Assembly (NCBI GenBank): GCA_042093895.1
Contig: JBELEI010000002.1
Location: 321,022 to 385,021 of the forward strand
Length of the DNA stretch: 64,000 nt
From: Cognatiyoonia sp.
GTDB lineage: Bacteria > Pseudomonadota > Alphaproteobacteria > Rhodobacterales > Rhodobacteraceae
Direction: 5' to 3'
Made by a program: the position numbers and the translations under genes. The notes beneath the pieces were generated by a model. It did no database searches, was not told where the DNA came from, and saw only the letters and a program-made list of their open reading frames with translations. Below, piece by piece: positions 1-64,000 of the stretch. Positions within the stretch are counted from its first letter, which is position 1. The number at the start of each line of letters is the position of its first letter.

Positions 1-34
1 CGAGTCTATTTGTTGGTAAGAGATTGGGACATCT

Positions 35-640
35 ATGAACGACAGAGACGGCATCTTCGCGGGCGACGACCCGTTTGCCTTGTGTAAAAGCTGGCTAGAC
101 GAGGCTAAGCAACACGAGCCGAACGATCCAAATGCGGTTGCGCTGGCATCCGTTGATCCGGAAGGTATGCCTAACGTTCGGATCGTATTGCTGAAGTCGA
201 TTGAAGATGACGGCTTTGTTTTTTACACCAACTACGCAAGTGCGAAGGGTCAAGAGATCTTGTCTGCTGGCAAAGCGTCATTTGTGATGCATTGGAAATC
301 CCTGCGCCGCCAAATCCGAGTGCGTGGTTTAGTCGAACGCGAAGACGGTCCAATCGCCGACGCTTATTATGAAAGCAGACCGCTCGACAGCCGCTTAGGG
401 GCCTGGGCTTCGCGTCAGTCGCAACCGTTGACCTCACGCCAAACTCTCATGGATCAGGTTGAGCTGGCGCGTTCTGAAAAAGGAACCGATCCCGACAGAC
501 CGCCGTTTTGGGGCGGTTTTCGTATCTTTCCGCTAGAAATAGAGTTTTGGGCTGATGGCGAATATCGTCTGCATGACCGGTTCCGTTGGCATAGGGCCAC
601 ACCTAACGCAACTTGGGAGATTTTGCGGCTATCTCCCTAA
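35..640 (+). CDS. pdxH: pyridoxamine 5'-phosphate oxidase
   Basis: 201-aa ORF with PdxH-like sequence throughout (PNVRIVLLK..., RQIRVRG, C-terminal [15 protein letters not shown]). Confidence 0.9.
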
Positions 641-755
641 TTAATGCTTGGTTTTTTTGCTATTCGCGATAGGTTAAATCTTATTATTGACCGATCCACT
701 AACACTCACGAAACGACGCTCATCTGAGCAACTCGCACGAAAAAGAAGAATAATA

Positions 756-1274
756 ATGACAAACGACGATACCAGCGAAGTCAACGGACTCATCAAGTGG
801 TTTGATCCTGCAAAGGGGTTTGGCTTCGTAGTGTCTGATCAAGGCGGCCCGGATATTTTGCTTCATGCAAATGTTTTGCGGAATTTTGGTCAGGGATCCG
901 TAGCCGATGGATCAGGCATTGTGATCGTTGTCCAGAAAACGGATCGTGGCCTTCAGGCGATTGAAATTGTCTCAATCCAGCCACCTGAGGATGACGGAAC
1001 TCCAGCACTTGGTGATATGGAAGAAGTCACTCCAGAAGAAATCGCATCTAGCCCAATACACCCAGCACGGGTGAAATGGTTCGACAAAGGCAAAGGTTTT
1101 GGCTTTGCGAATGTATTTGGCGACAACCGTGACGTCTTTTTGCATATCGAAGTTTTGCGTCGTTCGGGCTTGTCTGACCTTGCGACTGGTGAAGCGATTG
1201 GCATGCGGATGATGGATGGTAACCGTGGCATGATGGCGATCGACATCACCAGCTGGGAATCAGCGGCCAAATGA
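756..1274 (+). CDS. cold-shock protein with two tandem cold-shock domains
   Basis: Two CSD signatures (IKWFDPAKGFGFV and VKWFDKGKGFGFANV). The ATG at 756 is preferred over the upstream TTG at 687. The stop overlaps the next ATG (ATGA at 1271-1274). Confidence 0.85.
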   Translation: MTNDDTSEVNGLIKWFDPAKGFGFVVSDQGGPDILLHANVLRNFGQGSVADGSGIVIVVQKTDRGLQAIEIVSIQPPEDDGTPALGDMEEVTPEEIASSPIHPARVKWFDKGKGFGFANVFGDNRDVFLHIEVLRRSGLSDLATGEAIGMRMMDGNRGMMAIDITSWESAAK

Positions 1275-1735
1275 GGGCTATGGCCTTAATCGGCCTAATG
1301 TTGACTCTCGCTGGGGCGGCTCAGGCTTCTTGTACACCCGAAAAAGTAACAGTCTTTGGGGATTGGGGGCAGGCTCGCTTTGCCGTGACTGTTGCTGATG
1401 ACGCCGCTGAACGCGGTCAGGGGCTTATGTTCGTAGAGGACTTGGCACTCCTTGAGGGGATGCTTTTTGTTTATGAACGCCCACAATCCGTGACCTTTTG
1501 GATGCGTAATACGTTAATCTCGCTTGATATGATATTCGTAGCGCCGGATGGCACCATCCTTAGAATTCATGAAAATGCAGTGCCACTGGACGAAACGACA
1601 ATTCCAGGTGGCGATGGCGTACAATATGTTTTGGAAGTGAATGCCGGCGTTGCGGGACGGCTGGGCATTTCGGAAGGGGATGTTTTGCAACATCCATCCT
1701 TTGGAGCAGACGCTATTCGACCTTGTACAAATTAA
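1271..1735 (+). CDS. DUF192 domain-containing secreted protein
   Basis: N-terminal signal-peptide-like segment followed by a DUF192-like core (MLFVYERPQSVTFWMRNTLISLDMIFV...YVLEVNAG). Confidence 0.8.
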   Translation: MRAMALIGLMLTLAGAAQASCTPEKVTVFGDWGQARFAVTVADDAAERGQGLMFVEDLALLEGMLFVYERPQSVTFWMRNTLISLDMIFVAPDGTILRIHENAVPLDETTIPGGDGVQYVLEVNAGVAGRLGISEGDVLQHPSFGADAIRPCTN

Positions 1736-1789
1736 ACGCGTTTTTGGTCTTTTCAAATCAAATCGTACGGCTTAAAGGATGTCTCGGTT

Positions 1790-1866
1790 CGGGGCGTAGC
1801 GCAGCCTGGTAGCGCATCTGTTTTGGGAACAGAGGGTCGTAGGTTCGAATCCTATCGCCCCGACCA
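1790..1866 (+). tRNA. tRNA-Pro (anticodon TGG)
   Basis: 77-nt cloverleaf: acceptor CGGGGCG/CGCCCCG, anticodon arm TCTGT-TTTGGGA-ACAGA, T arm GTAGG-TTCGAAT-CCTAT, encoded CCA. Confidence 0.9.
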
Positions 1867-1872
1867 AAAATC

Positions 1873-1900
1873 AAAAGGCAGGCCTTTGGGCCTGCCTTTT
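1873..1900 (+). terminator. intrinsic terminator hairpin after tRNA-Pro
   Basis: GGCAGGCC-TTTG-GGCCTGCC 8-bp GC-rich stem, flanked by AAAA upstream and TTTT downstream. Confidence 0.65.
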
Positions 1901-2231
1901 GCATTTTGAGAAGAATCTCCGCTCGATCCCATTTTTTTTGTTATAAATCCGCGCGACCGTGACAACCAAGCAACGCCAGCGGGTGTAACGTGAGCGTTGC
2001 TTTTTGATGCAGTCCCAAAGGATGTCGCCCTCATAAGAATCGCTCTTCTACTTCATGTGAAATCTAAGATCTTTTCGCCAAGTATGCGTCTTTATTAGAT
2101 TTCTGCCGTTAACGATTTGAGGACGCTTCTGTGGACATCCATGTGGAGGAATCGGAGCATCGTAGCGCGCAAGATACTTGGTGGCACAGTCAACACAAAA
2201 AACCCAACATTTAGTAAAGAAACCCGTTGAC

Positions 2232-2291
2232 CCACTAGGTGTAGTTACGCCAAGTTGTGCGGGCTGACATCGCGTACACTATATGTAGTGA
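2232..2291. promoter_or_regulatory. candidate NrdR boxes and promoter of nrdJ
   Basis: ACACTATATGTAGTGA (2276-2291) fits the NrdR-box consensus acaCwAtATaTwGtgt at about 14/16 positions and contains a CTATAT -10-like hexamer. A weaker box, CCACTAGGTGTAGTTA, lies at 2232-2247, 44 bp upstream. Confidence 0.55.
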
Positions 2292-2466
2292 CAGCACGGG
2301 GAAGAACAAACATCGCCAGCGTCCTGCGCAGGGAATCGACCACGCAAGAGTGGGCGGGGAAGATTTGTTTCAATCGTGTTGACCTTTGAAAGCAAAGAGG
2401 GCGTGCGAAGAGCATGCAATTTGATTGTAGGTGCCGCAACGTCGGCAAGCTAACGGGGCAGACGAA

Positions 2467-5400
2467 ATGAAAATCGAACGTAACTTCACGACATCAGGAA
2501 AAGATGCCTATGCAGGGCTAGAGTTTTCGACAACGACGTCGGAAATTCGGAACCCGGACGGGACCATCGTCTTCAAACTAGACGACTGCGAAATCCCAGC
2601 ATCTTGGAGCCAGGTCGCAAGCGACGTTATCGCCCAGAAATATTTCCGCAAGGCAGGTGTTCCGTCTGATCTGAAAAAGGTCAAAGAAAAAGACGTTCCT
2701 GAATTCCTATGGCGTTCTGAGCCAACCAAAGACGCCGAAATGGGCGGCGAAATCTCAGCCAAGCAGGTCTTTGATCGTCTTGCCGGCGCTTGGACCTACT
2801 GGGGCTGGAAGGGCGGCTACTTCTCAACCGAAGAAGACGCGCGCACGTACTTCGATGAGATGCGCTATATGCTTGCGACACAGCGCGCAGCGCCAAACTC
2901 TCCTCAGTGGTTCAACACAGGCCTACACTGGGCTTATGGCATCGACGGTCCTGCACAGGGTCACCACTATGTTGACTACCAAACTGGCGAACTAACAAAA
3001 TCTAAATCCAGCTATGAGCACCCACAGCCACACGCATGCTTTATTCAGTCGGTATCGGACGATCTGGTAAACGATGGTGGCATCATGGATCTTTGGGTCC
3101 GCGAAGCACGTTTGTTCAAATACGGCTCGGGCACGGGTACAAACTTCTCTAGCCTTCGCGGCGCTGGTGAGCCTTTGTCAGGCGGCGGTAAATCGTCCGG
3201 CCTCATGGGCTTCCTGAAAATTGGTGATCGCGCTGCTGGTGCGATCAAGTCTGGTGGCACAACGCGTCGTGCGGCCAAGATGGTGATCGTTGATGCTGAT
3301 CACCCGGATATTGAAGAATTTATCAACTGGAAGGTTATCGAAGAGCAGAAAGTGGCATCCATCGTCGCTGGTTCTAAGATGCACGAACAAAAGCTGAATG
3401 CGATTTTTGCAGCGATCAAAGCCTGGGACGGTGCAGAGGCTGACGCCTATGATCCAAAGGTGAACCCTGGCCTAAAAGAGGCCGTCCGCGACGCAAAAAA
3501 GGTGATGATCCCCGAAACGTACGTCAAGCGCGTGCTCGATTATGCAAAGCAGGGCCACACATCCATCGAGTTTCCGACATATGATACGGATTGGGACTCT
3601 GAAGCATATTCATCCGTTTCTGGTCAAAACTCCAACAACTCGATCCGCGTGACAGATGCATTCCTTCAGGCAGTCGAAGACGACGCTGATTGGCACCTGC
3701 GCAACCGCCGCAACGGTGAAATCTCCCGCACGATCAAAGCCCGCGACCTATGGGAAAAAGTTGGCCACGCAGCTTGGGCGTGTGCGGATCCAGGCATCCA
3801 GTACCACGACACGGTCAACGCATGGCACACATGCCCAGAAGACGGTGAGATTCGCGGTTCAAACCCTTGTTCTGAATACATGTTCTTAGATGATACGGCA
3901 TGTAACCTTGCTTCTATGAACCTGCTGACATTCTACAAAGACGGTGAGTTCCAAGTCGAAGATTACATGCATGCCACGCGCTTGTGGACTGTCACACTAG
4001 AAATCTCTGTCATGATGGCGCAGTTCCCATCCAAAGAGATCGCCCAACGGTCATATGACTTCCGCACTCTGGGACTTGGCTATGCCAACATTGGCGGTCT
4101 TCTAATGAATATGGGCCTTGGGTATGACAGCGATGAGGGCCGTGCGATCGGCGCAGCACTCACTGCGATCATGACCGGTGTATCTTATTCGACATCTGCG
4201 GAAATGGCGGGTGAGTTAGGACCATTCCCAGGTTACGCAAAGAACGCAGATCACATGATCCGTGTCATCAAAAACCACCGCGTCGCGGCGCAGGGCAAGA
4301 CTGAAGGCTACGATAGCCTTGCGGTCAAGCCAGTTGCGCTTGACCATGCGAATTGCCCGGATCAGCGTTTGATTGATCTTGCGACGGCCAGCTGGGACGA
4401 GGCGCTGAAACTTGGTAAAAAGCATGGTTATCGTAATGCTCAAGTCTCTGTAATTGCGCCAACAGGCACGATCGGTCTTGTAATGGACTGTGACACAACA
4501 GGGATCGAGCCTGACTTTGCGCTGGTGAAATTCAAGAAACTAGCCGGCGGTGGTTACTTTAAGATCATTAACCAATCCGTTCCAGCTGCACTAGAAACCC
4601 TGGGCTACGGTTCTGCCCAAATCGAAGAAATCATTGCTTACGCGGTTGGTCACGGCTCGATGGGCCAAGCCCCTGCGATTAACCACACGTCCTTGGTTGG
4701 CCACGGGTTCGGACAGGCAGAGCTCGACAAAGTCGAAGGCGCGCTGAAATCTGCATTCGACATTCGCTTTGTGTTCAATCAGTGGACCTTGGGCGAAGAG
4801 TTCTGCACCAAATCTTTGGGTATTCCTGCGGAAAAATTGAACGACCCAACCTTCGATTTGCTGCGTCACCTTGGTTACTCCAAGCAGGACATCGATGCGG
4901 CGAACGATCACGTTTGCGGAACAATGACCCTTGAGGGTGCACCTTTCCTCAAAGACGAGCACTTGAACGTCTTTGACTGTGCGAACCCATGCGGCAAGAA
5001 AGGCAAGCGCTACCTTAGCGTTGACAGCCACATCCACATGATGGCGGCGGCTCAATCATTTATCTCGGGCGCGATTTCTAAAACAATCAACATGCCAAAC
5101 GATGCAACGATCGAGGACTGCCAGAAAGCATATGAGCTCTCATGGTCCTTGGGTGTCAAAGCCAACGCGTTGTATCGCGACGGATCCAAACTGTCACAGC
5201 CTTTGGCAGCCGCCTTGGTAGAGGACGATGACGACGCTCTTGAAGTTCTAGAAAGCGGTTCATTGCACGAGAAAGCGGCGGTACTGGCCGAAAAGATCGT
5301 CGAAAAAGTGATCATCAAAGAAGTTGTGCGTGAGCAAGAACGCACACGCATGCCAGAACGACGCAAAGGCTACACTCAAAAAGCCGTCGTTGGAGGTCAC

Positions 5401-6123
5401 AAGGTTTATCTTCGCACCGGCGAGTATGAAGATGGCCAATTGGGCGAAATCTTCATCGATATGCACAAAGAGGGCGCAGGCTTCCGTGCCATGATGAACA
5501 ACTTTGCCATCGCGGTGTCGGTCGGTCTGCAATACGGCGTGCCACTCGAAGAATTTGTCGATGCGTTTACTTTCACCAAGTTCGAACCAGCAGGCATGGT
5601 TCAGGGTAATGACAGCATCAAGAATGCGACATCGATCCTCGATTACATCTTCCGCGAATTGGCGGTGTCCTACCTCGACCGCACCGATTTGGCCCACGTC
5701 AAACCAGAAGGCGCATCGTTCGATGACATCGGCCGTGGCGAAGCAGAAGGCGCAAGCAATGTTCAGGCGCCATCCGAAGCTGCGGCAACACGCTCATTGG
5801 AAGTCCTGAAACAGATCAGCTCTACAGGCTACTTGCGCAAGCGCATGCCACAAGAATTGGTCGTGTTGAACGGCGGGCAGGGCGCAACAGCGCTGGCGAC
5901 CGGTACAGATCCAGTTGGCGCATTGCAAACGCTGGTCCCAGAAGTCACGGAAACAGCAATGTCTTCGGGAACGATGACCAGTACTGGCATTACCGCCCGC
6001 GACAAGGCGAAAATGCAGGGCTATGAAGGCGATCCGTGCGGCGAATGCGGCAACTACACACTCGTGCGTAACGGGACCTGCATGAAGTGCAACACCTGCG
6101 GCGGAACGTCTGGGTGTAGCTAA
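2467..6123 (+). CDS. nrdJ: vitamin B12-dependent (class II) ribonucleotide-diphosphate reductase
   Basis: About 1218 aa from the ATG at 2467 ([20 protein letters not shown]...). Long alphaproteobacterial NrdJ architecture with a C-terminal Cys cluster ([22 protein letters not shown]). Confidence 0.92.
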
Positions 6124-6218
6124 CAAGAGATCCGGGGCGGATGCGTTCGCCCTCGGCGCGGTTCGGGCCGCAGGCAAAAAAACTACGAGCGGTATAATTA
6201 CGAGCCCGAAAAGCGAGA

Positions 6219-6614
6219 CTAGAAAGGGGGACTTCGGTCCCCCTCTTTTTTTGCGCTCATATGGGGCAGGAAAACCGGATCTTGGGTCTGAAGCCAAAAA
6301 GCCATGACATCGCCACACGTTATCCTTCGGCGGAAATACGTTTCTGCGCCGAACATGTCTGCGGCAAATAATGCCACTGCCTTAAGTATTGCGGTAGAAA
6401 GGACGTGTGCGTGGTGCGTTTTCCCGAAGAGCCCGTCCTCGATATTCGTTGCGCATTGCGCAAACGCATATGACGCAGTGCTGGCAAATACGTGCGTATG
6501 CGTTTCTATCGTCGCGCAAACCGAACGCGTCGCCCGCTTGTTCGGATCAGCGAACAGATGTTCGATGAAGAATTCTTCTATATCTGAATAACTATGCAAC
6601 ACTCTTGAACACAC
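6219..6614 (-). CDS. hypothetical ORF (unrecognised, doubtful)
   Basis: 131-codon ORF with only a GTG start. I recognise no family. The last 10 codons are encoded by the nrdJ terminator hairpin. Confidence 0.25.
   Translation of the reverse strand: MCSRVLHSYSDIEEFFIEHLFADPNKRATRSVCATIETHTHVFASTASYAFAQCATNIEDGLFGKTHHAHVLSTAILKAVALFAADMFGAETYFRRRITCGDVMAFWLQTQDPVFLPHMSAKKEGDRSPPF
6224..6252 (+). terminator. rho-independent terminator of nrdJ
   Basis: GGGGGAC-TTCG-GTCCCCC hairpin followed by a run of T (CTCTTTTTTTG). Confidence 0.75.
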
Positions 6615-6712
6615 TCGATTTCACCGGCGATCGGATAACACGTAATCAATGTGAGTGTCTCGGTTTAATTGTGCTGCATTTGGAAACAATCTGAGTGGGT
6701 CTGCGCGCGCTC

Positions 6713-6928
6713 GGGGCGCTGCCCCGAACCCCGAGGTATTTGCGGCTAGAAGAAATCCCGCGAAAACTCTGCAGCTTAAGAAAAATTCAACCATTCCGTC
6801 CGATGTGTTGGAGGCGGTCCAGGCTGAGGAGCCGTTGGCCGTGCTAGGAGAAGGCCCCCTCTATGGCGCCTAGCGACCCTCTGGTGGGGGCTGATCTTCT
6901 TCTGGCTACCAAATACCTCCGCCGGAGG
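6713..6928. repeat. inverted pair of a short GC-hairpin / GAGGTATTTG...AGAAGAA repeat unit
   Basis: The left unit is GGGGC-GCT-GCCCC followed by GAGGTATTTGCGGCTAGAAGAA (6733-6754). The right unit, TTCTTCTGGCTACCAAATACCTC (6897-6919) followed by CCTCC-GCC-GGAGG, is its inverted counterpart. About 142 bp separate the two units. Confidence 0.6.
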
Positions 6929-6948
6929 CATCCGACGGCCGTCACGGT

Positions 6949-7386
6949 TCATGCCCTTGGAATGTCAAATCCAGGATCCGCCAACGTGAAACCTTCAAAT
7001 AGGAAGCCCGGCGAAACGGTGCACCCTACGAGCGTCCAGTCACCACTGGTCTTCGCAGCTTGCCAAGCCATTTCTGGTACGATGATCTGGGGTCGCTCGC
7101 CTCGCGCCAAATCAGGACCGAGGATATGGTCATTCGCGGGTCCAATTTCCGTTTCAGAAATTGACAGGATAAGCGGTGCACCAGAATAATAGTGCCAGAT
7201 TTCGGCAGCGTCGACTGTATGCCAATGGCTCGGCTGATCTTTTTTCAACAGAAAATAGATGCTCGTACCGGATGCACGATCTTCGTTCGTCTCTGCCCAT
7301 GTTTGGCGATAGAAGCCTCCCTCCGGGTGGGGGGCTAGATCAAGTTCCTTGATAATGTCATCCGCGGTCATTGCGACGGTCTCCAA
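6949..7386 (-). CDS. cupin domain protein (DUF985 family)
   Basis: 145 aa with PHPEGGFYRQTW...SIYFLL...SHWHTV...EIWHYY, typical of DUF985 cupins. Confidence 0.8.
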   Translation of the reverse strand: METVAMTADDIIKELDLAPHPEGGFYRQTWAETNEDRASGTSIYFLLKKDQPSHWHTVDAAEIWHYYSGAPLILSISETEIGPANDHILGPDLARGERPQIIVPEMAWQAAKTSGDWTLVGCTVSPGFLFEGFTLADPGFDIPRA

Positions 7387-7401
7387 AACACGCGCATTTC
7401 G

Positions 7402-9302
<1,901 letters not shown>

Positions 9303-10193
9303 CTATAACGTGGGTGGACGTGAAGTTGAAGCCTTTCGCAAGGCGGCTTCGCGTAGGAGGGTAAAAAGACCAGAACCAATGACAATGGTCGCCCCGATAA
9401 TCGTTGCCTGATCTGGAATTTCTCGAAATGCAATAAATCCGACAATGATCGCAAAAAGCATTCGTGAATAGCGAAACGAGGAAATGATGCCGGCATTGCC
9501 ATCTCGCGTCGCCGCGACCAAAGCGAGATAGGCGAACATGCCGACGAGAACGATCCCAAACAGCATGAAGGATTGTCCGGTATCGGGCATGACAAATCTT
9601 TGCCCTTGCGCTGCTGCGAGCAATATACCCGCCGGCAAAAGCAACGCGAAAGTATGTGTCGCGAGTTGAGCGCCAGTTAAATGCACCTTTAGACTGCGCG
9701 TAACTAGGTCTCTTGCGGCTAGACCAAGCATTCCAGCAACGGCCAGTAACGTCGCTGAACTAAAGCCTTCTGTACCTGGTCGTATGATTACGATAACGCC
9801 AATAAATCCGACAATGATCGCGATCCAACGACGCCAACCGATCCCTTGCCCTAAGAAGACTGCCGCCCCGAGTGCGACAACGAGTGGCGTGGCTTGGATA
9901 ACAGCGGATGCTGTGGTCAATGGGATGATCGCCAAGGAAGTGACAAAAAAGCAGGATCCGACGACATCAAACCCCGAGCGCATCAATACACGTTTGTCCA
10001 AATACGAAGGCTGCCACAGCGGGACGCCACGCATGGCGGACCACGCCAGAAAAAGCAAAAGAGCTCCACCGCATGTGACCGCAATGATTTGTCCGACGGG
10101 AATGTAATCGGTCAGGCTTTTGATCATTGCGTCTTCAATTGCGAATAAGCCCATGGCCAACACCATGAAAAACGCACCGCGCAGGTTATCCAT
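9303..10193 (-). CDS. DMT superfamily (EamA-like) transporter
   Basis: 296 aa, about 10 hydrophobic segments, two-EamA-repeat-like organisation. Confidence 0.8.
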   Translation of the reverse strand: MDNLRGAFFMVLAMGLFAIEDAMIKSLTDYIPVGQIIAVTCGGALLLFLAWSAMRGVPLWQPSYLDKRVLMRSGFDVVGSCFFVTSLAIIPLTTASAVIQATPLVVALGAAVFLGQGIGWRRWIAIIVGFIGVIVIIRPGTEGFSSATLLAVAGMLGLAARDLVTRSLKVHLTGAQLATHTFALLLPAGILLAAAQGQRFVMPDTGQSFMLFGIVLVGMFAYLALVAATRDGNAGIISSFRYSRMLFAIIVGFIAFREIPDQATIIGATIVIGSGLFTLLREAALRKASTSRPPTL

Positions 10194-10613
10194 TCAGGGG
10201 TCCGTCTTTTTAAGGGGAACGCCGTAGAGTTCTAGACGATGCCCCATCAAACGATATCCGAGCTTCTCTGCGATTTTCTCTTGCAATGCTTCAATTTCCG
10301 CATCGACGAATTCGATCACTTCGCCGGAATTCATATCGATCAAATGATCATGGTGATCCCCATCAGCCATCTCATAGCGCGCACGGCCATCGCCAAATTC
10401 GTGCTTTTCTAGAATGCCGGTTTCTTCGAACAGGTTCACGGTTCGGTAGACCGTTGCTAGCGAAATCTGCGCATCTTCGGCAGAGGCGCGCGCAAATAGT
10501 TCTTCGACATCCGGATGATCATCAGAGGCTTCAAGGACGCGCGCAATAACGCGACGTTGGCCAGTCATTCGCAGGCCAAGGTCCTCGCATCGCTTCAAAA
10601 TGGATGTTGTCAT
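10194..10613 (-). CDS. irr: Fur family transcriptional regulator, Irr-like
   Basis: 139 aa. Fur-family winged helix (LRMTGQRRVIARVL...ISLATVYRTVNLFEE) and a His-rich DGDHHDHLID motif, as in alphaproteobacterial Irr. Confidence 0.75.
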   Translation of the reverse strand: MTTSILKRCEDLGLRMTGQRRVIARVLEASDDHPDVEELFARASAEDAQISLATVYRTVNLFEETGILEKHEFGDGRARYEMADGDHHDHLIDMNSGEVIEFVDAEIEALQEKIAEKLGYRLMGHRLELYGVPLKKTDP

Positions 10614-10708
10614 GTGCGTCTCACTTGGGCGTTGTTACGTGTTCATATCTTGGGACTAGCGCTGAGGGAACCATTGGTTTGGAACGCAAACCAAAAATGG
10701 CCACTGGA

Positions 10709-11557
10709 TTATAGGTGCAGCTGTCCGGACATTGTCTGTACGGCGGTCCCGCTGATGTGAACAGATTTGGGGTTTGACGTGGTTTTCGCAGTGATCAAAG
10801 ACAGGCGTCCCATGTCCTCGCCCTGACGAATGTCTAGGGTCTGGTCCGCCCCCAAAGTATCGGCCAGCAATGCAGCCAACGCCGCGCTCGCGCTGCCTGT
10901 GGCAGGATCCTCAGGCATGTTGTCCAATGGTGCGAACATTCGGGCGTCAACTGCGGTGCCATCACGCACATAGGCGAAAATCGCGAAATCCAAACCGGCG
11001 GGGTATTGTCTTGCGCCCTGTCGGATGACGTCGATGACCGGATGTGCATCGCGCAACGCCGCGCGATCACTTAGCTCAACAATTACGAAGGTTAGCCCAA
11101 CACCCGCCTGAACGGGGACATGCGTGGTCGTGACACATTTATTAGGAGTAAGTCCCAACGCGCTCATGACCAGATCAGGGTCAGGTTTCGCAACAATTTC
11201 GAGCGGGACACGCGTTTCAAACTGCGCCACATGGCCTTCGAAAGTACACGGGATCGGTCCAACGCCCAGTTCTAAAATTTGATTGCCTTCGTGACCCAAA
11301 TCCCGCAGAGCAATTGCTGTTCCAATCGTCGGGTGCCCGGCAAATGGAATTTCCATTGTTGGTGTGAAAATGCGCACCTTTGCTGTATGCGCTGGTTCAC
11401 TGGGCGGATAAACGAAAGTCGTTTCTGAAAAATTGAACTCACGCGCAATTCGTTGCAGGTCATCTTCGGCCAGTGCGGTTGCATCTGGGATCACCGCAAG
11501 TTGATTTCCTCCAAATGGCGCGTCGGTAAAGACGTCATAGACGAGGTATTGGGTCAT
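10709..11557 (-). CDS. PhzF family isomerase
   Basis: 282 aa, [23 protein letters not shown]...FSETTFV, typical of the PhzF family. Confidence 0.85.
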
Positions 11558-11639
11558 CTTTTCTTGGACTCCGGGTCATTTCTTAAACCCTAACATGGAC
11601 CTAAAGTGGCGGCCAGAACATCAGCCGCGCACTCTGGCT

Positions 11640-12890
11640 TTATCCAAGTTGTACCAAAGCATGACGTTTTTTACCTGCACTTAGCTTAATTGGCATGGTA
11701 AGCATTGCCGCATCCACCATTAATCCGGCGTTGCTTAACGGCTCATCGTTCAGCTTTGCGCCATTCTCCGCGATAAGGCGCTTGGCTTCTTTGCCGCTGC
11801 CAGCAAGGCCAGATTTGACGATCAACTGCACGATTGACATGCCATCCCCGAGGTCATCCGCACTGAGCGTCAAAGTCGGTAGATCGTCCCCGACGCCACC
11901 CTTTTCAAAAACCTCGCGCGCTGTGGCTTCGGCTGCCGCCGCGGCCTCTGCTCCGTGAAGCAAGGTCGTAACTTCGTTCGCAAGGATGATCTTGGCTGCG
12001 TTGATCTCAGATCCTTCAAGCGCGCCTAAACGGTCGCATTCTTCGACCGGTAATTCGGTAAAGATTTTTAGAAACTTTCCGGTGTCATCGTCGGTTGTGT
12101 TGCGCCAGAATTGCCAAAATTCATAGGGTGACAGCATTTCATCGTTTAACCACACGGCGCCGCCTTCAGACTTGCCCATTTTTCGACCGTCTGACGTTGT
12201 CAAAAGCGGTGTTGTCATGCCGTAAATCTCTTGATCCAAAACACGGCGCGTTAGGTCAATACCGTTGACAATATTGCCCCATTGATCCGATCCGCCCATT
12301 TGCAACAAGCAGCCATAGCGGCGGTTGAGCTCAAGGAAGTCATAGGCCTGCAAAATCATGTAGTTGAATTCGAGGAACGACAGGGATTGCTCGCGATCCA
12401 ATCGGGATTTCACACTTTCAAATGACAACATGCGGTTAACCGAAAAATGTCGGCCAATATCACGCAAGAATGAAAGATAGTTCAGCCCATCCAGCCACTC
12501 TGCGTTGTTGAGCATGATCGCATCGGTTGGACCTTCACCATAGGCCAAGTATTTTGCGAAAACGCGGTTCATGCCGTCGATGTTTGCATCAATCGCGGCT
12601 TCGTCAAGCAACGGGCGTTCGTCCGCTTTGAAGGACGGGTCACCCACTTTTGTGGTGCCGCCGCCCATCAATGTAATCGGCTTGCCGCCGCATTTCTGGT
12701 ACCAGCGCAGAACCATAATGTTCATCAAATGACCAACATGGAGCGACTTTGCCGTCGCATCATAGCCAATATATGCTGGGACCACGCCTTTGCTAAGTGC
12801 ATCATCCAAGCCTTGATAGTCCGTGCAATCGGCTAGAAAGCCGCGCTCGATCATCACTTTGATAAAATCTGACTTTGGATGGTAGGTCAT
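11640..12890 (-). CDS. tyrS: tyrosine--tRNA ligase
   Basis: 416 aa with class I motifs HVGHL and KMGKS and a C-terminal S4-like domain. Confidence 0.95.
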
Positions 12891-12953
12891 GGTCTTGTTC
12901 CTAAAGGCGTTTCACGTCACTCTATAGGCCGCGTCTGCGGGCAGGGGAAGTCA

Positions 12954-14060
12954 ATGTTGAAAAATCAGGTTGTACGGGCGCTTGGTGCAATGTCGGGCAC
13001 GTCGCTTGATGGTGTCGATGCAGCCGAGGTGTTGACAGATGGCCATACGATCCACGGTTTTGGGGATGTTGCCTATCGCGCATACTTGGACGCGGATCGA
13101 GGTATATTGCGCGATGCCCTAGGGAAATGGCCGGATGAGGATGTTCGCGATGCTGCCGAAGTGGTCGAGACCGCCCATGCTCAAGTGCTTTCGAATTTCG
13201 TCGAGGCGCAGATCATCGGGTTTCACGGTCAGACCTTGGCCCACGATCCACACAATCGGGGCACGTTCCAGATTGGTGACGGGCAAATCCTTGCGGAAAT
13301 TCTTCAGAAACCCGTGGTCAGCGATTTTCGTAGCGCCGATGTGGAACTTGGCGGGCAGGGCGCGCCACTTTCGCCGTTCTATCACTTTGCTTTGGCCAAA
13401 TGGATTGGGGCTGTTGAGCCGATCGTTTTTTTGAATCTTGGTGGCGTCGGCAATATCACTTGGGTTGACCCCAATGCCGATCACGCAACGGACGTTGGCG
13501 CGATCCTTGCCTTTGATACCGGACCTGCGAACGCGCCACTTGATGATCTCATGAACGCGCGAATGGGGCAGAGCCTTGATGTGGACGGCACGTTGGCCCA
13601 GTCTGGTCAGGTCGATGAAGAAATTGTTGCCGCGTTTCTGCAAGATCCGTATTTCTATCGGATGCCGCCAAAGTCGTTGGATCGCGATGCCTTTAAAGGT
13701 CTAAGCGCTGCTGTCGACGCCCTATCTGATGCCAATGCGGCGGCAACGTTAACGGCTGCCTGCGCGATGAGTGTTTCAGCGGCGCTTGAACTTTGCCCAA
13801 CGCAACCCAACCGCGTCTTAGTGTGCGGGGGTGGGCGTCACAATGCGACATTGATGGCCATGCTTGATGCCAGCATGAACTGCACTGTTTCGCCTGTCGA
13901 GGATGTGGGTTTAAACGGTGACATGCTTGAGGCGCAGGCGTTCGCCTTCCTCGCGGTTCGGGTTCTTAACGGCCTTCCGACCAGCTGCCCCGCAACGACG
14001 GGCGTACGTGCCGCCGTCAGTGGCGGCACGCTAAGCGTCCCCAATGGACAGGTCGTCTAA
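12954..14060 (+). CDS. anmK: anhydro-N-acetylmuramic acid kinase
   Basis: AnmK N-terminus ([16 protein letters not shown]). The ATG at 12954 is preferred over the upstream alternative start at 12879. Confidence 0.88.
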
Positions 14061-14061
14061 T

Positions 14062-15621
14062 CTATTGTGATGGTAGGTGGATGTTGAACCGATCACGGAT
14101 TGCAGCATCGACTGCAGGATCAAGCGCCGCCAAGGAGCGTGACGCCAAGATTTTTTCCTTTGCAGCAATCGCCGTTTCAAGGAGGTCAGGTTTGTCCTTT
14201 TCCTGCCATTCCTTAGGCGATGTCCGATCAGCGACTTCTGGATAGATGTATTCGGTTTGCATTAACGATAGCGTCTGATCCGATCCCAAATAGTGACCCG
14301 GGCCTTCGAGGCAGACAGTGCGCATGGTGTCCAAACCGATTGTCGCGTCATTCACTTCGATCCCGCGGACACAACGCAATGCCTGTCCCAAAAGGTCATT
14401 CCCTAAGATCAAAGACTCGTGGCAAAAACCTAGCAAAGATGCGTGCATCCCTGCCGCTTCATAAACCATGTTCAGGCCAGACAATCCTGCCATGACATTC
14501 GAACACATCTGTTCCCAACCAGCCTGCATATCCGGCAGTTTCGCATCTGCGATTCCCGCAGCTGCGCCGCCCGGAAGGCCAAGGAATTCATGCATTTGCG
14601 AACAACCTGCGGTCAGCAGTGCTTGTTCCCCGGATCCGCCAGACATAGCGCCCGTACGCAAATCGCTTACAAACGGCCACGTCCCAAAGATGGCGGGGTG
14701 CCCGGGTTTGATGGCATTCACATAGACAACACCCGCCAAACATTCGGCGACCGCTTGAACGATTGCACCTGCGATTGGCGCGGGCGCGGTTGCTCCGGCT
14801 TGCCCAGCTGATAGCAAGAGAACAGGCATGCCGCCCTCGATGCATAGCTCCATCACCTGACAGCTCTCGGTTGCGAATTTCATCGGCGGGACAACAAAAC
14901 AGTTGGAATTCGACATGAACGGGCGCGCGCGCCATTCATCTTCGCCACCGGCCATCACGTGCAACATTTCAAGACAATCAGGCACAAAATCAGGTTCGGT
15001 AAAGGATGTCCCGATGTGCTTTGTCGTGCCAGAAACAGCGGCATAAATTGTGTTGTAATCCATTTCCCGGTTGTCCGGGATATCCCGGCACACCATCGGG
15101 CGCTGTAGAAAATGGATGTTATCCATCTGATCAACAATGCGCGCGGCATCGAACAAGTCCTGCACCGTACTTTCGCGATAATTGCGGCCGTGGACGTCTA
15201 CCATATGAACGGCTGCACCGGCCGTTCCGTAATGCACTTTGGTTCCAGTGAGATCCAAATTGTGTTTCGAGTCGCGCCCTTGCAAGGTGACGGCCTTCTG
15301 GGCTTTGCCCATCATTTCTTTGACGACTGCACGTGGGAACCGCAGTCGATTGTCATCGCCCAATTGAGCTCCAACGCGGACCATTGCATCAACGCCGGAT
15401 TGTGGCGCGTCGATCAAACCGATTTCTTCCAGCGCAACCAAAGCGGCTTCATAGATCGCTTCGATTTCGGGCTGGCTCAGCGGTTTATAGGTGCCGCCGG
15501 ACATGCCTGCGCGGACTGGACGGATGTCATCTGCTAATTTTGCAGCGCGCAAGGCGGTGCGTGCGGCACGTCCGCCAGAGCGTTTGGGTCTTCCTGCGGG
15601 TGGGGGTGATTGGTCGTTCAT
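14062..15621 (-). CDS. trimethylamine methyltransferase (MttB) family protein, non-pyrrolysine type
   Basis: 519 aa with a Gly/Arg-rich N-terminus and an MttB-superfamily-like body. There is no in-frame TAG. Confidence 0.82.
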   Translation of the reverse strand: MNDQSPPPAGRPKRSGGRAARTALRAAKLADDIRPVRAGMSGGTYKPLSQPEIEAIYEAALVALEEIGLIDAPQSGVDAMVRVGAQLGDDNRLRFPRAVVKEMMGKAQKAVTLQGRDSKHNLDLTGTKVHYGTAGAAVHMVDVHGRNYRESTVQDLFDAARIVDQMDNIHFLQRPMVCRDIPDNREMDYNTIYAAVSGTTKHIGTSFTEPDFVPDCLEMLHVMAGGEDEWRARPFMSNSNCFVVPPMKFATESCQVMELCIEGGMPVLLLSAGQAGATAPAPIAGAIVQAVAECLAGVVYVNAIKPGHPAIFGTWPFVSDLRTGAMSGGSGEQALLTAGCSQMHEFLGLPGGAAAGIADAKLPDMQAGWEQMCSNVMAGLSGLNMVYEAAGMHASLLGFCHESLILGNDLLGQALRCVRGIEVNDATIGLDTMRTVCLEGPGHYLGSDQTLSLMQTEYIYPEVADRTSPKEWQEKDKPDLLETAIAAKEKILASRSLAALDPAVDAAIRDRFNIHLPSQ

Positions 15622-15723
15622 AGAGAGTCTCTTTTTGCTTTGTGAAGTTCGTGATTTCGTAACTTACAAAAGCGTCGGACGCCCACGCGCAGCACGACCA
15701 CGGCGTGCGCCGATGGTACGTGA

Positions 15724-15742
15724 TATCAAAGCATATTTGATA
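15724..15742. promoter_or_regulatory. candidate operator palindrome upstream of the MttB-family gene
   Basis: TATCAAA-GCATA-TTTGATA, perfect 7-bp arms, about 100 bp upstream of the start at 15621. Confidence 0.3.
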
Positions 15743-15837
15743 CGACATCGTGCCATGCTGTTCTCCCTTCGGTCAGGATCGCGCGCGATGGTAAGAGTCG
15801 TCTTTCCTATTTCCGACCAAATGTCGTTTTTGGACGT

Positions 15838-16653
15838 TTATGAGCGCGTTAGCATCGCATCGATGATGTCTGAACTGATGCCATCTCCGAGGCCGCTAAA
15901 ATCTCCGTCCGCAACCATTGATTGGCCAAGATCATGGATGACCCGATGTGTCACGCGTGCGAGTGCTGAACCGATAGAAATCCGAGCAACGCCCGCAGCC
16001 CCAAAGTCATCGCGGGTTTTCTGCGCCATTGCACCAACTGCTAATACATTCACTGGTTTTGAAAGGCTGCTTGTAAACGCATTGATGGTAGCAAGGTCTG
16101 GTAACAATGGGGCGTAAAGGCAATCAGCGCCCGCGTTTTGAAACCCGTGCAAACGTCGCAAGGCTTCATCAGTGTTGTACGCTCCAGTCATGACGCCATC
16201 GGCACGTGCTGTTAGGAAAAAGTCACTGGACAGTGCACGTGCTGCAGCGGCAGCGGCCTTGATACGCTCAATGGCATGATCAAAATCATAGGCGTCGTCG
16301 CTTGGCAGCTTAATATCCTCGATACAGATCCCAGCAAGACCAATTTCTGCGGCCAATCGTACCGTTTCGGCGCAGGTCTCGGGATCGTCGCCAAAGCCAT
16401 TTTCAAAATCACCCTGAACGGGCAAATTGGTCGCGACGACAATTTCTTGTGCATGGGCGAGCGCCGCATCGCGCGAAATCCCACCACCATCAGGTTTACC
16501 ATCGACATAGGCATGCGCGGCTGATGATGTCGCCAGTGCTTTTGCCCCCAGCGCTGCCATCACCTTGGCAGAGCCGGCATCCCACACATTGACCATGACC
16601 AATGGATCGCCTGGGGTGTGCAGCGCACGAAACGTTTTTGCGACTGTGGGCAT
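15838..16653 (-). CDS. isocitrate lyase/PEP mutase family protein
   Basis: 271 aa, VMVNVWDAGSA...GICIEDI...LTARAD, typical of the ICL/PEPM superfamily. Confidence 0.8.
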   Translation of the reverse strand: MPTVAKTFRALHTPGDPLVMVNVWDAGSAKVMAALGAKALATSSAAHAYVDGKPDGGGISRDAALAHAQEIVVATNLPVQGDFENGFGDDPETCAETVRLAAEIGLAGICIEDIKLPSDDAYDFDHAIERIKAAAAAARALSSDFFLTARADGVMTGAYNTDEALRRLHGFQNAGADCLYAPLLPDLATINAFTSSLSKPVNVLAVGAMAQKTRDDFGAAGVARISIGSALARVTHRVIHDLGQSMVADGDFSGLGDGISSDIIDAMLTRS

Positions 16654-16713
16654 CGGGTGGCTCCTTTGATCAATTGGATCAAAGCTGCGCCCGTTGGGTC
16701 AAAACTGCAAGTG

Positions 16714-17892
16714 TTATTGAGCGCTGGAACGCGCGTTGGCGAAAGCGATAATGGTCTTGAAGGCCGCCTCATAGGCGTCATCACCAACGGTCATGGCCAC
16801 GCGAATATGACCCGCTGCAGCCTCACCAAAACTTTCGCCAGGCATCACCGCAATCTTTTCAGCATCCAATAAGGCCAACGCAAAATCTTCGCCGCTCATC
16901 CCTGTGCTTCGGATGTCGAGCATGACATACATCGCACCGCTTGAGGGCACCGCTCGCACAGTGTTCTGACCTTCTAGCGCCTTTAGCGATAGGGCGCGCC
17001 TGCGCAAAAATGGCGCGGCGACCTTGTCTTCGTGCGGTTGTCCAAGCCCCAACGCAAATAGTGCAGCATCTTGAATGAAACCGGGCACACCGTAGTTTGT
17101 GTTGGTGGATAGGTTGCACAGTTCTTCAATCGCGGCCTCCGGACCACAAATCCATCCAATTCGACTGCCAGTCATGGCATGGCTCTTGGACATCGAGCCC
17201 ACGACCAGCGTGCGCTCCGCCATACCGGGTAGGGCGCGTGGGCTGATATGATCGCCGTCCCACACTTGGGTGTCGTAAACCTCATCTGAGATTAGCCAAA
17301 GGTCGTTTGCAGAACACACTTCCGCAATCGCGCTAAGGGTCTTTTCGCTATAAACGACGCCTGTTGGATTATTTGGACTGTTTATCAGCAAAGATTTTGC
17401 ACCGGATGCTCTTGCGGCGATGTCGGAAGCCCGTGGTTGGAAATCATCCGCTGCGCGAGCCTTGATCGCTATCGCGCGGGCGCCAACACTGCGGATCGTA
17501 CCGGGATAGGTGGCATAGTAGGGGTCGATATATAGCCCGATGTCGCCTTCGTCACAGGCAGCCATATGCGCGGCGAAAAGGGCGGCCTGACCACCAGCAG
17601 TGATGACAATGTTGTTGCGGGTCGTTGGAACACCTGTGCTTTTTGCGATCCGTTCCGCCACGGCATCACGCAACGCGTCCGTGCCAGGGATCATCGCATA
17701 CCCAGTATGCCCACCAGCCGCCGCGCGGTGCATCGCATCCAAGATGACAGGGTCCGTGCGTACGTCATGTTCCCCGATCGATAGCTCGGTCACCTTGTGC
17801 CCAGCGTCGATCATTTCTCGGGACTTATAAAAGACCCCCCAACCATCAGAGCCTTCACCGATGATTCTGCTTATGCGATTTGATAACTTCAT
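16714..17892 (-). CDS. pyridoxal phosphate-dependent aminotransferase (class I/II)
   Basis: 392 aa with NSPNNPTG and the SMSKSHAMTGSRIGW lysine motif. Confidence 0.85.
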   Translation of the reverse strand: MKLSNRISRIIGEGSDGWGVFYKSREMIDAGHKVTELSIGEHDVRTDPVILDAMHRAAAGGHTGYAMIPGTDALRDAVAERIAKSTGVPTTRNNIVITAGGQAALFAAHMAACDEGDIGLYIDPYYATYPGTIRSVGARAIAIKARAADDFQPRASDIAARASGAKSLLINSPNNPTGVVYSEKTLSAIAEVCSANDLWLISDEVYDTQVWDGDHISPRALPGMAERTLVVGSMSKSHAMTGSRIGWICGPEAAIEELCNLSTNTNYGVPGFIQDAALFALGLGQPHEDKVAAPFLRRRALSLKALEGQNTVRAVPSSGAMYVMLDIRSTGMSGEDFALALLDAEKIAVMPGESFGEAAAGHIRVAMTVGDDAYEAAFKTIIAFANARSSAQ

Positions 17893-17923
17893 GCCCGCAA
17901 TCGGCCTTAGTCACGCGGCAAAG

Positions 17924-18361
17924 TCAAGCAAGGTCGAGCGCGCGTGGCCCGGTCCCGTCTTTCGCTTTGATGTCGTCCGGATTGTAAAGTGCACAGACAT
18001 CCAAAGAGAGGCAGCCACAACCGATACAGCCACCAAGGCGGGCGCGCATTCCTTGCATCTTGGCGATCCGCTCGTCGATCTTGCCCGCGATAATGGTTGA
18101 GATACGTGCCCAGTCCGCTTTGCTGGGCGCTTTGTGTGCAGGAAGGTTGCGCAAGTGAATGGCGATTTCGTCCAATGAAAACCCCAGCGATTGCACCGCC
18201 ATCACAAATGATAGCCGTCGAATATCATGACGCCCATACCGCCTATGACCGCCCGCATTTCGCACTGGCGAGACGATACCGTGTGTTTCGTAAAACCGGA
18301 TTGCGGACACTGCCAAACCGGTTCGTGTGGCCAGATCGCCTATCGTCAAACCCTGTGCCAT
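17924..18361 (-). CDS. soxR: redox-sensitive MerR-family regulator SoxR
   Basis: MerR HTH (LTIGDLATRTGLAVSAIRFYE) plus the SoxR 2Fe-2S motif CIGCGCLSLDVCALYN. The ATG at 18361 is preferred over the start at 18382. Confidence 0.85.
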   Translation of the reverse strand: MAQGLTIGDLATRTGLAVSAIRFYETHGIVSPVRNAGGHRRYGRHDIRRLSFVMAVQSLGFSLDEIAIHLRNLPAHKAPSKADWARISTIIAGKIDERIAKMQGMRARLGGCIGCGCLSLDVCALYNPDDIKAKDGTGPRALDLA

Positions 18362-18372
18362 GAAATTAATCC

Positions 18373-18394
18373 TTGATCTCAAGTTAACTTGAGG
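18373..18394 (+). promoter_or_regulatory. SoxR operator embedded in a + strand promoter
   Basis: TTGATC followed by CTCAAGTTAACTTGAG, a 16-bp perfect palindrome. It matches 17/18 positions of the canonical CCTCAAGTTAACTTGAGG box and lies 12 nt from the soxR start codon. Confidence 0.75.
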
Positions 18395-18436
18395 AATGAA
18401 AAAGGATTCGCAACCAGAAATCTAGAGGAGAGCGCA

Positions 18437-18601
18437 ATGAAACAGCCGCGCACACAAAAATACTGCGCCAAGCCGCACGAGCTTGCAATTTTCCGTCGGG
18501 ATGGGTTTGGTTGGGGACATGATCTGGAATGCGGATCGTTTTATGCACCCCGCGCACCCTTTTCGACAGCATTTCAAATTGGCAAGAGGAAGCTCCAATG
18601 A
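18437..18601 (+). CDS. candidate 54-aa small ORF, first cistron of the SoxR-controlled transcript
   Basis: GAGGAGAG Shine-Dalgarno sequence 4-5 nt before the ATG. The stop overlaps the VOC gene start (ATGA at 18598-18601). No recognisable family. Confidence 0.3.
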   Translation: MKQPRTQKYCAKPHELAIFRRDGFGWGHDLECGSFYAPRAPFSTAFQIGKRKLQ

Positions 18602-18984
18602 CCCGTCTAGAACACGTCAACGTCACGGTCAGCGACTGTCAGGCCACCGCTAAAATGCTCGCCACACTTTTTGGCTGGCGCATCAGGTGGGAAGGGGATT
18701 CCATTTACGATGGCTACTCAATGCATGTCGGCGAAGAAAACAGTTATATCGCGATCTACAGTGGTCCCACCACCCAACAGGTCCTGCCTGAAGGGGCGAC
18801 GTATAACCTTCGCGCTGGCCTAAACCACATAGCGGTGGTCGTGGATGACCTCGATGCGGTTGAAGAAAAAGTCATCGCCTACGGGCTAACACCGCAAAGC
18901 CACGCCAACTATGAACCAGGGCGCCGATTTTACTTTGATGATCCTGATGGGATCGAATTCGAAGTGGTGGAATACGACAGCTAA
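18598..18984 (+). CDS. VOC (glyoxalase/bleomycin resistance/dioxygenase) family protein
   Basis: MTRLEHVNVTVSD...GLNHIAVVVDD...DPDGIEFEVV. AAGAGGAAG RBS upstream of the ATG at 18598. Confidence 0.8.
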   Translation: MTRLEHVNVTVSDCQATAKMLATLFGWRIRWEGDSIYDGYSMHVGEENSYIAIYSGPTTQQVLPEGATYNLRAGLNHIAVVVDDLDAVEEKVIAYGLTPQSHANYEPGRRFYFDDPDGIEFEVVEYDS

Positions 18985-19493
18985 TCGCGCTGCATGAAAA
19001 GGTATCCGCCGGTGTCTTTGAGCGTCGACCACTTGAAACCATCGACCTCAAACACCTGGCGGAACCGCGCCAAATTGGATTTCTCATCCGCAATCAAAAC
19101 CCAGCCGCCATCGGCGACTTTGGGCAATAACCTAGCGAGAACCGTTGATTGATCCGTTGGGGTCAGCATGTGTAGCGTGCGATCGCATAACACGATGTCA
19201 AAAACGCTGTCGGGATGGTAGTCGAGCAAATCTATCGCCTCTGCAGTAATGTCGAAACCCTTTGCTTGGGCGGCGGACAATAGCGATGCCACTCCGTTTT
19301 GCGATAGGTCCACGCCGTGTACCTTGTGCCCTTGCGCAGCGATTAAAAGGGCATCGCGTCCTTGACCGCACCCGATATCCAGCACTCTCGCGCGTGATCG
19401 TGCTAGCCGTTCAAAGAATGTCACAAATTCTTTTGTGGGTGGCCCCAAGGCGTTGGGTGTAGATGCATAGAGTTTGTCATAATCATAAGCCAT
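18981..19493 (-). CDS. class I SAM-dependent methyltransferase
   Basis: 170 aa with SAM motif I (VLDIGCGQGRDAL). Confidence 0.8.
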   Translation of the reverse strand: MAYDYDKLYASTPNALGPPTKEFVTFFERLARSRARVLDIGCGQGRDALLIAAQGHKVHGVDLSQNGVASLLSAAQAKGFDITAEAIDLLDYHPDSVFDIVLCDRTLHMLTPTDQSTVLARLLPKVADGGWVLIADEKSNLARFRQVFEVDGFKWSTLKDTGGYLFMQRD

Positions 19494-19548
19494 GGTTCAT
19501 GCATAAGCGACGGCGATACCGAATGCTAAGTGTAACACTCTTTCATCA

Positions 19549-19878
19549 TCAAAGCGCGTCTCGCACTTTTTTGGGCAGGGCCTTGGCGATGATGTCATAG
19601 GACACGCCCAAGCGATGGCGCATCTCATCCGGATCAACGTCAAAGCTGACAAGAACCCAACTGCGGTGAAAATAGGGGGCTTTGGTTGCCGCGCCTGCAT
19701 CAATCAGCATGGCTGCAGTTTCCACGCTGTCCGTCTTAACACACACGCCATTGATGCGTTCGCCAAAGGTTGCGAACATCTTGCCGCCGACTTTCCAACT
19801 GTCCAATTCAGTTGACGGGTCAGCTGCTACCGCGCCTTTGAATCCTACACAAATCTGATCGATCATATCGCGTGTCAT
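19549..19878 (-). CDS. MmcQ/YjbR family DNA-binding protein
   Basis: 109 aa. The WKVGGKMFATFGE segment is typical of the YjbR-like family. Confidence 0.7.
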   Translation of the reverse strand: MTRDMIDQICVGFKGAVAADPSTELDSWKVGGKMFATFGERINGVCVKTDSVETAAMLIDAGAATKAPYFHRSWVLVSFDVDPDEMRHRLGVSYDIIAKALPKKVRDAL

Positions 19879-19935
19879 GGCATGCTCCTTTTCAACACCT
19901 TAGGAAATTTCAGGAAACTGTGCTATGGTTCGGAT

Positions 19936-20451
19936 ATGCAAACAACTTGGATCGCTCTTTTACGTGGTATCAACGTTGGTGGCTCAAATCGGCTACCGAT
20001 GGCAGATTTGCGAGAGCTCTGTACAGGTTTGGGCTGGCAGAATGTCAAAACTTACATTGCGAGCGGAAATGTTGTCTTTCAGGCAGATGGTGCAGCCGAA
20101 GCGCTAGCCTCCCGTTTGCATCAAAGTCTGCCTTTCGACGTCGCGACACTTGTCCTAGGGGCCGAAGACCTTGCGAACCGAGTGTCACATTGCCCGTTTC
20201 CGCGCACATTAGGAAAACTCGTTCACGGATTCTTTTGCTTGGATGCGCCAGATGTGGATCAAGATGCGCTCGCACATTACACGACAACAGAACAAATTGC
20301 GGTCCACGGCCACACAGTTTGGTTTTATGCACCCGATGGTTTTGGGCGATCAAAGCTGGCAGAGAATTTCCACCGCGTTGTGACTGGAACGACCTATACC
20401 GCGAGGAATCTCAACACGATTCATAAACTCGTGGACATGAGCCGCGATTAA
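19936..20451 (+). CDS. DUF1697 domain-containing protein
   Basis: MQTTWIALLRGINVGGSNRLPMADLR is a typical DUF1697 N-terminus. The ATG at 19936 is preferred. Confidence 0.75.
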   Translation: MQTTWIALLRGINVGGSNRLPMADLRELCTGLGWQNVKTYIASGNVVFQADGAAEALASRLHQSLPFDVATLVLGAEDLANRVSHCPFPRTLGKLVHGFFCLDAPDVDQDALAHYTTTEQIAVHGHTVWFYAPDGFGRSKLAENFHRVVTGTTYTARNLNTIHKLVDMSRD

Positions 20452-20467
20452 GACTACGAAAACGCCT

Positions 20468-20512
20468 ATGAAAAAGATCTGCATCATTTCCTGCTGCATT
20501 ATTACCTGCTGA
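20468..20512 (+). promoter_or_regulatory. candidate Cys-rich leader peptide ORF upstream of cysS
   Basis: ATG AAA AAG ATC TGC ATC ATT TCC TGC TGC ATT ATT ACC TGC TGA encodes MKKICIISCCIITC (4 Cys in 14 codons), 88 nt upstream of the cysS ATG. The SD sequence is weak. Confidence 0.35.
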
Positions 20513-20599
20513 ATATCACGCGGGCCGCTTTTTCACGTTTCACTCAATCGCTGAACTAGGTAGGTCCGCACCGAAACCCTTTCGCGCGTGTGAGACCCA

Positions 20600-22027
20600 A
20601 TGACCGAGATCAAATTACAAAACACCAAGACCCGTCGCAAAGAGGTCTTTGAGCCGATCGACCCACAGAACGTCCGCATGTATTTGTGTGGGCCAACGGT
20701 CTATGATCGCGCGCATCTTGGGAACGCACGCAATGTCTTGATGTTCGACGTGTTGTTTCGTCTGTTCCGTCATATCTACGGCGCCGATCAGGTAACCTAT
20801 GTGCGCAATTTCACGGATGTGGATGACAAGATTAATACCCGTGCCGCCGAAACTGGTCGGTCGATCCGTGACATTACCGATGAGACCATCACTTGGTATC
20901 ACGCTGACATGGATGCACTGGGCGCATTGCGTCCGAACCATGAACCGCGCGCAACGGAATACATCGAACAAATGGTCGAAATGACGGCTGATCTGATCGC
21001 CAAAGGCCACGCTTATGAAGCCGAGGGTCATGTCCTATTCGCCGTGTCCAGTGATCCCGAGTACGGCTCGCTGTCTGGTCGCTCGGTCGATGATATGATT
21101 GCGGGCGCACGTGTCGAAGTGGCCCCTTATAAGCGTGATCCAATGGATTTCGTTTTGTGGAAGCCGTCTGATGCCGAGACCCCCGGCTGGGACAGCCCGT
21201 GGGGACGAGGGCGTCCGGGCTGGCATATTGAATGTTCTGCAATGTCCAAGGAACTGCTCGGTACGACGTTTGACATCCATGGCGGTGGCAACGACTTGCA
21301 ATTCCCGCACCACGAAAATGAGATCGCGCAATCGCGTTGCGCGCATCCAGAGGCCGAGTTTGCACGCGTTTGGTTGCACAATGATATGTTGCAGGTCGAA
21401 GGTAAAAAGATGTCCAAAAGCTTGGGCAACTTCTTCACTGTGCGCGACTTATTGGAGCAAGGCGTTCCAGGTGAAGTGATCCGATTTGTGTTCCTGTCGA
21501 CGCATTATGGCAAACCAATGGACTGGACCGAAAAGAAGCGCGGCGATGCGGATGCAACATTGCGCAAATGGTTTGGTATTTTGCAAACCCACGGCTTTGG
21601 CCCAGATTTGATTGCTGCGCTTAAGGCGGATGGCAAATGGGAAGCGGACGCCGAATTCATCGGTGTGCTCGCCAATGATCTGAACACATCCGGCGCAATT
21701 GCCCGACTGCATGTTTTGGCCAAGGGCAAAACACCTGCCGCATTGGCACCATTTGCGCATGGTTTGGAGACGCTTGGACTGATCGGTGATTGGTCCGCGC
21801 TGCCGTTGACCGAAGATGCCACAGGCGCAGATGTCTCTGACGACATTGCCCAAAAGGTTGACGCACTTCTTGCCGCGCGATCCGCAGCCCGCGCCGCCAA
21901 AGACTGGGGCGAGGCGGACCGCGTGCGCGAGGTTCTAAACGCCGCCGGCGTCCAGGTCACAGATGTGGGCGGGCAGGCGACTTGGGTCCCGGGCCCAGAT
22001 TTTGATCCTTCGAAACTGGAGGGCTAG
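20600..22027 (+). CDS. cysS: cysteine--tRNA ligase
   Basis: 475 aa with HLGNAR (HIGH-type) and KMSKS motifs and Zn-binding Cys residues. Confidence 0.95.
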
Positions 22028-22028
22028 C

Positions 22029-23648
22029 ATGACCAAAGAAAGGCTATACCTCTTTGACACGACGCTGCGCGACGGACAGCAAACCCAAGGCGTGCAGTTT
22101 TCGACCGACGAAAAGGTTCAGATCGCCCAGATGTTGGACACCCTCGGTGTTGATTACATTGAGGGCGGCTGGCCCGGAGCAAACCCGACGGACAGCGAGT
22201 TCTTCAATGCTGATCTCAAAACCCGTGCGACGATGACCGCCTTTGGCATGACCAAACGCGCAGGTAGGTCAGCCGAAAACGACGATGTGCTCGCCGCCGT
22301 TATGAATGCAAATACACCGGCCGTCTGCCTGGTTGGAAAATCATCTGCTTTTCATGTCACCGATGCGCTCGGAATCACCTTGGCTGAAAACACCGAGAAC
22401 CTATCTGCGTCTTTCGCCCATTTGGTCGCCAACAAACGTGAGGCCCTATTTGACGCCGAGCACTTCTTTGACGGGTACAAAGCTAACCCTCACTACGCGT
22501 TAGAGGCGCTGCATTCAGCCTATGCTGCAGGCTGCCGCTGGATTGTACTTTGCGATACCAACGGAGGAACGATGCCGCACGAAGTGACTGAAATTGTCAC
22601 AACTGTCATCGATAGCGGCATCCCCGGCGACCACTTGGGCATTCACACACATAACGACACCGAGAACGCCGTGGCCAACACGCTGGCGGCAGTCCTTGCT
22701 GGCGCGCGCCAGATCCAAGGCACACTGAATGGACTTGGGGAACGCTGCGGCAATGCCAACCTAACAACGTTGATCCCGATCCTGAAACTCAAAGAACCTT
22801 TCGCCAGTCGGTTCGAAACTGGCGTGAGCGATGAAGCGCTTCAAGGGCTTTTGCCAGCATCGCGACTACTGGATGATATCCTAAACCGTGTGCCTGCCAA
22901 ACAGGCGGCCTTTGTCGGTGCATCAGCATTCGCGCATAAAGCGGGACTGCACGCGAGTGCTATTCTGAAGAACCCAACGACTTATGAACACGTCGATCCC
23001 GCCGTGATCGGTAATGAACGCATCGTGCCGATGTCCAACCAAGCGGGGCAATCGAACCTTCGTGAACGTTTGGCAAAAGCAGGCATCAGTGTTGAAAAGG
23101 GCGACCCTGCGCTGGCGCGCATCCTTGACCGGATCAAAGAGAAAGAGGCTCAAGGCTATTCCTACGACACGGCCCAAGCGTCGTTTGAATTGCTCGCGCG
23201 CGAAGAGTTAGGTCTTTTGCCGTCGTTTTTTGAGGTCAAACGCTATCGCGTCACAGTCGAGCGTCGCAAAAACAAACATAACGAGATGGTGTCTCTGTCA
23301 GAGGCTGTCGTCGCCGTCAAAATGGCCGGTGAGCGGATGCTGAATGTGAGCGATAGTCTCGGCGAAGACGGCACGGATCAGGGGCCCGTGAACGCTTTGG
23401 GACGTGCACTCAGTAAGGATCTCGGGAAGTATCAAAACTACATCGATGACCTTAAACTGGTCGACTACAAGGTGCGCATAACCAATGGCGGAATAGAGGC
23501 CGTCACGCGTGTCATCATCGACAGCGAAGATGGAAAAGGCCATCATTGGTCGACTGTAGGCGTCAGCGCCAACATCGTTGATGCGTCCTTTGAGGCACTT
23601 GTTGATGCGATTAATTGGAAGCTGATCCGCGACGGGGCGAAAGCTTAA
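22029..23648 (+). CDS. cimA: citramalate synthase (LeuA/CimA family)
   Basis: MTKERLYLFDTTLRDGQQTQGV...; about 540 aa with a C-terminal LeuA-dimer-like regulatory domain. The ATG lies 1 nt after the cysS stop. Confidence 0.82.
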   Translation: MTKERLYLFDTTLRDGQQTQGVQFSTDEKVQIAQMLDTLGVDYIEGGWPGANPTDSEFFNADLKTRATMTAFGMTKRAGRSAENDDVLAAVMNANTPAVCLVGKSSAFHVTDALGITLAENTENLSASFAHLVANKREALFDAEHFFDGYKANPHYALEALHSAYAAGCRWIVLCDTNGGTMPHEVTEIVTTVIDSGIPGDHLGIHTHNDTENAVANTLAAVLAGARQIQGTLNGLGERCGNANLTTLIPILKLKEPFASRFETGVSDEALQGLLPASRLLDDILNRVPAKQAAFVGASAFAHKAGLHASAILKNPTTYEHVDPAVIGNERIVPMSNQAGQSNLRERLAKAGISVEKGDPALARILDRIKEKEAQGYSYDTAQASFELLAREELGLLPSFFEVKRYRVTVERRKNKHNEMVSLSEAVVAVKMAGERMLNVSDSLGEDGTDQGPVNALGRALSKDLGKYQNYIDDLKLVDYKVRITNGGIEAVTRVIIDSEDGKGHHWSTVGVSANIVDASFEALVDAINWKLIRDGAKA

Positions 23649-24416
23649 ATGAGCTTTGAGGCCTGCGCCGCATTGGTCGAACGCAGCGACCCTGACCGGT
23701 TTCGCGCGACGATGGCCGCACCGATTTCCGCGCGGCGCATTTTGTTTCCGCTCTATGCCTTCAATGTCGAAGTCACACGCGCGCCTTGGGTCACGCAAGA
23801 AGCGATGATCGCCGAAATGCGCTTGCAGTGGTGGCGTGATGCGCTTGAGGAAATCGGGCAGCGCCGCACCGTACGCAAACACGAGGTCGTCGATGAGCTG
23901 GCGGGTGTTATGGATGTCGAAGCTGTTCAAAACCTCGATGGTCTTGTCGCGTCGCGGCGTTGGGACGTTTACAAAGATGCCTTCGAAAATACAGAGCATT
24001 TTGAAGACTACATTTCGTCCACATCAGGAAACCTTATGTGGACCGCGGCCCGGCTTTTGGGCGTAGCAGACGAAATCGCCGTTCGGGATTTCGCATATGC
24101 GGCAGGTGTCGCCGCTCTATTTCGCGCGATCCCAACGCTCGAAGAAGCTGGTCGCAAACCGCTATTGGATGGCACGGCGCAAGGCGTAAGAGACGTGGCG
24201 CAGGGTGCATTAAACCGTTGGAAACGTGCAAAATCGCAGAAACATGCGATCTCGAAAGCAGCAGCGCCCGCGCTGTGGTCTGGGTTCCGTGCTCGACCAG
24301 TTCTCGAGGCTGTTATCCGAAACCCAGGCCTCGTTGCGCACGACGGTTTGCATTTTGGACCGGCGCGCGAAAGCTTGCGATTTGCGAATGTGTCTTTGCT
24401 TGGGTGGTGGCGCTAA
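23649..24416 (+). CDS. squalene/phytoene synthase family protein (NDUFAF6-like)
   Basis: 255 aa with an isoprenoid-synthase-fold-like sequence (LFPLYAFNVEVTRAP...MRLQWWRDAL). It starts immediately after the cimA stop. Confidence 0.78.
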   Translation: MSFEACAALVERSDPDRFRATMAAPISARRILFPLYAFNVEVTRAPWVTQEAMIAEMRLQWWRDALEEIGQRRTVRKHEVVDELAGVMDVEAVQNLDGLVASRRWDVYKDAFENTEHFEDYISSTSGNLMWTAARLLGVADEIAVRDFAYAAGVAALFRAIPTLEEAGRKPLLDGTAQGVRDVAQGALNRWKRAKSQKHAISKAAAPALWSGFRARPVLEAVIRNPGLVAHDGLHFGPARESLRFANVSLLGWWR

Positions 24417-24497
24417 GCATCGTGCTTTGCCTAAACCTACTGTAAATTAAGTGCAGACGCCTCTTGAAGTTAAGAAGTAGGTAAGGGCGCGAACCCG

Positions 24498-24515
24498 GGT
24501 AACCCACGGGTTACC
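24498..24515. terminator. hairpin between convergent genes (possible bidirectional terminator)
   Basis: GGTAACC-CACG-GGTTACC, followed by a T-rich TTAGATTTATT tract on the + strand. Confidence 0.35.
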
Positions 24516-24521
24516 TTAGAT

Positions 24522-25064
24522 TTATTCCAGGATGTCCGCTGTTTGGCACACATTTGCAAACTCGCCATGTAGATGTGCCAATGCAGTTCGGTGAATCTCA
24601 GCAGCACTCAAAGCTGGACCGCCATCAAAACTGGTATCAGCATTCGATGTGAATGCTGCGCATGCGTCCGCAGCCAAGGTGACCATATACCCGAGGTTCG
24701 CCGCCATGCGTGTTGTGGTAGAAACACAATGCGGTGTGGTGAGGCCACAAATCGTGATTTCTTTTGCCCCAAGATTTCGCAGCTGGTTTTCTAGGTCGGT
24801 TCCGATGAACGCCGAGTTAACCGCCTTTTCAATGATCGCTTCGCCTGCCTGTGGTGCGACCTGAAACTTAAATTCTATTCCTGCCCCTGAAAGTGGTGAC
24901 CCAGGCGTTGTGCTGATGTGCCTTACATGAATAATGGGCTTCCCAGTTGCCCGCCAGGCGGTCAATAAGTCAGCTGCACGTTCCTCTGCCTTTGGGTTAT
25001 TGCGTTCGCCCCAATAGGGATCATCAAACCCAACCTGAATATCGATGAGCACGAGCACGTTCAT
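24522..25064 (-). CDS. cysteine hydrolase (isochorismatase family)
   Basis: 180 aa, MNVLVLIDIQVGF...ITICGLTTPHCVSTT. Confidence 0.85.
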   Translation of the reverse strand: MNVLVLIDIQVGFDDPYWGERNNPKAEERAADLLTAWRATGKPIIHVRHISTTPGSPLSGAGIEFKFQVAPQAGEAIIEKAVNSAFIGTDLENQLRNLGAKEITICGLTTPHCVSTTTRMAANLGYMVTLAADACAAFTSNADTSFDGGPALSAAEIHRTALAHLHGEFANVCQTADILE

Positions 25065-25067
25065 TGT

Positions 25068-26285
25068 TTATATCGCCTTGCGTCGGTTCAACGCCAGCCA
25101 AACCAGTGACCACGCGGCTAGAATAAGGAAGGGTGTCATTGCATAGTTGACCGCGTTCCAGCCCTCAACAGGGTTACCACCCGAACAGTTCATTAGACCT
25201 CCCGACGACAATGATGCGATTGTCACCATCCCAAAGACGATCATGTCGTTCATACCTTGGGCGGCGCCGCGTTCATTTGGCGAATGGGCTGACGACAGCA
25301 TTGTTGTGGCTCCGATAAAGCCAAAATTCCAACCAAGCCCCAAGAGGATCAGTGCTATGTAGAAATTGGCAAGCGCGACGCCGGACAAAGCGACGAGGCC
25401 AGCGGCGGTGAGGATCACAAGGCCTGCCGCAATAATTTTTTCAACGCCAAATCGAGCAATCAAATGGCCAGTAAAGAATGACGGAGCGAACATTGCCAGT
25501 ACGTGGCCCGATACAATGTCATTGGCGTTCCCAGTCGTAAAACCACAGCCAACAACCGCCAAGGGCGTTGATGTCATTACGAGATTCATCAGCGAATAGC
25601 TCACCATGCCACAGATGATTGCCACGACGATCTTTGGCTCGCGCAACAGTTCGAGTCGGCTGCGTCCAGGCGTAGACGCGGTCTTTTCGGACTTGAGGGC
25701 AGCCTGCTTGGGCAAATCGAGAAAAGCAAAGAGGAACATGCCAACAAGATTCAAAACGATGACAGCGATGTAGGACCCCAGGAAGGGAACGACATAGGCA
25801 TCCTGCACGAGTTTGTTGAGCTGTGGCCCAATGATCGCGGACATCAAGCCGCCGGCCATGACATAGGAAATCGCCTTAGGACGGAAGCCTTCGGAGGCCC
25901 GGTCAATTGCTGCAAACCGGTAGAACCCTTGAGCTGACATATAGATGCCGGTGAAATAGGACCCGAGTAGTAAGAGACCAAACGACCCGACATAAAGACC
26001 ATAGCCCGCGATTGCTGCACCGATCGCCCCGCCAATCGCGCCGATGTAAAATCCTAACTGACGTCCGTGTTTCTGCATCAATGGTGAGATCCAAGGTGCT
26101 GTGGTCATTGATCCAAACACGATCATTGAAATCGGCAATGTCGCGAAACAGATGTTGGAGGCAAGCATCCCGCCGGCCAATCCACCGATCACGAACATCA
26201 TTGGCATTTGCGATCCCAAGATTGCTTGCGCCACGACAAGGATCATCACATTGCGACGTGCTTTTTGGTCATCAATCATAGTCAT
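25068..26285 (-). CDS. MFS transporter
   Basis: 405 aa, about 12 predicted TM segments, MFS-like loops. Confidence 0.85.
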   Translation of the reverse strand: MTMIDDQKARRNVMILVVAQAILGSQMPMMFVIGGLAGGMLASNICFATLPISMIVFGSMTTAPWISPLMQKHGRQLGFYIGAIGGAIGAAIAGYGLYVGSFGLLLLGSYFTGIYMSAQGFYRFAAIDRASEGFRPKAISYVMAGGLMSAIIGPQLNKLVQDAYVVPFLGSYIAVIVLNLVGMFLFAFLDLPKQAALKSEKTASTPGRSRLELLREPKIVVAIICGMVSYSLMNLVMTSTPLAVVGCGFTTGNANDIVSGHVLAMFAPSFFTGHLIARFGVEKIIAAGLVILTAAGLVALSGVALANFYIALILLGLGWNFGFIGATTMLSSAHSPNERGAAQGMNDMIVFGMVTIASLSSGGLMNCSGGNPVEGWNAVNYAMTPFLILAAWSLVWLALNRRKAI

Positions 26286-26327
26286 ATGCCATCGGTAGAC
26301 TTCTGAATTGGTGGTGTCTATCGGTGA

Positions 26328-27590
26328 TTAAGCGCGATCGATCACATGTGCAAAGCTACCTGAAACATTGGCTTTGATGAGACCCATGTTAGGAAGCGTA
26401 TTGCCTTCTGCATCCGCGGCGGAAAAGAGGGGGTCGCCCTCGGATTTTTGCGTCGTAGCATAGTGGAATTCGTGCCCAAGCCAGTTGCCGGACAAAACGC
26501 CGGATCGTCCGATTAAACTGCGGTAACCCAAATGCAATTTGCGTTGCGCAAACGATGTTTCTAACCCGAGTAATCCGGCCATCTGATGCCGAGTTCCCTC
26601 CCCATCGATAAGTCCATCGCCGAGCACCATATAGCCGCCACACTCGCCGTAGACGGATCGTGTTTCGGCGTGCGCGCGCAGGCTGTTCAGAAAGCGGTCG
26701 TTGCCCGCAATCTGACCGGCATAAAGCTCTGGGTAACCGCCCGGCAAAAAAACATAATCACAGTCTGGAACCGGCTCGTTGGAGAGGGTTGAAAAAAGCG
26801 TGACCTCAGCGCCCGCTGCCTTCCAGTCTTGTAAAATGTGGGGATAGGCAAATGCGAAAGCTTTGTCGTTTGCAACGGCGATGCGTTGGGCTGGTGGGGC
26901 AATGCGGGGTGTGTTTGGCGCAGCTGCAACGGGGCGCAGTAGATCGATGATAGCATCTAGATCGATGGCGGTTTCAATTTGGGCCGCGACGCCATCAAGG
27001 AAAGCCTCTAGGTCGCCATGCTCGCCCGCTTGAACCAATCCAAGATGTCGTGACGGGCGCGTTATTTTGGTCTGCCGCATCAGGGTGCCCAAAATCGGAA
27101 GGCCAAGTGGTTCTAGCGCCGCGATCAACATACGCGCATGTCGATCTGATCCAACCTTGTTCAAAATTACGCCCGCAAGTTTGACCTGTGGATCATGATG
27201 TAGGAACCCAGAAATTAAAGGCGCCACTGATTGGGCCATGCTTGCGGCGTCGACAACCAAGACGACTGGCATTTGTAACTGTCGAGCCAAGTCCGCGCAG
27301 GCGCCTTTGCCTTTGGGGGGTGCGCCGTCAAATAGACCCATTGCGCCTTCGATGATCAGAGGTGTTGTGCCAGTGGCCAATCCCGCAATGCGTTCGGGCG
27401 GCATCGCCCAGGCATCTAGGTTGAAACACTCTGTTCCGCAGGCCGCAGCATGAAAACGCGGATCGATATAATCGGGGCCGGACTTGGCTCCACGTACTGC
27501 GATGCCGCGATTTGTGAGGGCGCGTAACAGGCCAAGGGTAATGGTGGTTTTTCCGCTGCCCGAGCTTGGGGCGGCTATGAGAAAGCTCAT
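26328..27590 (-). CDS. cobB: cobyrinate/hydrogenobyrinate a,c-diamide synthase
   Basis: 420 aa with a P-loop (APSSGSGKTT) and a C-terminal glutamine amidotransferase-like domain (ECGGYMVLG). Confidence 0.9.
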   Translation of the reverse strand: MSFLIAAPSSGSGKTTITLGLLRALTNRGIAVRGAKSGPDYIDPRFHAAACGTECFNLDAWAMPPERIAGLATGTTPLIIEGAMGLFDGAPPKGKGACADLARQLQMPVVLVVDAASMAQSVAPLISGFLHHDPQVKLAGVILNKVGSDRHARMLIAALEPLGLPILGTLMRQTKITRPSRHLGLVQAGEHGDLEAFLDGVAAQIETAIDLDAIIDLLRPVAAAPNTPRIAPPAQRIAVANDKAFAFAYPHILQDWKAAGAEVTLFSTLSNEPVPDCDYVFLPGGYPELYAGQIAGNDRFLNSLRAHAETRSVYGECGGYMVLGDGLIDGEGTRHQMAGLLGLETSFAQRKLHLGYRSLIGRSGVLSGNWLGHEFHYATTQKSEGDPLFSAADAEGNTLPNMGLIKANVSGSFAHVIDRA

Positions 27591-28438
27591 GCGCTTTCGG
27601 CGGGGCGGCCTCGACCCAGTGGATCTAGGTTGCGCGGCTGTTCGCCAGCGGCCAAGGCTTGCCAGTCAAGCACCTGACGCATTAACACAGATTGCCCGAC
27701 GCAAATGATCGAGGGTGGCTCCATGCCGTGTGTTGCGATGTCTTCGACAGCTTGTCCCAAAGTCGTTTCCAGAACGCGTTGGTCATCAGTTGTAGCGCTG
27801 CTGACGATCGCGACGGGCTCATGCAGGCTGCGACCAGCTGCAACCAATTGTTCTGTGATATGGGCGATGTGTTTCATACCCATGTAGATCACAATGACCT
27901 GTGAGCCTTTGGAAATACTCGGCCAGTCAAGCGATCCCGTAGCATTGCCCGATTGATCGTGACCTGTGACGAAAGTGACGGATTGGTTCACATCGCGGTG
28001 CGTGACAGGAATTCCCGCATAAGCCAGCCCGCCGATCCCAGCGGAGACGCCGGGGATGATACGTATCTGAATCCCGTGCTGAACGAGGGTTTGTGCTTCT
28101 TCGCCGCCGCGACCGAAAACGAAGGGGTCCCCGCCTTTTAGGCGCAGAACGCGTTTGCCTTCACGTGCGAGGTCAACAAGGCGCAAAGAAATGTCGCGTT
28201 GTTTGGCACTAGGTTTGCCGCCGCGCTTGCCCGCATAGATATGTTCGGCCTGCGGGGCCCAAACCAGAATGTCCTGTTGAACCAGTGCATCGTAGATCAC
28301 AACGTCTGCCTGACGCAGCGCATTGAGCGCGTGCAGCGTCAGCAGCCCCGGATCACCCGGACCTGCACCACACAGCCACACCCAGCCTGGTTCCAAAACC
28401 GGCCAATTGTGATCAGGAAGAAGAGACTCTTTTACCAT
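27587..28438 (-). CDS. cobA: uroporphyrinogen-III C-methyltransferase
   Basis: VWLCGAGPGDPGLLTLHA...LKGGDPFVFGRGGEE. The ATG at 28438 is preferred over the long ORF start at 28606. There is a 4-nt overlap with cobB. Confidence 0.9.
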   Translation of the reverse strand: MVKESLLPDHNWPVLEPGWVWLCGAGPGDPGLLTLHALNALRQADVVIYDALVQQDILVWAPQAEHIYAGKRGGKPSAKQRDISLRLVDLAREGKRVLRLKGGDPFVFGRGGEEAQTLVQHGIQIRIIPGVSAGIGGLAYAGIPVTHRDVNQSVTFVTGHDQSGNATGSLDWPSISKGSQVIVIYMGMKHIAHITEQLVAAGRSLHEPVAIVSSATTDDQRVLETTLGQAVEDIATHGMEPPSIICVGQSVLMRQVLDWQALAAGEQPRNLDPLGRGRPAESA

Positions 28439-28535
28439 GAGACAATAATGCCTTGACGCGACGCAGAAGGAAAGATCGCAAACGACACGCGATTTCGCAT
28501 TGGCGGCATCGCTGTCCGTTTCTATAGTCGCCCGG

Positions 28536-29582
28536 ATGACAAAGACGAACACATCAGATTTGCGGCGCGGTTGGACCACGGGCGCCTGTGCGACCGCCGC
28601 AACCAAAGCCGCATTGCGTCGGCTGTGGGGTGGGGCCTTTGCGTCTGATGTACAGATAACGTTGCCCCGTGGTGAAACACCGGTGTTTCCCTTGGCATGG
28701 ACCGATAGTGGTCATGGCTGGGCCGAGGTTGGCATAACTAAGGATGCAGGTGATGATCCGGATGTGACACACGGCGCGCTGATCATTGCGCGTGTGCGTG
28801 TGGCAGGCACGGGTGTGACGTTCAAAGCGGGCGAGGGCGTCGGACAAGTGACCAAGGCGGGATTGCCGATCCCAGTGGGGGAGCCATCAATCAACCCTGT
28901 ACCACGACAAATGATGGAGGGTGTGGTCGCAGAGGTTGCTGCAGAGTACGGGATGCCCGCAAATGTAGAGATTACTGTGTCCATTCCAAATGGCGAGGAG
29001 ATCGCCAAAAAGACGTGGAACCCGCGTTTGGGCATTGAGGGTGGTTTGTCGATTTTGGGCACGACTGGGATTGTGCGCCCGTTTAGTTGTGCAGCGTGGA
29101 TCGCCTCGATCCATCGCGGTATTGATGTCGCGCGCGCGGATGGTTTGACGCATGTGTCGGGCTGTACTGGGGCCACGTCTGAAAAGGTTGTGCAGGACCT
29201 ATATGGACTACCGGATCACGCGATGTTGGATATGGGCGATTTTCTGGGTGGTATGTTGAAGTATATGGCCAAACACCCGGTTCAGCGCCTGACGATTGGT
29301 GGCGGTATTGGCAAGCTAACCAAACTGGCCCAAGGCGCAATAGATTTGCATTCCAGCCGGTCCCAGGTGGATTTTGCATCCCTTGCTGAATCGAGCGGCG
29401 TGCCTGGTGTTGCGGACGCAAATACCGCGCTGGAGGCTGTGACGCTAGCGCCCGAATTGCCGGAACTGATTAGCGCAATGGCGGTTAAGCAGGTGCGCGC
29501 GCGGTTTGGCGGTGCGATGCAAGAGTTGGACATTGTGGTTATTGATCGTGCGGGTGCGATTTTGGCGAGGGCAGCTGGATGA
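28536..29582 (+). CDS. cbiD: cobalt-precorrin-5B (C1)-methyltransferase
   Basis: LRRGWTTGACATAATKAAL is the CbiD N-terminal signature. The ATG at 28536 is preferred. Confidence 0.88.
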   Translation: MTKTNTSDLRRGWTTGACATAATKAALRRLWGGAFASDVQITLPRGETPVFPLAWTDSGHGWAEVGITKDAGDDPDVTHGALIIARVRVAGTGVTFKAGEGVGQVTKAGLPIPVGEPSINPVPRQMMEGVVAEVAAEYGMPANVEITVSIPNGEEIAKKTWNPRLGIEGGLSILGTTGIVRPFSCAAWIASIHRGIDVARADGLTHVSGCTGATSEKVVQDLYGLPDHAMLDMGDFLGGMLKYMAKHPVQRLTIGGGIGKLTKLAQGAIDLHSSRSQVDFASLAESSGVPGVADANTALEAVTLAPELPELISAMAVKQVRARFGGAMQELDIVVIDRAGAILARAAG

Positions 29583-30304
29583 CGCTATTGATGCTTGGGG
29601 GGACGGGTGACGCGCGCCATATTGCCACCCGACTGCATGATCTAAACGTTGATGTTATCGCGTCCTTTGCTGGGGCGACGCGTGCGCCCACGCAGGTGGA
29701 TGTGCCTGTGCGCGTTGGCGGATTTGGTGGGCGATCTGGGTTCGTCGATTATTTGGCGGAGGCGGGGATCACGGCAGTCTTGGATGCAACGCATCCCTTC
29801 GCAAATCGGATCACGGATCGAACGGCCTCTGTTTGTGCGGAACTTGGGATGCGACACGCGATTTTGGACCGTGCGCCCTGGAAACCCGTTGCGGGTGATC
29901 GGTGGATCGATATTGATTGCGAAGAAGACGCCGCTACCCATATCACCAAGGGTCAGACGGTGTTTTTGGGGACGGGCCGGCAAACTGTGGATCGCTATGC
30001 GAACCTTATGGGATGTCGCGTGATTTGCCGTCAGATTGATCCCCCAGATCGTCCGTTTCCCTTTCCGGGTGGTGAATTTTTGGTGGGGCGGCCGCCTTTC
30101 CCGGTTGCTGATGAGCGCGCGTTGTTCCAAAAGCTGGGCGTGGATTGGTTGGTGGTGAAACATGCGGGTGGGACGCAGAGCGAAACCAAACTAATCGCCG
30201 CGCGCGAGCTATCGATCCCGGTTCTAATGATCAAACGCCCACCGCTTCCGGATGCCACTTTAGTACACACAGTTGACGAAGCCGTCGCGTGGGTCATGCA
30301 ATGA
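29579..30304 (+). CDS. cobK: precorrin-6A/cobalt-precorrin-6A reductase
   Basis: 241 aa, MTLLMLGGTGDARHIA...ATHPFA. There is a 4-nt overlap with cbiD. Confidence 0.85.
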   Translation: MTLLMLGGTGDARHIATRLHDLNVDVIASFAGATRAPTQVDVPVRVGGFGGRSGFVDYLAEAGITAVLDATHPFANRITDRTASVCAELGMRHAILDRAPWKPVAGDRWIDIDCEEDAATHITKGQTVFLGTGRQTVDRYANLMGCRVICRQIDPPDRPFPFPGGEFLVGRPPFPVADERALFQKLGVDWLVVKHAGGTQSETKLIAARELSIPVLMIKRPPLPDATLVHTVDEAVAWVMQ

Positions 30305-30933
30305 GTGTTGGGCGCATTATCACCGGCGATGCTTGTGTCAGCGAGGGCGCTGAGTGGTTGGCCAATTATGACGCTCGTTTTGCTGACGCTTTGGCCATTG
30401 TTGGACCGCTGCCGTTGCGGCGTAAACCGGATGGGTTTTCCGAGTTGTTGAACGCGATTGTAAGCCAGCAGGTCAGCGTGGCATCTGCCAACGCGATTTG
30501 GGCGAAGCTAGAGGCAGCAGGCGCGCATACACGCGCTGCTATCAACAAGCGCAGTGAAGAAGACATGCGTGCGTTGGGGTTAAGCCGACAAAAGGCGCGT
30601 TATGCTTGCGCGTTGGCCAAAGCCAATATCGATTACGACGCCTTAAGGGAAGCGCCAACACAGGACGTCATCCGTATTCTGACCGAAGTGCCGGGCATCG
30701 GGGCATGGACGGCCGAGATCTATGCGATGTTTTCACTTGGGCGCGCAGATATTTTCGCGTCAGGTGATTTGGCACTGCAAGAGGGCGCGCGGGTGCTGTT
30801 TGACCTGCCTGAACGACCAAAGGAAAAAGCGATGCGTGCGATGGCACAGGACTGGTCACCATGGCAATCGGTTGCAGCGCGCATCCTCTGGGCCTACTAC
30901 GCACATATCAAAACACGGGAAGGGATCCGATGA
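30301..30933 (+). CDS. DNA-3-methyladenine glycosylase 2 family protein (HhH-GPD)
   Basis: HhH-GPD features (LLNAIVSQQVS...VPGIGAWTAEIYAMF...GDLAL). The ATG at 30301 overlaps the cobK stop (ATGA). Confidence 0.8.
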   Translation: MSVGRIITGDACVSEGAEWLANYDARFADALAIVGPLPLRRKPDGFSELLNAIVSQQVSVASANAIWAKLEAAGAHTRAAINKRSEEDMRALGLSRQKARYACALAKANIDYDALREAPTQDVIRILTEVPGIGAWTAEIYAMFSLGRADIFASGDLALQEGARVLFDLPERPKEKAMRAMAQDWSPWQSVAARILWAYYAHIKTREGIR

Positions 30934-31598
30934 CACGAGCATTGAACGCAGGCCGCAAAGAGCCATTGTCTGGGGAACTCCGCTCTTGTGTGGTGTTCCT
31001 GCATGGATATGGCGCCAATGGCGCTGATTTGCTTGGATTGGCTGACCCACTTGCCGAACACCTGCCGGACACGCTCTTCTTGGCCCCTGATGCGCCAGAA
31101 GATTGCGACGGATCGCCAATGGGGTTTCAGTGGTTCCCGATCCCCTGGATCGATGGATCTTCCGAAGAAGAAGCTGCCGAAGGATTGCGCCGGGCCACTG
31201 ATGATCTGAACGCGTTTCTAGATGGCGTGATGGTCGACGAAGACTTGTTGCCTGAACAGGTCTTCGTGCTTGGGTTCTCGCAAGGGACAATGATGGCACT
31301 GCACGTGCTGCCACGTCGCGAAGATGCGGTTGCAGGCATCGCGGCCTTTTCTGGTCGTTTGTTGGAGCCGGAATTATTGACTGATGAACTGCAATGCCGC
31401 CCGCCGATCCTATTGATCCACGGAGATCAAGACGATGTCGTACCACCGCAATCGCTGCCACAAGCCGCCGAGGCGCTGCAACAGGCCGGTTGGAAAGACG
31501 TTTTTGCACATATCATGAAGGGCACTGGCCACGGTATTGCGCCAGATGGGCTGCAAGTCGCGCTCGCATTTATGCGCGATCGTTTGGGGATGGGCTAA
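30930..31598 (+). CDS. alpha/beta hydrolase (phospholipase/carboxylesterase family)
   Basis: VVFLHGYGANG, nucleophile elbow GFSQGTMMAL, and IHGDQDDVVP. The ATG overlaps the preceding stop (ATGA). Confidence 0.8.
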   Translation: MTRALNAGRKEPLSGELRSCVVFLHGYGANGADLLGLADPLAEHLPDTLFLAPDAPEDCDGSPMGFQWFPIPWIDGSSEEEAAEGLRRATDDLNAFLDGVMVDEDLLPEQVFVLGFSQGTMMALHVLPRREDAVAGIAAFSGRLLEPELLTDELQCRPPILLIHGDQDDVVPPQSLPQAAEALQQAGWKDVFAHIMKGTGHGIAPDGLQVALAFMRDRLGMG

Positions 31599-31659
31599 GG
31601 TACATGGCCGCTGCCAATTTGGGTTAGACACGGTTTTGATCGCGTAGCAGAAGGCAATT

Positions 31660-33006
31660 TCAAACGTTCGGACCCGGTCGCATTTTACTACCGTCAGTAA
31701 ACCGCGAAAGACGGAAGCGATGGAGATTATACCTAACATTTTCACCCAGCGCCAAAGACGCAAGCACACGTCCCATAGCGGGCCCGATGCCAAAACCGTG
31801 CCCTGACATTCCTGTACCGACCGTCAGGCCAGGTATCTTTGCAACGCGGTCAACGACAGGAACAATATCGGGCATGGTATCAATCATCCCAGCCCATGCT
31901 TTTTTTAGCCGGACGGGTGGCAGTTCAGGGAACATTTGCTCAAAGTCGCGGAGCAGTTTCTTGATTTTTGACGTGTTCGGTGATGGGTCAAGAATACGCA
32001 TCAATTCGAATGGGGTTGTATCCTCTGATCCCCAGTGCCGGGTCGTGCCCCATGCATCGGGAAACCCTTTTGGTGCAAAGGGATGAAATCTTTGCCCAAA
32101 AGGCTCGGCGCGCAACTGAGCCAAATATTTTGGAAAAGCGCGGAAGGCATCGGGCCCGATGAACAGCTCAGGTGCACCGGGCGGGGCCAATGTATATCCA
32201 CCATCGGTCCTGCGGCGAAATGCAACCTTTCTGGTTGCAGCTGCACCCGCATGAATGTCGGGTAGGGGTTCTGTCGCGGCGACATTTTCGCGTACTGACA
32301 GTTGCGGGATACTAATCCCGTGGTTGCGCAAAAACAGTGAAGACCAAGCTCCGCCTGCCAAGACAACCTCGGGCGCTGCAATATGGCCAGTTTCGGTAGT
32401 GACGCCAGCGACGCGGCCTCCGGATATGTCCAACATGCGAACGGCACAGTTTTCAACGATCTGGACACCTTCGCGCGCGGCGATGGCGGCCAAAGCAGGG
32501 ACGGCCACCCATGGTTCGGCACGTAGGTCGGTGGCGGTCACCAAAGCACCCTTAATGCTCTTGCTGTTCATCGATGGAAATTTTCTTGCGACGTCACTGG
32601 CAGACAAGATCTTGGTATCAAGATCGTTGGCTTTGGCGATCGGCAGCCAGTCTGCATAGCCTTGAAGTTGGGCCTCGGTTTGGGCCAGGTAAGTTGTGCC
32701 GGTTTGCCGTAACCCAATGTCGACATTGGTCTGGTTGGCCAATTCCTGCCAGAGCCTGATAGACTCAATCACGATAGGCAGCTCATCGGGATCGCGCCCT
32801 TGTTGGCGAATCCACCCCCAATTACGACTGGATTGTTCGGCTGCAATGCGACCTTTCTCCAAAAGTACAACACGATGTCCCGCTCGCGCTGCATAAAGCG
32901 CTGTGCAAACACCGATGACACCCCCGCCAATGACGACTAAATCAGCGTGTGAGTGCGCCGGTCCTGGATAGGTGATTGGCGTGTCGGTTGTGATTACGAA
33001 TGACAT
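31660..33006 (-). CDS. FAD-dependent oxidoreductase (DAO family)
   Basis: DLVVIGGGVIGV dinucleotide-binding motif. The ATG at 33006 is preferred. Confidence 0.8.
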   Translation of the reverse strand: MSFVITTDTPITYPGPAHSHADLVVIGGGVIGVCTALYAARAGHRVVLLEKGRIAAEQSSRNWGWIRQQGRDPDELPIVIESIRLWQELANQTNVDIGLRQTGTTYLAQTEAQLQGYADWLPIAKANDLDTKILSASDVARKFPSMNSKSIKGALVTATDLRAEPWVAVPALAAIAAREGVQIVENCAVRMLDISGGRVAGVTTETGHIAAPEVVLAGGAWSSLFLRNHGISIPQLSVRENVAATEPLPDIHAGAAATRKVAFRRRTDGGYTLAPPGAPELFIGPDAFRAFPKYLAQLRAEPFGQRFHPFAPKGFPDAWGTTRHWGSEDTTPFELMRILDPSPNTSKIKKLLRDFEQMFPELPPVRLKKAWAGMIDTMPDIVPVVDRVAKIPGLTVGTGMSGHGFGIGPAMGRVLASLALGENVRYNLHRFRLSRFTDGSKMRPGPNV

Positions 33007-33249
33007 TTTGGCTGTATTCCGATGAGGGCGCGAAAAATCGACACATCGTGAAGATGCATGAAGAAGTTTTGTTGTCAAATCTAGTAAGCTAGGTTCTGAC
33101 GAACGCCATATTTAAGCAAATCTGTGACAAGCTGAACAACATTTCGCGGTTGTTCTTCGAAATGCACCATATATAGTCTGCTCAAGCGGCCCAGTGCGGG
33201 ACCTCCCGCTCTGCGGCCGGCAGGCGACAGGGTGAGGGCGATTTTGACT

Positions 33250-33834
33250 ATGGACGGTGATTTTAGGACAGAATTTGTACGCGCACCGGGTGCACTGAAG
33301 CAATTTCCTGCTTTGGTATTGAACGCGGACTATCGGCCTTTGTCCTACTATCCTTTGTCTCTTTGGCCATGGCAGGACGCTGTCAAAGCTGCTTGGCTCG
33401 ATAGGGTGGACATTGTCAGTGAGTATGACGAAGTGGTTCACAGCCCAAGTACCGAAATCAGGATCCCAAGTGTGGTCGTCCTGAAAGACTATGTAAAACC
33501 TCAAAAGCGCGTGGCCTTCACGCGCTTTAATTTATTTCTGCGGGACGAATTCAAATGCCAGTATTGCGGTGCCAAAGGTGATCTGACATTTGACCATGTC
33601 GTGCCGAGAGCCAAGGGTGGCATCACATCCTGGGAAAACGTTGTTGCTGCTTGCAGTCCGTGCAATTTGAAAAAGGGCAGCCAGCTGTTGCGCCAGACGT
33701 CGATGAGTTTGCAAAAGACGCCGGGGCAACCACAGGCAGGGCAACTCATGAACCTTGGACGCAAGTTTCCTCCCAACCATCTGCACGAAAGTTGGATGGA
33801 TTTTTTGTATTGGGATGCAGAATTAGAGGCATAA
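33250..33834 (+). CDS. HNH endonuclease
   Basis: CQYCGAKGDLTFDHVVPRAKGGITSWENVVAACSPCNLKKG HNH motif. The start is uncertain (GTG 33232 or ATG 33250). Confidence 0.8.
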   Translation: MDGDFRTEFVRAPGALKQFPALVLNADYRPLSYYPLSLWPWQDAVKAAWLDRVDIVSEYDEVVHSPSTEIRIPSVVVLKDYVKPQKRVAFTRFNLFLRDEFKCQYCGAKGDLTFDHVVPRAKGGITSWENVVAACSPCNLKKGSQLLRQTSMSLQKTPGQPQAGQLMNLGRKFPPNHLHESWMDFLYWDAELEA

Positions 33835-33895
33835 CCCTTCGGTTTGTGGCGTGACGCTTCTAGACTATTCCTGACAGTCTGCTATTACGCAACTC

Positions 33896-33907
33896 GTTAG
33901 CGCTAAC
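33896..33907. promoter_or_regulatory. candidate LacI-type operator in the zwf leader
   Basis: Perfect 12-bp palindrome GTTAGCGCTAAC with a central CG, 19 nt upstream of the zwf ATG. Confidence 0.4.
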
Positions 33908-33925
33908 AAATATTCGGAGAGATCC

Positions 33926-35380
33926 ATGGTCGCACGCGTCATTCCAGTCGAGCCATTTGACTTGGTCATTTTTGGGGGCACCGGCGACCTTGCACGCCGC
34001 AAAATTCTGCCTGGGCTTTTCCGCAGGTTCTTGTCTGGTCAGATGCCAGAGGAATCTCGCATCATCGGTGCTGCGCGTACTGATTTTGATAGTGCGGGCT
34101 ATCGCGCGATGATCAAAGACGCGATTGCGGAGTTTGGTGGTGATGAAAAATCCGAGACCAAAGCCATTGCGGCGTTTCTTGCGCGTTTGGAATACATCCC
34201 GGTTGACGCACGCGGTACAGGTGGCTGGTCAGAGCTCGCTGAAATGGTGCGTGATGACGTTGTCAAAGCGTTCTATTTTTCGGTTGGACCGGGTTTGTTT
34301 GGCGATTTGGCTGAGCGTTTGCACACACACAATATCGCAGATCGCAAGAGCCGGATCGTTGTTGAAAAGCCCTTCGGTCGCGATTTGGAAACTGCGCAGG
34401 CTTTGAACAGCACGCTGGCTGAGCACTTCAACGAGGATCAGATTTATCGCATTGATCACTATTTGGGTAAAGAAACCGTTCAGAACCTGATGGCAGTCCG
34501 TTTCGGTAACGTGCTGTTTGAACCGCTTTGGAACAACCACTATGTCGATCATATTCAGGTCACTGTGGCGGAAACGGTCGATGTCGGTGGGCGCGGCGCT
34601 TATTACGACAAATCGGGTGCGATGCGTGATATGGTGCAAAACCACTTGATGCAGTTGCTCTGTCTTATCGCGATGGAGCCACCGAGCCAGTTTGGCGCCG
34701 ATGCTGTGCGCGACGAAAAACTAAAGGTCATTCGTGCATTGGAACCCGTTGAGCCGCATCACATTGTGCGAGGCCAGTATGAGGCCGGACCTGATAATAA
34801 GAGTTACCGCGAACACGCTGAAAACGAACGCAGTTTTACCGAAAGCTTTGTCGCGATGAAGTGCCATATCGCGAACTGGCGCTGGTCGGGCGTTCCGTTC
34901 TATTTGCGCACTGGTAAGGCGATGAAAGACCGTGTTTCTGAGATCACCGTTGTGTTCAAGGACCTTGGCCATTCGATCTTTGCTGAAGACGAAAAGAGGC
35001 ATCGCAATATCCTCTCGATCCGGTTGCAACCGAATGAAGGTATGGACCTACAAGTGACGATCAAAGAACCGGGACCGGGTGGTATGCGGTTGATCGATGT
35101 TCCACTGGATATGACCTTTGCAGATGCTTTGGGTGATGGCGTGGCGGATGTCGCTGATGCCTATGAGCGTCTAATTATGGATGTAATCCGGGGTAATCAG
35201 ACGCTGTTTATGCGCGGCGATGAAGTCGAAGCTGCGTGGAAGTGGACCGACCCAATCATCAACGGTTGGGAGGCACGAAATGACGTACCAAAGACATATG
35301 CACCGGGGTCAAGCGGACCCGAGGATTCGCTTTTGTTGATTCATCGAGATAGCCGAAAATGGCGTGAAATCAAAGGATAA
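33926..35380 (+). CDS. zwf: glucose-6-phosphate dehydrogenase
   Basis: 484 aa with FGGTGDLARRK and RIDHYLGKE signatures. Confidence 0.95.
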   Translation: MVARVIPVEPFDLVIFGGTGDLARRKILPGLFRRFLSGQMPEESRIIGAARTDFDSAGYRAMIKDAIAEFGGDEKSETKAIAAFLARLEYIPVDARGTGGWSELAEMVRDDVVKAFYFSVGPGLFGDLAERLHTHNIADRKSRIVVEKPFGRDLETAQALNSTLAEHFNEDQIYRIDHYLGKETVQNLMAVRFGNVLFEPLWNNHYVDHIQVTVAETVDVGGRGAYYDKSGAMRDMVQNHLMQLLCLIAMEPPSQFGADAVRDEKLKVIRALEPVEPHHIVRGQYEAGPDNKSYREHAENERSFTESFVAMKCHIANWRWSGVPFYLRTGKAMKDRVSEITVVFKDLGHSIFAEDEKRHRNILSIRLQPNEGMDLQVTIKEPGPGGMRLIDVPLDMTFADALGDGVADVADAYERLIMDVIRGNQTLFMRGDEVEAAWKWTDPIINGWEARNDVPKTYAPGSSGPEDSLLLIHRDSRKWREIKG

Positions 35381-35384
35381 ACCC

Positions 35385-36056
35385 ATGATCTTTGTGCAAT
35401 ATCCGAACCGCGATACTTTGATGGCGGAGTTGGCGGATATCATTGTTGGTCAACTCGCAGTGGCCATTGATAAGGACGGATCTGCGTCTTTGGCAGTGCC
35501 AGGTGGAACGACGCCGGGACCTATTTTCGATGTGCTTTGTGAGGCCAAATTGGATTGGGCGCGCGTGTCTGTCATGTTGACGGATGAACGTTGGGTTCCT
35601 GAAACGTCAGATCGCTCAAACACTCGTTTATTGCGCGAACGTTTGTTAATCAAAGAGGCCGAACCAGCGACCTATGTTCCGCTATACGCGGATGCTGAAC
35701 GTCCTGAACAGAAGTTGCCCGATCTTGATGCAGGGCTGGCGGCGCATCTGCCGCTGACGGTTGCCTTGTTGGGTATGGGCGCAGATATGCACACGGCCTC
35801 GATCTTTCCCGGTGCGGATAAACTTTCCGAGGCATTGAGTGGTGATGACAACTTAGTTGCGATGCGCGCACCTGGTGCGCTAGAGCCTCGGATTACACTG
35901 TCGGCAAAGGCACTGAATACGGCAGCACATAAGCATATTTTGATCGTAGGACCCGAAAAGAAAAGCGCCTATGAGCAGGCGTTGAATCTGACGCCTGATC
36001 TTGCACCTGTTGCCGCGATTTTATCAGGAACATCAGTACATTGGGCGGAAGGTTAA
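35385..36056 (+). CDS. pgl: 6-phosphogluconolactonase
   Basis: LAVPGGTTP...[15 protein letters not shown]. The ATG at 35385 is preferred. Confidence 0.9.
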
Positions 36057-36060
36057 ATCT

Positions 36061-37659
36061 ATGTGGAATAAGTTAAGAGCGCACCATGACGCGGTTAAAG
36101 ATCGCCGGTTTGATACGATGGTCGATGCAGAACGTGCCTCAGCGTTCGCCGCTGAAACTCAGGACATGCGCTTGGACTATTCCAAGACCAATATCGATCC
36201 GGCAGGTCGTGATTTGCTGATTGAGTTGCTTGAAACGACGGGTGTCGCAGTAAAACGGAATCAGATGTTCAGTGGCGCGAAAATCAATGAAATGGAAAAC
36301 CGCGCGGTCTTGCACACGGCGTTGCGCAATTTGGATGGCGGACCAGTTATCGTTGACGGTCAGGATGTAATGCCGGGTATCCACGCAACGTTGGATCGCA
36401 TGTCTACGTTCGCCAGCGCCGTTCGCGATGGCAGTTTTTCGGGGCAAGGCGGGGCCATAACGGATGTCGTGAACATCGGGATCGGGGGGTCAGATCTGGG
36501 CCCCGCGATGGGTGTATTGGCACTCGCACCCTATCACGACGGCCCTAAATGCCACTTTGTCAGCAACGTGGATCCTGCTGATATTGCACAGGTTTTACGT
36601 GGTTGCGATCCTGCAACAACGCTGGTCATTGTCGCGTCCAAGACGTTTACGACGATTGAGACCATGACCAATGCGCGCACCGCAATGGCTTGGATGTCTG
36701 AGAAAGTCGAAAACCCTGGAGCACAATTCGCAGCACTGTCGACTGCCGAGGATAAAACAGCCGATTTCGGGATCGCAGCCGAACGCGTTTTCGGGTTCGA
36801 GGACTGGGTTGGTGGCCGATACTCGATGTGGGGCCCAATCGGTCTTTCCTTGATGATCGCGATTGGGCCCGATGCATTCCGTGCGTTTTTGCGCGGTGGT
36901 CAGGCGATGGATCAACATTTCCAAGCTGCAGAGTGGCACGAGAACATGCCTGCGCTTTTGGCGTTGGTCGGAATTTGGCACAATCAAGTGTGCGGTTACA
37001 CGACGCGCGCTGTACTGCCCTATGATAACAATCTCAGCAGGTTAGCAGCTTATCTTCAACAACTTGAAATGGAGAGTAACGGCAAGGGCGTGAGCATGAA
37101 TGGTGCCGATTTACCGGTGGATTCGGGTCCTGTTGTTTGGGGGGAGCCAGGCACAAACGGACAACACGCGTTCTATCAGTTGATCCATCAAGGGACACGC
37201 GTCATCCCATGCGAATTTCTCGTCGCGGCCCGAGGGCATGAGGACGCGTTACATCACCAACATCAATTGCTTGTCGCGAATTGCTTGGCGCAATCAGAGG
37301 CATTGATGAAGGGGCGCACGCTGGAAGAGGCGCGTGAAAAAGTAGCGGACAAATTTGAGGGTGATGAATTGGATCGTCAGGCGCGCCACCGCGTGTTCCC
37401 GGGGAACCGTCCGTCGACAACGCTAACGTACCCAACGCTGACGCCGTTTGTATTGGGGCAGATCATCGCTTTGTACGAGCACCGTGTGTTTGTCGAGGGC
37501 GCTGTTTTGGGCATCAATTCCTATGACCAATGGGGTGTTGAGCTGGGCAAGGAGCTTGCGACAGCTTTGCAGCCTGTCGTTGAGGGGGCAAGCGGGACAG
37601 AGGGCAAAGATGGCTCAACTGCCGCACTTGTCGAGTATCTGCAAAAACATGGTGTTTGA
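36061..37659 (+). CDS. pgi: glucose-6-phosphate isomerase
   Basis: About 532 aa, [10 protein letters not shown]...QLEMESNGK...[15 protein letters not shown]. Confidence 0.95.
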
Positions 37660-37710
37660 CGGCCTTTGATCGGGTAGCCTGCGTGCAACAAAAAAACACA
37701 GGCAGGCACT

Positions 37711-38169
37711 ATGACACTCGAACTTATTAATTACGCAGTCATGGCTATTTTGGTCGCGGCCGCTTTGCTGGATGCGCGGTCATCCAAAATTCCGAATTGG
37801 CTGATCTATCTCTTACTGGCGATCTTTGGGGTTAAGGCCGCAGTATTCCCTGAGGCGATCGATATTTACTGGCAGATCGGCGCGGCTGTTATCGTCTTTT
37901 TGGTGGGGCTTGGCGCGTTTGCGATGGGCGCATTCGGGGCAGGTGCCGTTAAACTCAGCGCGGCTGTGATGCTGTTTATGCCTTTTGCATCTTGGCTCAG
38001 CTTGGCTGCGATCATGTTCGGTTTTGCTTTCGCATTCACCTTTATTTTCATGGGTGTGCGGGCTTTTTTCGGCAGCGAAGACAGCAACTGGGCATGCCTA
38101 CGAAAGCGTATCGTACCTTTGTCGTGGCCGATTGGCGCGACGGCCTTCGTAGGGATGTTTTTGCTTTAA
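37711..38169 (+). CDS. A24 (prepilin peptidase, CpaA/TadV-like) family membrane protein, possibly inactive
   Basis: 152 aa and polytopic. The first Asp motif is present (LLDARSSKIPN). The second motif reads GAGAVKL instead of GxGDxKL (Ala79, codon GCC at 37945-37947). Confidence 0.7.
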   Translation: MTLELINYAVMAILVAAALLDARSSKIPNWLIYLLLAIFGVKAAVFPEAIDIYWQIGAAVIVFLVGLGAFAMGAFGAGAVKLSAAVMLFMPFASWLSLAAIMFGFAFAFTFIFMGVRAFFGSEDSNWACLRKRIVPLSWPIGATAFVGMFLL

Positions 38170-38513
38170 ACAGCAGCTGTGACGATCACTTCTACCTTGT
38201 AGCCTGGCGTGGCAAGCTTGGCCTCGCCGGTCCAGCGCGCTGGCGCGTGACCTGGGGCAACCCATGTATCCCACACTGCATTCATCTCAGCAAAGTCTGC
38301 AATGTCAGCGACCCAAATTTGGGCAGTGAGTAGTTTGGTTTTGTCTGTGCCTGCTTCTGCCAGCAAGCGATCAACTGAAGCCAAAACAACTTCTGTTTGC
38401 TCGGTCACGGACGCGCCTTCGGCCCCAACTTGGCCCGCCAAATAAGCAATCCCGTTGTGAACAACTGCTTGGCTCATGCGTGCACCAGATTCGATGCGTG
38501 TGATGTCGGACAT
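38166..38513 (-). CDS. RidA family protein
   Basis: MSDITRIESGARMSQAVVHNGIAYLAGQV... The long ORF to 38648 runs through the tRNA gene, so the ATG at 38513 is preferred. Confidence 0.85.
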   Translation of the reverse strand: MSDITRIESGARMSQAVVHNGIAYLAGQVGAEGASVTEQTEVVLASVDRLLAEAGTDKTKLLTAQIWVADIADFAEMNAVWDTWVAPGHAPARWTGEAKLATPGYKVEVIVTAAV

Positions 38514-38537
38514 GATCTCTCTTTCAAATTGAATAAG

Positions 38538-38611
38538 TGGAGCGGGTAACGGGAATTGAACCCGTAACTTAAGCTTGGGAAGCTCGCGTGGTACCTTTTC
38601 ACCATACCCGC
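38538..38611 (-). tRNA. tRNA-Gly (anticodon CCC)
   Basis: 74 nt on the minus strand: acceptor GCGGGTA/TACCCGC, anticodon loop TTCCCAA, T arm ACGGG-TTCAATT-CCCGT, encoded CCA. The D arm is somewhat atypical. Confidence 0.8.
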
Positions 38612-38663
38612 ATGTGATTTGGATATGATGGGTGTCGCTTGGCGTCAACCAAGGGCAAATAGG

Positions 38664-39395
38664 TTAGGCGGCGGAAAAGCCAGTGTTTATCAATGCAACA
38701 TTTGGCACACAGTCGGAATAGCTACGGGCTGCATCACCAAAGATATAGCCAGCGTTGACACCCGTTAGCCAAATGTCAGCGAGTTCTGGGAAGAGATGCA
38801 ACAATTCGGCGCGTGCATCTTGATCTAATGATCCGATTGCTGAGGGACCCGGGTAGAATGCCTCTGTCAAAGCGCCTTCGGCAAAAACCAATTCATGCTG
38901 ATCGAACATGATGTGATAGTAAGTTACTTCAGTTACTTCGGAGTCGATATACGCAGCATCTGGTCCGAACATCTGTGGGATGTATTTCGCGCGGACCAGC
39001 TGTTCTTGCCCGTTAGAACGCAAAGCCATTCCGTGTTGGGGTGACACAGACATTGGTTTGCTGTTTCCAAATGTTCCCTTGGCAATTGTGATTGGCCGCA
39101 GGTGTGGATATTGCTCGAGATCTTCTTTGGAAACTGTTCGGCAGCCAACCCAACTCACGGGTTTAAACCCGTTATCGGCCGTTAATATCTGATCGCCAAT
39201 CTTGATGTTTTCGACCTTTACGGCGCCGTCTTTGGCTATGATCTCTGTTCCGGCTGTAAAGCAAGGAGCAGCATCGCGGTTCGTGGGTGTTTCACGCAGT
39301 GCTTGATCAATCAATCGCTTACGCGAATTCACCGCACGACTGGCGATGGATGCGAACTGGATAACATTATGATCCAAAATAGACATTTCGGACAT
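38664..39395 (-). CDS. Hint (Hedgehog/intein, Hint_2 / bacterial intein-like) domain protein
   Basis: 243 aa. After a 44-aa N-terminal segment the domain starts at Cys45 (CFTAGTEIIAKDGAVKVENIKIGDQILTADNGFKPVSWVG) and ends around HELVFAEGALTEAF. Confidence 0.85.
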   Translation of the reverse strand: MSEMSILDHNVIQFASIASRAVNSRKRLIDQALRETPTNRDAAPCFTAGTEIIAKDGAVKVENIKIGDQILTADNGFKPVSWVGCRTVSKEDLEQYPHLRPITIAKGTFGNSKPMSVSPQHGMALRSNGQEQLVRAKYIPQMFGPDAAYIDSEVTEVTYYHIMFDQHELVFAEGALTEAFYPGPSAIGSLDQDARAELLHLFPELADIWLTGVNAGYIFGDAARSYSDCVPNVALINTGFSAA

Positions 39396-39585
39396 ACCTC
39401 ATTAAAAACGCCACGGCCCCATCCGACGGCAAACATCACATGTCAGCCATTCGTTCCCAGATTAAGAATGGCTACAATCTATGATGTATAAACTAATAGG
39501 AGGTGTCCGTTTTAGGGCCAGCGCATGGCTAAACACGTCAAATTTGAGGAAAATTAACGCGTTCACCCTGAAATAAGGCAGCAGC

Positions 39586-41631
39586 CTAATTTGAACGGCG
39601 CCGGCGTTTGCGACGGCCATCACCACCATCCCCGCCACCCTGATTGTGGTTTACATTTGGGATGTCGACAAGGCTGTTGAGGATCGGAAAGGGTTCAGCC
39701 GAGTTCGGAATCGCAGATGCATTGACGAAGTGCTCTTGAAACCGCGGTTCGATTGCCGTTTCGATTTTCTCAATGTTTTGAACATTTTGCTCGATTTCTT
39801 TTCGCGCGTCGGTGTTCAACAAAGCGATCCGTGCTCCGGTTCCAGCGGCGTTACCAGCGCTGGTGACCGCTTCGAACGGAGCGTCTGGAATCATGCCCAA
39901 AACCATTGCGTGTTTAGGACTGATATGTGCGCCGAATGCGCCGGCTAGGACAATTCGGTCGACTGCATCTACACCAAACTTGTCCATAAGTAGGCGCGCT
40001 CCTGAATAAAGCGCGGCCTTGGCCATTTGGATTTGGCGGATGTCGACGTTCGTCACGGTGATCTTAGGACCACCGTCTGCAGACGCGTCGTGAATCAAGT
40101 ACGAATTAGTGCGACCTTCTGGGAAACAACGTTCGGTGCCAGTCTGTTCGGCAGATCCGATCAGGCCTGGGCCATCAACGATGCCAGCCAGTCGCATTTC
40201 GGCGACAGCCTCGATTATGCCTGAGCCGCAGATGCCTGTGATGCCGGTTGCTGCTGTTTGGAGGTCAAATCCGTCCTCATCAGACCAGAGATCACACCCG
40301 ATAACGCGAAAGCGCGGATCCTTTGTGATCGGGTCAATTTCGATGCGTTCAATTGCACCAGGTGCGGCGCGCTGGCCCGATGAAATTTGCGCGCCTTCAA
40401 AGGCAGGACCTGTCGGCGAGGAACAGGCCAGGACCTTTTCTTTGTTTCCCAGCAGGATTTCGGCGTTGGTGCCAACGTCTACGATTAAGACAAGTTCTTC
40501 TGATTTTTCGGGGGCTTCTGAGAGTGCAACAGCCGCAGCATCGGCGCCAACATGGCCAGCTATACAAGGCAGGATATAGACGCGGGCGGACGGGTGTAAG
40601 TTTAGATCGAGCTCAATCGCGCGCAGTGCCAATGCTTCGGAGGTCGCAAGGGCAAAGGGTGCTTGGCCAAGTTCAAACGGGTCGATCCCAAGGAAGAGGT
40701 GATGCATGACCGGGTTGCAAACGAATACAGCGTCGACGATCAAATTACGATCGATCTCGGCCTCTGCGGCGATTTGAACGAAAAGGGCGTTCATACCCTC
40801 GCGCACGGCAGCTGTCATTTCATCCGCGCCTGAGGCATTCATCATGCCATAGCTGACGCGGCTCATTAGGTCTTCGCCAAAGCGGATTTGTGGGTTCATG
40901 ATACCGGATGATGCAACGACATCGCCGGTGGCTAAATCGCAAAGGTGGGCAGCGATTGTTGTTGAGCCAAGGTCGATTGCTAGCCCGTAGATTGTGCCCT
41001 CATAATAGCCGGGCCATATTTGCATAATACGGGGGCTGAACGTGTCATCACCCATGTGCACGGCGCATGTGACCTTCCACTCGCCTTTGCGCAATGCGGG
41101 TTGCAATGTCTTTAGCACGCCAAGGTCTGCCTCAAGCTCTGGCAGGTCCCAATCTGTGCGCAGGGCCTTTACGAGCCGTTCTAAGTCGCCTGACGGATCA
41201 TGCATGTCGGGTTCTTCGACCTCGACGTAAAACAGGCGCGTTGACGGGTTCATTACGATGTCGCGGGCTTCGGCGCGCTTGCGCACGACTTGGCGGTGCA
41301 CTTGGCTTTCTGGTGGAACATCGATCACGATGTCGCCTTGAACAGTTGCCTGACAGCCCAAGCGGCGGCCTTTGGTCAGACCACGGATGTCATCATAACG
41401 TTGTTCGACGCTGTTCCATTCCGACAAAGCATCTTCAGCGACTGTCACTCCGTGCTTGGGGAATTCACCGAATGATGGGGTGATTTGGCACTTTGAGCAG
41501 ATTCCACGACCACCGCAGACGCTGTCTAGGTCGACGCCCAATTGGCGCGCAGCTGTTAGGATTGGTGTGCCAACGGGAAAGTTTCCGCGCTTGCCCGATG
41601 GAGTGAAAATGACCAGTGGTTCTTTGCTCAT
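39586..41631 (-). CDS. ASKHA-fold corrinoid reductive activase-like protein (RamA/RACo-like, DUF4445) with N-terminal 2Fe-2S ferredoxin domain
   Basis: 681 aa with a plant-type ferredoxin motif (CGGRGICSKCQ...C) and an ASKHA/DUF4445-like body (GLAIDLGSTTI..., VDVGTNAEI...). C-terminal tail GGGDGGDGRRKRRRRSN. Confidence 0.82.
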   Translation of the reverse strand: MSKEPLVIFTPSGKRGNFPVGTPILTAARQLGVDLDSVCGGRGICSKCQITPSFGEFPKHGVTVAEDALSEWNSVEQRYDDIRGLTKGRRLGCQATVQGDIVIDVPPESQVHRQVVRKRAEARDIVMNPSTRLFYVEVEEPDMHDPSGDLERLVKALRTDWDLPELEADLGVLKTLQPALRKGEWKVTCAVHMGDDTFSPRIMQIWPGYYEGTIYGLAIDLGSTTIAAHLCDLATGDVVASSGIMNPQIRFGEDLMSRVSYGMMNASGADEMTAAVREGMNALFVQIAAEAEIDRNLIVDAVFVCNPVMHHLFLGIDPFELGQAPFALATSEALALRAIELDLNLHPSARVYILPCIAGHVGADAAAVALSEAPEKSEELVLIVDVGTNAEILLGNKEKVLACSSPTGPAFEGAQISSGQRAAPGAIERIEIDPITKDPRFRVIGCDLWSDEDGFDLQTAATGITGICGSGIIEAVAEMRLAGIVDGPGLIGSAEQTGTERCFPEGRTNSYLIHDASADGGPKITVTNVDIRQIQMAKAALYSGARLLMDKFGVDAVDRIVLAGAFGAHISPKHAMVLGMIPDAPFEAVTSAGNAAGTGARIALLNTDARKEIEQNVQNIEKIETAIEPRFQEHFVNASAIPNSAEPFPILNSLVDIPNVNHNQGGGDGGDGRRKRRRRSN

Positions 41632-41723
41632 GAGATGTGCCCAAACTATTCTGCGACCAAGCTACTGTTTTAAACGAAATTAAAAAGGCCAGATCGCGTC
41701 ATAATGATCATGCAGAGCGGCAC

Positions 41724-42422
41724 TTATCGCAAAATTTCTGTCCCAAGGATCCAGACGGCAAGCGGGACGGGAAGAACTGCAACCACAAGCATCAGGATCA
41801 CCCATTTCGTTTGGAACAAGCGGCTAAATCCAGCAATCATCATGATGCCGCCGCCACCGCCTATGGCAATGCTGCCAGGTAGGTTAATTAGCAGACCAAG
41901 CGTGACATATCGATAGTCCACAGCGATCTTGGCGATCCACGTTGGAAGCCGTCGGGTCAGGTTGGCAAGTCGTTCTTGTCGCGAGCTTGATTGGATCTGA
42001 TCCAGCCACTGGCATGCGCGCATAATCCGCATGTCGCGGAATAGAGCATGCAGCCACGACAGCGGTACATATTGCCCGATCGCAAAAGCAAAAAACATTC
42101 CTGAGAGTGTGGCCAGATACACGAATGGAGCGACTGATGCGCCTTGTATCAGAAGAAGCGCAATTCCGATTTCGACGCCTGGCATAAACGGAATGGCGAT
42201 CAGTACGGCATATCCCATAAGAAGAAAAACCAGCAACCCAACCATTGCACCAGCTTGGGCATCGTCTTCTAGTTTCATGATCTGCGTTGTGACCCATTCA
42301 AATCCAAGAAAAGCACCGTATGCAAACGCTCCGATTGCGGAAAAGCGCAACGCAAGACGCGGCAGGCTTTTTGCGATGGGGGTAGGTTCAATTTTTCCAG
42401 GGTCTTTGTCGGACATTTGCAA
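41724..42422 (-). CDS. hypothetical integral membrane protein
   Basis: 232 aa with several hydrophobic helices. No family recognised. Confidence 0.55.
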   Translation of the reverse strand: MQMSDKDPGKIEPTPIAKSLPRLALRFSAIGAFAYGAFLGFEWVTTQIMKLEDDAQAGAMVGLLVFLLMGYAVLIAIPFMPGVEIGIALLLIQGASVAPFVYLATLSGMFFAFAIGQYVPLSWLHALFRDMRIMRACQWLDQIQSSSRQERLANLTRRLPTWIAKIAVDYRYVTLGLLINLPGSIAIGGGGGIMMIAGFSRLFQTKWVILMLVVAVLPVPLAVWILGTEILR

Positions 42423-42494
42423 ACCTTGCGCCGGTGGGGTGCGACAGACAAGTCGAAACTCGGATTTGGGGTTTAGGTTCTGTTCAATTCGTGA

Positions 42495-43985
<1,491 letters not shown>

Positions 43986-43991
43986 AATGAT

Positions 43992-45158
43992 ATGACACCT
44001 GGCGCACGCTACGCGGCAGCGATCGATATCTTGGATGAGATTCAGGGTGGCGTTGCGGCTGAAAAGGCTTTGACGACTTGGGGGCGCCAAAACCGTTATG
44101 CGGGATCTAAGGATCGGGCGGCTGTTCGCGATCATGTCTATGATGTGCTGCGGTGTAAGCTGAGTTGTGCGGCCCTGGGCGGTGGGACAACTGGGCGCGC
44201 CCTGGTGTTGGGCCTATTGCGGCAGAGCGATGTTGACCCAGCTAACGTGTTTAATGGCGCAGGTTATGGGCCCGAAGAATTAAGCGCTGAAGAAGCTACT
44301 TTTGAGGCAGCACCATTAACCGAGGTCGAAACGCTTGATCTGCCAGATTGGATATTACCGAAGTGGCGCGCGGCTCTGGGCAAGAATGCAGAAGCAGCGG
44401 CGCAGTTTCAGCGTTCTAGGGCGCCGGTGACGCTGCGCGTAAATCGACGTAAATCAGATCGTAACCATGCACAGCAGCAGCTTGCGCTTGAAGATATTCA
44501 AACTCGCGCGCACCCATCAGCGTGCGACGCGCTCATTGTGACCAAGAACCCGCGTCGAATTTCAGGGTCAAAACCGTATCAGGATGGCTTGGTCGAACTT
44601 CAGGACGCATCGTCACAGATGGCCGTCGCGCAATGGCCGTTGGCGGCAGGTCAACGTGTGCTGGATTATTGTGCAGGCGGAGGCGGTAAGGCGCTCGCCA
44701 TGGCTGCAAATGCAGATGTTTCGGTGTTCGCTCACGATATCTCGCCCGCGCGTATGCGCGACTTGCCAGCGCGCGCGGCCCGTGCCGGGGTTCAAATATC
44801 CTTGGTGGATGCAGATGCGTTGAAAAAGGAGCGGCCGTTCGATCTTGTTTTGGTTGATGCGCCTTGCAGCGGTTCGGGCACATGGCGTCGAACCCCAGAC
44901 GCCAAATGGAAGCTGACGCAAGAAGGCCTTGAGGCCTATCATGATAGCCAGACGAGCGCCCTAACTGGGGCAGCTTTACTTGTCGCGACTGGCGGAACGC
45001 TCATCTATGCAACCTGTTCGGTCTTTCGGGACGAGAATGAAGCGATCGTGGATATGTTTGCTTCTGCGCATGATGATTTCTCTGTGGAAGTACAGTCCTT
45101 GAACGTTCCCGTCGAAGACGCGGATGGTTTCTACTATTGCGTGTTGAAAAAACACTAA
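43992..45158 (+). CDS. RsmB/NOP family class I SAM-dependent RNA methyltransferase
   Basis: 388 aa, VLDYCAGGGGKA...VDAPCSGSGTWRR...YATCS motifs. Confidence 0.85.
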   Translation: MTPGARYAAAIDILDEIQGGVAAEKALTTWGRQNRYAGSKDRAAVRDHVYDVLRCKLSCAALGGGTTGRALVLGLLRQSDVDPANVFNGAGYGPEELSAEEATFEAAPLTEVETLDLPDWILPKWRAALGKNAEAAAQFQRSRAPVTLRVNRRKSDRNHAQQQLALEDIQTRAHPSACDALIVTKNPRRISGSKPYQDGLVELQDASSQMAVAQWPLAAGQRVLDYCAGGGGKALAMAANADVSVFAHDISPARMRDLPARAARAGVQISLVDADALKKERPFDLVLVDAPCSGSGTWRRTPDAKWKLTQEGLEAYHDSQTSALTGAALLVATGGTLIYATCSVFRDENEAIVDMFASAHDDFSVEVQSLNVPVEDADGFYYCVLKKH

Positions 45159-45187
45159 TACACGTTAAGGTTAATTGAGTGGAAGGC

Positions 45188-45203
45188 GTTAACCATTGGT
45201 TAA
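45188..45203 (-). promoter_or_regulatory. candidate CtrA box upstream of the cckA-like gene
   Basis: The minus strand reads TTAACCAATGGTTAAC, an exact match to TTAA-N7-TTAAC, about 60-75 bp upstream of the ATG at 45262. Confidence 0.45.
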
Positions 45204-45261
45204 GGCCCTCTAAGATACTCAGTCTTTGTGCGTGAAATTGGGGTTATCTGACGTGAGTTCA

Positions 45262-47601
45262 ATGAAAGGCGAAAGCGCGTATATTGACGGCGGCCCAAGT
45301 AATGGTGCGGCTGCTTGGTTAATGTTTCTTGTCGCGTTTGTTTCGCTCTTGATGGCCCTGATCGTTGAGGATGGGTTGTTTCGAACGGGCGCGACGATCG
45401 TTGCGATAACGCTATTTTGCTTTTTTACTCTGACCATGCTCAATGATTTTAGACGTGAGCGCGCCTTAATCCTAATATCCGATACTCAAAGCGCGCTTGA
45501 TGATGCAGTGAAAACGGTCGTGACACATGAACCTGACGCAGCATTTTTGACCGATGTTGATGGTGAGATTCTTTTTGCTAACGCTGCCTCCATCGAACGG
45601 TTTGGCAAAGTCAGTGACAAGCATCTGTCTAGCGCTTTCGGAAAGTTACTCGCCAGCCCAGAGCGCGTTCTGTTTCAATTGCAAAGCCGTGCGACCACCC
45701 TTGGTGCTGCGCGCGAAGATATACGCACGCGAGACGGTGTTTTCCGACTTTCAGTAGTTCAAATCGGCGACGGATCGTTGTTGTGGCGCATGGATCAGGC
45801 CGCCGTCGGAGAAAAAGAAAAGTCGCGGGCTGCCGACGCATTAACATTGCCGATGCTAACTGTCGGGCCCAGTAATGCGATCTTGTATCTCAACGAATCG
45901 TGCCGACGATTGCTGGGGTCGCGACCGAAATCGATTGCCGACATCTTCGGTGAAGACGCGTTGAAATCGGGAACAATTTCTTCGATTCAAAGCGTCGATG
46001 GACCTGTTGAGATCTTAACAGCAGTTGTTGATGGGAGTGCTGGGCGAAGAGAGATCTATTTTCTTCCTGCGCCCGATCAAATCACTCGTACCGTTGGACC
46101 GCGTTCGATTAATGGTGCTTGGGAGGCGATCGAAGACCTTCCGGTTCCCTTGCTAAAAGTGACACCAGAAGGGATAATCGCCGCGTCAAATCGTGAAGCG
46201 CGTCACTTGTTTGACATTCAGACGACCGAAAATCGTAGATTTGCAGAACTGTTGGATGGATTAGGTCGACCTATTGACGATTGGATTCGAGAGGCTGCAA
46301 TGGGTCGTGGGGGACATGCTTCTCAATTTTTGCGCGGGCGAGGCCCGAAATACGAGACGTTTGTCCAGGTCACGTTAAACATATCGGATAGCTATGATGG
46401 TCGACACCTTATTGCAGTCCTTAATGATGTGACAGAATTCAAGACGTTAGAGGCGCAATTCGTTCAAAGCCAAAAAATGCAGGCGGTTGGGCAACTTGCA
46501 GGTGGTGTGGCGCATGATTTTAACAACTTGCTGACTGCGATCTCGGGGCATTGTGATCTATTGCTTGTCCGTCATGATCAAGGTGATCCAGACTATAGTG
46601 ATCTGATCCAAATCCACCAGAATGCAAATCGTGCAGCGGGATTGGTCAAGCAACTGCTTGCGTTTTCTCGCAAACAAAACCTACAGCCCGAGCGCGTAGA
46701 CTTGCGCGACACTTTGGCCGACTTGACGCATCTTTTGAACCGGTTGGTCGGTGAAAAGATCTCGCTTCGGTTTGAACACGATGACGATTTGTCCGCTATC
46801 AAAGCGGATAAGCGTCAACTCGAGCAAGTCGTTATGAATTTGGTAGTAAATGCACGAGATGCGATGCCAGATGGCGGGCATATTCGGGTCCAGACCTCTA
46901 ACCTAACCCTCGAGGTCGATGAGGTCCGCCACCGCGCGACCGTCCCTGCGGGGAAATACGTCGAGTTGCGAGTTGAGGATGAAGGTACGGGTATTCCATC
47001 GGAATTATTGCCAAAAATATTTGAACCTTTTGTTACTTCAAAACGGCAGGGCGAGGGAACCGGTCTCGGTTTGTCGACTGTCTATGGTATCGTCAAGCAA
47101 ACCGGCGGTTTTGTTTTTGCTGAAAGCGCGGAGAACAAAGGAACGCAATTTTGCATTCTATTGCCTGCACAAGATCTACCAATCGCATCTAAGAAACCGA
47201 TCATCGTCGATCATGAAGAGTTCCGTCCGACGCGCGGTGATGGAGTTGTGCTTTTAGTTGAAGATGAGGCACCTGTGCGTTCCTTTGCGTCGCGCGCACT
47301 GCAGCTGCGTGGGTATACTGTCTTAGAAGCCGATTGCGCTGAGATGGCTCTGACTCTTTTGGATGATCCAGATCTTGAGGTTGATCTCTTTGTTACAGAC
47401 GTCATTATGCCGGGGAAAGACGGTCCGACTTGGGTCAAAGAAGCGCTGGAAAAGCGTCCGAATACAAAAGTCGTTTTTGTTTCTGGGTATGCCGAAGATG
47501 CGTTCGAAAATGACGGGAAAAATGTTCCGAATTCGGTGTTCTTGCCAAAGCCGTTTTCACTCAACCAGCTAACCAGCACTGTTCAGCAGCAACTTCACTA
47601 A
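45262..47601 (+). CDS. cckA: hybrid sensor histidine kinase/response regulator, CckA-like
   Basis: N-terminal TM segments, PAS-like regions, H-box (GQLAGGVAHDFNNLLTAISGHCDLLL), HATPase and a C-terminal receiver. The sequence around the H-box resembles Caulobacter CckA as I recall it. The start is TTG 45226 or ATG 45262. Confidence 0.72.
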   Translation: MKGESAYIDGGPSNGAAAWLMFLVAFVSLLMALIVEDGLFRTGATIVAITLFCFFTLTMLNDFRRERALILISDTQSALDDAVKTVVTHEPDAAFLTDVDGEILFANAASIERFGKVSDKHLSSAFGKLLASPERVLFQLQSRATTLGAAREDIRTRDGVFRLSVVQIGDGSLLWRMDQAAVGEKEKSRAADALTLPMLTVGPSNAILYLNESCRRLLGSRPKSIADIFGEDALKSGTISSIQSVDGPVEILTAVVDGSAGRREIYFLPAPDQITRTVGPRSINGAWEAIEDLPVPLLKVTPEGIIAASNREARHLFDIQTTENRRFAELLDGLGRPIDDWIREAAMGRGGHASQFLRGRGPKYETFVQVTLNISDSYDGRHLIAVLNDVTEFKTLEAQFVQSQKMQAVGQLAGGVAHDFNNLLTAISGHCDLLLVRHDQGDPDYSDLIQIHQNANRAAGLVKQLLAFSRKQNLQPERVDLRDTLADLTHLLNRLVGEKISLRFEHDDDLSAIKADKRQLEQVVMNLVVNARDAMPDGGHIRVQTSNLTLEVDEVRHRATVPAGKYVELRVEDEGTGIPSELLPKIFEPFVTSKRQGEGTGLGLSTVYGIVKQTGGFVFAESAENKGTQFCILLPAQDLPIASKKPIIVDHEEFRPTRGDGVVLLVEDEAPVRSFASRALQLRGYTVLEADCAEMALTLLDDPDLEVDLFVTDVIMPGKDGPTWVKEALEKRPNTKVVFVSGYAEDAFENDGKNVPNSVFLPKPFSLNQLTSTVQQQLH

Positions 47602-47602
47602 T

Positions 47603-48571
47603 TTAGTCGACATGCCTGTTTAGGTGTGCCGCACATCCGGTTAGCGCCGCATAGTCATCATTAATTGCTTTGACCGGGAATTGAGACAAAAATTCGTTAA
47701 ATCGGCCTTTGGCGCGGAACGCTTCTTCGAACCCGAATTGCACTAAGTACGGAATTACTGCGCGCGATACGCCGCCAACAAAATAGATCCCGTCAAAAGG
47801 TAAATGAAGCAGCGCCATATCACCACAATATGCGCCGAGTATTCGGACATATTGTTGCACCGACTCGACGGCAAGCGTGTCATTCTGGGCTTTCATGCGG
47901 GCCATAATCTCGGCCGCTTTGATTGGTGTCGCTCCACTAATTTTCTCACAACGAAACGCATAAATGTGCTCGAGGCCACGCCCTGACAATGCGTCTTCTG
48001 CCGCTGCGAAGCCGTGATCGCGTGTTAGCATTTTCGCGAGTTCAGCATCGTCCGGATGACTAATGGGCAATGAAATATGACCGGCTTCCGCAGGGGGAAC
48101 GTATCGCTGATTGCCCACGTTAAATACCGGCGCTACGTTTACGCCTGTCCCCAATCCAACGACCAATGCCGTTGAATTCTCAGCATGATCGTTACCTGCC
48201 AAAATTGTATTTAGGTTTGAGTCTGAAACATGCCCAATTGCGTGCCCCTGAGCTTGGAGATCGTTCAGGATGGCTGTGCGTGTTGCCCCGGTCGCCGTTT
48301 CCAGTGTTTTGTGATCAATAGCCCAGTCCAGATTGGTCATTTCGGCTCTGCCATCGCGGACAGGGCCGGCAATGGCGACGCAAGCAGCGTCGATTTGCGC
48401 ATCGTGTTGGGCACAATAGTCCGTGAGGACCGGTGTGAGGCCGTCGTTCTCTGCGTTTGAATATCTTTTGATAGTGGCACGCATAACCTCGCGACCCTGC
48501 GCAAGCGCTACACGCGTGTTGGTTCCGCCAATGTCGGCAACTAAGTAATAACTCTTATTTGGCGTAGCCAT
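47603..48571 (-). CDS. glk: glucokinase
   Basis: 322 aa, YLVADIGGTNTRVALA N-terminal ATP-binding motif. Confidence 0.9.
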   Translation of the reverse strand: MATPNKSYYLVADIGGTNTRVALAQGREVMRATIKRYSNAENDGLTPVLTDYCAQHDAQIDAACVAIAGPVRDGRAEMTNLDWAIDHKTLETATGATRTAILNDLQAQGHAIGHVSDSNLNTILAGNDHAENSTALVVGLGTGVNVAPVFNVGNQRYVPPAEAGHISLPISHPDDAELAKMLTRDHGFAAAEDALSGRGLEHIYAFRCEKISGATPIKAAEIMARMKAQNDTLAVESVQQYVRILGAYCGDMALLHLPFDGIYFVGGVSRAVIPYLVQFGFEEAFRAKGRFNEFLSQFPVKAINDDYAALTGCAAHLNRHVD

Positions 48572-48581
48572 TCTTTTTGTC

Positions 48582-49907
48582 CTAAGCGTCCAACGCTAAT
48601 TTGAGAAAGTGATACGATTGTTTTGGGGTCCGTTCCAAGGTCTCAAAGTCGACATGTACCAAACCAAATCGTTTTTCGTACCCAAATGCCCATTCATAAT
48701 TGTCCAAAAAGGACCAATAGAAGAAACCTTGAACATTTGCACCTGTTTCAATGGCAGATTTGGTAGCCAATAAGTGCGACTCAAAGAAACTTTGGCGCTC
48801 TGGATCAGCGACAGCACCATTTGAAACAGAATCGTTCCACGCCATTCCGTTCTCTGTGATGTAGATCGGCATGTCGTGGACATATGTTTCAGAAAGCCAA
48901 TTCAGGAAATATGTCAAACCCTCTGGGAATACTTCCCAGCCCATCTGTGTTTTTTCACCGGGACCTTCGACGCCTTGCATGTGTGGCCATGGTGCTGATG
49001 TATCTTCAGAGATCATATGACGGGTGTAGTAGTTGACGCCGAGCCAATCGATGTCTTGCGAAATCTCTGCCATGTCGTCCTGCCAGTTAGCTGGCATATG
49101 CGGCTCGAACCCATCAAGCGCTTCCTTGGGGTAGGCGCCTGTTTGGATTGCTTCGATGAACCAACGATTGAAAATTGCGTCCTGCCGTTTTGTAGCAGTT
49201 TCGGATTGCGGGGTATCGTCGGCTGGTTGGGCATAATCAAAATTCAAAACGATGCCACAGTTTTCTTGTCCCAGCCCACGCAAACGCGTCGTTGCACGAC
49301 CGTGTGCTTTCATCACATTGTGCATCGCGCGCGAAGTGGCGCGAATGTCGCGCAGGCCTGGTGCATGATGGCCGATGTAATGCGAGAGGAATGCGACACA
49401 CCAAGGTTCATTCAGGGTGGCGACAGCCGACACACGATCACCAATCCGTTTCGTAATAACCTCAGTAAAGTCTGCGAACCAATCAGCGACATCTGGATTG
49501 GTCCAACCTCCGAGATCGGCGAGGGCAGAGGGCATTTCCCAATGGTAGAGCGTCTGAAACGGCTTCATTCCACGATCCAGGATTCCATCCACGAGCCTGT
49601 CATAAAAGTCGAGACCTGCCTGGTTTATTTGCCCGCGGCCTTCTGGCATGACGCGCGCCCAAGACGTTGAAAACCGATAAGCATCAAGCCCAGCGTCTTG
49701 CATCAGATCGAGATCTTGCTCGTATCGATTATAGTGGTCACAGGCGCGCGCACCATCTTCTGCGCGGATCACATTGTTCGCAGTTGCAGCAAATGTATCC
49801 CAATGCGTCGAACCTGCGCCGCCAAATTGATGCCCTTCGATTTGATAGGCTGCGGTGGCCGCGCCAAAAACGAACCCATTCGGGAAGTCGCTTCGTTTGA
49901 TCTGCAT
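48582..49907 (-). CDS. GH1 beta-glucosidase
   Basis: FVFGAATAAYQIEG, TLNEP and YITENG catalytic motifs. The ATG at 49907 is preferred. Confidence 0.9.
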   Translation of the reverse strand: MQIKRSDFPNGFVFGAATAAYQIEGHQFGGAGSTHWDTFAATANNVIRAEDGARACDHYNRYEQDLDLMQDAGLDAYRFSTSWARVMPEGRGQINQAGLDFYDRLVDGILDRGMKPFQTLYHWEMPSALADLGGWTNPDVADWFADFTEVITKRIGDRVSAVATLNEPWCVAFLSHYIGHHAPGLRDIRATSRAMHNVMKAHGRATTRLRGLGQENCGIVLNFDYAQPADDTPQSETATKRQDAIFNRWFIEAIQTGAYPKEALDGFEPHMPANWQDDMAEISQDIDWLGVNYYTRHMISEDTSAPWPHMQGVEGPGEKTQMGWEVFPEGLTYFLNWLSETYVHDMPIYITENGMAWNDSVSNGAVADPERQSFFESHLLATKSAIETGANVQGFFYWSFLDNYEWAFGYEKRFGLVHVDFETLERTPKQSYHFLKLALDA

Positions 49908-49920
49908 GGAAAAAGCCTTT

Positions 49921-50949
49921 CTAGGTGGGCACTGGTCCTGTGGATTGACCAACAGTGAGTTGCGCCTCGAGCAGTCTGTTACTTTCTGCCGCGCCTGGGT
50001 TCTCGATTTTGTTCAAGAGCATCTCGCCGACTTGTCGACCAGCGTCACGTACGGAAGAGCGTGTCGCAGTGAAGATTGGAACATCGCCGCCGTTTTGAAG
50101 GTAAGACAGCGCATCGTCATGGGTGACAACTGACATATCGCGACCCATCACAAGTCCGCGTTCTTCGATGGCGCGTCGAACACCAAGCGCGATTAGCATC
50201 GACGAAGCGATCACAGCTGTGGGTCGTTGTGATCGGTCCAGCAGTTTCAATGTTGTGCTATAACCGAAGTGCTCTGTCATCTCTTCAGAGTACATTATGT
50301 CGGCGTCAATCTCTGCGCCGCGCTCTTTCATGCTTGTCTCAAAGCCTTTGCGACGGCGATAGGCAAAGTCCATTCCCTCAAGACCATTCAGCATCGCGAT
50401 CCGTCGGTGACCTAAGTCGAGTAAGAAATTGGTCGCGCGTTCGAATGCGTGTGTGTTGTTAACGTCAAGCCATGTGTAGGGAGCTGTGATCCCACTCGCA
50501 CGGCCGTGAACAATAAAGGGCAGTCCCAGATCGTGGAGAAGGGGGATGCGCGGGTCTTCCATCAAAGGGCCGTGCACAACGACACCGTCGACCGCGCGTC
50601 TTGCTTCAAGCGAGCGATATACACTGGCTTCGTCGGAGTTTTCGTCGACCATCGACAAGATCATTTCGTATCCACGGCGCGCATAAACTTCGCCAGCGCC
50701 CGCGATAAAGTCGCCAAAGATTGGATTGACCATTTCGTGCTTAGATTTTGTTGAAATCACATGACCAATGGCAAGTGCTTTGCCTGTGGCCAACCCCTTG
50801 GCTTGTGAGCTAGGCGAATAATTAAAGCGCCTTGCAGCATCTTGGACTCGTAAACGTGTTGCTTCACTTACCTCAGGATAGCCGTTCAGGGCCCGACTGA
50901 CAGTCGTTTGGCTGAGGCTGAGTTGATCTGAAAGCTGTTTGAGGTTCAT
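49921..50949 (-). CDS. LacI family transcriptional regulator (AglR-like)
   Basis: 342 aa with an N-terminal LacI HTH (LSLSQTTVSRALNG) and a periplasmic-binding-like effector domain. Divergent from the agl transporter operon. Confidence 0.9.
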   Translation of the reverse strand: MNLKQLSDQLSLSQTTVSRALNGYPEVSEATRLRVQDAARRFNYSPSSQAKGLATGKALAIGHVISTKSKHEMVNPIFGDFIAGAGEVYARRGYEMILSMVDENSDEASVYRSLEARRAVDGVVVHGPLMEDPRIPLLHDLGLPFIVHGRASGITAPYTWLDVNNTHAFERATNFLLDLGHRRIAMLNGLEGMDFAYRRRKGFETSMKERGAEIDADIMYSEEMTEHFGYSTTLKLLDRSQRPTAVIASSMLIALGVRRAIEERGLVMGRDMSVVTHDDALSYLQNGGDVPIFTATRSSVRDAGRQVGEMLLNKIENPGAAESNRLLEAQLTVGQSTGPVPT

Positions 50950-50952
50950 GAA

Positions 50953-50968
50953 TTTAAAGCGCTTTTGG
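50953..50968. promoter_or_regulatory. secondary LacI-type operator next to the regulator start codon
   Basis: TTTAAAGCGCTTTTGG shares the 10-bp core AAAGCGCTTT with the main operator and lies 4 nt upstream of the regulator ATG. Confidence 0.5.
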
Positions 50969-51090
50969 CGAATGTTTTCTAACTATTGAAGATTAATACC
51001 CGCTCAGAAAGCATAATTACAGGGCTAATTTGCGGGATTTTCGAAAAATACGTTTCTTGACAACGCGGAGTCTTTCAAACATGTTAGCAA

Positions 51091-51110
51091 TATCCAAAGC
51101 GCTTTGGATA
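51091..51110. promoter_or_regulatory. LacI-family operator upstream of aglE
   Basis: TATCCAAAGCGCTTTGGATA is a perfect 20-bp palindrome with a central CG, 65 bp upstream of the aglE ATG. Confidence 0.7.
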
Positions 51111-51174
51111 AGTTTGAAGAAGCGATGGACATGAAGGTTGCGCAGACCCACTGCGCATTTGGGAGGATACCATT

Positions 51175-52533
51175 ATGAAGAAGGCACTCTATACAAGTGT
51201 TGGTTTTATTGCGCTTAGTGCGGGTCTGGCTCAGGCTGGCGGCCACTTGGCCTTTACGCCAGGCGAAGGCGATTTTAGCTGGGACGCATATGCGGCCTAT
51301 GCAGAATCAGCGCCTGATTTGTCAGGTCAGACAGTCACGGTCTTTGGGCCTTGGTTGTCACCAGAGGATGACATTTTCCGCTCAGCGATTGCTTACTTTA
51401 CAGAAGCAACTGGTGCGGAAGTAACCTACACAGGGTCTGACGGCTTTGAGCAGCAGATCGTAATCGACGCAGAAGCGGGCTCGCCGCCAAACGTCGCAGT
51501 GTTCCCGCAGCCAGGTTTGGCAGCGAACCTCGCATCTCAGGGCCTCTTGGCGCCTTTGGGCGCAGACGCTGCATCTTGGGTTGCTGACAACTATGCGGCT
51601 GGCTCATCTTGGGTTGATCTTGGCACATACGCGGATGCCAACGGTGATGATCAGTTCTACGGCTTCTTCTACAACGTAAACGTCAAATCATTGGTTTGGT
51701 ACGTTCCAGAGAACTTCGAAGATGCGGGTTACGACATTCCAGACACAATGGAAGACCTTGTAGCGTTGTCCAAGCAGATCATTGCAGACGGTGGCACACC
51801 GTGGTGTATCGGTCTGGGATCAGGTCCAGCGACAGGTTGGCCAGCGACTGATTGGGTAGAAGACATCATGCTGCGCACTCAAAGCCCTGCAGACTACGAT
51901 GCATGGGTGAGCAATGATCTAAAGTTCAACGATCCTAAAGTGATCGAAGCGCTCGAAACTTTCGGCATGTTCGCAAAAGATGATGCGATGGTGTCGGGTG
52001 GATCAGGTGCAGTTGGGTCTACCGACTTCCGTGATAGCCCTGCAGGTCTCTTCACATCACCACCACAATGCTACATGCACAAGCAGGCGTCTTTTATTCC
52101 GGCATTTATGCCAGAAGACGTTGTGATCGGTGAAGACGCAGACTTCTTCTACTTCCCAGCGTTCGAAAGCAAAGATCTGGGTAAACCAGTTCTTGGCGGT
52201 GGTACTTTGATGGCTGTCACAGATGCGTCTGACGCAACAATGGCATTCATGGAATTCCTGCAGCAGCCAATCGCACACGAAGTAATGATGGCTCAGACTG
52301 GTTTCTTGACACCACACGCTGGTGTGAATCTTGATGCCTACAAAGACGCGACGTTGCGTGGTCAGGGTGAAATCCTCCTGAACTCTACTACGTTCCGCTT
52401 TGACGGGTCTGACCTGATGCCGGGTGCAATCGGTGCCGGTACATTCTGGACAGGTATGGTTGACTTTGTCGGCGGCGCATCAGCCGAAGACGTAGCAACA
52501 TCTATCCAGGAAAGCTGGGACGCGATTAAGTAA
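51175..52533 (+). CDS. aglE: alpha-glucoside ABC transporter substrate-binding protein
   Basis: 452 aa with a signal peptide and a family-1 sugar SBP-like sequence. First gene of the E-F-G-A-K order. Confidence 0.82.
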   Translation: MKKALYTSVGFIALSAGLAQAGGHLAFTPGEGDFSWDAYAAYAESAPDLSGQTVTVFGPWLSPEDDIFRSAIAYFTEATGAEVTYTGSDGFEQQIVIDAEAGSPPNVAVFPQPGLAANLASQGLLAPLGADAASWVADNYAAGSSWVDLGTYADANGDDQFYGFFYNVNVKSLVWYVPENFEDAGYDIPDTMEDLVALSKQIIADGGTPWCIGLGSGPATGWPATDWVEDIMLRTQSPADYDAWVSNDLKFNDPKVIEALETFGMFAKDDAMVSGGSGAVGSTDFRDSPAGLFTSPPQCYMHKQASFIPAFMPEDVVIGEDADFFYFPAFESKDLGKPVLGGGTLMAVTDASDATMAFMEFLQQPIAHEVMMAQTGFLTPHAGVNLDAYKDATLRGQGEILLNSTTFRFDGSDLMPGAIGAGTFWTGMVDFVGGASAEDVATSIQESWDAIK

Positions 52534-52551
52534 GCGCATCTAGATGCAAAC

Positions 52552-52584
52552 GTGCTGGCCCGTTCCATGTGGACGGGCCAGCAC
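52552..52584 (+). other. intercistronic stem-loop between aglE and aglF
   Basis: GTGCTGGCCCGT-TCCATGTGG-ACGGGCCAGCAC, a perfect 12-bp stem with no following T tract. Confidence 0.7.
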
Positions 52585-52636
52585 ATTCGGGTCACTGTGA
52601 CCACGCCATATACAAGACTGACAGGGGGGACGAACC

Positions 52637-53644
52637 ATGCATCCTGCAATGCAAGGGCTTTTGACAATCGTAATCGGTGTCAGTGGCTGTATTGGTTACT
52701 TTTACGGCGCGAACGTTTTTCTTGATAAAGTGCTGTTCCCCGCCAAAGGCCCGAATGCGGGCCGCAATATTAACCGCGCAAATCTGATCCGCCCTTGGTT
52801 GTTTTTGATGCCAGCATTGTTGGCGCTTGGCCTCTATTTAGCCTATCCGGTTTTCGCAACGCTGCGCCTTAGTTTCTTGGAACGTTTACCTGGCAATGAG
52901 TATGCATTTGTCGGTTTTGACAATTACACACGCATGTTTGGCGAAGATAAATTCTACGAGGCGCTCGTGAACAACGTGTTATGGCTGATCGTTGTGCCGG
53001 CTGTCTCAACCGGTTTCGGTTTGCTAGCAGCGCAGCTGACCGATCGGCTTCGCTGGGGTAATGTTGCCAAGTCTATTATTTTCATGCCGATGGCGATTTC
53101 ATTCGTTGGTGCGGCGGTGATCTTTAAATTGGTGTATGAAGCCCGTCCGATTGATACAGCACAGATCGGCGTTCTGAATGCGATCTACCTCAGCCTTGGC
53201 GGCGACGAGCCGCAGCAATGGTTGCAGATCCCGTTTTGGAACAATTTCTTTTTGATGGCCGTTTTGATTTGGATCCAAACTGGGTTCGCGATGGTTATTC
53301 TTTCAGCGGCCTTGCGCGGAATTCCTGAGGAAACGGTGGAAGCTGCTATCGTGGATGGTGCGAACCCGTTCCAAATCTTTTTCCGGATCAAGATCCCGCA
53401 GATTATGTCAACGATTGTCGTGGTATGGACAACGATCACGATTGCCACGCTTAAGGTCTTTGACATCGTTTTCGCGATGACCAACGGGCAATGGGAAACG
53501 CAGGTCATGGCTAATTACATGTATGAAAAGCTGTTCCGCGCAAATGATTGGGGAGTTGGCTCGGCCTCTGCGATGATCATCATGCTGATGGTGACACCGA
53601 TCCTCGTTTGGAACGTTTATAACGCCCGTAAGGAGATGCGCTAA
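52637..53644 (+). CDS. aglF: alpha-glucoside ABC transporter permease
   Basis: 335 aa, MalF-type permease with an EAA loop (EAAIVDGANPFQIFFRIKIP). Confidence 0.85.
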   Translation: MHPAMQGLLTIVIGVSGCIGYFYGANVFLDKVLFPAKGPNAGRNINRANLIRPWLFLMPALLALGLYLAYPVFATLRLSFLERLPGNEYAFVGFDNYTRMFGEDKFYEALVNNVLWLIVVPAVSTGFGLLAAQLTDRLRWGNVAKSIIFMPMAISFVGAAVIFKLVYEARPIDTAQIGVLNAIYLSLGGDEPQQWLQIPFWNNFFLMAVLIWIQTGFAMVILSAALRGIPEETVEAAIVDGANPFQIFFRIKIPQIMSTIVVVWTTITIATLKVFDIVFAMTNGQWETQVMANYMYEKLFRANDWGVGSASAMIIMLMVTPILVWNVYNARKEMR

Positions 53645-54798
53645 TGGATGGCTTGGCAGGACGTAAGCCGCTCGTCGTTTGGGCGCTGAATATTTCGGTA
53701 TTGGCTCTGGTTCTCTTATGGATTTTCCCGACTGTTGGGTTGTTCGTTTCGTCATTCCGAACAGGCGATCAAATCACGGCTTCTGGCTGGTGGTCATCAC
53801 TGTTTGCGTCTGAACAGACGATCCAAATTCGTGTCGCGGATCCTGACGATTTTCGCTTTGAGACCAGTGATGGCATTTTCGTCGTCGAGGGGCAGCTGTT
53901 CGAAGACGGTTTGCCTGGCGAAATTACAGCGTTTAGCACTTCGTCCCGGACACCTGGGGCCAATCAACCCGGCGATATATTCGATATGGGCGATGGTGAG
54001 TCACTTCAGTTGAACGCAGATGGCACTTACATCTGGCAAGGCAATGACGACCAAATCTCGGGCAGGGCGCAGCGCGTTTTTGTAAACGCAACTACGCCAC
54101 CAGAGTTCTCACTTAGAAACTATAGCTTTGTTCTGTTTGATGAAGACAATTCAGAGAGCATGGCCAAGGCGTTCTTTAACACACTGACGGTGGTTATTCC
54201 CTCAACGGTAATTCCGATTTTGATTGCCGCTTTTGCTGCCTACGCTCTTGCATGGATGGAGTTCCCAGGACGTGCATTGCTGATTGCCATTATTGTGGGA
54301 CTCTTGGTTGTGCCGTTGCAATTGGCGCTTATTCCGCTGCTTTCACTGCATAACTCGATTGGAATTGGTAAGGGCTACTTAGGGGTTTGGCTCGCACACA
54401 CCGGCTTTGGCATGCCGCTGGCGATCTATCTCTTGCGTAACTACATGGTGGGCCTGCCTCGTGACATCATCGAGAACGCAAAAGTCGATGGTGCTACGGA
54501 TTTCCAAATCTTTACAAAAATCATCTTGCCGTTGTCGTTTCCGGCGCTTGCATCATTCGCAATCTTTCAGTTCCTTTGGACGTGGAATGATTTGCTAGTG
54601 GCGTTGGTGTTCTTGATCGATAGCTCTGGCAATACAACAGTCATGACCAAACAAATCGTGGAGCTTTTGGGCACGCGTGGCGGCGATTGGGAAATTTTGG
54701 CGACCTCTGCCTTTGTTTCAATCGCGGTGCCGCTTTTGGTTTTCTTTGCAATGCAGAAATATCTGGTGCGCGGATTGCTCGCCGGCTCAGTGAAATAG
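53644..54798 (+). CDS. aglG: alpha-glucoside ABC transporter permease
   Basis: 384 aa, MalG-type permease with a large periplasmic loop and an EAA loop (ENAKVDGATDFQIFTKIILP). Confidence 0.85.
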   Translation: MDGLAGRKPLVVWALNISVLALVLLWIFPTVGLFVSSFRTGDQITASGWWSSLFASEQTIQIRVADPDDFRFETSDGIFVVEGQLFEDGLPGEITAFSTSSRTPGANQPGDIFDMGDGESLQLNADGTYIWQGNDDQISGRAQRVFVNATTPPEFSLRNYSFVLFDEDNSESMAKAFFNTLTVVIPSTVIPILIAAFAAYALAWMEFPGRALLIAIIVGLLVVPLQLALIPLLSLHNSIGIGKGYLGVWLAHTGFGMPLAIYLLRNYMVGLPRDIIENAKVDGATDFQIFTKIILPLSFPALASFAIFQFLWTWNDLLVALVFLIDSSGNTTVMTKQIVELLGTRGGDWEILATSAFVSIAVPLLVFFAMQKYLVRGLLAGSVK

Positions 54799-54802
54799 GA
54801 AG

Positions 54803-56455
54803 ATGAAGATGAACAAGGCGGCAGCTGTCACAATCGACAACACCACCGATGCTGATTGGTGGCGTGGAGCAGTCATTTATCAAATTTATCCGCGCAGTTA
54901 CCAGGATAGCACTGGCGACGGTGTCGGCGACTTGGCTGGGATCGTGCAGCGATTGCCCTACATTGCCAGCTTAGGCGTCGACGCGATATGGATTTCACCC
55001 TTCTTTAAGTCTCCGATGAAGGACTTTGGGTATGATGTCAGCGATTATTGTGACGTTGACCCAATGTTTGGAACGATCAGCGATTTCGACCGCGTCGTTC
55101 AAACGGCGCATTCACTAGGTGTGCGCGTTATGATCGACCTCGTGCTTAGTCATACGAGCGATCAGCATCCTTGGTTTGGCGAAAGCCGTGTGTCGCGCGA
55201 CAATGCCAAAAGCGATTGGTATGTTTGGTCTGATCCGAAAGAAGATGGAACGCCGCCAAACAACTGGCTGTCGATCTTTGGTGGGTCAGGGTGGCAATGG
55301 GACACGCGGCGTGAGCAGTACTATTTGCATAACTTCTTGACGTCTCAACCAGATCTAAATTTTCACAACCCACAAGTTCAGGATGCACTGCTGGATGTCG
55401 CAAGATTTTGGTTGGAGCGGGGCGTTGATGGGTTCCGTTTGGACACGATCAATTTTTATGTGCATGATGATCAGCTGCGCGACAATCCACCTTTGCCTGC
55501 GGACAAGCGCAACGCGACGATCGCGCCTTCGGTGAACCCCTATAACCACCAAGAGCATCTATATAGCAAAAACCGGCCTGAAAACCTCGCGTTTTTGCGG
55601 CGCTTACGGTCCGTGATGGAACCCTATGGTGCTGCTGCAGTCGGTGAAGTTGGCGATGCTCAAAGAGGGCTTGAGATCATTGGTGAATACACAGCCGGCG
55701 ATGATCTGATGCAGATGTGCTATGCGTTTGAATTTTTGGCGAACGCGAAGCCGACTGCTCAGGAATTTTCGGATGTCTTGAATAAGTTTGATGATGTTGC
55801 AAGCGATGGCTGGGCTTGTTGGGCGTTTTCGAACCACGATGTGAAACGCCATACGTCCCGTTGGGAGTTGTCGGATGAAGCGCAACGCATGTTCATCATA
55901 CTGATGTTGTGTTTGCGTGGATCCGTTTGCCTGTACCAAGGCGAAGAACTTGGGTTACCTGAGGCTGATGTCGCGTTTGAGGACTTGCAGGACCCATATG
56001 GCATCGAGTTTTGGCCAGAATTTAAGGGTCGTGATGGGTGTCGTACGCCAATGGTTTGGCAGCCAAGCAATTCTTATGGTGGCTTCTCTGACGGGAAAAC
56101 ATGGTTGCCAGTGGCATCTGAACATTTGGCACTATCCGTCGAGGCGCAAGAAGCAGACCCAGATGCGATGCTGCATTTCTATCGTCGCGCGATTGCGTTC
56201 CGCCGCGCACATTCTGTGTTGTCAAAAGGGGCGCACTCAGACGTGAAAGCTGAAGGGGCTGCATTATCCTTCCGTCGCTCGATGGGCGGCGCCGAACTTA
56301 TCTGCGTCTTTAATGTCAGCGATCAAGATGTCGAGGCAAGTTTACCAGCAGGTAACTGGCAGGCAATTGGCAGCGACGTAGGTGCAATACAAACCCAGTC
56401 CTCCACAGGGGTAAAGCTGGGACCGTGGCAAATGTTTTTGGCGCGTAAGCAATAG
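54803..56455 (+). CDS. aglA: GH13 alpha-glucosidase
   Basis: WWRGAVIYQIYPRSYQDS..GDGVGDL, GFRLDTINF, and GEV...FSNHD motifs. Confidence 0.9.
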   Translation: MKMNKAAAVTIDNTTDADWWRGAVIYQIYPRSYQDSTGDGVGDLAGIVQRLPYIASLGVDAIWISPFFKSPMKDFGYDVSDYCDVDPMFGTISDFDRVVQTAHSLGVRVMIDLVLSHTSDQHPWFGESRVSRDNAKSDWYVWSDPKEDGTPPNNWLSIFGGSGWQWDTRREQYYLHNFLTSQPDLNFHNPQVQDALLDVARFWLERGVDGFRLDTINFYVHDDQLRDNPPLPADKRNATIAPSVNPYNHQEHLYSKNRPENLAFLRRLRSVMEPYGAAAVGEVGDAQRGLEIIGEYTAGDDLMQMCYAFEFLANAKPTAQEFSDVLNKFDDVASDGWACWAFSNHDVKRHTSRWELSDEAQRMFIILMLCLRGSVCLYQGEELGLPEADVAFEDLQDPYGIEFWPEFKGRDGCRTPMVWQPSNSYGGFSDGKTWLPVASEHLALSVEAQEADPDAMLHFYRRAIAFRRAHSVLSKGAHSDVKAEGAALSFRRSMGGAELICVFNVSDQDVEASLPAGNWQAIGSDVGAIQTQSSTGVKLGPWQMFLARKQ

Positions 56456-56464
56456 GGGACTGAA

Positions 56465-57556
56465 ATGACTGATCTCAAGCTAACAGATGTGGCCAAGACG
56501 TACGGAACTGACGTCAATGTGCTCAACAATATCAATCTGGATATTAAGCAGGGCGAGTTGATCGTGTTCGTAGGCCCCTCGGGCTGCGGTAAGTCTACAT
56601 TGCTGCGGATGATTGCAGGTCTTGAAAAGATCTCGGGCGGAACGCTGGAGATCGATGGGATGGTTGTTAACGATATGCCACCGGCGCAACGTGGCATTGC
56701 AATGGTTTTCCAATCCTATGCGCTTTATCCGCATATGACAGTGCGCGATAACATGTCGTTTGCCCTAAAAATCGCCAAGAAATCCAAAGAGGAAATTGAT
56801 GCTGCTGTGGACCGCGCAGCCAAAATTTTGCAACTCGATGACTATTTGGATCGCTTGCCGAAAGCGTTGTCTGGTGGGCAACGTCAACGTGTTGCAATTG
56901 GACGTTCGATTGTACGTGATCCTAAGGTTTACCTTTTTGATGAACCCCTTTCGAACCTTGATGCGGCCCTGCGGGTGGCGACACGGATTGAGATTGCGCA
57001 ATTAAAAGAGTCGATGCCCGAAAGCACGATGATTTACGTGACTCACGATCAGGTTGAGGCGATGACGCTGGCGACACGTATTGTCGTTCTTGCAAACAAA
57101 GGGATCGCGCAAGTCGGAACACCGTTGGAGCTGTATGAGCGGCCCGAAAATGAATTTGTGGCCCAGTTTATTGGATCGCCTGCAATGAACCTGTTACCGG
57201 GTGAGATCGTCGCGACCGGTGAACAAACTACCATTGCGCTTGAAGGCGGCGGCGCCGCGATTTCCGCGGTTCCAACGCAGGCTGCGGACAAAGGATTGAA
57301 GGTCAACATTGGTGTACGTCCTGAGGACATGATTGAAACCGATGGTGATGCGTTCATATTTGATGGCAAAGTCAACATTACCGAGGCACTGGGCGAAGTG
57401 ACCTTGCTATATTTTGATCGTGTAGCGGGTGCGGATGCTGTAATCGGAAAACTTCCGGGAATTCATGGCGACCTACGTGGCAAAAGCGTCAAAATGACCG
57501 CGGCCCCTGAGAAGGTCCAAGTTTTCCACAATGGACAGTCGCTTTACTATCGTTAA
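56465..57556 (+). CDS. aglK: sugar ABC transporter ATP-binding protein (MalK/UgpC-like)
   Basis: Walker A GPSGCGKST, signature LSGGQRQR, Walker B YLFDEPLS, and a C-terminal TOBE-like domain. Confidence 0.9.
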   Translation: MTDLKLTDVAKTYGTDVNVLNNINLDIKQGELIVFVGPSGCGKSTLLRMIAGLEKISGGTLEIDGMVVNDMPPAQRGIAMVFQSYALYPHMTVRDNMSFALKIAKKSKEEIDAAVDRAAKILQLDDYLDRLPKALSGGQRQRVAIGRSIVRDPKVYLFDEPLSNLDAALRVATRIEIAQLKESMPESTMIYVTHDQVEAMTLATRIVVLANKGIAQVGTPLELYERPENEFVAQFIGSPAMNLLPGEIVATGEQTTIALEGGGAAISAVPTQAADKGLKVNIGVRPEDMIETDGDAFIFDGKVNITEALGEVTLLYFDRVAGADAVIGKLPGIHGDLRGKSVKMTAAPEKVQVFHNGQSLYYR

Positions 57557-58305
57557 TGGCCAGCAGACATTTGCCTAAGCATCTGATCTGCCGCTTCATC
57601 CGCGGGAAAAAATAACTCGATTTTCAAGTCTTCCAGTGCCTGGTCTGCTGTCGTGCCGAATTGAGCAATTGTGCCAAATAGGGATAGGCGCTGATCCCCA
57701 AAATTGAAAATCGTTGGAATTGCTGGGACATTTGGTTCTGACGGGATTGCGTCTTTTGCTAACAGTTCGGCCGCTGCATCCAGCTCCGGGATGCCGCCTT
57801 GTGCCGCGCTCTCGCTTCGAAGTCGCAGCGCGCTGTGGTGTGCAACTTCGGGCCAGTTTTCAATACTTTCTTGGACAAGCGGATTTTGGATAAGAGCTAA
57901 CATGCTTGTGCCTTCTTGTGCGCCCATCCCGCTAAACAAAAGCCGCGCAGGCGCATTCATGCGTTGGATGACCCACAATTGGTCCAGGGCGATGCCAGGG
58001 TAGGGCGCGTGCCTTTCAAGCGTCCAATCAATCGCCTTCTTGATTGGGGCCATTGCCGCGTCGTCCCAATCTCGTTTCTGATATTTCGGGGCAAAGCCAA
58101 CAGATGTCAGCATTTGGTTTCGAACTTCCAGAGGAATGGAAAGCGCGTCGCCTAAATGGATCACCATCTCGCGGCTTGGGCGAGATCTTCCCGTTTCAAG
58201 GAAAGAGATATGGCGAGAACTCACATTGGCCTCCATCGCGAGGTCGAGTTGGCTGAGGCGTCGTTGATTGCGCCATTGGCGCAGAATATCGGGAAATTGT
58301 TGCAT
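57553..58305 (-). CDS. XRE-family HTH regulator with MmyB-like C-terminal domain
   Basis: 250 aa, RLSQLDLAMEANVSSRHISFLETGRSRPS, followed by an MmyB-like ligand domain. Confidence 0.8.
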   Translation of the reverse strand: MQQFPDILRQWRNQRRLSQLDLAMEANVSSRHISFLETGRSRPSREMVIHLGDALSIPLEVRNQMLTSVGFAPKYQKRDWDDAAMAPIKKAIDWTLERHAPYPGIALDQLWVIQRMNAPARLLFSGMGAQEGTSMLALIQNPLVQESIENWPEVAHHSALRLRSESAAQGGIPELDAAAELLAKDAIPSEPNVPAIPTIFNFGDQRLSLFGTIAQFGTTADQALEDLKIELFFPADEAADQMLRQMSAGH

Positions 58306-58341
58306 GTCTTGAACACTAGATCGTTCAAACCGCCTTGTCAG

Positions 58342-58356
58342 TTACCTGAGAGGTAA
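58342..58356. promoter_or_regulatory. small inverted repeat in the divergent promoter region
   Basis: TTACCT-GAG-AGGTAA between the MmyB-like regulator gene and the divergent membrane-protein gene. Confidence 0.3.
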
Positions 58357-58412
58357 TTGTTTTGACTATCAGCTTTGATGCACATCGGCAGGGAATAGCT
58401 AGGAGAGATAAA

Positions 58413-58847
58413 ATGACACGTGAACAAAAGATCCTTCGTATCAATGCCGACATCATCATTGGTTTTGGGATGCTCTTTGCACTTGCTGCCATTCCGACAG
58501 TTTATGATTGGCTGGCAGTTTTTTTTGATGTTGCACATTGGCCGTTTAACAATGCGCCCGATCAATTGGATCCAACGGGACGATTGATGATTGCGATCTC
58601 CGGTGGTCTCACTGTCGGTTTAGGAGTTATGGTTTGGGCTGTCGCAACGGAAGTTATGCCTGTTGCACCTCTCCAAGGTCGCAAGGTCATTTTGTATTCG
58701 GCCATTGGTTGGTATGTGACGGACTCAACATTCTCTGTTGTTGCAGGATCGCCGGCTAATGTCGTTTTGAACCTGAGTTTTCTTTTGATGATGGTATTGC
58801 CCTTGCAAAGAAAAGGGTCCGCCGAAGCGAACCCTGCAAGGACGTAA
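58413..58847 (+). CDS. hypothetical membrane protein
   Basis: About 144 aa with 4 hydrophobic segments. AGGAGAG RBS before the ATG at 58413. No family recognised. Confidence 0.55.
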   Translation: MTREQKILRINADIIIGFGMLFALAAIPTVYDWLAVFFDVAHWPFNNAPDQLDPTGRLMIAISGGLTVGLGVMVWAVATEVMPVAPLQGRKVILYSAIGWYVTDSTFSVVAGSPANVVLNLSFLLMMVLPLQRKGSAEANPART

Positions 58848-58853
58848 TTTCGA

Positions 58854-59924
58854 TTAGCCCCGACGGCGGCGGCGCCCACCGCGCCCGCCGCTTTCACCAT
58901 CTTTAGGGGGCACGCGGTTCGCTTTGATCCACTCTGCACCACCAGTGTCATTGTCGGTTAAGAAATTGGCAGCACGGATGGCTTCCATTTCCTTGCCTGC
59001 ACGTGGTTTCGTAGATCCCATGCCGAACATCTGAACAAAAGTTTCGTCGTCCATGCCCTCTGGGAGGATAATACCCGCGGCTTCGACTTCTGCTTTCTTT
59101 TCTGCCATCTTTTTAGGTCCGATTGGCAGGGCTACTGGGTTCATGATGGCGGAAGTCATACCCGCTGTCATGGCCATAGGTAGGAATGCATTGTTGATGC
59201 CGTGGCGGTTAGGCAGACCAAACGAGATATTAGATGCGCCACAGGTCGTGTTCACACCGAGTTCCTCGCGCAAACGACGTACTAGGGTAAATACCTGTAG
59301 GCCAGCGGTTCCCATTGCGCCGATGGGCATCACAAGTGGATCAACCACGATGTCATGGGCTGGGATGCCGAAATCGGCGGCGCGTTCGACGATTTTCTTG
59401 GCGACGGCAAAACGCACATCGGGGTCCTCAGAAATACCGGTGTCATCGTTTGAGATTGCGACAACTGGTACATTGTATTTCTTGACCAAAGGCAGAACCA
59501 ATTCCAGGCGCTCTTCCTCGCCCGTAACTGAATTCAGCAAAGGGCGGCCTTCGGCGGCGGCAAGGCCGTTTTCAAGTGCACCAGGAACAGAGCTGTCGAT
59601 GCACAGCGGGCAATCTGTGACTGCTTGTACCTTTTCAACCAATTGGCGCATCAGCTCTGGTTCAACAAAGTTGTTATCCGCGTAGCGCGGGTCTTCGGCC
59701 ATTTTGTTTGAAAATACTGCGCCTGAGTTGATGTCTAGAATGGTGGCACCCGCAGCAACCTGCGCAATTGCGTCGGCCTCGACGCGCGAAAAATCACCGC
59801 GCTCCAGCTCTTCATTCAGAATCTTGCGTCCAGTCGGGTTGATCCGCTCACCGATGACGGCAAAGGGCTGATCAAAGCCGATGATCGCGGTCTTGGTTTT
59901 GGATTCGACAATCGTGCGTGTCAT
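58854..59924 (-). CDS. methyltetrahydrofolate:corrinoid methyltransferase (pterin-binding domain protein, MetH/AcsE/MtrH-like)
   Basis: About 356 aa, FAVIGERINPTGRK...LDINSG..., pterin-binding TIM-barrel-like. C-terminal tail GESGGRGGRRRRRG. The ATG at 59924 is preferred (TAATG junction with the upstream gene). Confidence 0.82.
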   Translation of the reverse strand: MTRTIVESKTKTAIIGFDQPFAVIGERINPTGRKILNEELERGDFSRVEADAIAQVAAGATILDINSGAVFSNKMAEDPRYADNNFVEPELMRQLVEKVQAVTDCPLCIDSSVPGALENGLAAAEGRPLLNSVTGEEERLELVLPLVKKYNVPVVAISNDDTGISEDPDVRFAVAKKIVERAADFGIPAHDIVVDPLVMPIGAMGTAGLQVFTLVRRLREELGVNTTCGASNISFGLPNRHGINNAFLPMAMTAGMTSAIMNPVALPIGPKKMAEKKAEVEAAGIILPEGMDDETFVQMFGMGSTKPRAGKEMEAIRAANFLTDNDTGGAEWIKANRVPPKDGESGGRGGRRRRRG

Positions 59925-60904
59925 TAGGCTTCTTTCATTGGGTTGGCAGGGACGGAAGAGGTGCCGCCATGGGCGATCGCCCATTTTGCGTTGGTTTTGA
60001 TCCCGCCGAGCGGGAAGAAGTGAACGTTGGTGATATTGAAATCAGGGTTCGCGGCTTTGTGCGCAGCGAGTTCTGTCAGAACTTCGGTAGGCTCATAGGG
60101 CAACAACAACTTGGTGACATCCATCGCGCGCTTTTGAAGAACCTTTAAAGAGGGTCCAACGCCACAAGCAATAGCGAATTTGATCAAAGTCTGAAGCTTG
60201 GCCGGACCCGCGATACCGATGTGAACCGGAATATCGACGCCCGCCGCCTTGATCGCATCAGCCCATTCGATGATTGGACCAGCCTCAAAAGCGAACTGTG
60301 TCGCCAACGCCATCTGAGCGTCAGATGTTTCGCTGAACTTTTGCTTCCAGTGCAATGCGTCCATGACGTTTTTGTCTGTGCCATCCTTGTCGATGTCTTT
60401 GTTGCCCTCTGGATGGCCCGCAACGTGCAGATGCTTGAAACCTGCTTTTCCAAACAAGCCTGTTTCCAGAAGCTGCATCGAGCTGTGGAAATCGCCATGG
60501 GGTTTATCAACACCACCAGCAAGCAAAAGGGCCTGATCTACGCCAGCTTCGCCTTGGTAGCGCGCGATCCAATCGGCGAGGGTCGCCTCGTCCTTGATGA
60601 TCCGAGCAGGAAAGTGCGGCATAACATTGTAGCCATTGCCCGAGAGGCGTTTGGCTGTGGCAACCATGTCCTCAATCGGGGTGCCCTCGATGTGGGCGAT
60701 ATAAACCCGTGTGCCTGCAGGCAGCAACGCTGTAAAGTCTTCGACTTTCTCTGCAGTGCGCGGCATCACTTCGATCGAATAATCTTGAAGGAAGGCCTCA
60801 ATCTCAGGATTGATCGTCACATCCGCCTCAGCGGCTTTTTTCTTGAACGGGAGCAGGGACATCAAAGCCTCCTTAATGGTGTCGAAAGGCGTCGGTTGGG
60901 TCAT
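59924..60904 (-). CDS. methylenetetrahydrofolate reductase family protein
   Basis: 326 aa, MetF-like TIM-barrel sequence (YSIEVMP...HVAGHPEG...IGIAGP). Confidence 0.8.
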   Translation of the reverse strand: MTQPTPFDTIKEALMSLLPFKKKAAEADVTINPEIEAFLQDYSIEVMPRTAEKVEDFTALLPAGTRVYIAHIEGTPIEDMVATAKRLSGNGYNVMPHFPARIIKDEATLADWIARYQGEAGVDQALLLAGGVDKPHGDFHSSMQLLETGLFGKAGFKHLHVAGHPEGNKDIDKDGTDKNVMDALHWKQKFSETSDAQMALATQFAFEAGPIIEWADAIKAAGVDIPVHIGIAGPAKLQTLIKFAIACGVGPSLKVLQKRAMDVTKLLLPYEPTEVLTELAAHKAANPDFNITNVHFFPLGGIKTNAKWAIAHGGTSSVPANPMKEA

Positions 60905-61197
60905 GCCCAGCCGTCGTTGGCGATAAGTTCTTTGATCTTGTCTTGATCGTATTCTGCTTCGATGCGTGCCACTTCGGAGGCGGCTACATCGGCGTCTTCG
61001 CCATCGACAGTGAAGGGTTCGGCTTTGCGAAAGCCCTCTAGGTAGTCATCGCTCTCGGCTGCGCCAGACTTCATGGCAGCACGGTCAATTGCTTGCTCAA
61101 AGCGTTCAGGTAAGGGCAATTTGGTGCCACGACGGCCTTTGCCAACGATGACCTGTGCTGGCATATCGCGCCAATAAACGATTGTAACCTGAGCCAT
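60901..61197 (-). CDS. small 'virulence factor' (PF13769-like) domain protein
   Basis: 98 aa, MAQVTIVYWRDMPAQVIV... As far as I recall, this family commonly precedes metF-like genes in Rhodobacterales. Confidence 0.65.
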   Translation of the reverse strand: MAQVTIVYWRDMPAQVIVGKGRRGTKLPLPERFEQAIDRAAMKSGAAESDDYLEGFRKAEPFTVDGEDADVAASEVARIEAEYDQDKIKELIANDGWA

Positions 61198-61432
61198 TGA
61201 TTCTCTCCCGACGCAAACTGCTTGTTTTCACATTTCTAGCACTCGGAATTACACACCGACGCCTTTTTTCGACATGACGCGAAACATCCGCGACGAACAC
61301 TCTATCTCGCGAAACTATGCGACCTGACCAGCTTCGAAATTCTCATCATAACTGTGAGGCGCATTTCACAACACTTGCAACATTGGCTTTGCACGCATAG
61401 ATTCAAGGTAACTTGAAATGGAGGGCGTAGTT

Positions 61433-62545
61433 ATGACGCCCAAGCGTCCCACCGGTGCGGGCGCGTTCCCCAAAGCGGTTGAGACCCCCGCGCCAATACT
61501 ACCTGATCCAAAGACGCTTTATGCGGCCTTGGATTTGGGTACAAATAGTTGTCGCATGCTGATTGCCCAACCGAAAGGCAGTCAGTTTCATGTGATCGAC
61601 AGCTTTTCAAAAGCTGTTCAACTCGGCCATGGCCTTGAGGCCAGCGGCAAGCTGTCCCGTACCTCGATGAATCGCACGATTAGTGCGATGCGGATTTGCA
61701 AACAAAAATTGGAACGTCACGGCGTCGAACACATGCGTTTGGTGGCAACAGAAGCATGCCGACGTGCCCGCAATGGTCATTCGTTTGTGTCCCAGGTACG
61801 CAAAGAAACCGGTTTGAACCTAGAGATCATCCAGCCCGAGGAAGAGGCACGTTTAGCCGTTGTGTCATGTGCGCCGTTGGTGAGCACCAAGACAGAGCAG
61901 CTCTTGGTGGTCGACATAGGTGGTGGGTCGACGGAATTGGTTTGGGTTGATCTGACGAATGTACCGCCGCGCGAGAGACCACGCTCGATTATGCGGCTGC
62001 ATGCCGGTTTTAAATCTGACCCGGGGCCCTTTGCTGCTGCAAAAGTAGTGGATTGGATATCTGTGCCATTGGGCGTGGCCACTTTGCGTGACCATTTCGC
62101 GGACGTTGAAGATGACGCAGGGCGATTTGCGTTGATGAGTTGGTTCTTTGAAGAGAATTTATCTGAATTTTCGCCCTATGCGGCCGCACAGGCGAAAGAG
62201 AACTTTCAGATAGTCGGGACAAGTGGGACAGTCACCACGGTTGCTGCCTCTCATTTGGGACTAAAGCGGTATGACCGAACCAAGGTTGATGGGTTGCGGA
62301 TGACCTCAGATCAGATCGATGATGTGATCCATGGCTATCTGACGCTTGGACCCGCAGGTCGTCGCGCCGACCTTCGTATTGGCAAAGAAAGACAGGCGTT
62401 GATTATGTCTGGATCGGCTATATTGCAGGCTTTGATGCGTTTATGGCCCACGGACAGGCTTTCTGTCGCGGATCGCGGGCTGCGCGAGGGATTACTGTAT
62501 GCGCAGATGTCCGGAGACGGAGTGCTTGAAGATGCCCCGTATTAA
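61433..62545 (+). CDS. Ppx/GppA family phosphatase
   Basis: ALDLGTNSCRMLIA...VVDIGGGSTEL ASKHA motifs. The ATG at 61433 has a GGAGGG SD; the alternative ATG is at 61418. Confidence 0.85.
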   Translation: MTPKRPTGAGAFPKAVETPAPILPDPKTLYAALDLGTNSCRMLIAQPKGSQFHVIDSFSKAVQLGHGLEASGKLSRTSMNRTISAMRICKQKLERHGVEHMRLVATEACRRARNGHSFVSQVRKETGLNLEIIQPEEEARLAVVSCAPLVSTKTEQLLVVDIGGGSTELVWVDLTNVPPRERPRSIMRLHAGFKSDPGPFAAAKVVDWISVPLGVATLRDHFADVEDDAGRFALMSWFFEENLSEFSPYAAAQAKENFQIVGTSGTVTTVAASHLGLKRYDRTKVDGLRMTSDQIDDVIHGYLTLGPAGRRADLRIGKERQALIMSGSAILQALMRLWPTDRLSVADRGLREGLLYAQMSGDGVLEDAPY

Positions 62546-62583
62546 AGGCATAGCGGCCTTTCTGAGCGGCAAGTAGGCAAATC

Positions 62584-63300
62584 ATGGTCAAGAAACCCGG
62601 AAATAAAAATACGAGTGGCCGTGGTCAGCGTGATCTAACGGTCAAAGTGAAGTCTGCGCGTGGTCGCAAGATGAGCTCGACCCTTTGGCTACAACGGCAA
62701 TTGAATGATCCTTATGTGAAACGCGCGCAAAAAGACGGGTATCGTGGGCGTGCGGCCTACAAAATTCTAGAACTTGATGACAAATACCGTTTTCTTGTTC
62801 CAGGAGCTCGGATCGTGGATCTGGGGTGCGCGCCTGGTGGGTGGTGTCAGATCGCGGTTAAGCGTGTGAACGCCCTAGGGACCCGAGAAAGCAAAGCGCA
62901 GGGGCGTGTGCTGGGGATCGACCTACAAGAAGTTGATCCAATTCCAGGTGCCGAAATTCATGTGTTGGATTTTATGGAAGACGATGCAGACCTTAAGGTT
63001 AAAGAATGGCTAAACGGCAAGGCAGAGGTTGTTATGTCGGACATGGCTGCAAGCGCGTCAGGTCACAAGCAAACTGACCACCTCCGGATCATTGCCCTGT
63101 GTGAGGCTGCGGCCTATTTCGCGTTTGATGTTCTCGAAGAAGGTGGCACTTTTGTCGCCAAGGTTTTGGCCGGTGGCGCCGAGGGCGATTTGCAAAAACT
63201 GCTCAAGCAACGCTTCACCAAGGTCGCCAACGTCAAACCACCGTCATCGCGTTCGGATAGTTCTGAGAAATTTGTAGTCGCAACTGGATTTCGCGGTTAA
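62584..63300 (+). CDS. rlmE: 23S rRNA (uridine2552-2'-O)-methyltransferase
   Basis: 238 aa, [16 protein letters not shown]...[10 protein letters not shown]...VMSDMA, typical of FtsJ/RlmE. Confidence 0.9.
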
Positions 63301-64000
63301 CGCGGCGCGTTCGGGAAAAATAGTTGTTCATTCTCGATTGAGTAATCGGAAATTGCTTCTTGACCTTCTTCGCCGAGCAGCCAGTTTGCCAGTTGATCTG
63401 CTTCTTCGAAATTTGCGTTTGGGCAATGTTCCGGTGATATGCGTACAAGTCCGTATTGGTTGAAAAGCGTGGCATCGCCTTCGAATAGGACTTGAAAATC
63501 ACCTTTATTCCCGAAGCGAAGCCAGGTCGCGCGATCGGTGAGCGCATAGGCATCCAACCCGCGCGCCGTGTTTAGCGTCGCGCCCATTCCAGCGCCGGTC
63601 TCTAGGTACCACGTCCCACTTGCACCCATTGGATTGATCTCGATCGAATCCCAAAGCCTAATCTCTGCTTTATGTGTTCCACTGTCATCCCCGCGCGACA
63701 TAAAACGCGCCTCGGTTTGCGAAATTCGCGCCAATGCTTCGCTGACGGACGTCGCATCGCTGATCCCGGCTTTGTCCGCAACTGGGCCAACAATAACGAA
63801 ATCATTGTACATTAAGTCAGTGCGATTTTGCCCATAGCCAGCTTCAACAAAGTCGGTTTCGGCTTCGGTGGCGTGTACAATCAACAAATCGCCATCGCAG
63901 TTTTGCGCGTTACGGAGTGCTTGCCCTGTACCAACAGCCACAACGTTTACGGATATGCCACTTGTGGCCGTAAATGCCGGCAAGATGGCATCGTATAGCC
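63297..64000 (-). CDS. periplasmic substrate-binding protein (tungstate/oxyanion TupA-like), N-terminus beyond window
   Basis: PBP-like sequence ([14 protein letters not shown]...[13 protein letters not shown]). The reading frame stays open to the window edge. Confidence 0.65.

Follow-up and report, generated by a model that had tools for sequence, protein, structure and literature searches.

A conserved cysteine-codon leader upstream of cysS in Rhodobacterales, with mutually exclusive helices and a predicted output on translation initiation

The cysS locus and its upstream open reading frame

The window (the whole stretch of 64,000 nt analyzed here) contains cysS, which encodes cysteine--tRNA ligase (positions 20600 to 22027), identified by matches to Pfam tRNA-synt_1e (E = 4.5e-117) and NCBIfam TIGR00435 (455 bits; cutoff, 340). 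This is the regulated gene in the model proposed below, and it is followed by cimA (citramalate synthase; 22029 to 23648), identified with TIGR00977 (588 bits; cutoff, 450), whose start, as called in L170, lies 1 nt past the cysS stop codon. These genes and all features described below lie on the forward (+) strand. In 50 fetched loci, cimA was located downstream of cysS, and it is probably coregulated with cysS. The nearest homologues of the CysS protein (75 to 84% identity) were from Yoonia, Loktanella, Cognatiyoonia, and Octadecabacter; Yoonia belongs to the Rhodobacterales.

A 148-nt gap separates the end of a DUF1697 gene (20451) from the cysS ATG (20600). Within it, a 14-codon upstream ORF (uORF; 20468 to 20512) begins with ATG at 20468 and ends with TGA at 20510 to 20512, 87 nt before the cysS start codon, and its translation, read directly, is MKKICIISCCIITC*. 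Four of the 14 codons are Cys codons, all TGC (first letters at 20480, 20492, 20495, and 20507), two of which form a tandem UGC UGC pair at codons 9 and 10 (20492 to 20497), with the others standing singly (20480 to 20482 and 20507 to 20509). When the gap was shuffled 100,000 times, 0.07% of the shuffles produced an ATG-initiated ORF of 8 to 30 codons that carried 4 or more Cys codons, and across the whole window just 7 of 809 small ORFs of this kind (8 to 30 codons, ATG) contained at least 4 Cys codons. The initial annotation of this DNA had pointed to the Cys-rich ORF before cysS, and the coordinates, the translation, and the relatives, which carry the ORF at the equal position, all agree with it.

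Direct reading of the gap also located two copies of TTTCAC (20531 to 20536 and 20538 to 20543), GTGAGA (20590 to 20595), and the segment GCGGGCC (20520 to 20526), which is complementary, with one G-U pair, to GGTCCGC (20563 to 20569). The sequence CACGCG, previously placed at 20518 to 20523, is present but lies at 20517 to 20522.

Conservation of the leader

Close relatives were gathered through homologues of the CysS protein and then through the contigs encoding them. The same uORF preceded cysS in all of the close relatives fetched and in most of the Rhodobacterales examined. Across 20 Rhodobacterales leaders in which it was kept, the uORF was found 81 to 108 nt upstream of cysS, irrespective of the upstream gene; indels preserved the frame, and changes between TGC and TGT and between ATT and ATC were synonymous. 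Cysteine accounted for 22% of uORF codons versus 0.9% of codons in cysS, UGCUGC was the best-conserved part of the uORF, and the peptide pattern I-C-x-I-C...I-I was conserved across orders. The exceptions were three Rhodobacterales-type leaders (L003, L008, and L009) with one Cys codon only. A covariance model (CM R1), built with 18 Rhodobacterales cysS leaders, the window excluded, matched positions 20468 to 20602 with 100.2 bits (E = 9e-26), which was the sole match in the 64 kb.

The uORF upstream of cysS is real and conserved, which answers the check first suggested, an alignment of related cysS upstream regions. The ORF and the leader of approximately 135 nt deserve annotation as a cis-regulatory element and not as empty intergenic space. 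The direct repeat CCTGCTG (20490 to 20496 and 20505 to 20511), which had been raised as a possible DNA-level motif, occurred in the Yoonia clade only, in which the uORF ends with a Cys codon. It was rejected as a conserved DNA motif, given that the second copy exists only where the final codon is Cys.

A predicted Cys attenuator named uORFC-8-2 was reported by Brewer et al. (2021, RNA Biol 18:2417, PMC8632094). The published description of this motif presents a computational prediction, not tested there, of an element found upstream of cysS in Rhodobacterales only, with an AUG-initiated uORF and tandem Cys codons that are mostly UGC (PMC8632094). The description further includes a U-rich run and stems that surround or follow the Cys codons, and the element is proposed to act by ribosome-mediated attenuation in response to aminoacyl-tRNA-Cys (PMC8632094). 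Compared by that description, the element in the window fits the uORFC-8-2 motif and is not new; it shares with the motif its location before cysS, a Rhodobacterales host, and an AUG-initiated uORF with UGC UGC at 20492 to 20497. The Cys codons of the motif are described as "usually at positions 14 and 15," whereas those of the tandem pair here are codons 9 and 10 of 14. The initial annotation knew of no described Cys-codon leader for cysS in Alphaproteobacteria; on novelty it was mistaken, the motif having been published in 2021 (PMC8632094).

Literature on cysS attenuators, uORFs, and leader peptides yielded only the description by Brewer et al. (2021), with no follow-up study, and the Sinorhizobium (S. 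meliloti) uORF and small-protein literature examined (including PMC10117765) did not mention the cysS leader. The uORFC-8-2 motif is absent from Rfam 15. An Rfam scan of positions 19000 to 22000 at E values up to 10 found no family at the leader, T-box included, and at the gathering threshold nothing was found at the leader in 12 related loci.

Promoter geometry

Comparison of leaders revealed a fixed promoter-like spacing upstream of the uORF. Of 47 alphaproteobacterial cysS leaders, 46 carried a TTGAC-like pentamer, exact in 29, that started 35 to 38 nt ahead of the uORF AUG; in the window it corresponds to a putative -35 element, TGGACA (20432 to 20437). The putative -10 element of the window, CTACGA (20454 to 20459), 8 nt before the uORF AUG, is a weak match that aligns with the hexamers CTATCN, GATAAG, or CATTGT of relatives, which end 7 to 8 nt before the AUG. 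This position of the -10 element would put the transcription start on the A of the uORF AUG or beside it. A sigma-70 consensus scan of the leader found no promoter, and the putative promoter is seen only through the comparison of leaders.

SD-like tetramers preceded 3 of 47 uORFs versus 17 of 20 cysS genes. The promoter spacing and the absence of an SD indicate that the uORF is probably leaderless, and a leaderless transcript would explain the lack of a good SD before the uORF, correctly noted as a caveat from the outset. A leaderless attenuator uORF is documented for trpL of S. meliloti (PMC10117765).

Covarying and mutually exclusive helices

Three helices, designated P1, P2, and P3, were predicted in the leader. 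P1 joins a 5' arm that overlaps the start codon (UGAAAAAG; 20469 to 20476) to a 3' arm (CUUUUUCA; 20528 to 20535) that includes the first TTTCAC and corresponds to the "U-run" of the published motif; these arms pair in the MFE fold of the window as AUGAAAAAG:CUUUUUCA, and the pairing is replaced in other leaders by variants that include AAGAGC:GCUCUU, GAAAACG:CGUUUUC, ACGGCC:GGCCGU, and GACGCGAGC:GCUCACGUC. P2 joins the last Cys codon and stop codon (CCUGCUGA; 20505 to 20512) to UCA-C-GCGGG (20516 to 20524), the latter overlapping R2 (GCGGGCC; 20520 to 20526). R2 is the shared switch segment, which can serve either as part of the P2 3' arm or as the P3 5' arm, where its partner is R3 (GGUCCGC; 20563 to 20569). 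In its extended form, P3 reaches position 20530. R3 can alternatively pair with the SD region of cysS (P4).

In an alignment-free test that compared the energies of cognate and permuted duplexes, the permutations being uncorrected for relatedness among leaders, P1 (z = -8.4), P2 (z = -7.6), and P3 (z = -4.9) were each equaled in 0 of 20,000 permutations. On the CM alignment, which is itself fitted to P3, 77% of cells paired in P3 compared with 68.7% in shuffles, and the covariation score was 0.224 versus 0.114 +/- 0.018 in shuffles (0 of 500), with slid controls at or below 0.085. Position 3 of R2 is G, U, A, or C by lineage, and the P2 and P3 partners both change to match. These comparisons showed that the predicted helices P1, P2, and P3 covary and that P2 and P3 are mutually exclusive through the shared R2. 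RNAalifold on a plain MAFFT alignment recovered only 4 pairs, without covariation, as the register of the helices differs from clade to clade, and the whole-leader fold of the window was no more stable than those of shuffles (z = -1.04).

The GCGGGCC:GGTCCGC helix proposed at the outset was thus upheld by compensatory changes across leaders, the kind of covariation that had been suggested as a check. The accompanying idea of mutually exclusive helices stood in principle, as P2 versus P3, and its named partner did not: CACGCG:CGCGTG was specific to the window and not conserved (1,892 of 5,000 permutations equaled it) and was rejected as the competitor of P3, the actual competitor being P2 (20505 to 20512 with 20516 to 20524). 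For P1, the published description of uORFC-8-2 mentions a three-stem form with a closing helix as rare and without covariation, whereas here the closing helix covaries. The first stem of the motif is described as holding the Cys codons; in the window, the MFE fold contains a UGCA:UGCA hairpin at 20480 to 20498, and among the leaders compared the first UGC is absent in four (L162, L169, L005, and L007).

The same data bear on the reading that the RNA is a protein operator (CysRS autoregulation in the manner of ThrRS and thrS) or that the peptide itself is functional, so that the Cys codons would be no charging signal. UGCA motifs in the leader include the tRNA-Cys anticodon GCA, and the cross-order conservation of I-C-x-I-C...I-I would suit a functional peptide. 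However, Cys positions survive changes from UGC to UGU, which destroy GCA. It is P2 pairing, and not residue identity, that constrains the last uORF codons (C, R, G, T, or S), and a uORF stop followed by R2 and R3 is the arrangement of a switch set by ribosome position. An operator or peptide function is considered very improbable.

SD masking and regulatory output

The 3' arm of P4 (GUGUGAGACC; 20588 to 20597), identified in the MFE fold of the window, includes the cysS SD GAGA (20592 to 20595). Predicted pairing of SD-window nucleotides with R3 was 0.62 in the window versus 0.48 +/- 0.22, which is not significant alone. Across 20 leaders, predicted SD pairing was significantly greater with the native R3 (mean, 0.47) than with shuffled R3 (0.29; P = 0.003), and blocking of R3 (9-nt core) raised the predicted unpaired SD fraction from 0.29 to 0.46 (an increase in 14 leaders and a decrease in 1). 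When a ribosome was masked as stalled at Cys, predicted accessibility of the initiation region increased relative to both free RNA (P = 0.001) and a ribosome at the stop codon (P = 0.009). The predicted accessibility changes were modest in size. The R3:SD helix showed no covariation (1,057 of 5,000 permutations) because both segments are near-invariant.

The two TTTCAC copies had initially been regarded as anti-SD repeats. Pairing between the pyrimidine tract and the SD proved marginal (125 of 5,000 permutations), and the first copy is the 3' arm of P1; a primarily anti-SD role for it was rejected in favor of the covarying P1 pairing with the uORF 5' end (z = -8.4). Masking of the SD by GGUCCGC (R3) appears more plausible than masking by the pyrimidine tract. 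The core of the initial interpretation, a translated Cys-codon leader in which the ribosome would remodel alternative helices to control cysS and probably cimA, survives, with the conservation of the uORF and the compensatory changes in its GCGGGCC:GGTCCGC helix in its favor; the competitor helix and anti-SD repeats that it named do not.

In the window, a ribosome whose A site holds a Cys codon would cover all 8 nt of the P2 5' arm, and shielding of the whole arm was the median in Rhodobacterales; in several Rhizobiales families, a ribosome at the Cys codons would sit too far upstream to protect P2. From this geometry, we infer that a stalled ribosome occludes P2, and from folding alone, that R3 pairs with the SD and that regulation runs in the direction set out below.

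The preferred reading, with a probability of slightly less than 60%, is ribosome-mediated attenuation in which a leaderless uORF of 14 codons serves to sense Cys-tRNA(Cys) and release of the cysS SD is the output. Transcription would begin at the uORF AUG or beside it, with a ribosome loading once the 5' end emerges. When charged tRNA-Cys is plentiful, translation of the uORF would finish fast, the start region would pair with the U-rich tract as P1 and the final codon and stop codon with GCGGG as P2, and R3, left free, would pair with the cysS SD region as P4, keeping cysS initiation low. Expression of cimA, with its start 1 nt past the cysS stop codon, would then be low as well. Stalling at the UGC codons would instead cover the P2 5' arm, R2 and R3 would form P3, and the SD would be released for translation of cysS and cimA.

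The same Cys uORF sensor could act through transcription, with P2 and the U-rich tract (20528 to 20543) forming an intrinsic terminator and a stall blocking P2 to allow read-through. Such an output is the one published for uORFC-8-2, whose consensus has two stems and a 3' U-run, and it is consistent with the nature of P2, a covarying, GC-rich hairpin followed in the window by the U-rich stretch CUUUUUCACGUUUCAC. However, a terminator scan of positions 20452 to 20599 found no terminator-like site in the leader, in agreement with the early caveat that no convincing terminator hairpin was present. The U-tract begins 4 nt past the stem (CCGC spacer), and the U-rich run after P2 (20529 to 20533 and 20538 to 20540) was not recognized as a terminator by the generic scan and pairs with the uORF 5' end. 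The tract covaries with that end and is not U-rich in Bosea (GCUCACGUCCUCG) or in L005 (AUCACCUCAUUCCC). Furthermore, the covarying P3 requires R3, approximately 35 nt past the supposed termination point, so that this competitor could not act on a terminator that had already fired. The uORFC-8-2 motif as published ends at the U-run, with an intrinsic terminator proposed, whereas in the window P3, farther downstream, competes with the "terminator" stem. Termination at P2 is considered unlikely, and the modeling favors translational control over the published terminator model, the SD-pairing step being the weakest part of that case.

A further output of the same uORF and switch, Rho-dependent termination or mRNA decay, would use the C/U-rich, G-poor tract after R2 as a rut site or RNase entry site, which the P1/P3 switch would uncover or conceal. 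The tract directly follows the uORF and differs in pairing state between the conformers, and uORFs control Rho-dependent attenuation elsewhere, for example in tnaC and mgtL. The tract is short, however (approximately 20 to 30 nt), in several families it is paired in both conformers (in P1 or in extended P3), and SD masking better accounts for the conserved GCGnGAGG beside the SD. Rho or decay as the output is judged less probable still than termination at P2.

Comparison with known systems

The T-box found before cysE-cysS in Firmicutes binds tRNA directly and involves no uORF. The attenuator proposed here would follow the same logic, low charging of tRNA-Cys raising cysS expression, but through a uORF and not through tRNA binding, and no T-box match was obtained in the Rfam scan of the leader. 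Classical leader-peptide attenuators include trpL, hisL, and pheM-pheST of Escherichia coli, of which pheM-pheST is the tRNA synthetase case. The leader resembles these and S. meliloti trpL in having a short ORF rich in cognate codons and exclusive helices selected by the ribosome. The classical systems end in a canonical terminator made of a GC hairpin and a U-tract, whereas none was detected in the leader, where the last predicted helix involves the SD.

For mycobacterial leaderless poly-Cys small ORFs (sORFs), unmasking of the downstream RBS was demonstrated experimentally (Canestrari et al. 2020, 10.1101/834739). The leaderless start, the stalled ribosome that blocks an RBS-sequestering structure, and the translational output are the same as those proposed here. 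The mycobacterial sORFs differ in belonging to another phylum, with no sequence homology expected, in targeting cysteine-metabolism operons and not cysS, and in having been tested experimentally, whereas the case made here is sequence based.

Regulation of cysS outside the T-box of Firmicutes is poorly characterized, and a single paragraph of computational prediction is all that describes this leader. If the preferred reading is true, Rhodobacterales (marine roseobacters) and Rhizobiales (rhizobia and Brucella) would control an essential tRNA synthetase by a leaderless sensory uORF coupled to an SD-masking switch, a mechanism the same as the solution evolved independently in mycobacteria. The published terminator model would then be corrected and the range of the motif extended.

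Wider range and isoleucine codons

Homologous leaders also occurred in Rhizobiales. The published description restricts uORFC-8-2 to Rhodobacterales; the homologues reported here extend to Rhizobiales, and the probable leaderless promoter geometry is a further addition to that description. Compared with the 2021 account, the leader seems to have an earlier origin, a broader distribution, and a different wiring.

Isoleucine was as enriched as cysteine in the uORF (25 to 30% of uORF codons versus 5% in cysS). CimA catalyzes the first step of the threonine-independent isoleucine pathway, and the enrichment in Ile codons, together with the cimA linkage, points to a leader that may integrate two amino acid signals. 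In a tentative extension, held with well under even confidence, the leader would be an older element common to Rhodobacterales and Rhizobiales/Hyphomicrobiales, its P1/P2-versus-P3 switch would act on cysS translation initiation and not on termination, and the near-invariant Ile-Ile would make it a dual Cys/Ile sensor for cysS-cimA. Among non-Rhodobacterales leaders, the rare codon ATT accounted for 78% of uORF Ile codons versus 12% of those in cysS.

Cysteine-Rich Leader Frame Upstream of cysS

The 148-nt gap between the end of the DUF1697 gene (20451) and the cysS ATG (20600, forward strand; Pfam and NCBIfam TIGR00435) contained a 14-codon upstream ORF (uORF), MKKICIISCCIITC, on the same strand (ATG 20468, TGA 20510-20512; direct reading and coordinate check). 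Four of its codons, at positions 5, 9, 10, and 14, were TGC. Shuffling the gap produced an equally Cys-rich ORF in 0.07% of cases; of 809 comparable small ORFs in the window, 7 had at least four Cys codons. The Cys-rich ORF proposed in the initial annotation was borne out, with every coordinate checked; the repeats and complementarities it described were present, with CACGCG misplaced by one base. The next gene, citramalate synthase (cimA; forward strand; TIGR00977, 588 bits), starts at 22029, 1 nt past the cysS stop. A 561-amino-acid ORF from 21963 (21963-23648) was rejected as cimA because it is overextended, overlapping cysS by 65 nt. The order cysS, cimA, and a third, squalene/phytoene synthase-like (SQS_PSY) gene (23649-24416; 20600-24416 overall) was kept across the Yoonia clade.

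Brewer et al. 2021 (PMC8632094) describe a uORFC-8-2 motif with 145 representatives, exclusively upstream of cysS in Rhodobacterales, comprising a conserved AUG uORF with two tandem Cys codons (mostly UGC) and two stems plus a 3' U-run interpreted as an intrinsic terminator. Ribosome-mediated attenuation is proposed there as a prediction without reported experiment. The window element is a member of this motif, and thus of an already known kind; the earlier belief that no such cysS leader had been described was wrong, while the earlier attenuation proposal agrees with the published one. A literature search returned no follow-up to that paper and no other account of this leader, and the motif was absent from Rfam 15. 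The present additions are a revised mechanism that lends itself to testing and a wider phylogenetic range than that published.

The nearest relatives of the window CysS were Yoonia, Loktanella, Cognatiyoonia, and Octadecabacter proteins (75 to 84% identity), and the uORF was found in all nine of their fetched loci (MKKNCIIICCIITC, MKSVAIIICCIITC, MKKTCIIICCIIPC, MKSNCIITCCIIVC, MKSICTITCCIIPC, MKKTCITICCIIPC, MKSICIIACIIIC, MKSNCIITCCIIIC, and MKSTMIIICCIITC). Among these, indels were whole codons, and Cys and Ile were retained despite TGC/TGT and ATT/ATC swaps, respectively. In a scan of 80 genome loci, other Rhodobacterales also had this type of uORF; L019, the first relative whose upstream gene differed, carried MNRIACIITCCITT 84 nt before cysS. 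The suggested alignment of related Rhodobacterales cysS upstream regions recovered a conserved short Cys-codon ORF. A covariance model (CM) from 18 Rhodobacterales leaders, with the window left out, matched 20468-20602 (100.2 bits, E 9e-26), with no second match in the whole 64 kb. The window element is genuine and looks functional. Not all Rhodobacterales carry the leader: neither a Cys uORF nor a CM match was found at cysS in Roseicyclus mahoneyensis (L006), MAG UBA10424 (L010), or Paracoccus homiensis (L077). Paracoccus CysS was only 46% identical.

Putative Promoter and Probable Leaderless Start

When 47 alphaproteobacterial leaders were aligned by the AUG of the uORF, 46 had a TTGAC-like pentamer (exact in 29) beginning at -35 to -38, and a -10-like hexamer ended 7 to 8 nt upstream of the AUG. 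SD (Shine-Dalgarno)-like tetramers preceded 3 of 47 uORFs versus 17 of 20 cysS genes. This promoter-to-AUG geometry would place the transcription start at the AUG, so that the uORF is probably leaderless, as is the documented attenuator ORF trpL of S. meliloti (PMC10117765). The SD whose absence had been a caveat is indeed missing; the predicted leaderless start answers that caveat. The putative window promoter (20431-20459, forward strand) consists of TGGACA (20432-20437), inside the DUF1697 gene end, and CTACGA (20454-20459), just after it, and spans the last DUF1697 codons to just beyond the stop (20449-20451). This position makes cotranscription of the DUF1697 gene and cysS by design unlikely. 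The gene upstream of the leader differed in three loci (L164, L165, and L019).

Mutually Exclusive Helices

The window minimum free energy fold contained P1, joining the uORF 5' end to the U-rich tract (20469-20476 with 20528-20535); P2, joining the uORF 3' end and stop to R2 (20505-20512 with 20516-20524); and P4, joining R3 to the SD region (20563-20571 with 20588-20597). P3, the R2:R3 pairing proposed initially (20520-20526 with 20563-20569), competes with both P2 and P4. Because helix registers drift between clades, plain RNAalifold was unsuitable, and each leader's own segment-pair duplex energy was compared with permuted pairings (43 to 47 distinct leaders, 20,000 permutations). With kinship ignored, none of 20,000 permutations equaled the cognate pairings for P1 (-10.7 versus -7.8 kcal/mol, z = -8.4), P2 (z = -7.6), or P3 (z = -4.9). 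Compensatory variants were found for P1 (AUGAAAAAG:CUUUUUCA, GAAGAGC:GCUCUUUC, GAAAACG:CGUUUUC, ACGGCC:GGCCGU, GACGCGAGC:GCUCACGUC, and UGACAA:UUGUCA) and P3 (GCGGGCC:GGUCCGC, GCGGGCU:AGCCCGC, GCAGGC:GCCUGC, AGCCGG:CCGGCU, and GCUGGCC:GGCCAGC). The third R2 base differs between lineages, with all four nucleotides (G, U, A, and C) represented, and its P2 and P3 partners both covary, the mark of a segment that switches between two partners. In the alignment fitted to the CM, which leans towards the structure and ignores kinship, P3 showed double changes at 5 of 8 pairs and a covariation score of 0.224 (0.114 ± 0.018 shuffled; ≤0.085 in slid controls).

The core of the initial interpretation was right, and P3 (GCGGGCC:GGTCCGC) is upheld by these compensatory changes; some of its other elements fared worse. 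The CACGCG:CGCGTG helix is window specific (1,892 of 5,000 permutations as good), and support for the TTTCAC repeats as partners of the SD is marginal (125 of 5,000), the first copy being reassigned from anti-SD to the 3' arm of P1. The CCTGCTG repeat, suggested as a DNA-level binding motif, is restricted to leaders whose last uORF codon is Cys, and that reading was rejected.

Proposed Mechanism

The P2 5' arm comprises the last sense codon and stop codon of the uORF. By geometry, when a Cys codon occupies the A site, the ribosome would cover 8 of 8 nt of this arm in the window and in the median Rhodobacterales leader, which would free R2 for P3; without P3, the predicted partner of R3 is the cysS SD region. 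Folding predictions, with modest effect sizes, were consistent with this. Blocking R3 raised the SD-window unpaired probability from 0.29 to 0.46 (14 leaders up, 1 down), SD nucleotides were more often paired with native than with composition-matched shuffled R3 (0.47 versus 0.29, P = 0.003), and predicted openness of the translation initiation region was 0.44 with a Cys-stalled ribosome masked versus 0.37 for free RNA and 0.35 with the ribosome at the stop. No R3:SD covariation was found, as both segments are nearly invariant, and this predicted masking is the weakest step. Switch logic and the behavior of other synthetase leaders suggest that stalling would turn expression on.

In the published model, P2 and the U-run form an intrinsic terminator. 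We prefer translational control, because a terminator scan detected none in the leader, the U-tract lies 4 nt from P2, covaries with the uORF 5' end, and in some lineages is not U-rich, and P3, the best-supported helix, requires sequence ~35 nt past the supposed termination point. RBS unmasking, exactly the mode proposed here, was shown experimentally for mycobacterial leaderless poly-Cys sORFs (10.1101/834739).

Isoleucine Codons and cimA

Across the uORFs of all 47 leaders (window stretch 20477-20503), Ile made up 30% and 25% of codons in two leader groups versus ~5% in cysS, an ~5- to 6-fold enrichment. ATT was preferred in uORFs (ATT:ATC, 49:32 and 80:23) and ATC in cysS of the same groups (102:245 and 59:437); in non-Rhodobacterales leaders, the locally rare ATT supplied 78% of uORF Ile codons versus 12% in cysS. 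With an Ile codon in the A site, ribosome coverage of the P2 5' arm would be at least half in 47 of 47 leaders; the Cys codons of several Rhizobiales families lie too far upstream for this. In 50 fetched loci spanning both orders, cimA lay downstream of cysS. Together, enrichment, ATT bias, geometry, and linkage make a dual Cys/Ile sensor for cysS-cimA possible. Alternatively, AU-rich Ile codons could merely keep the stretch unstructured; Sinorhizobium and Ensifer retain them yet have no cimA within 3 kb, which counts against Ile sensing.

Distribution beyond Rhodobacterales

Small ATG ORFs were tallied in the 250 nt preceding cysS at 160 loci; at least two Cys in the last 10 residues were found in 44 of 197 sense-strand ORFs versus 8 of 167 on the reverse complement. 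Recurrent Rhizobiales/Hyphomicrobiales families shared the layout promoter, uORF, R2, pyrimidine tract, and R3; the published range of uORFC-8-2 is Rhodobacterales only (PMC8632094). These families were MKTV[IT]CIICRKIIR (Sinorhizobium, Ensifer, and Rhizobium), MKTS.AICGICIIG (Mesorhizobium and Phyllobacteriaceae), MKTPSAPICICVIIIG (Brucella), MNG....ICGICREI[IM][SRG] (Pseudolabrys, unnamed alphaproteobacterial MAGs, and several metagenome contigs), and MTRALAIICIICR (Bosea). The Rhodobacterales CM matched at the correct place in L053 (5e-6) and L078 and L104 (1.4e-4) and, lower ranked, in L108, L112, L124, L102, L033, and L032. The uORFs were Cys/Ile rich and leaderless-looking, 70 to 160 nt upstream of cysS (e.g., MKTVICIICRKIIR and MNGRHICGICREIIR; loci L015, L018, L021, L023, L032, L033, L038, L041, L042, L049, L050, L053, L078, L083, L089-L092, L093, L099, L102, L104, L117-L119, L122, and L124).

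In other Alphaproteobacteria (L043 2859-2942, L063 2812-2913, and L012 2833-2961), different poly-Cys small ORFs lay 40 to 90 nt upstream of cysS: MTHQSCSCKKCDCHGNCGKNCACGCCK (a MAG), ...CPACCCCR (Hyphomonas), and MTDCCCGCD (Dongia). The three could be independent Cys-sensing leaders, and that of L043 could instead encode a metallothionein-like peptide. An Rfam PYLIS_3 (pyrrolysine insertion sequence) match (L001 1430-1528, reverse strand, 45.4 bits) in Roseovarius gaetbuli, ~1.3 kb upstream of its cysS leader, is unrelated to that leader and may be spurious.
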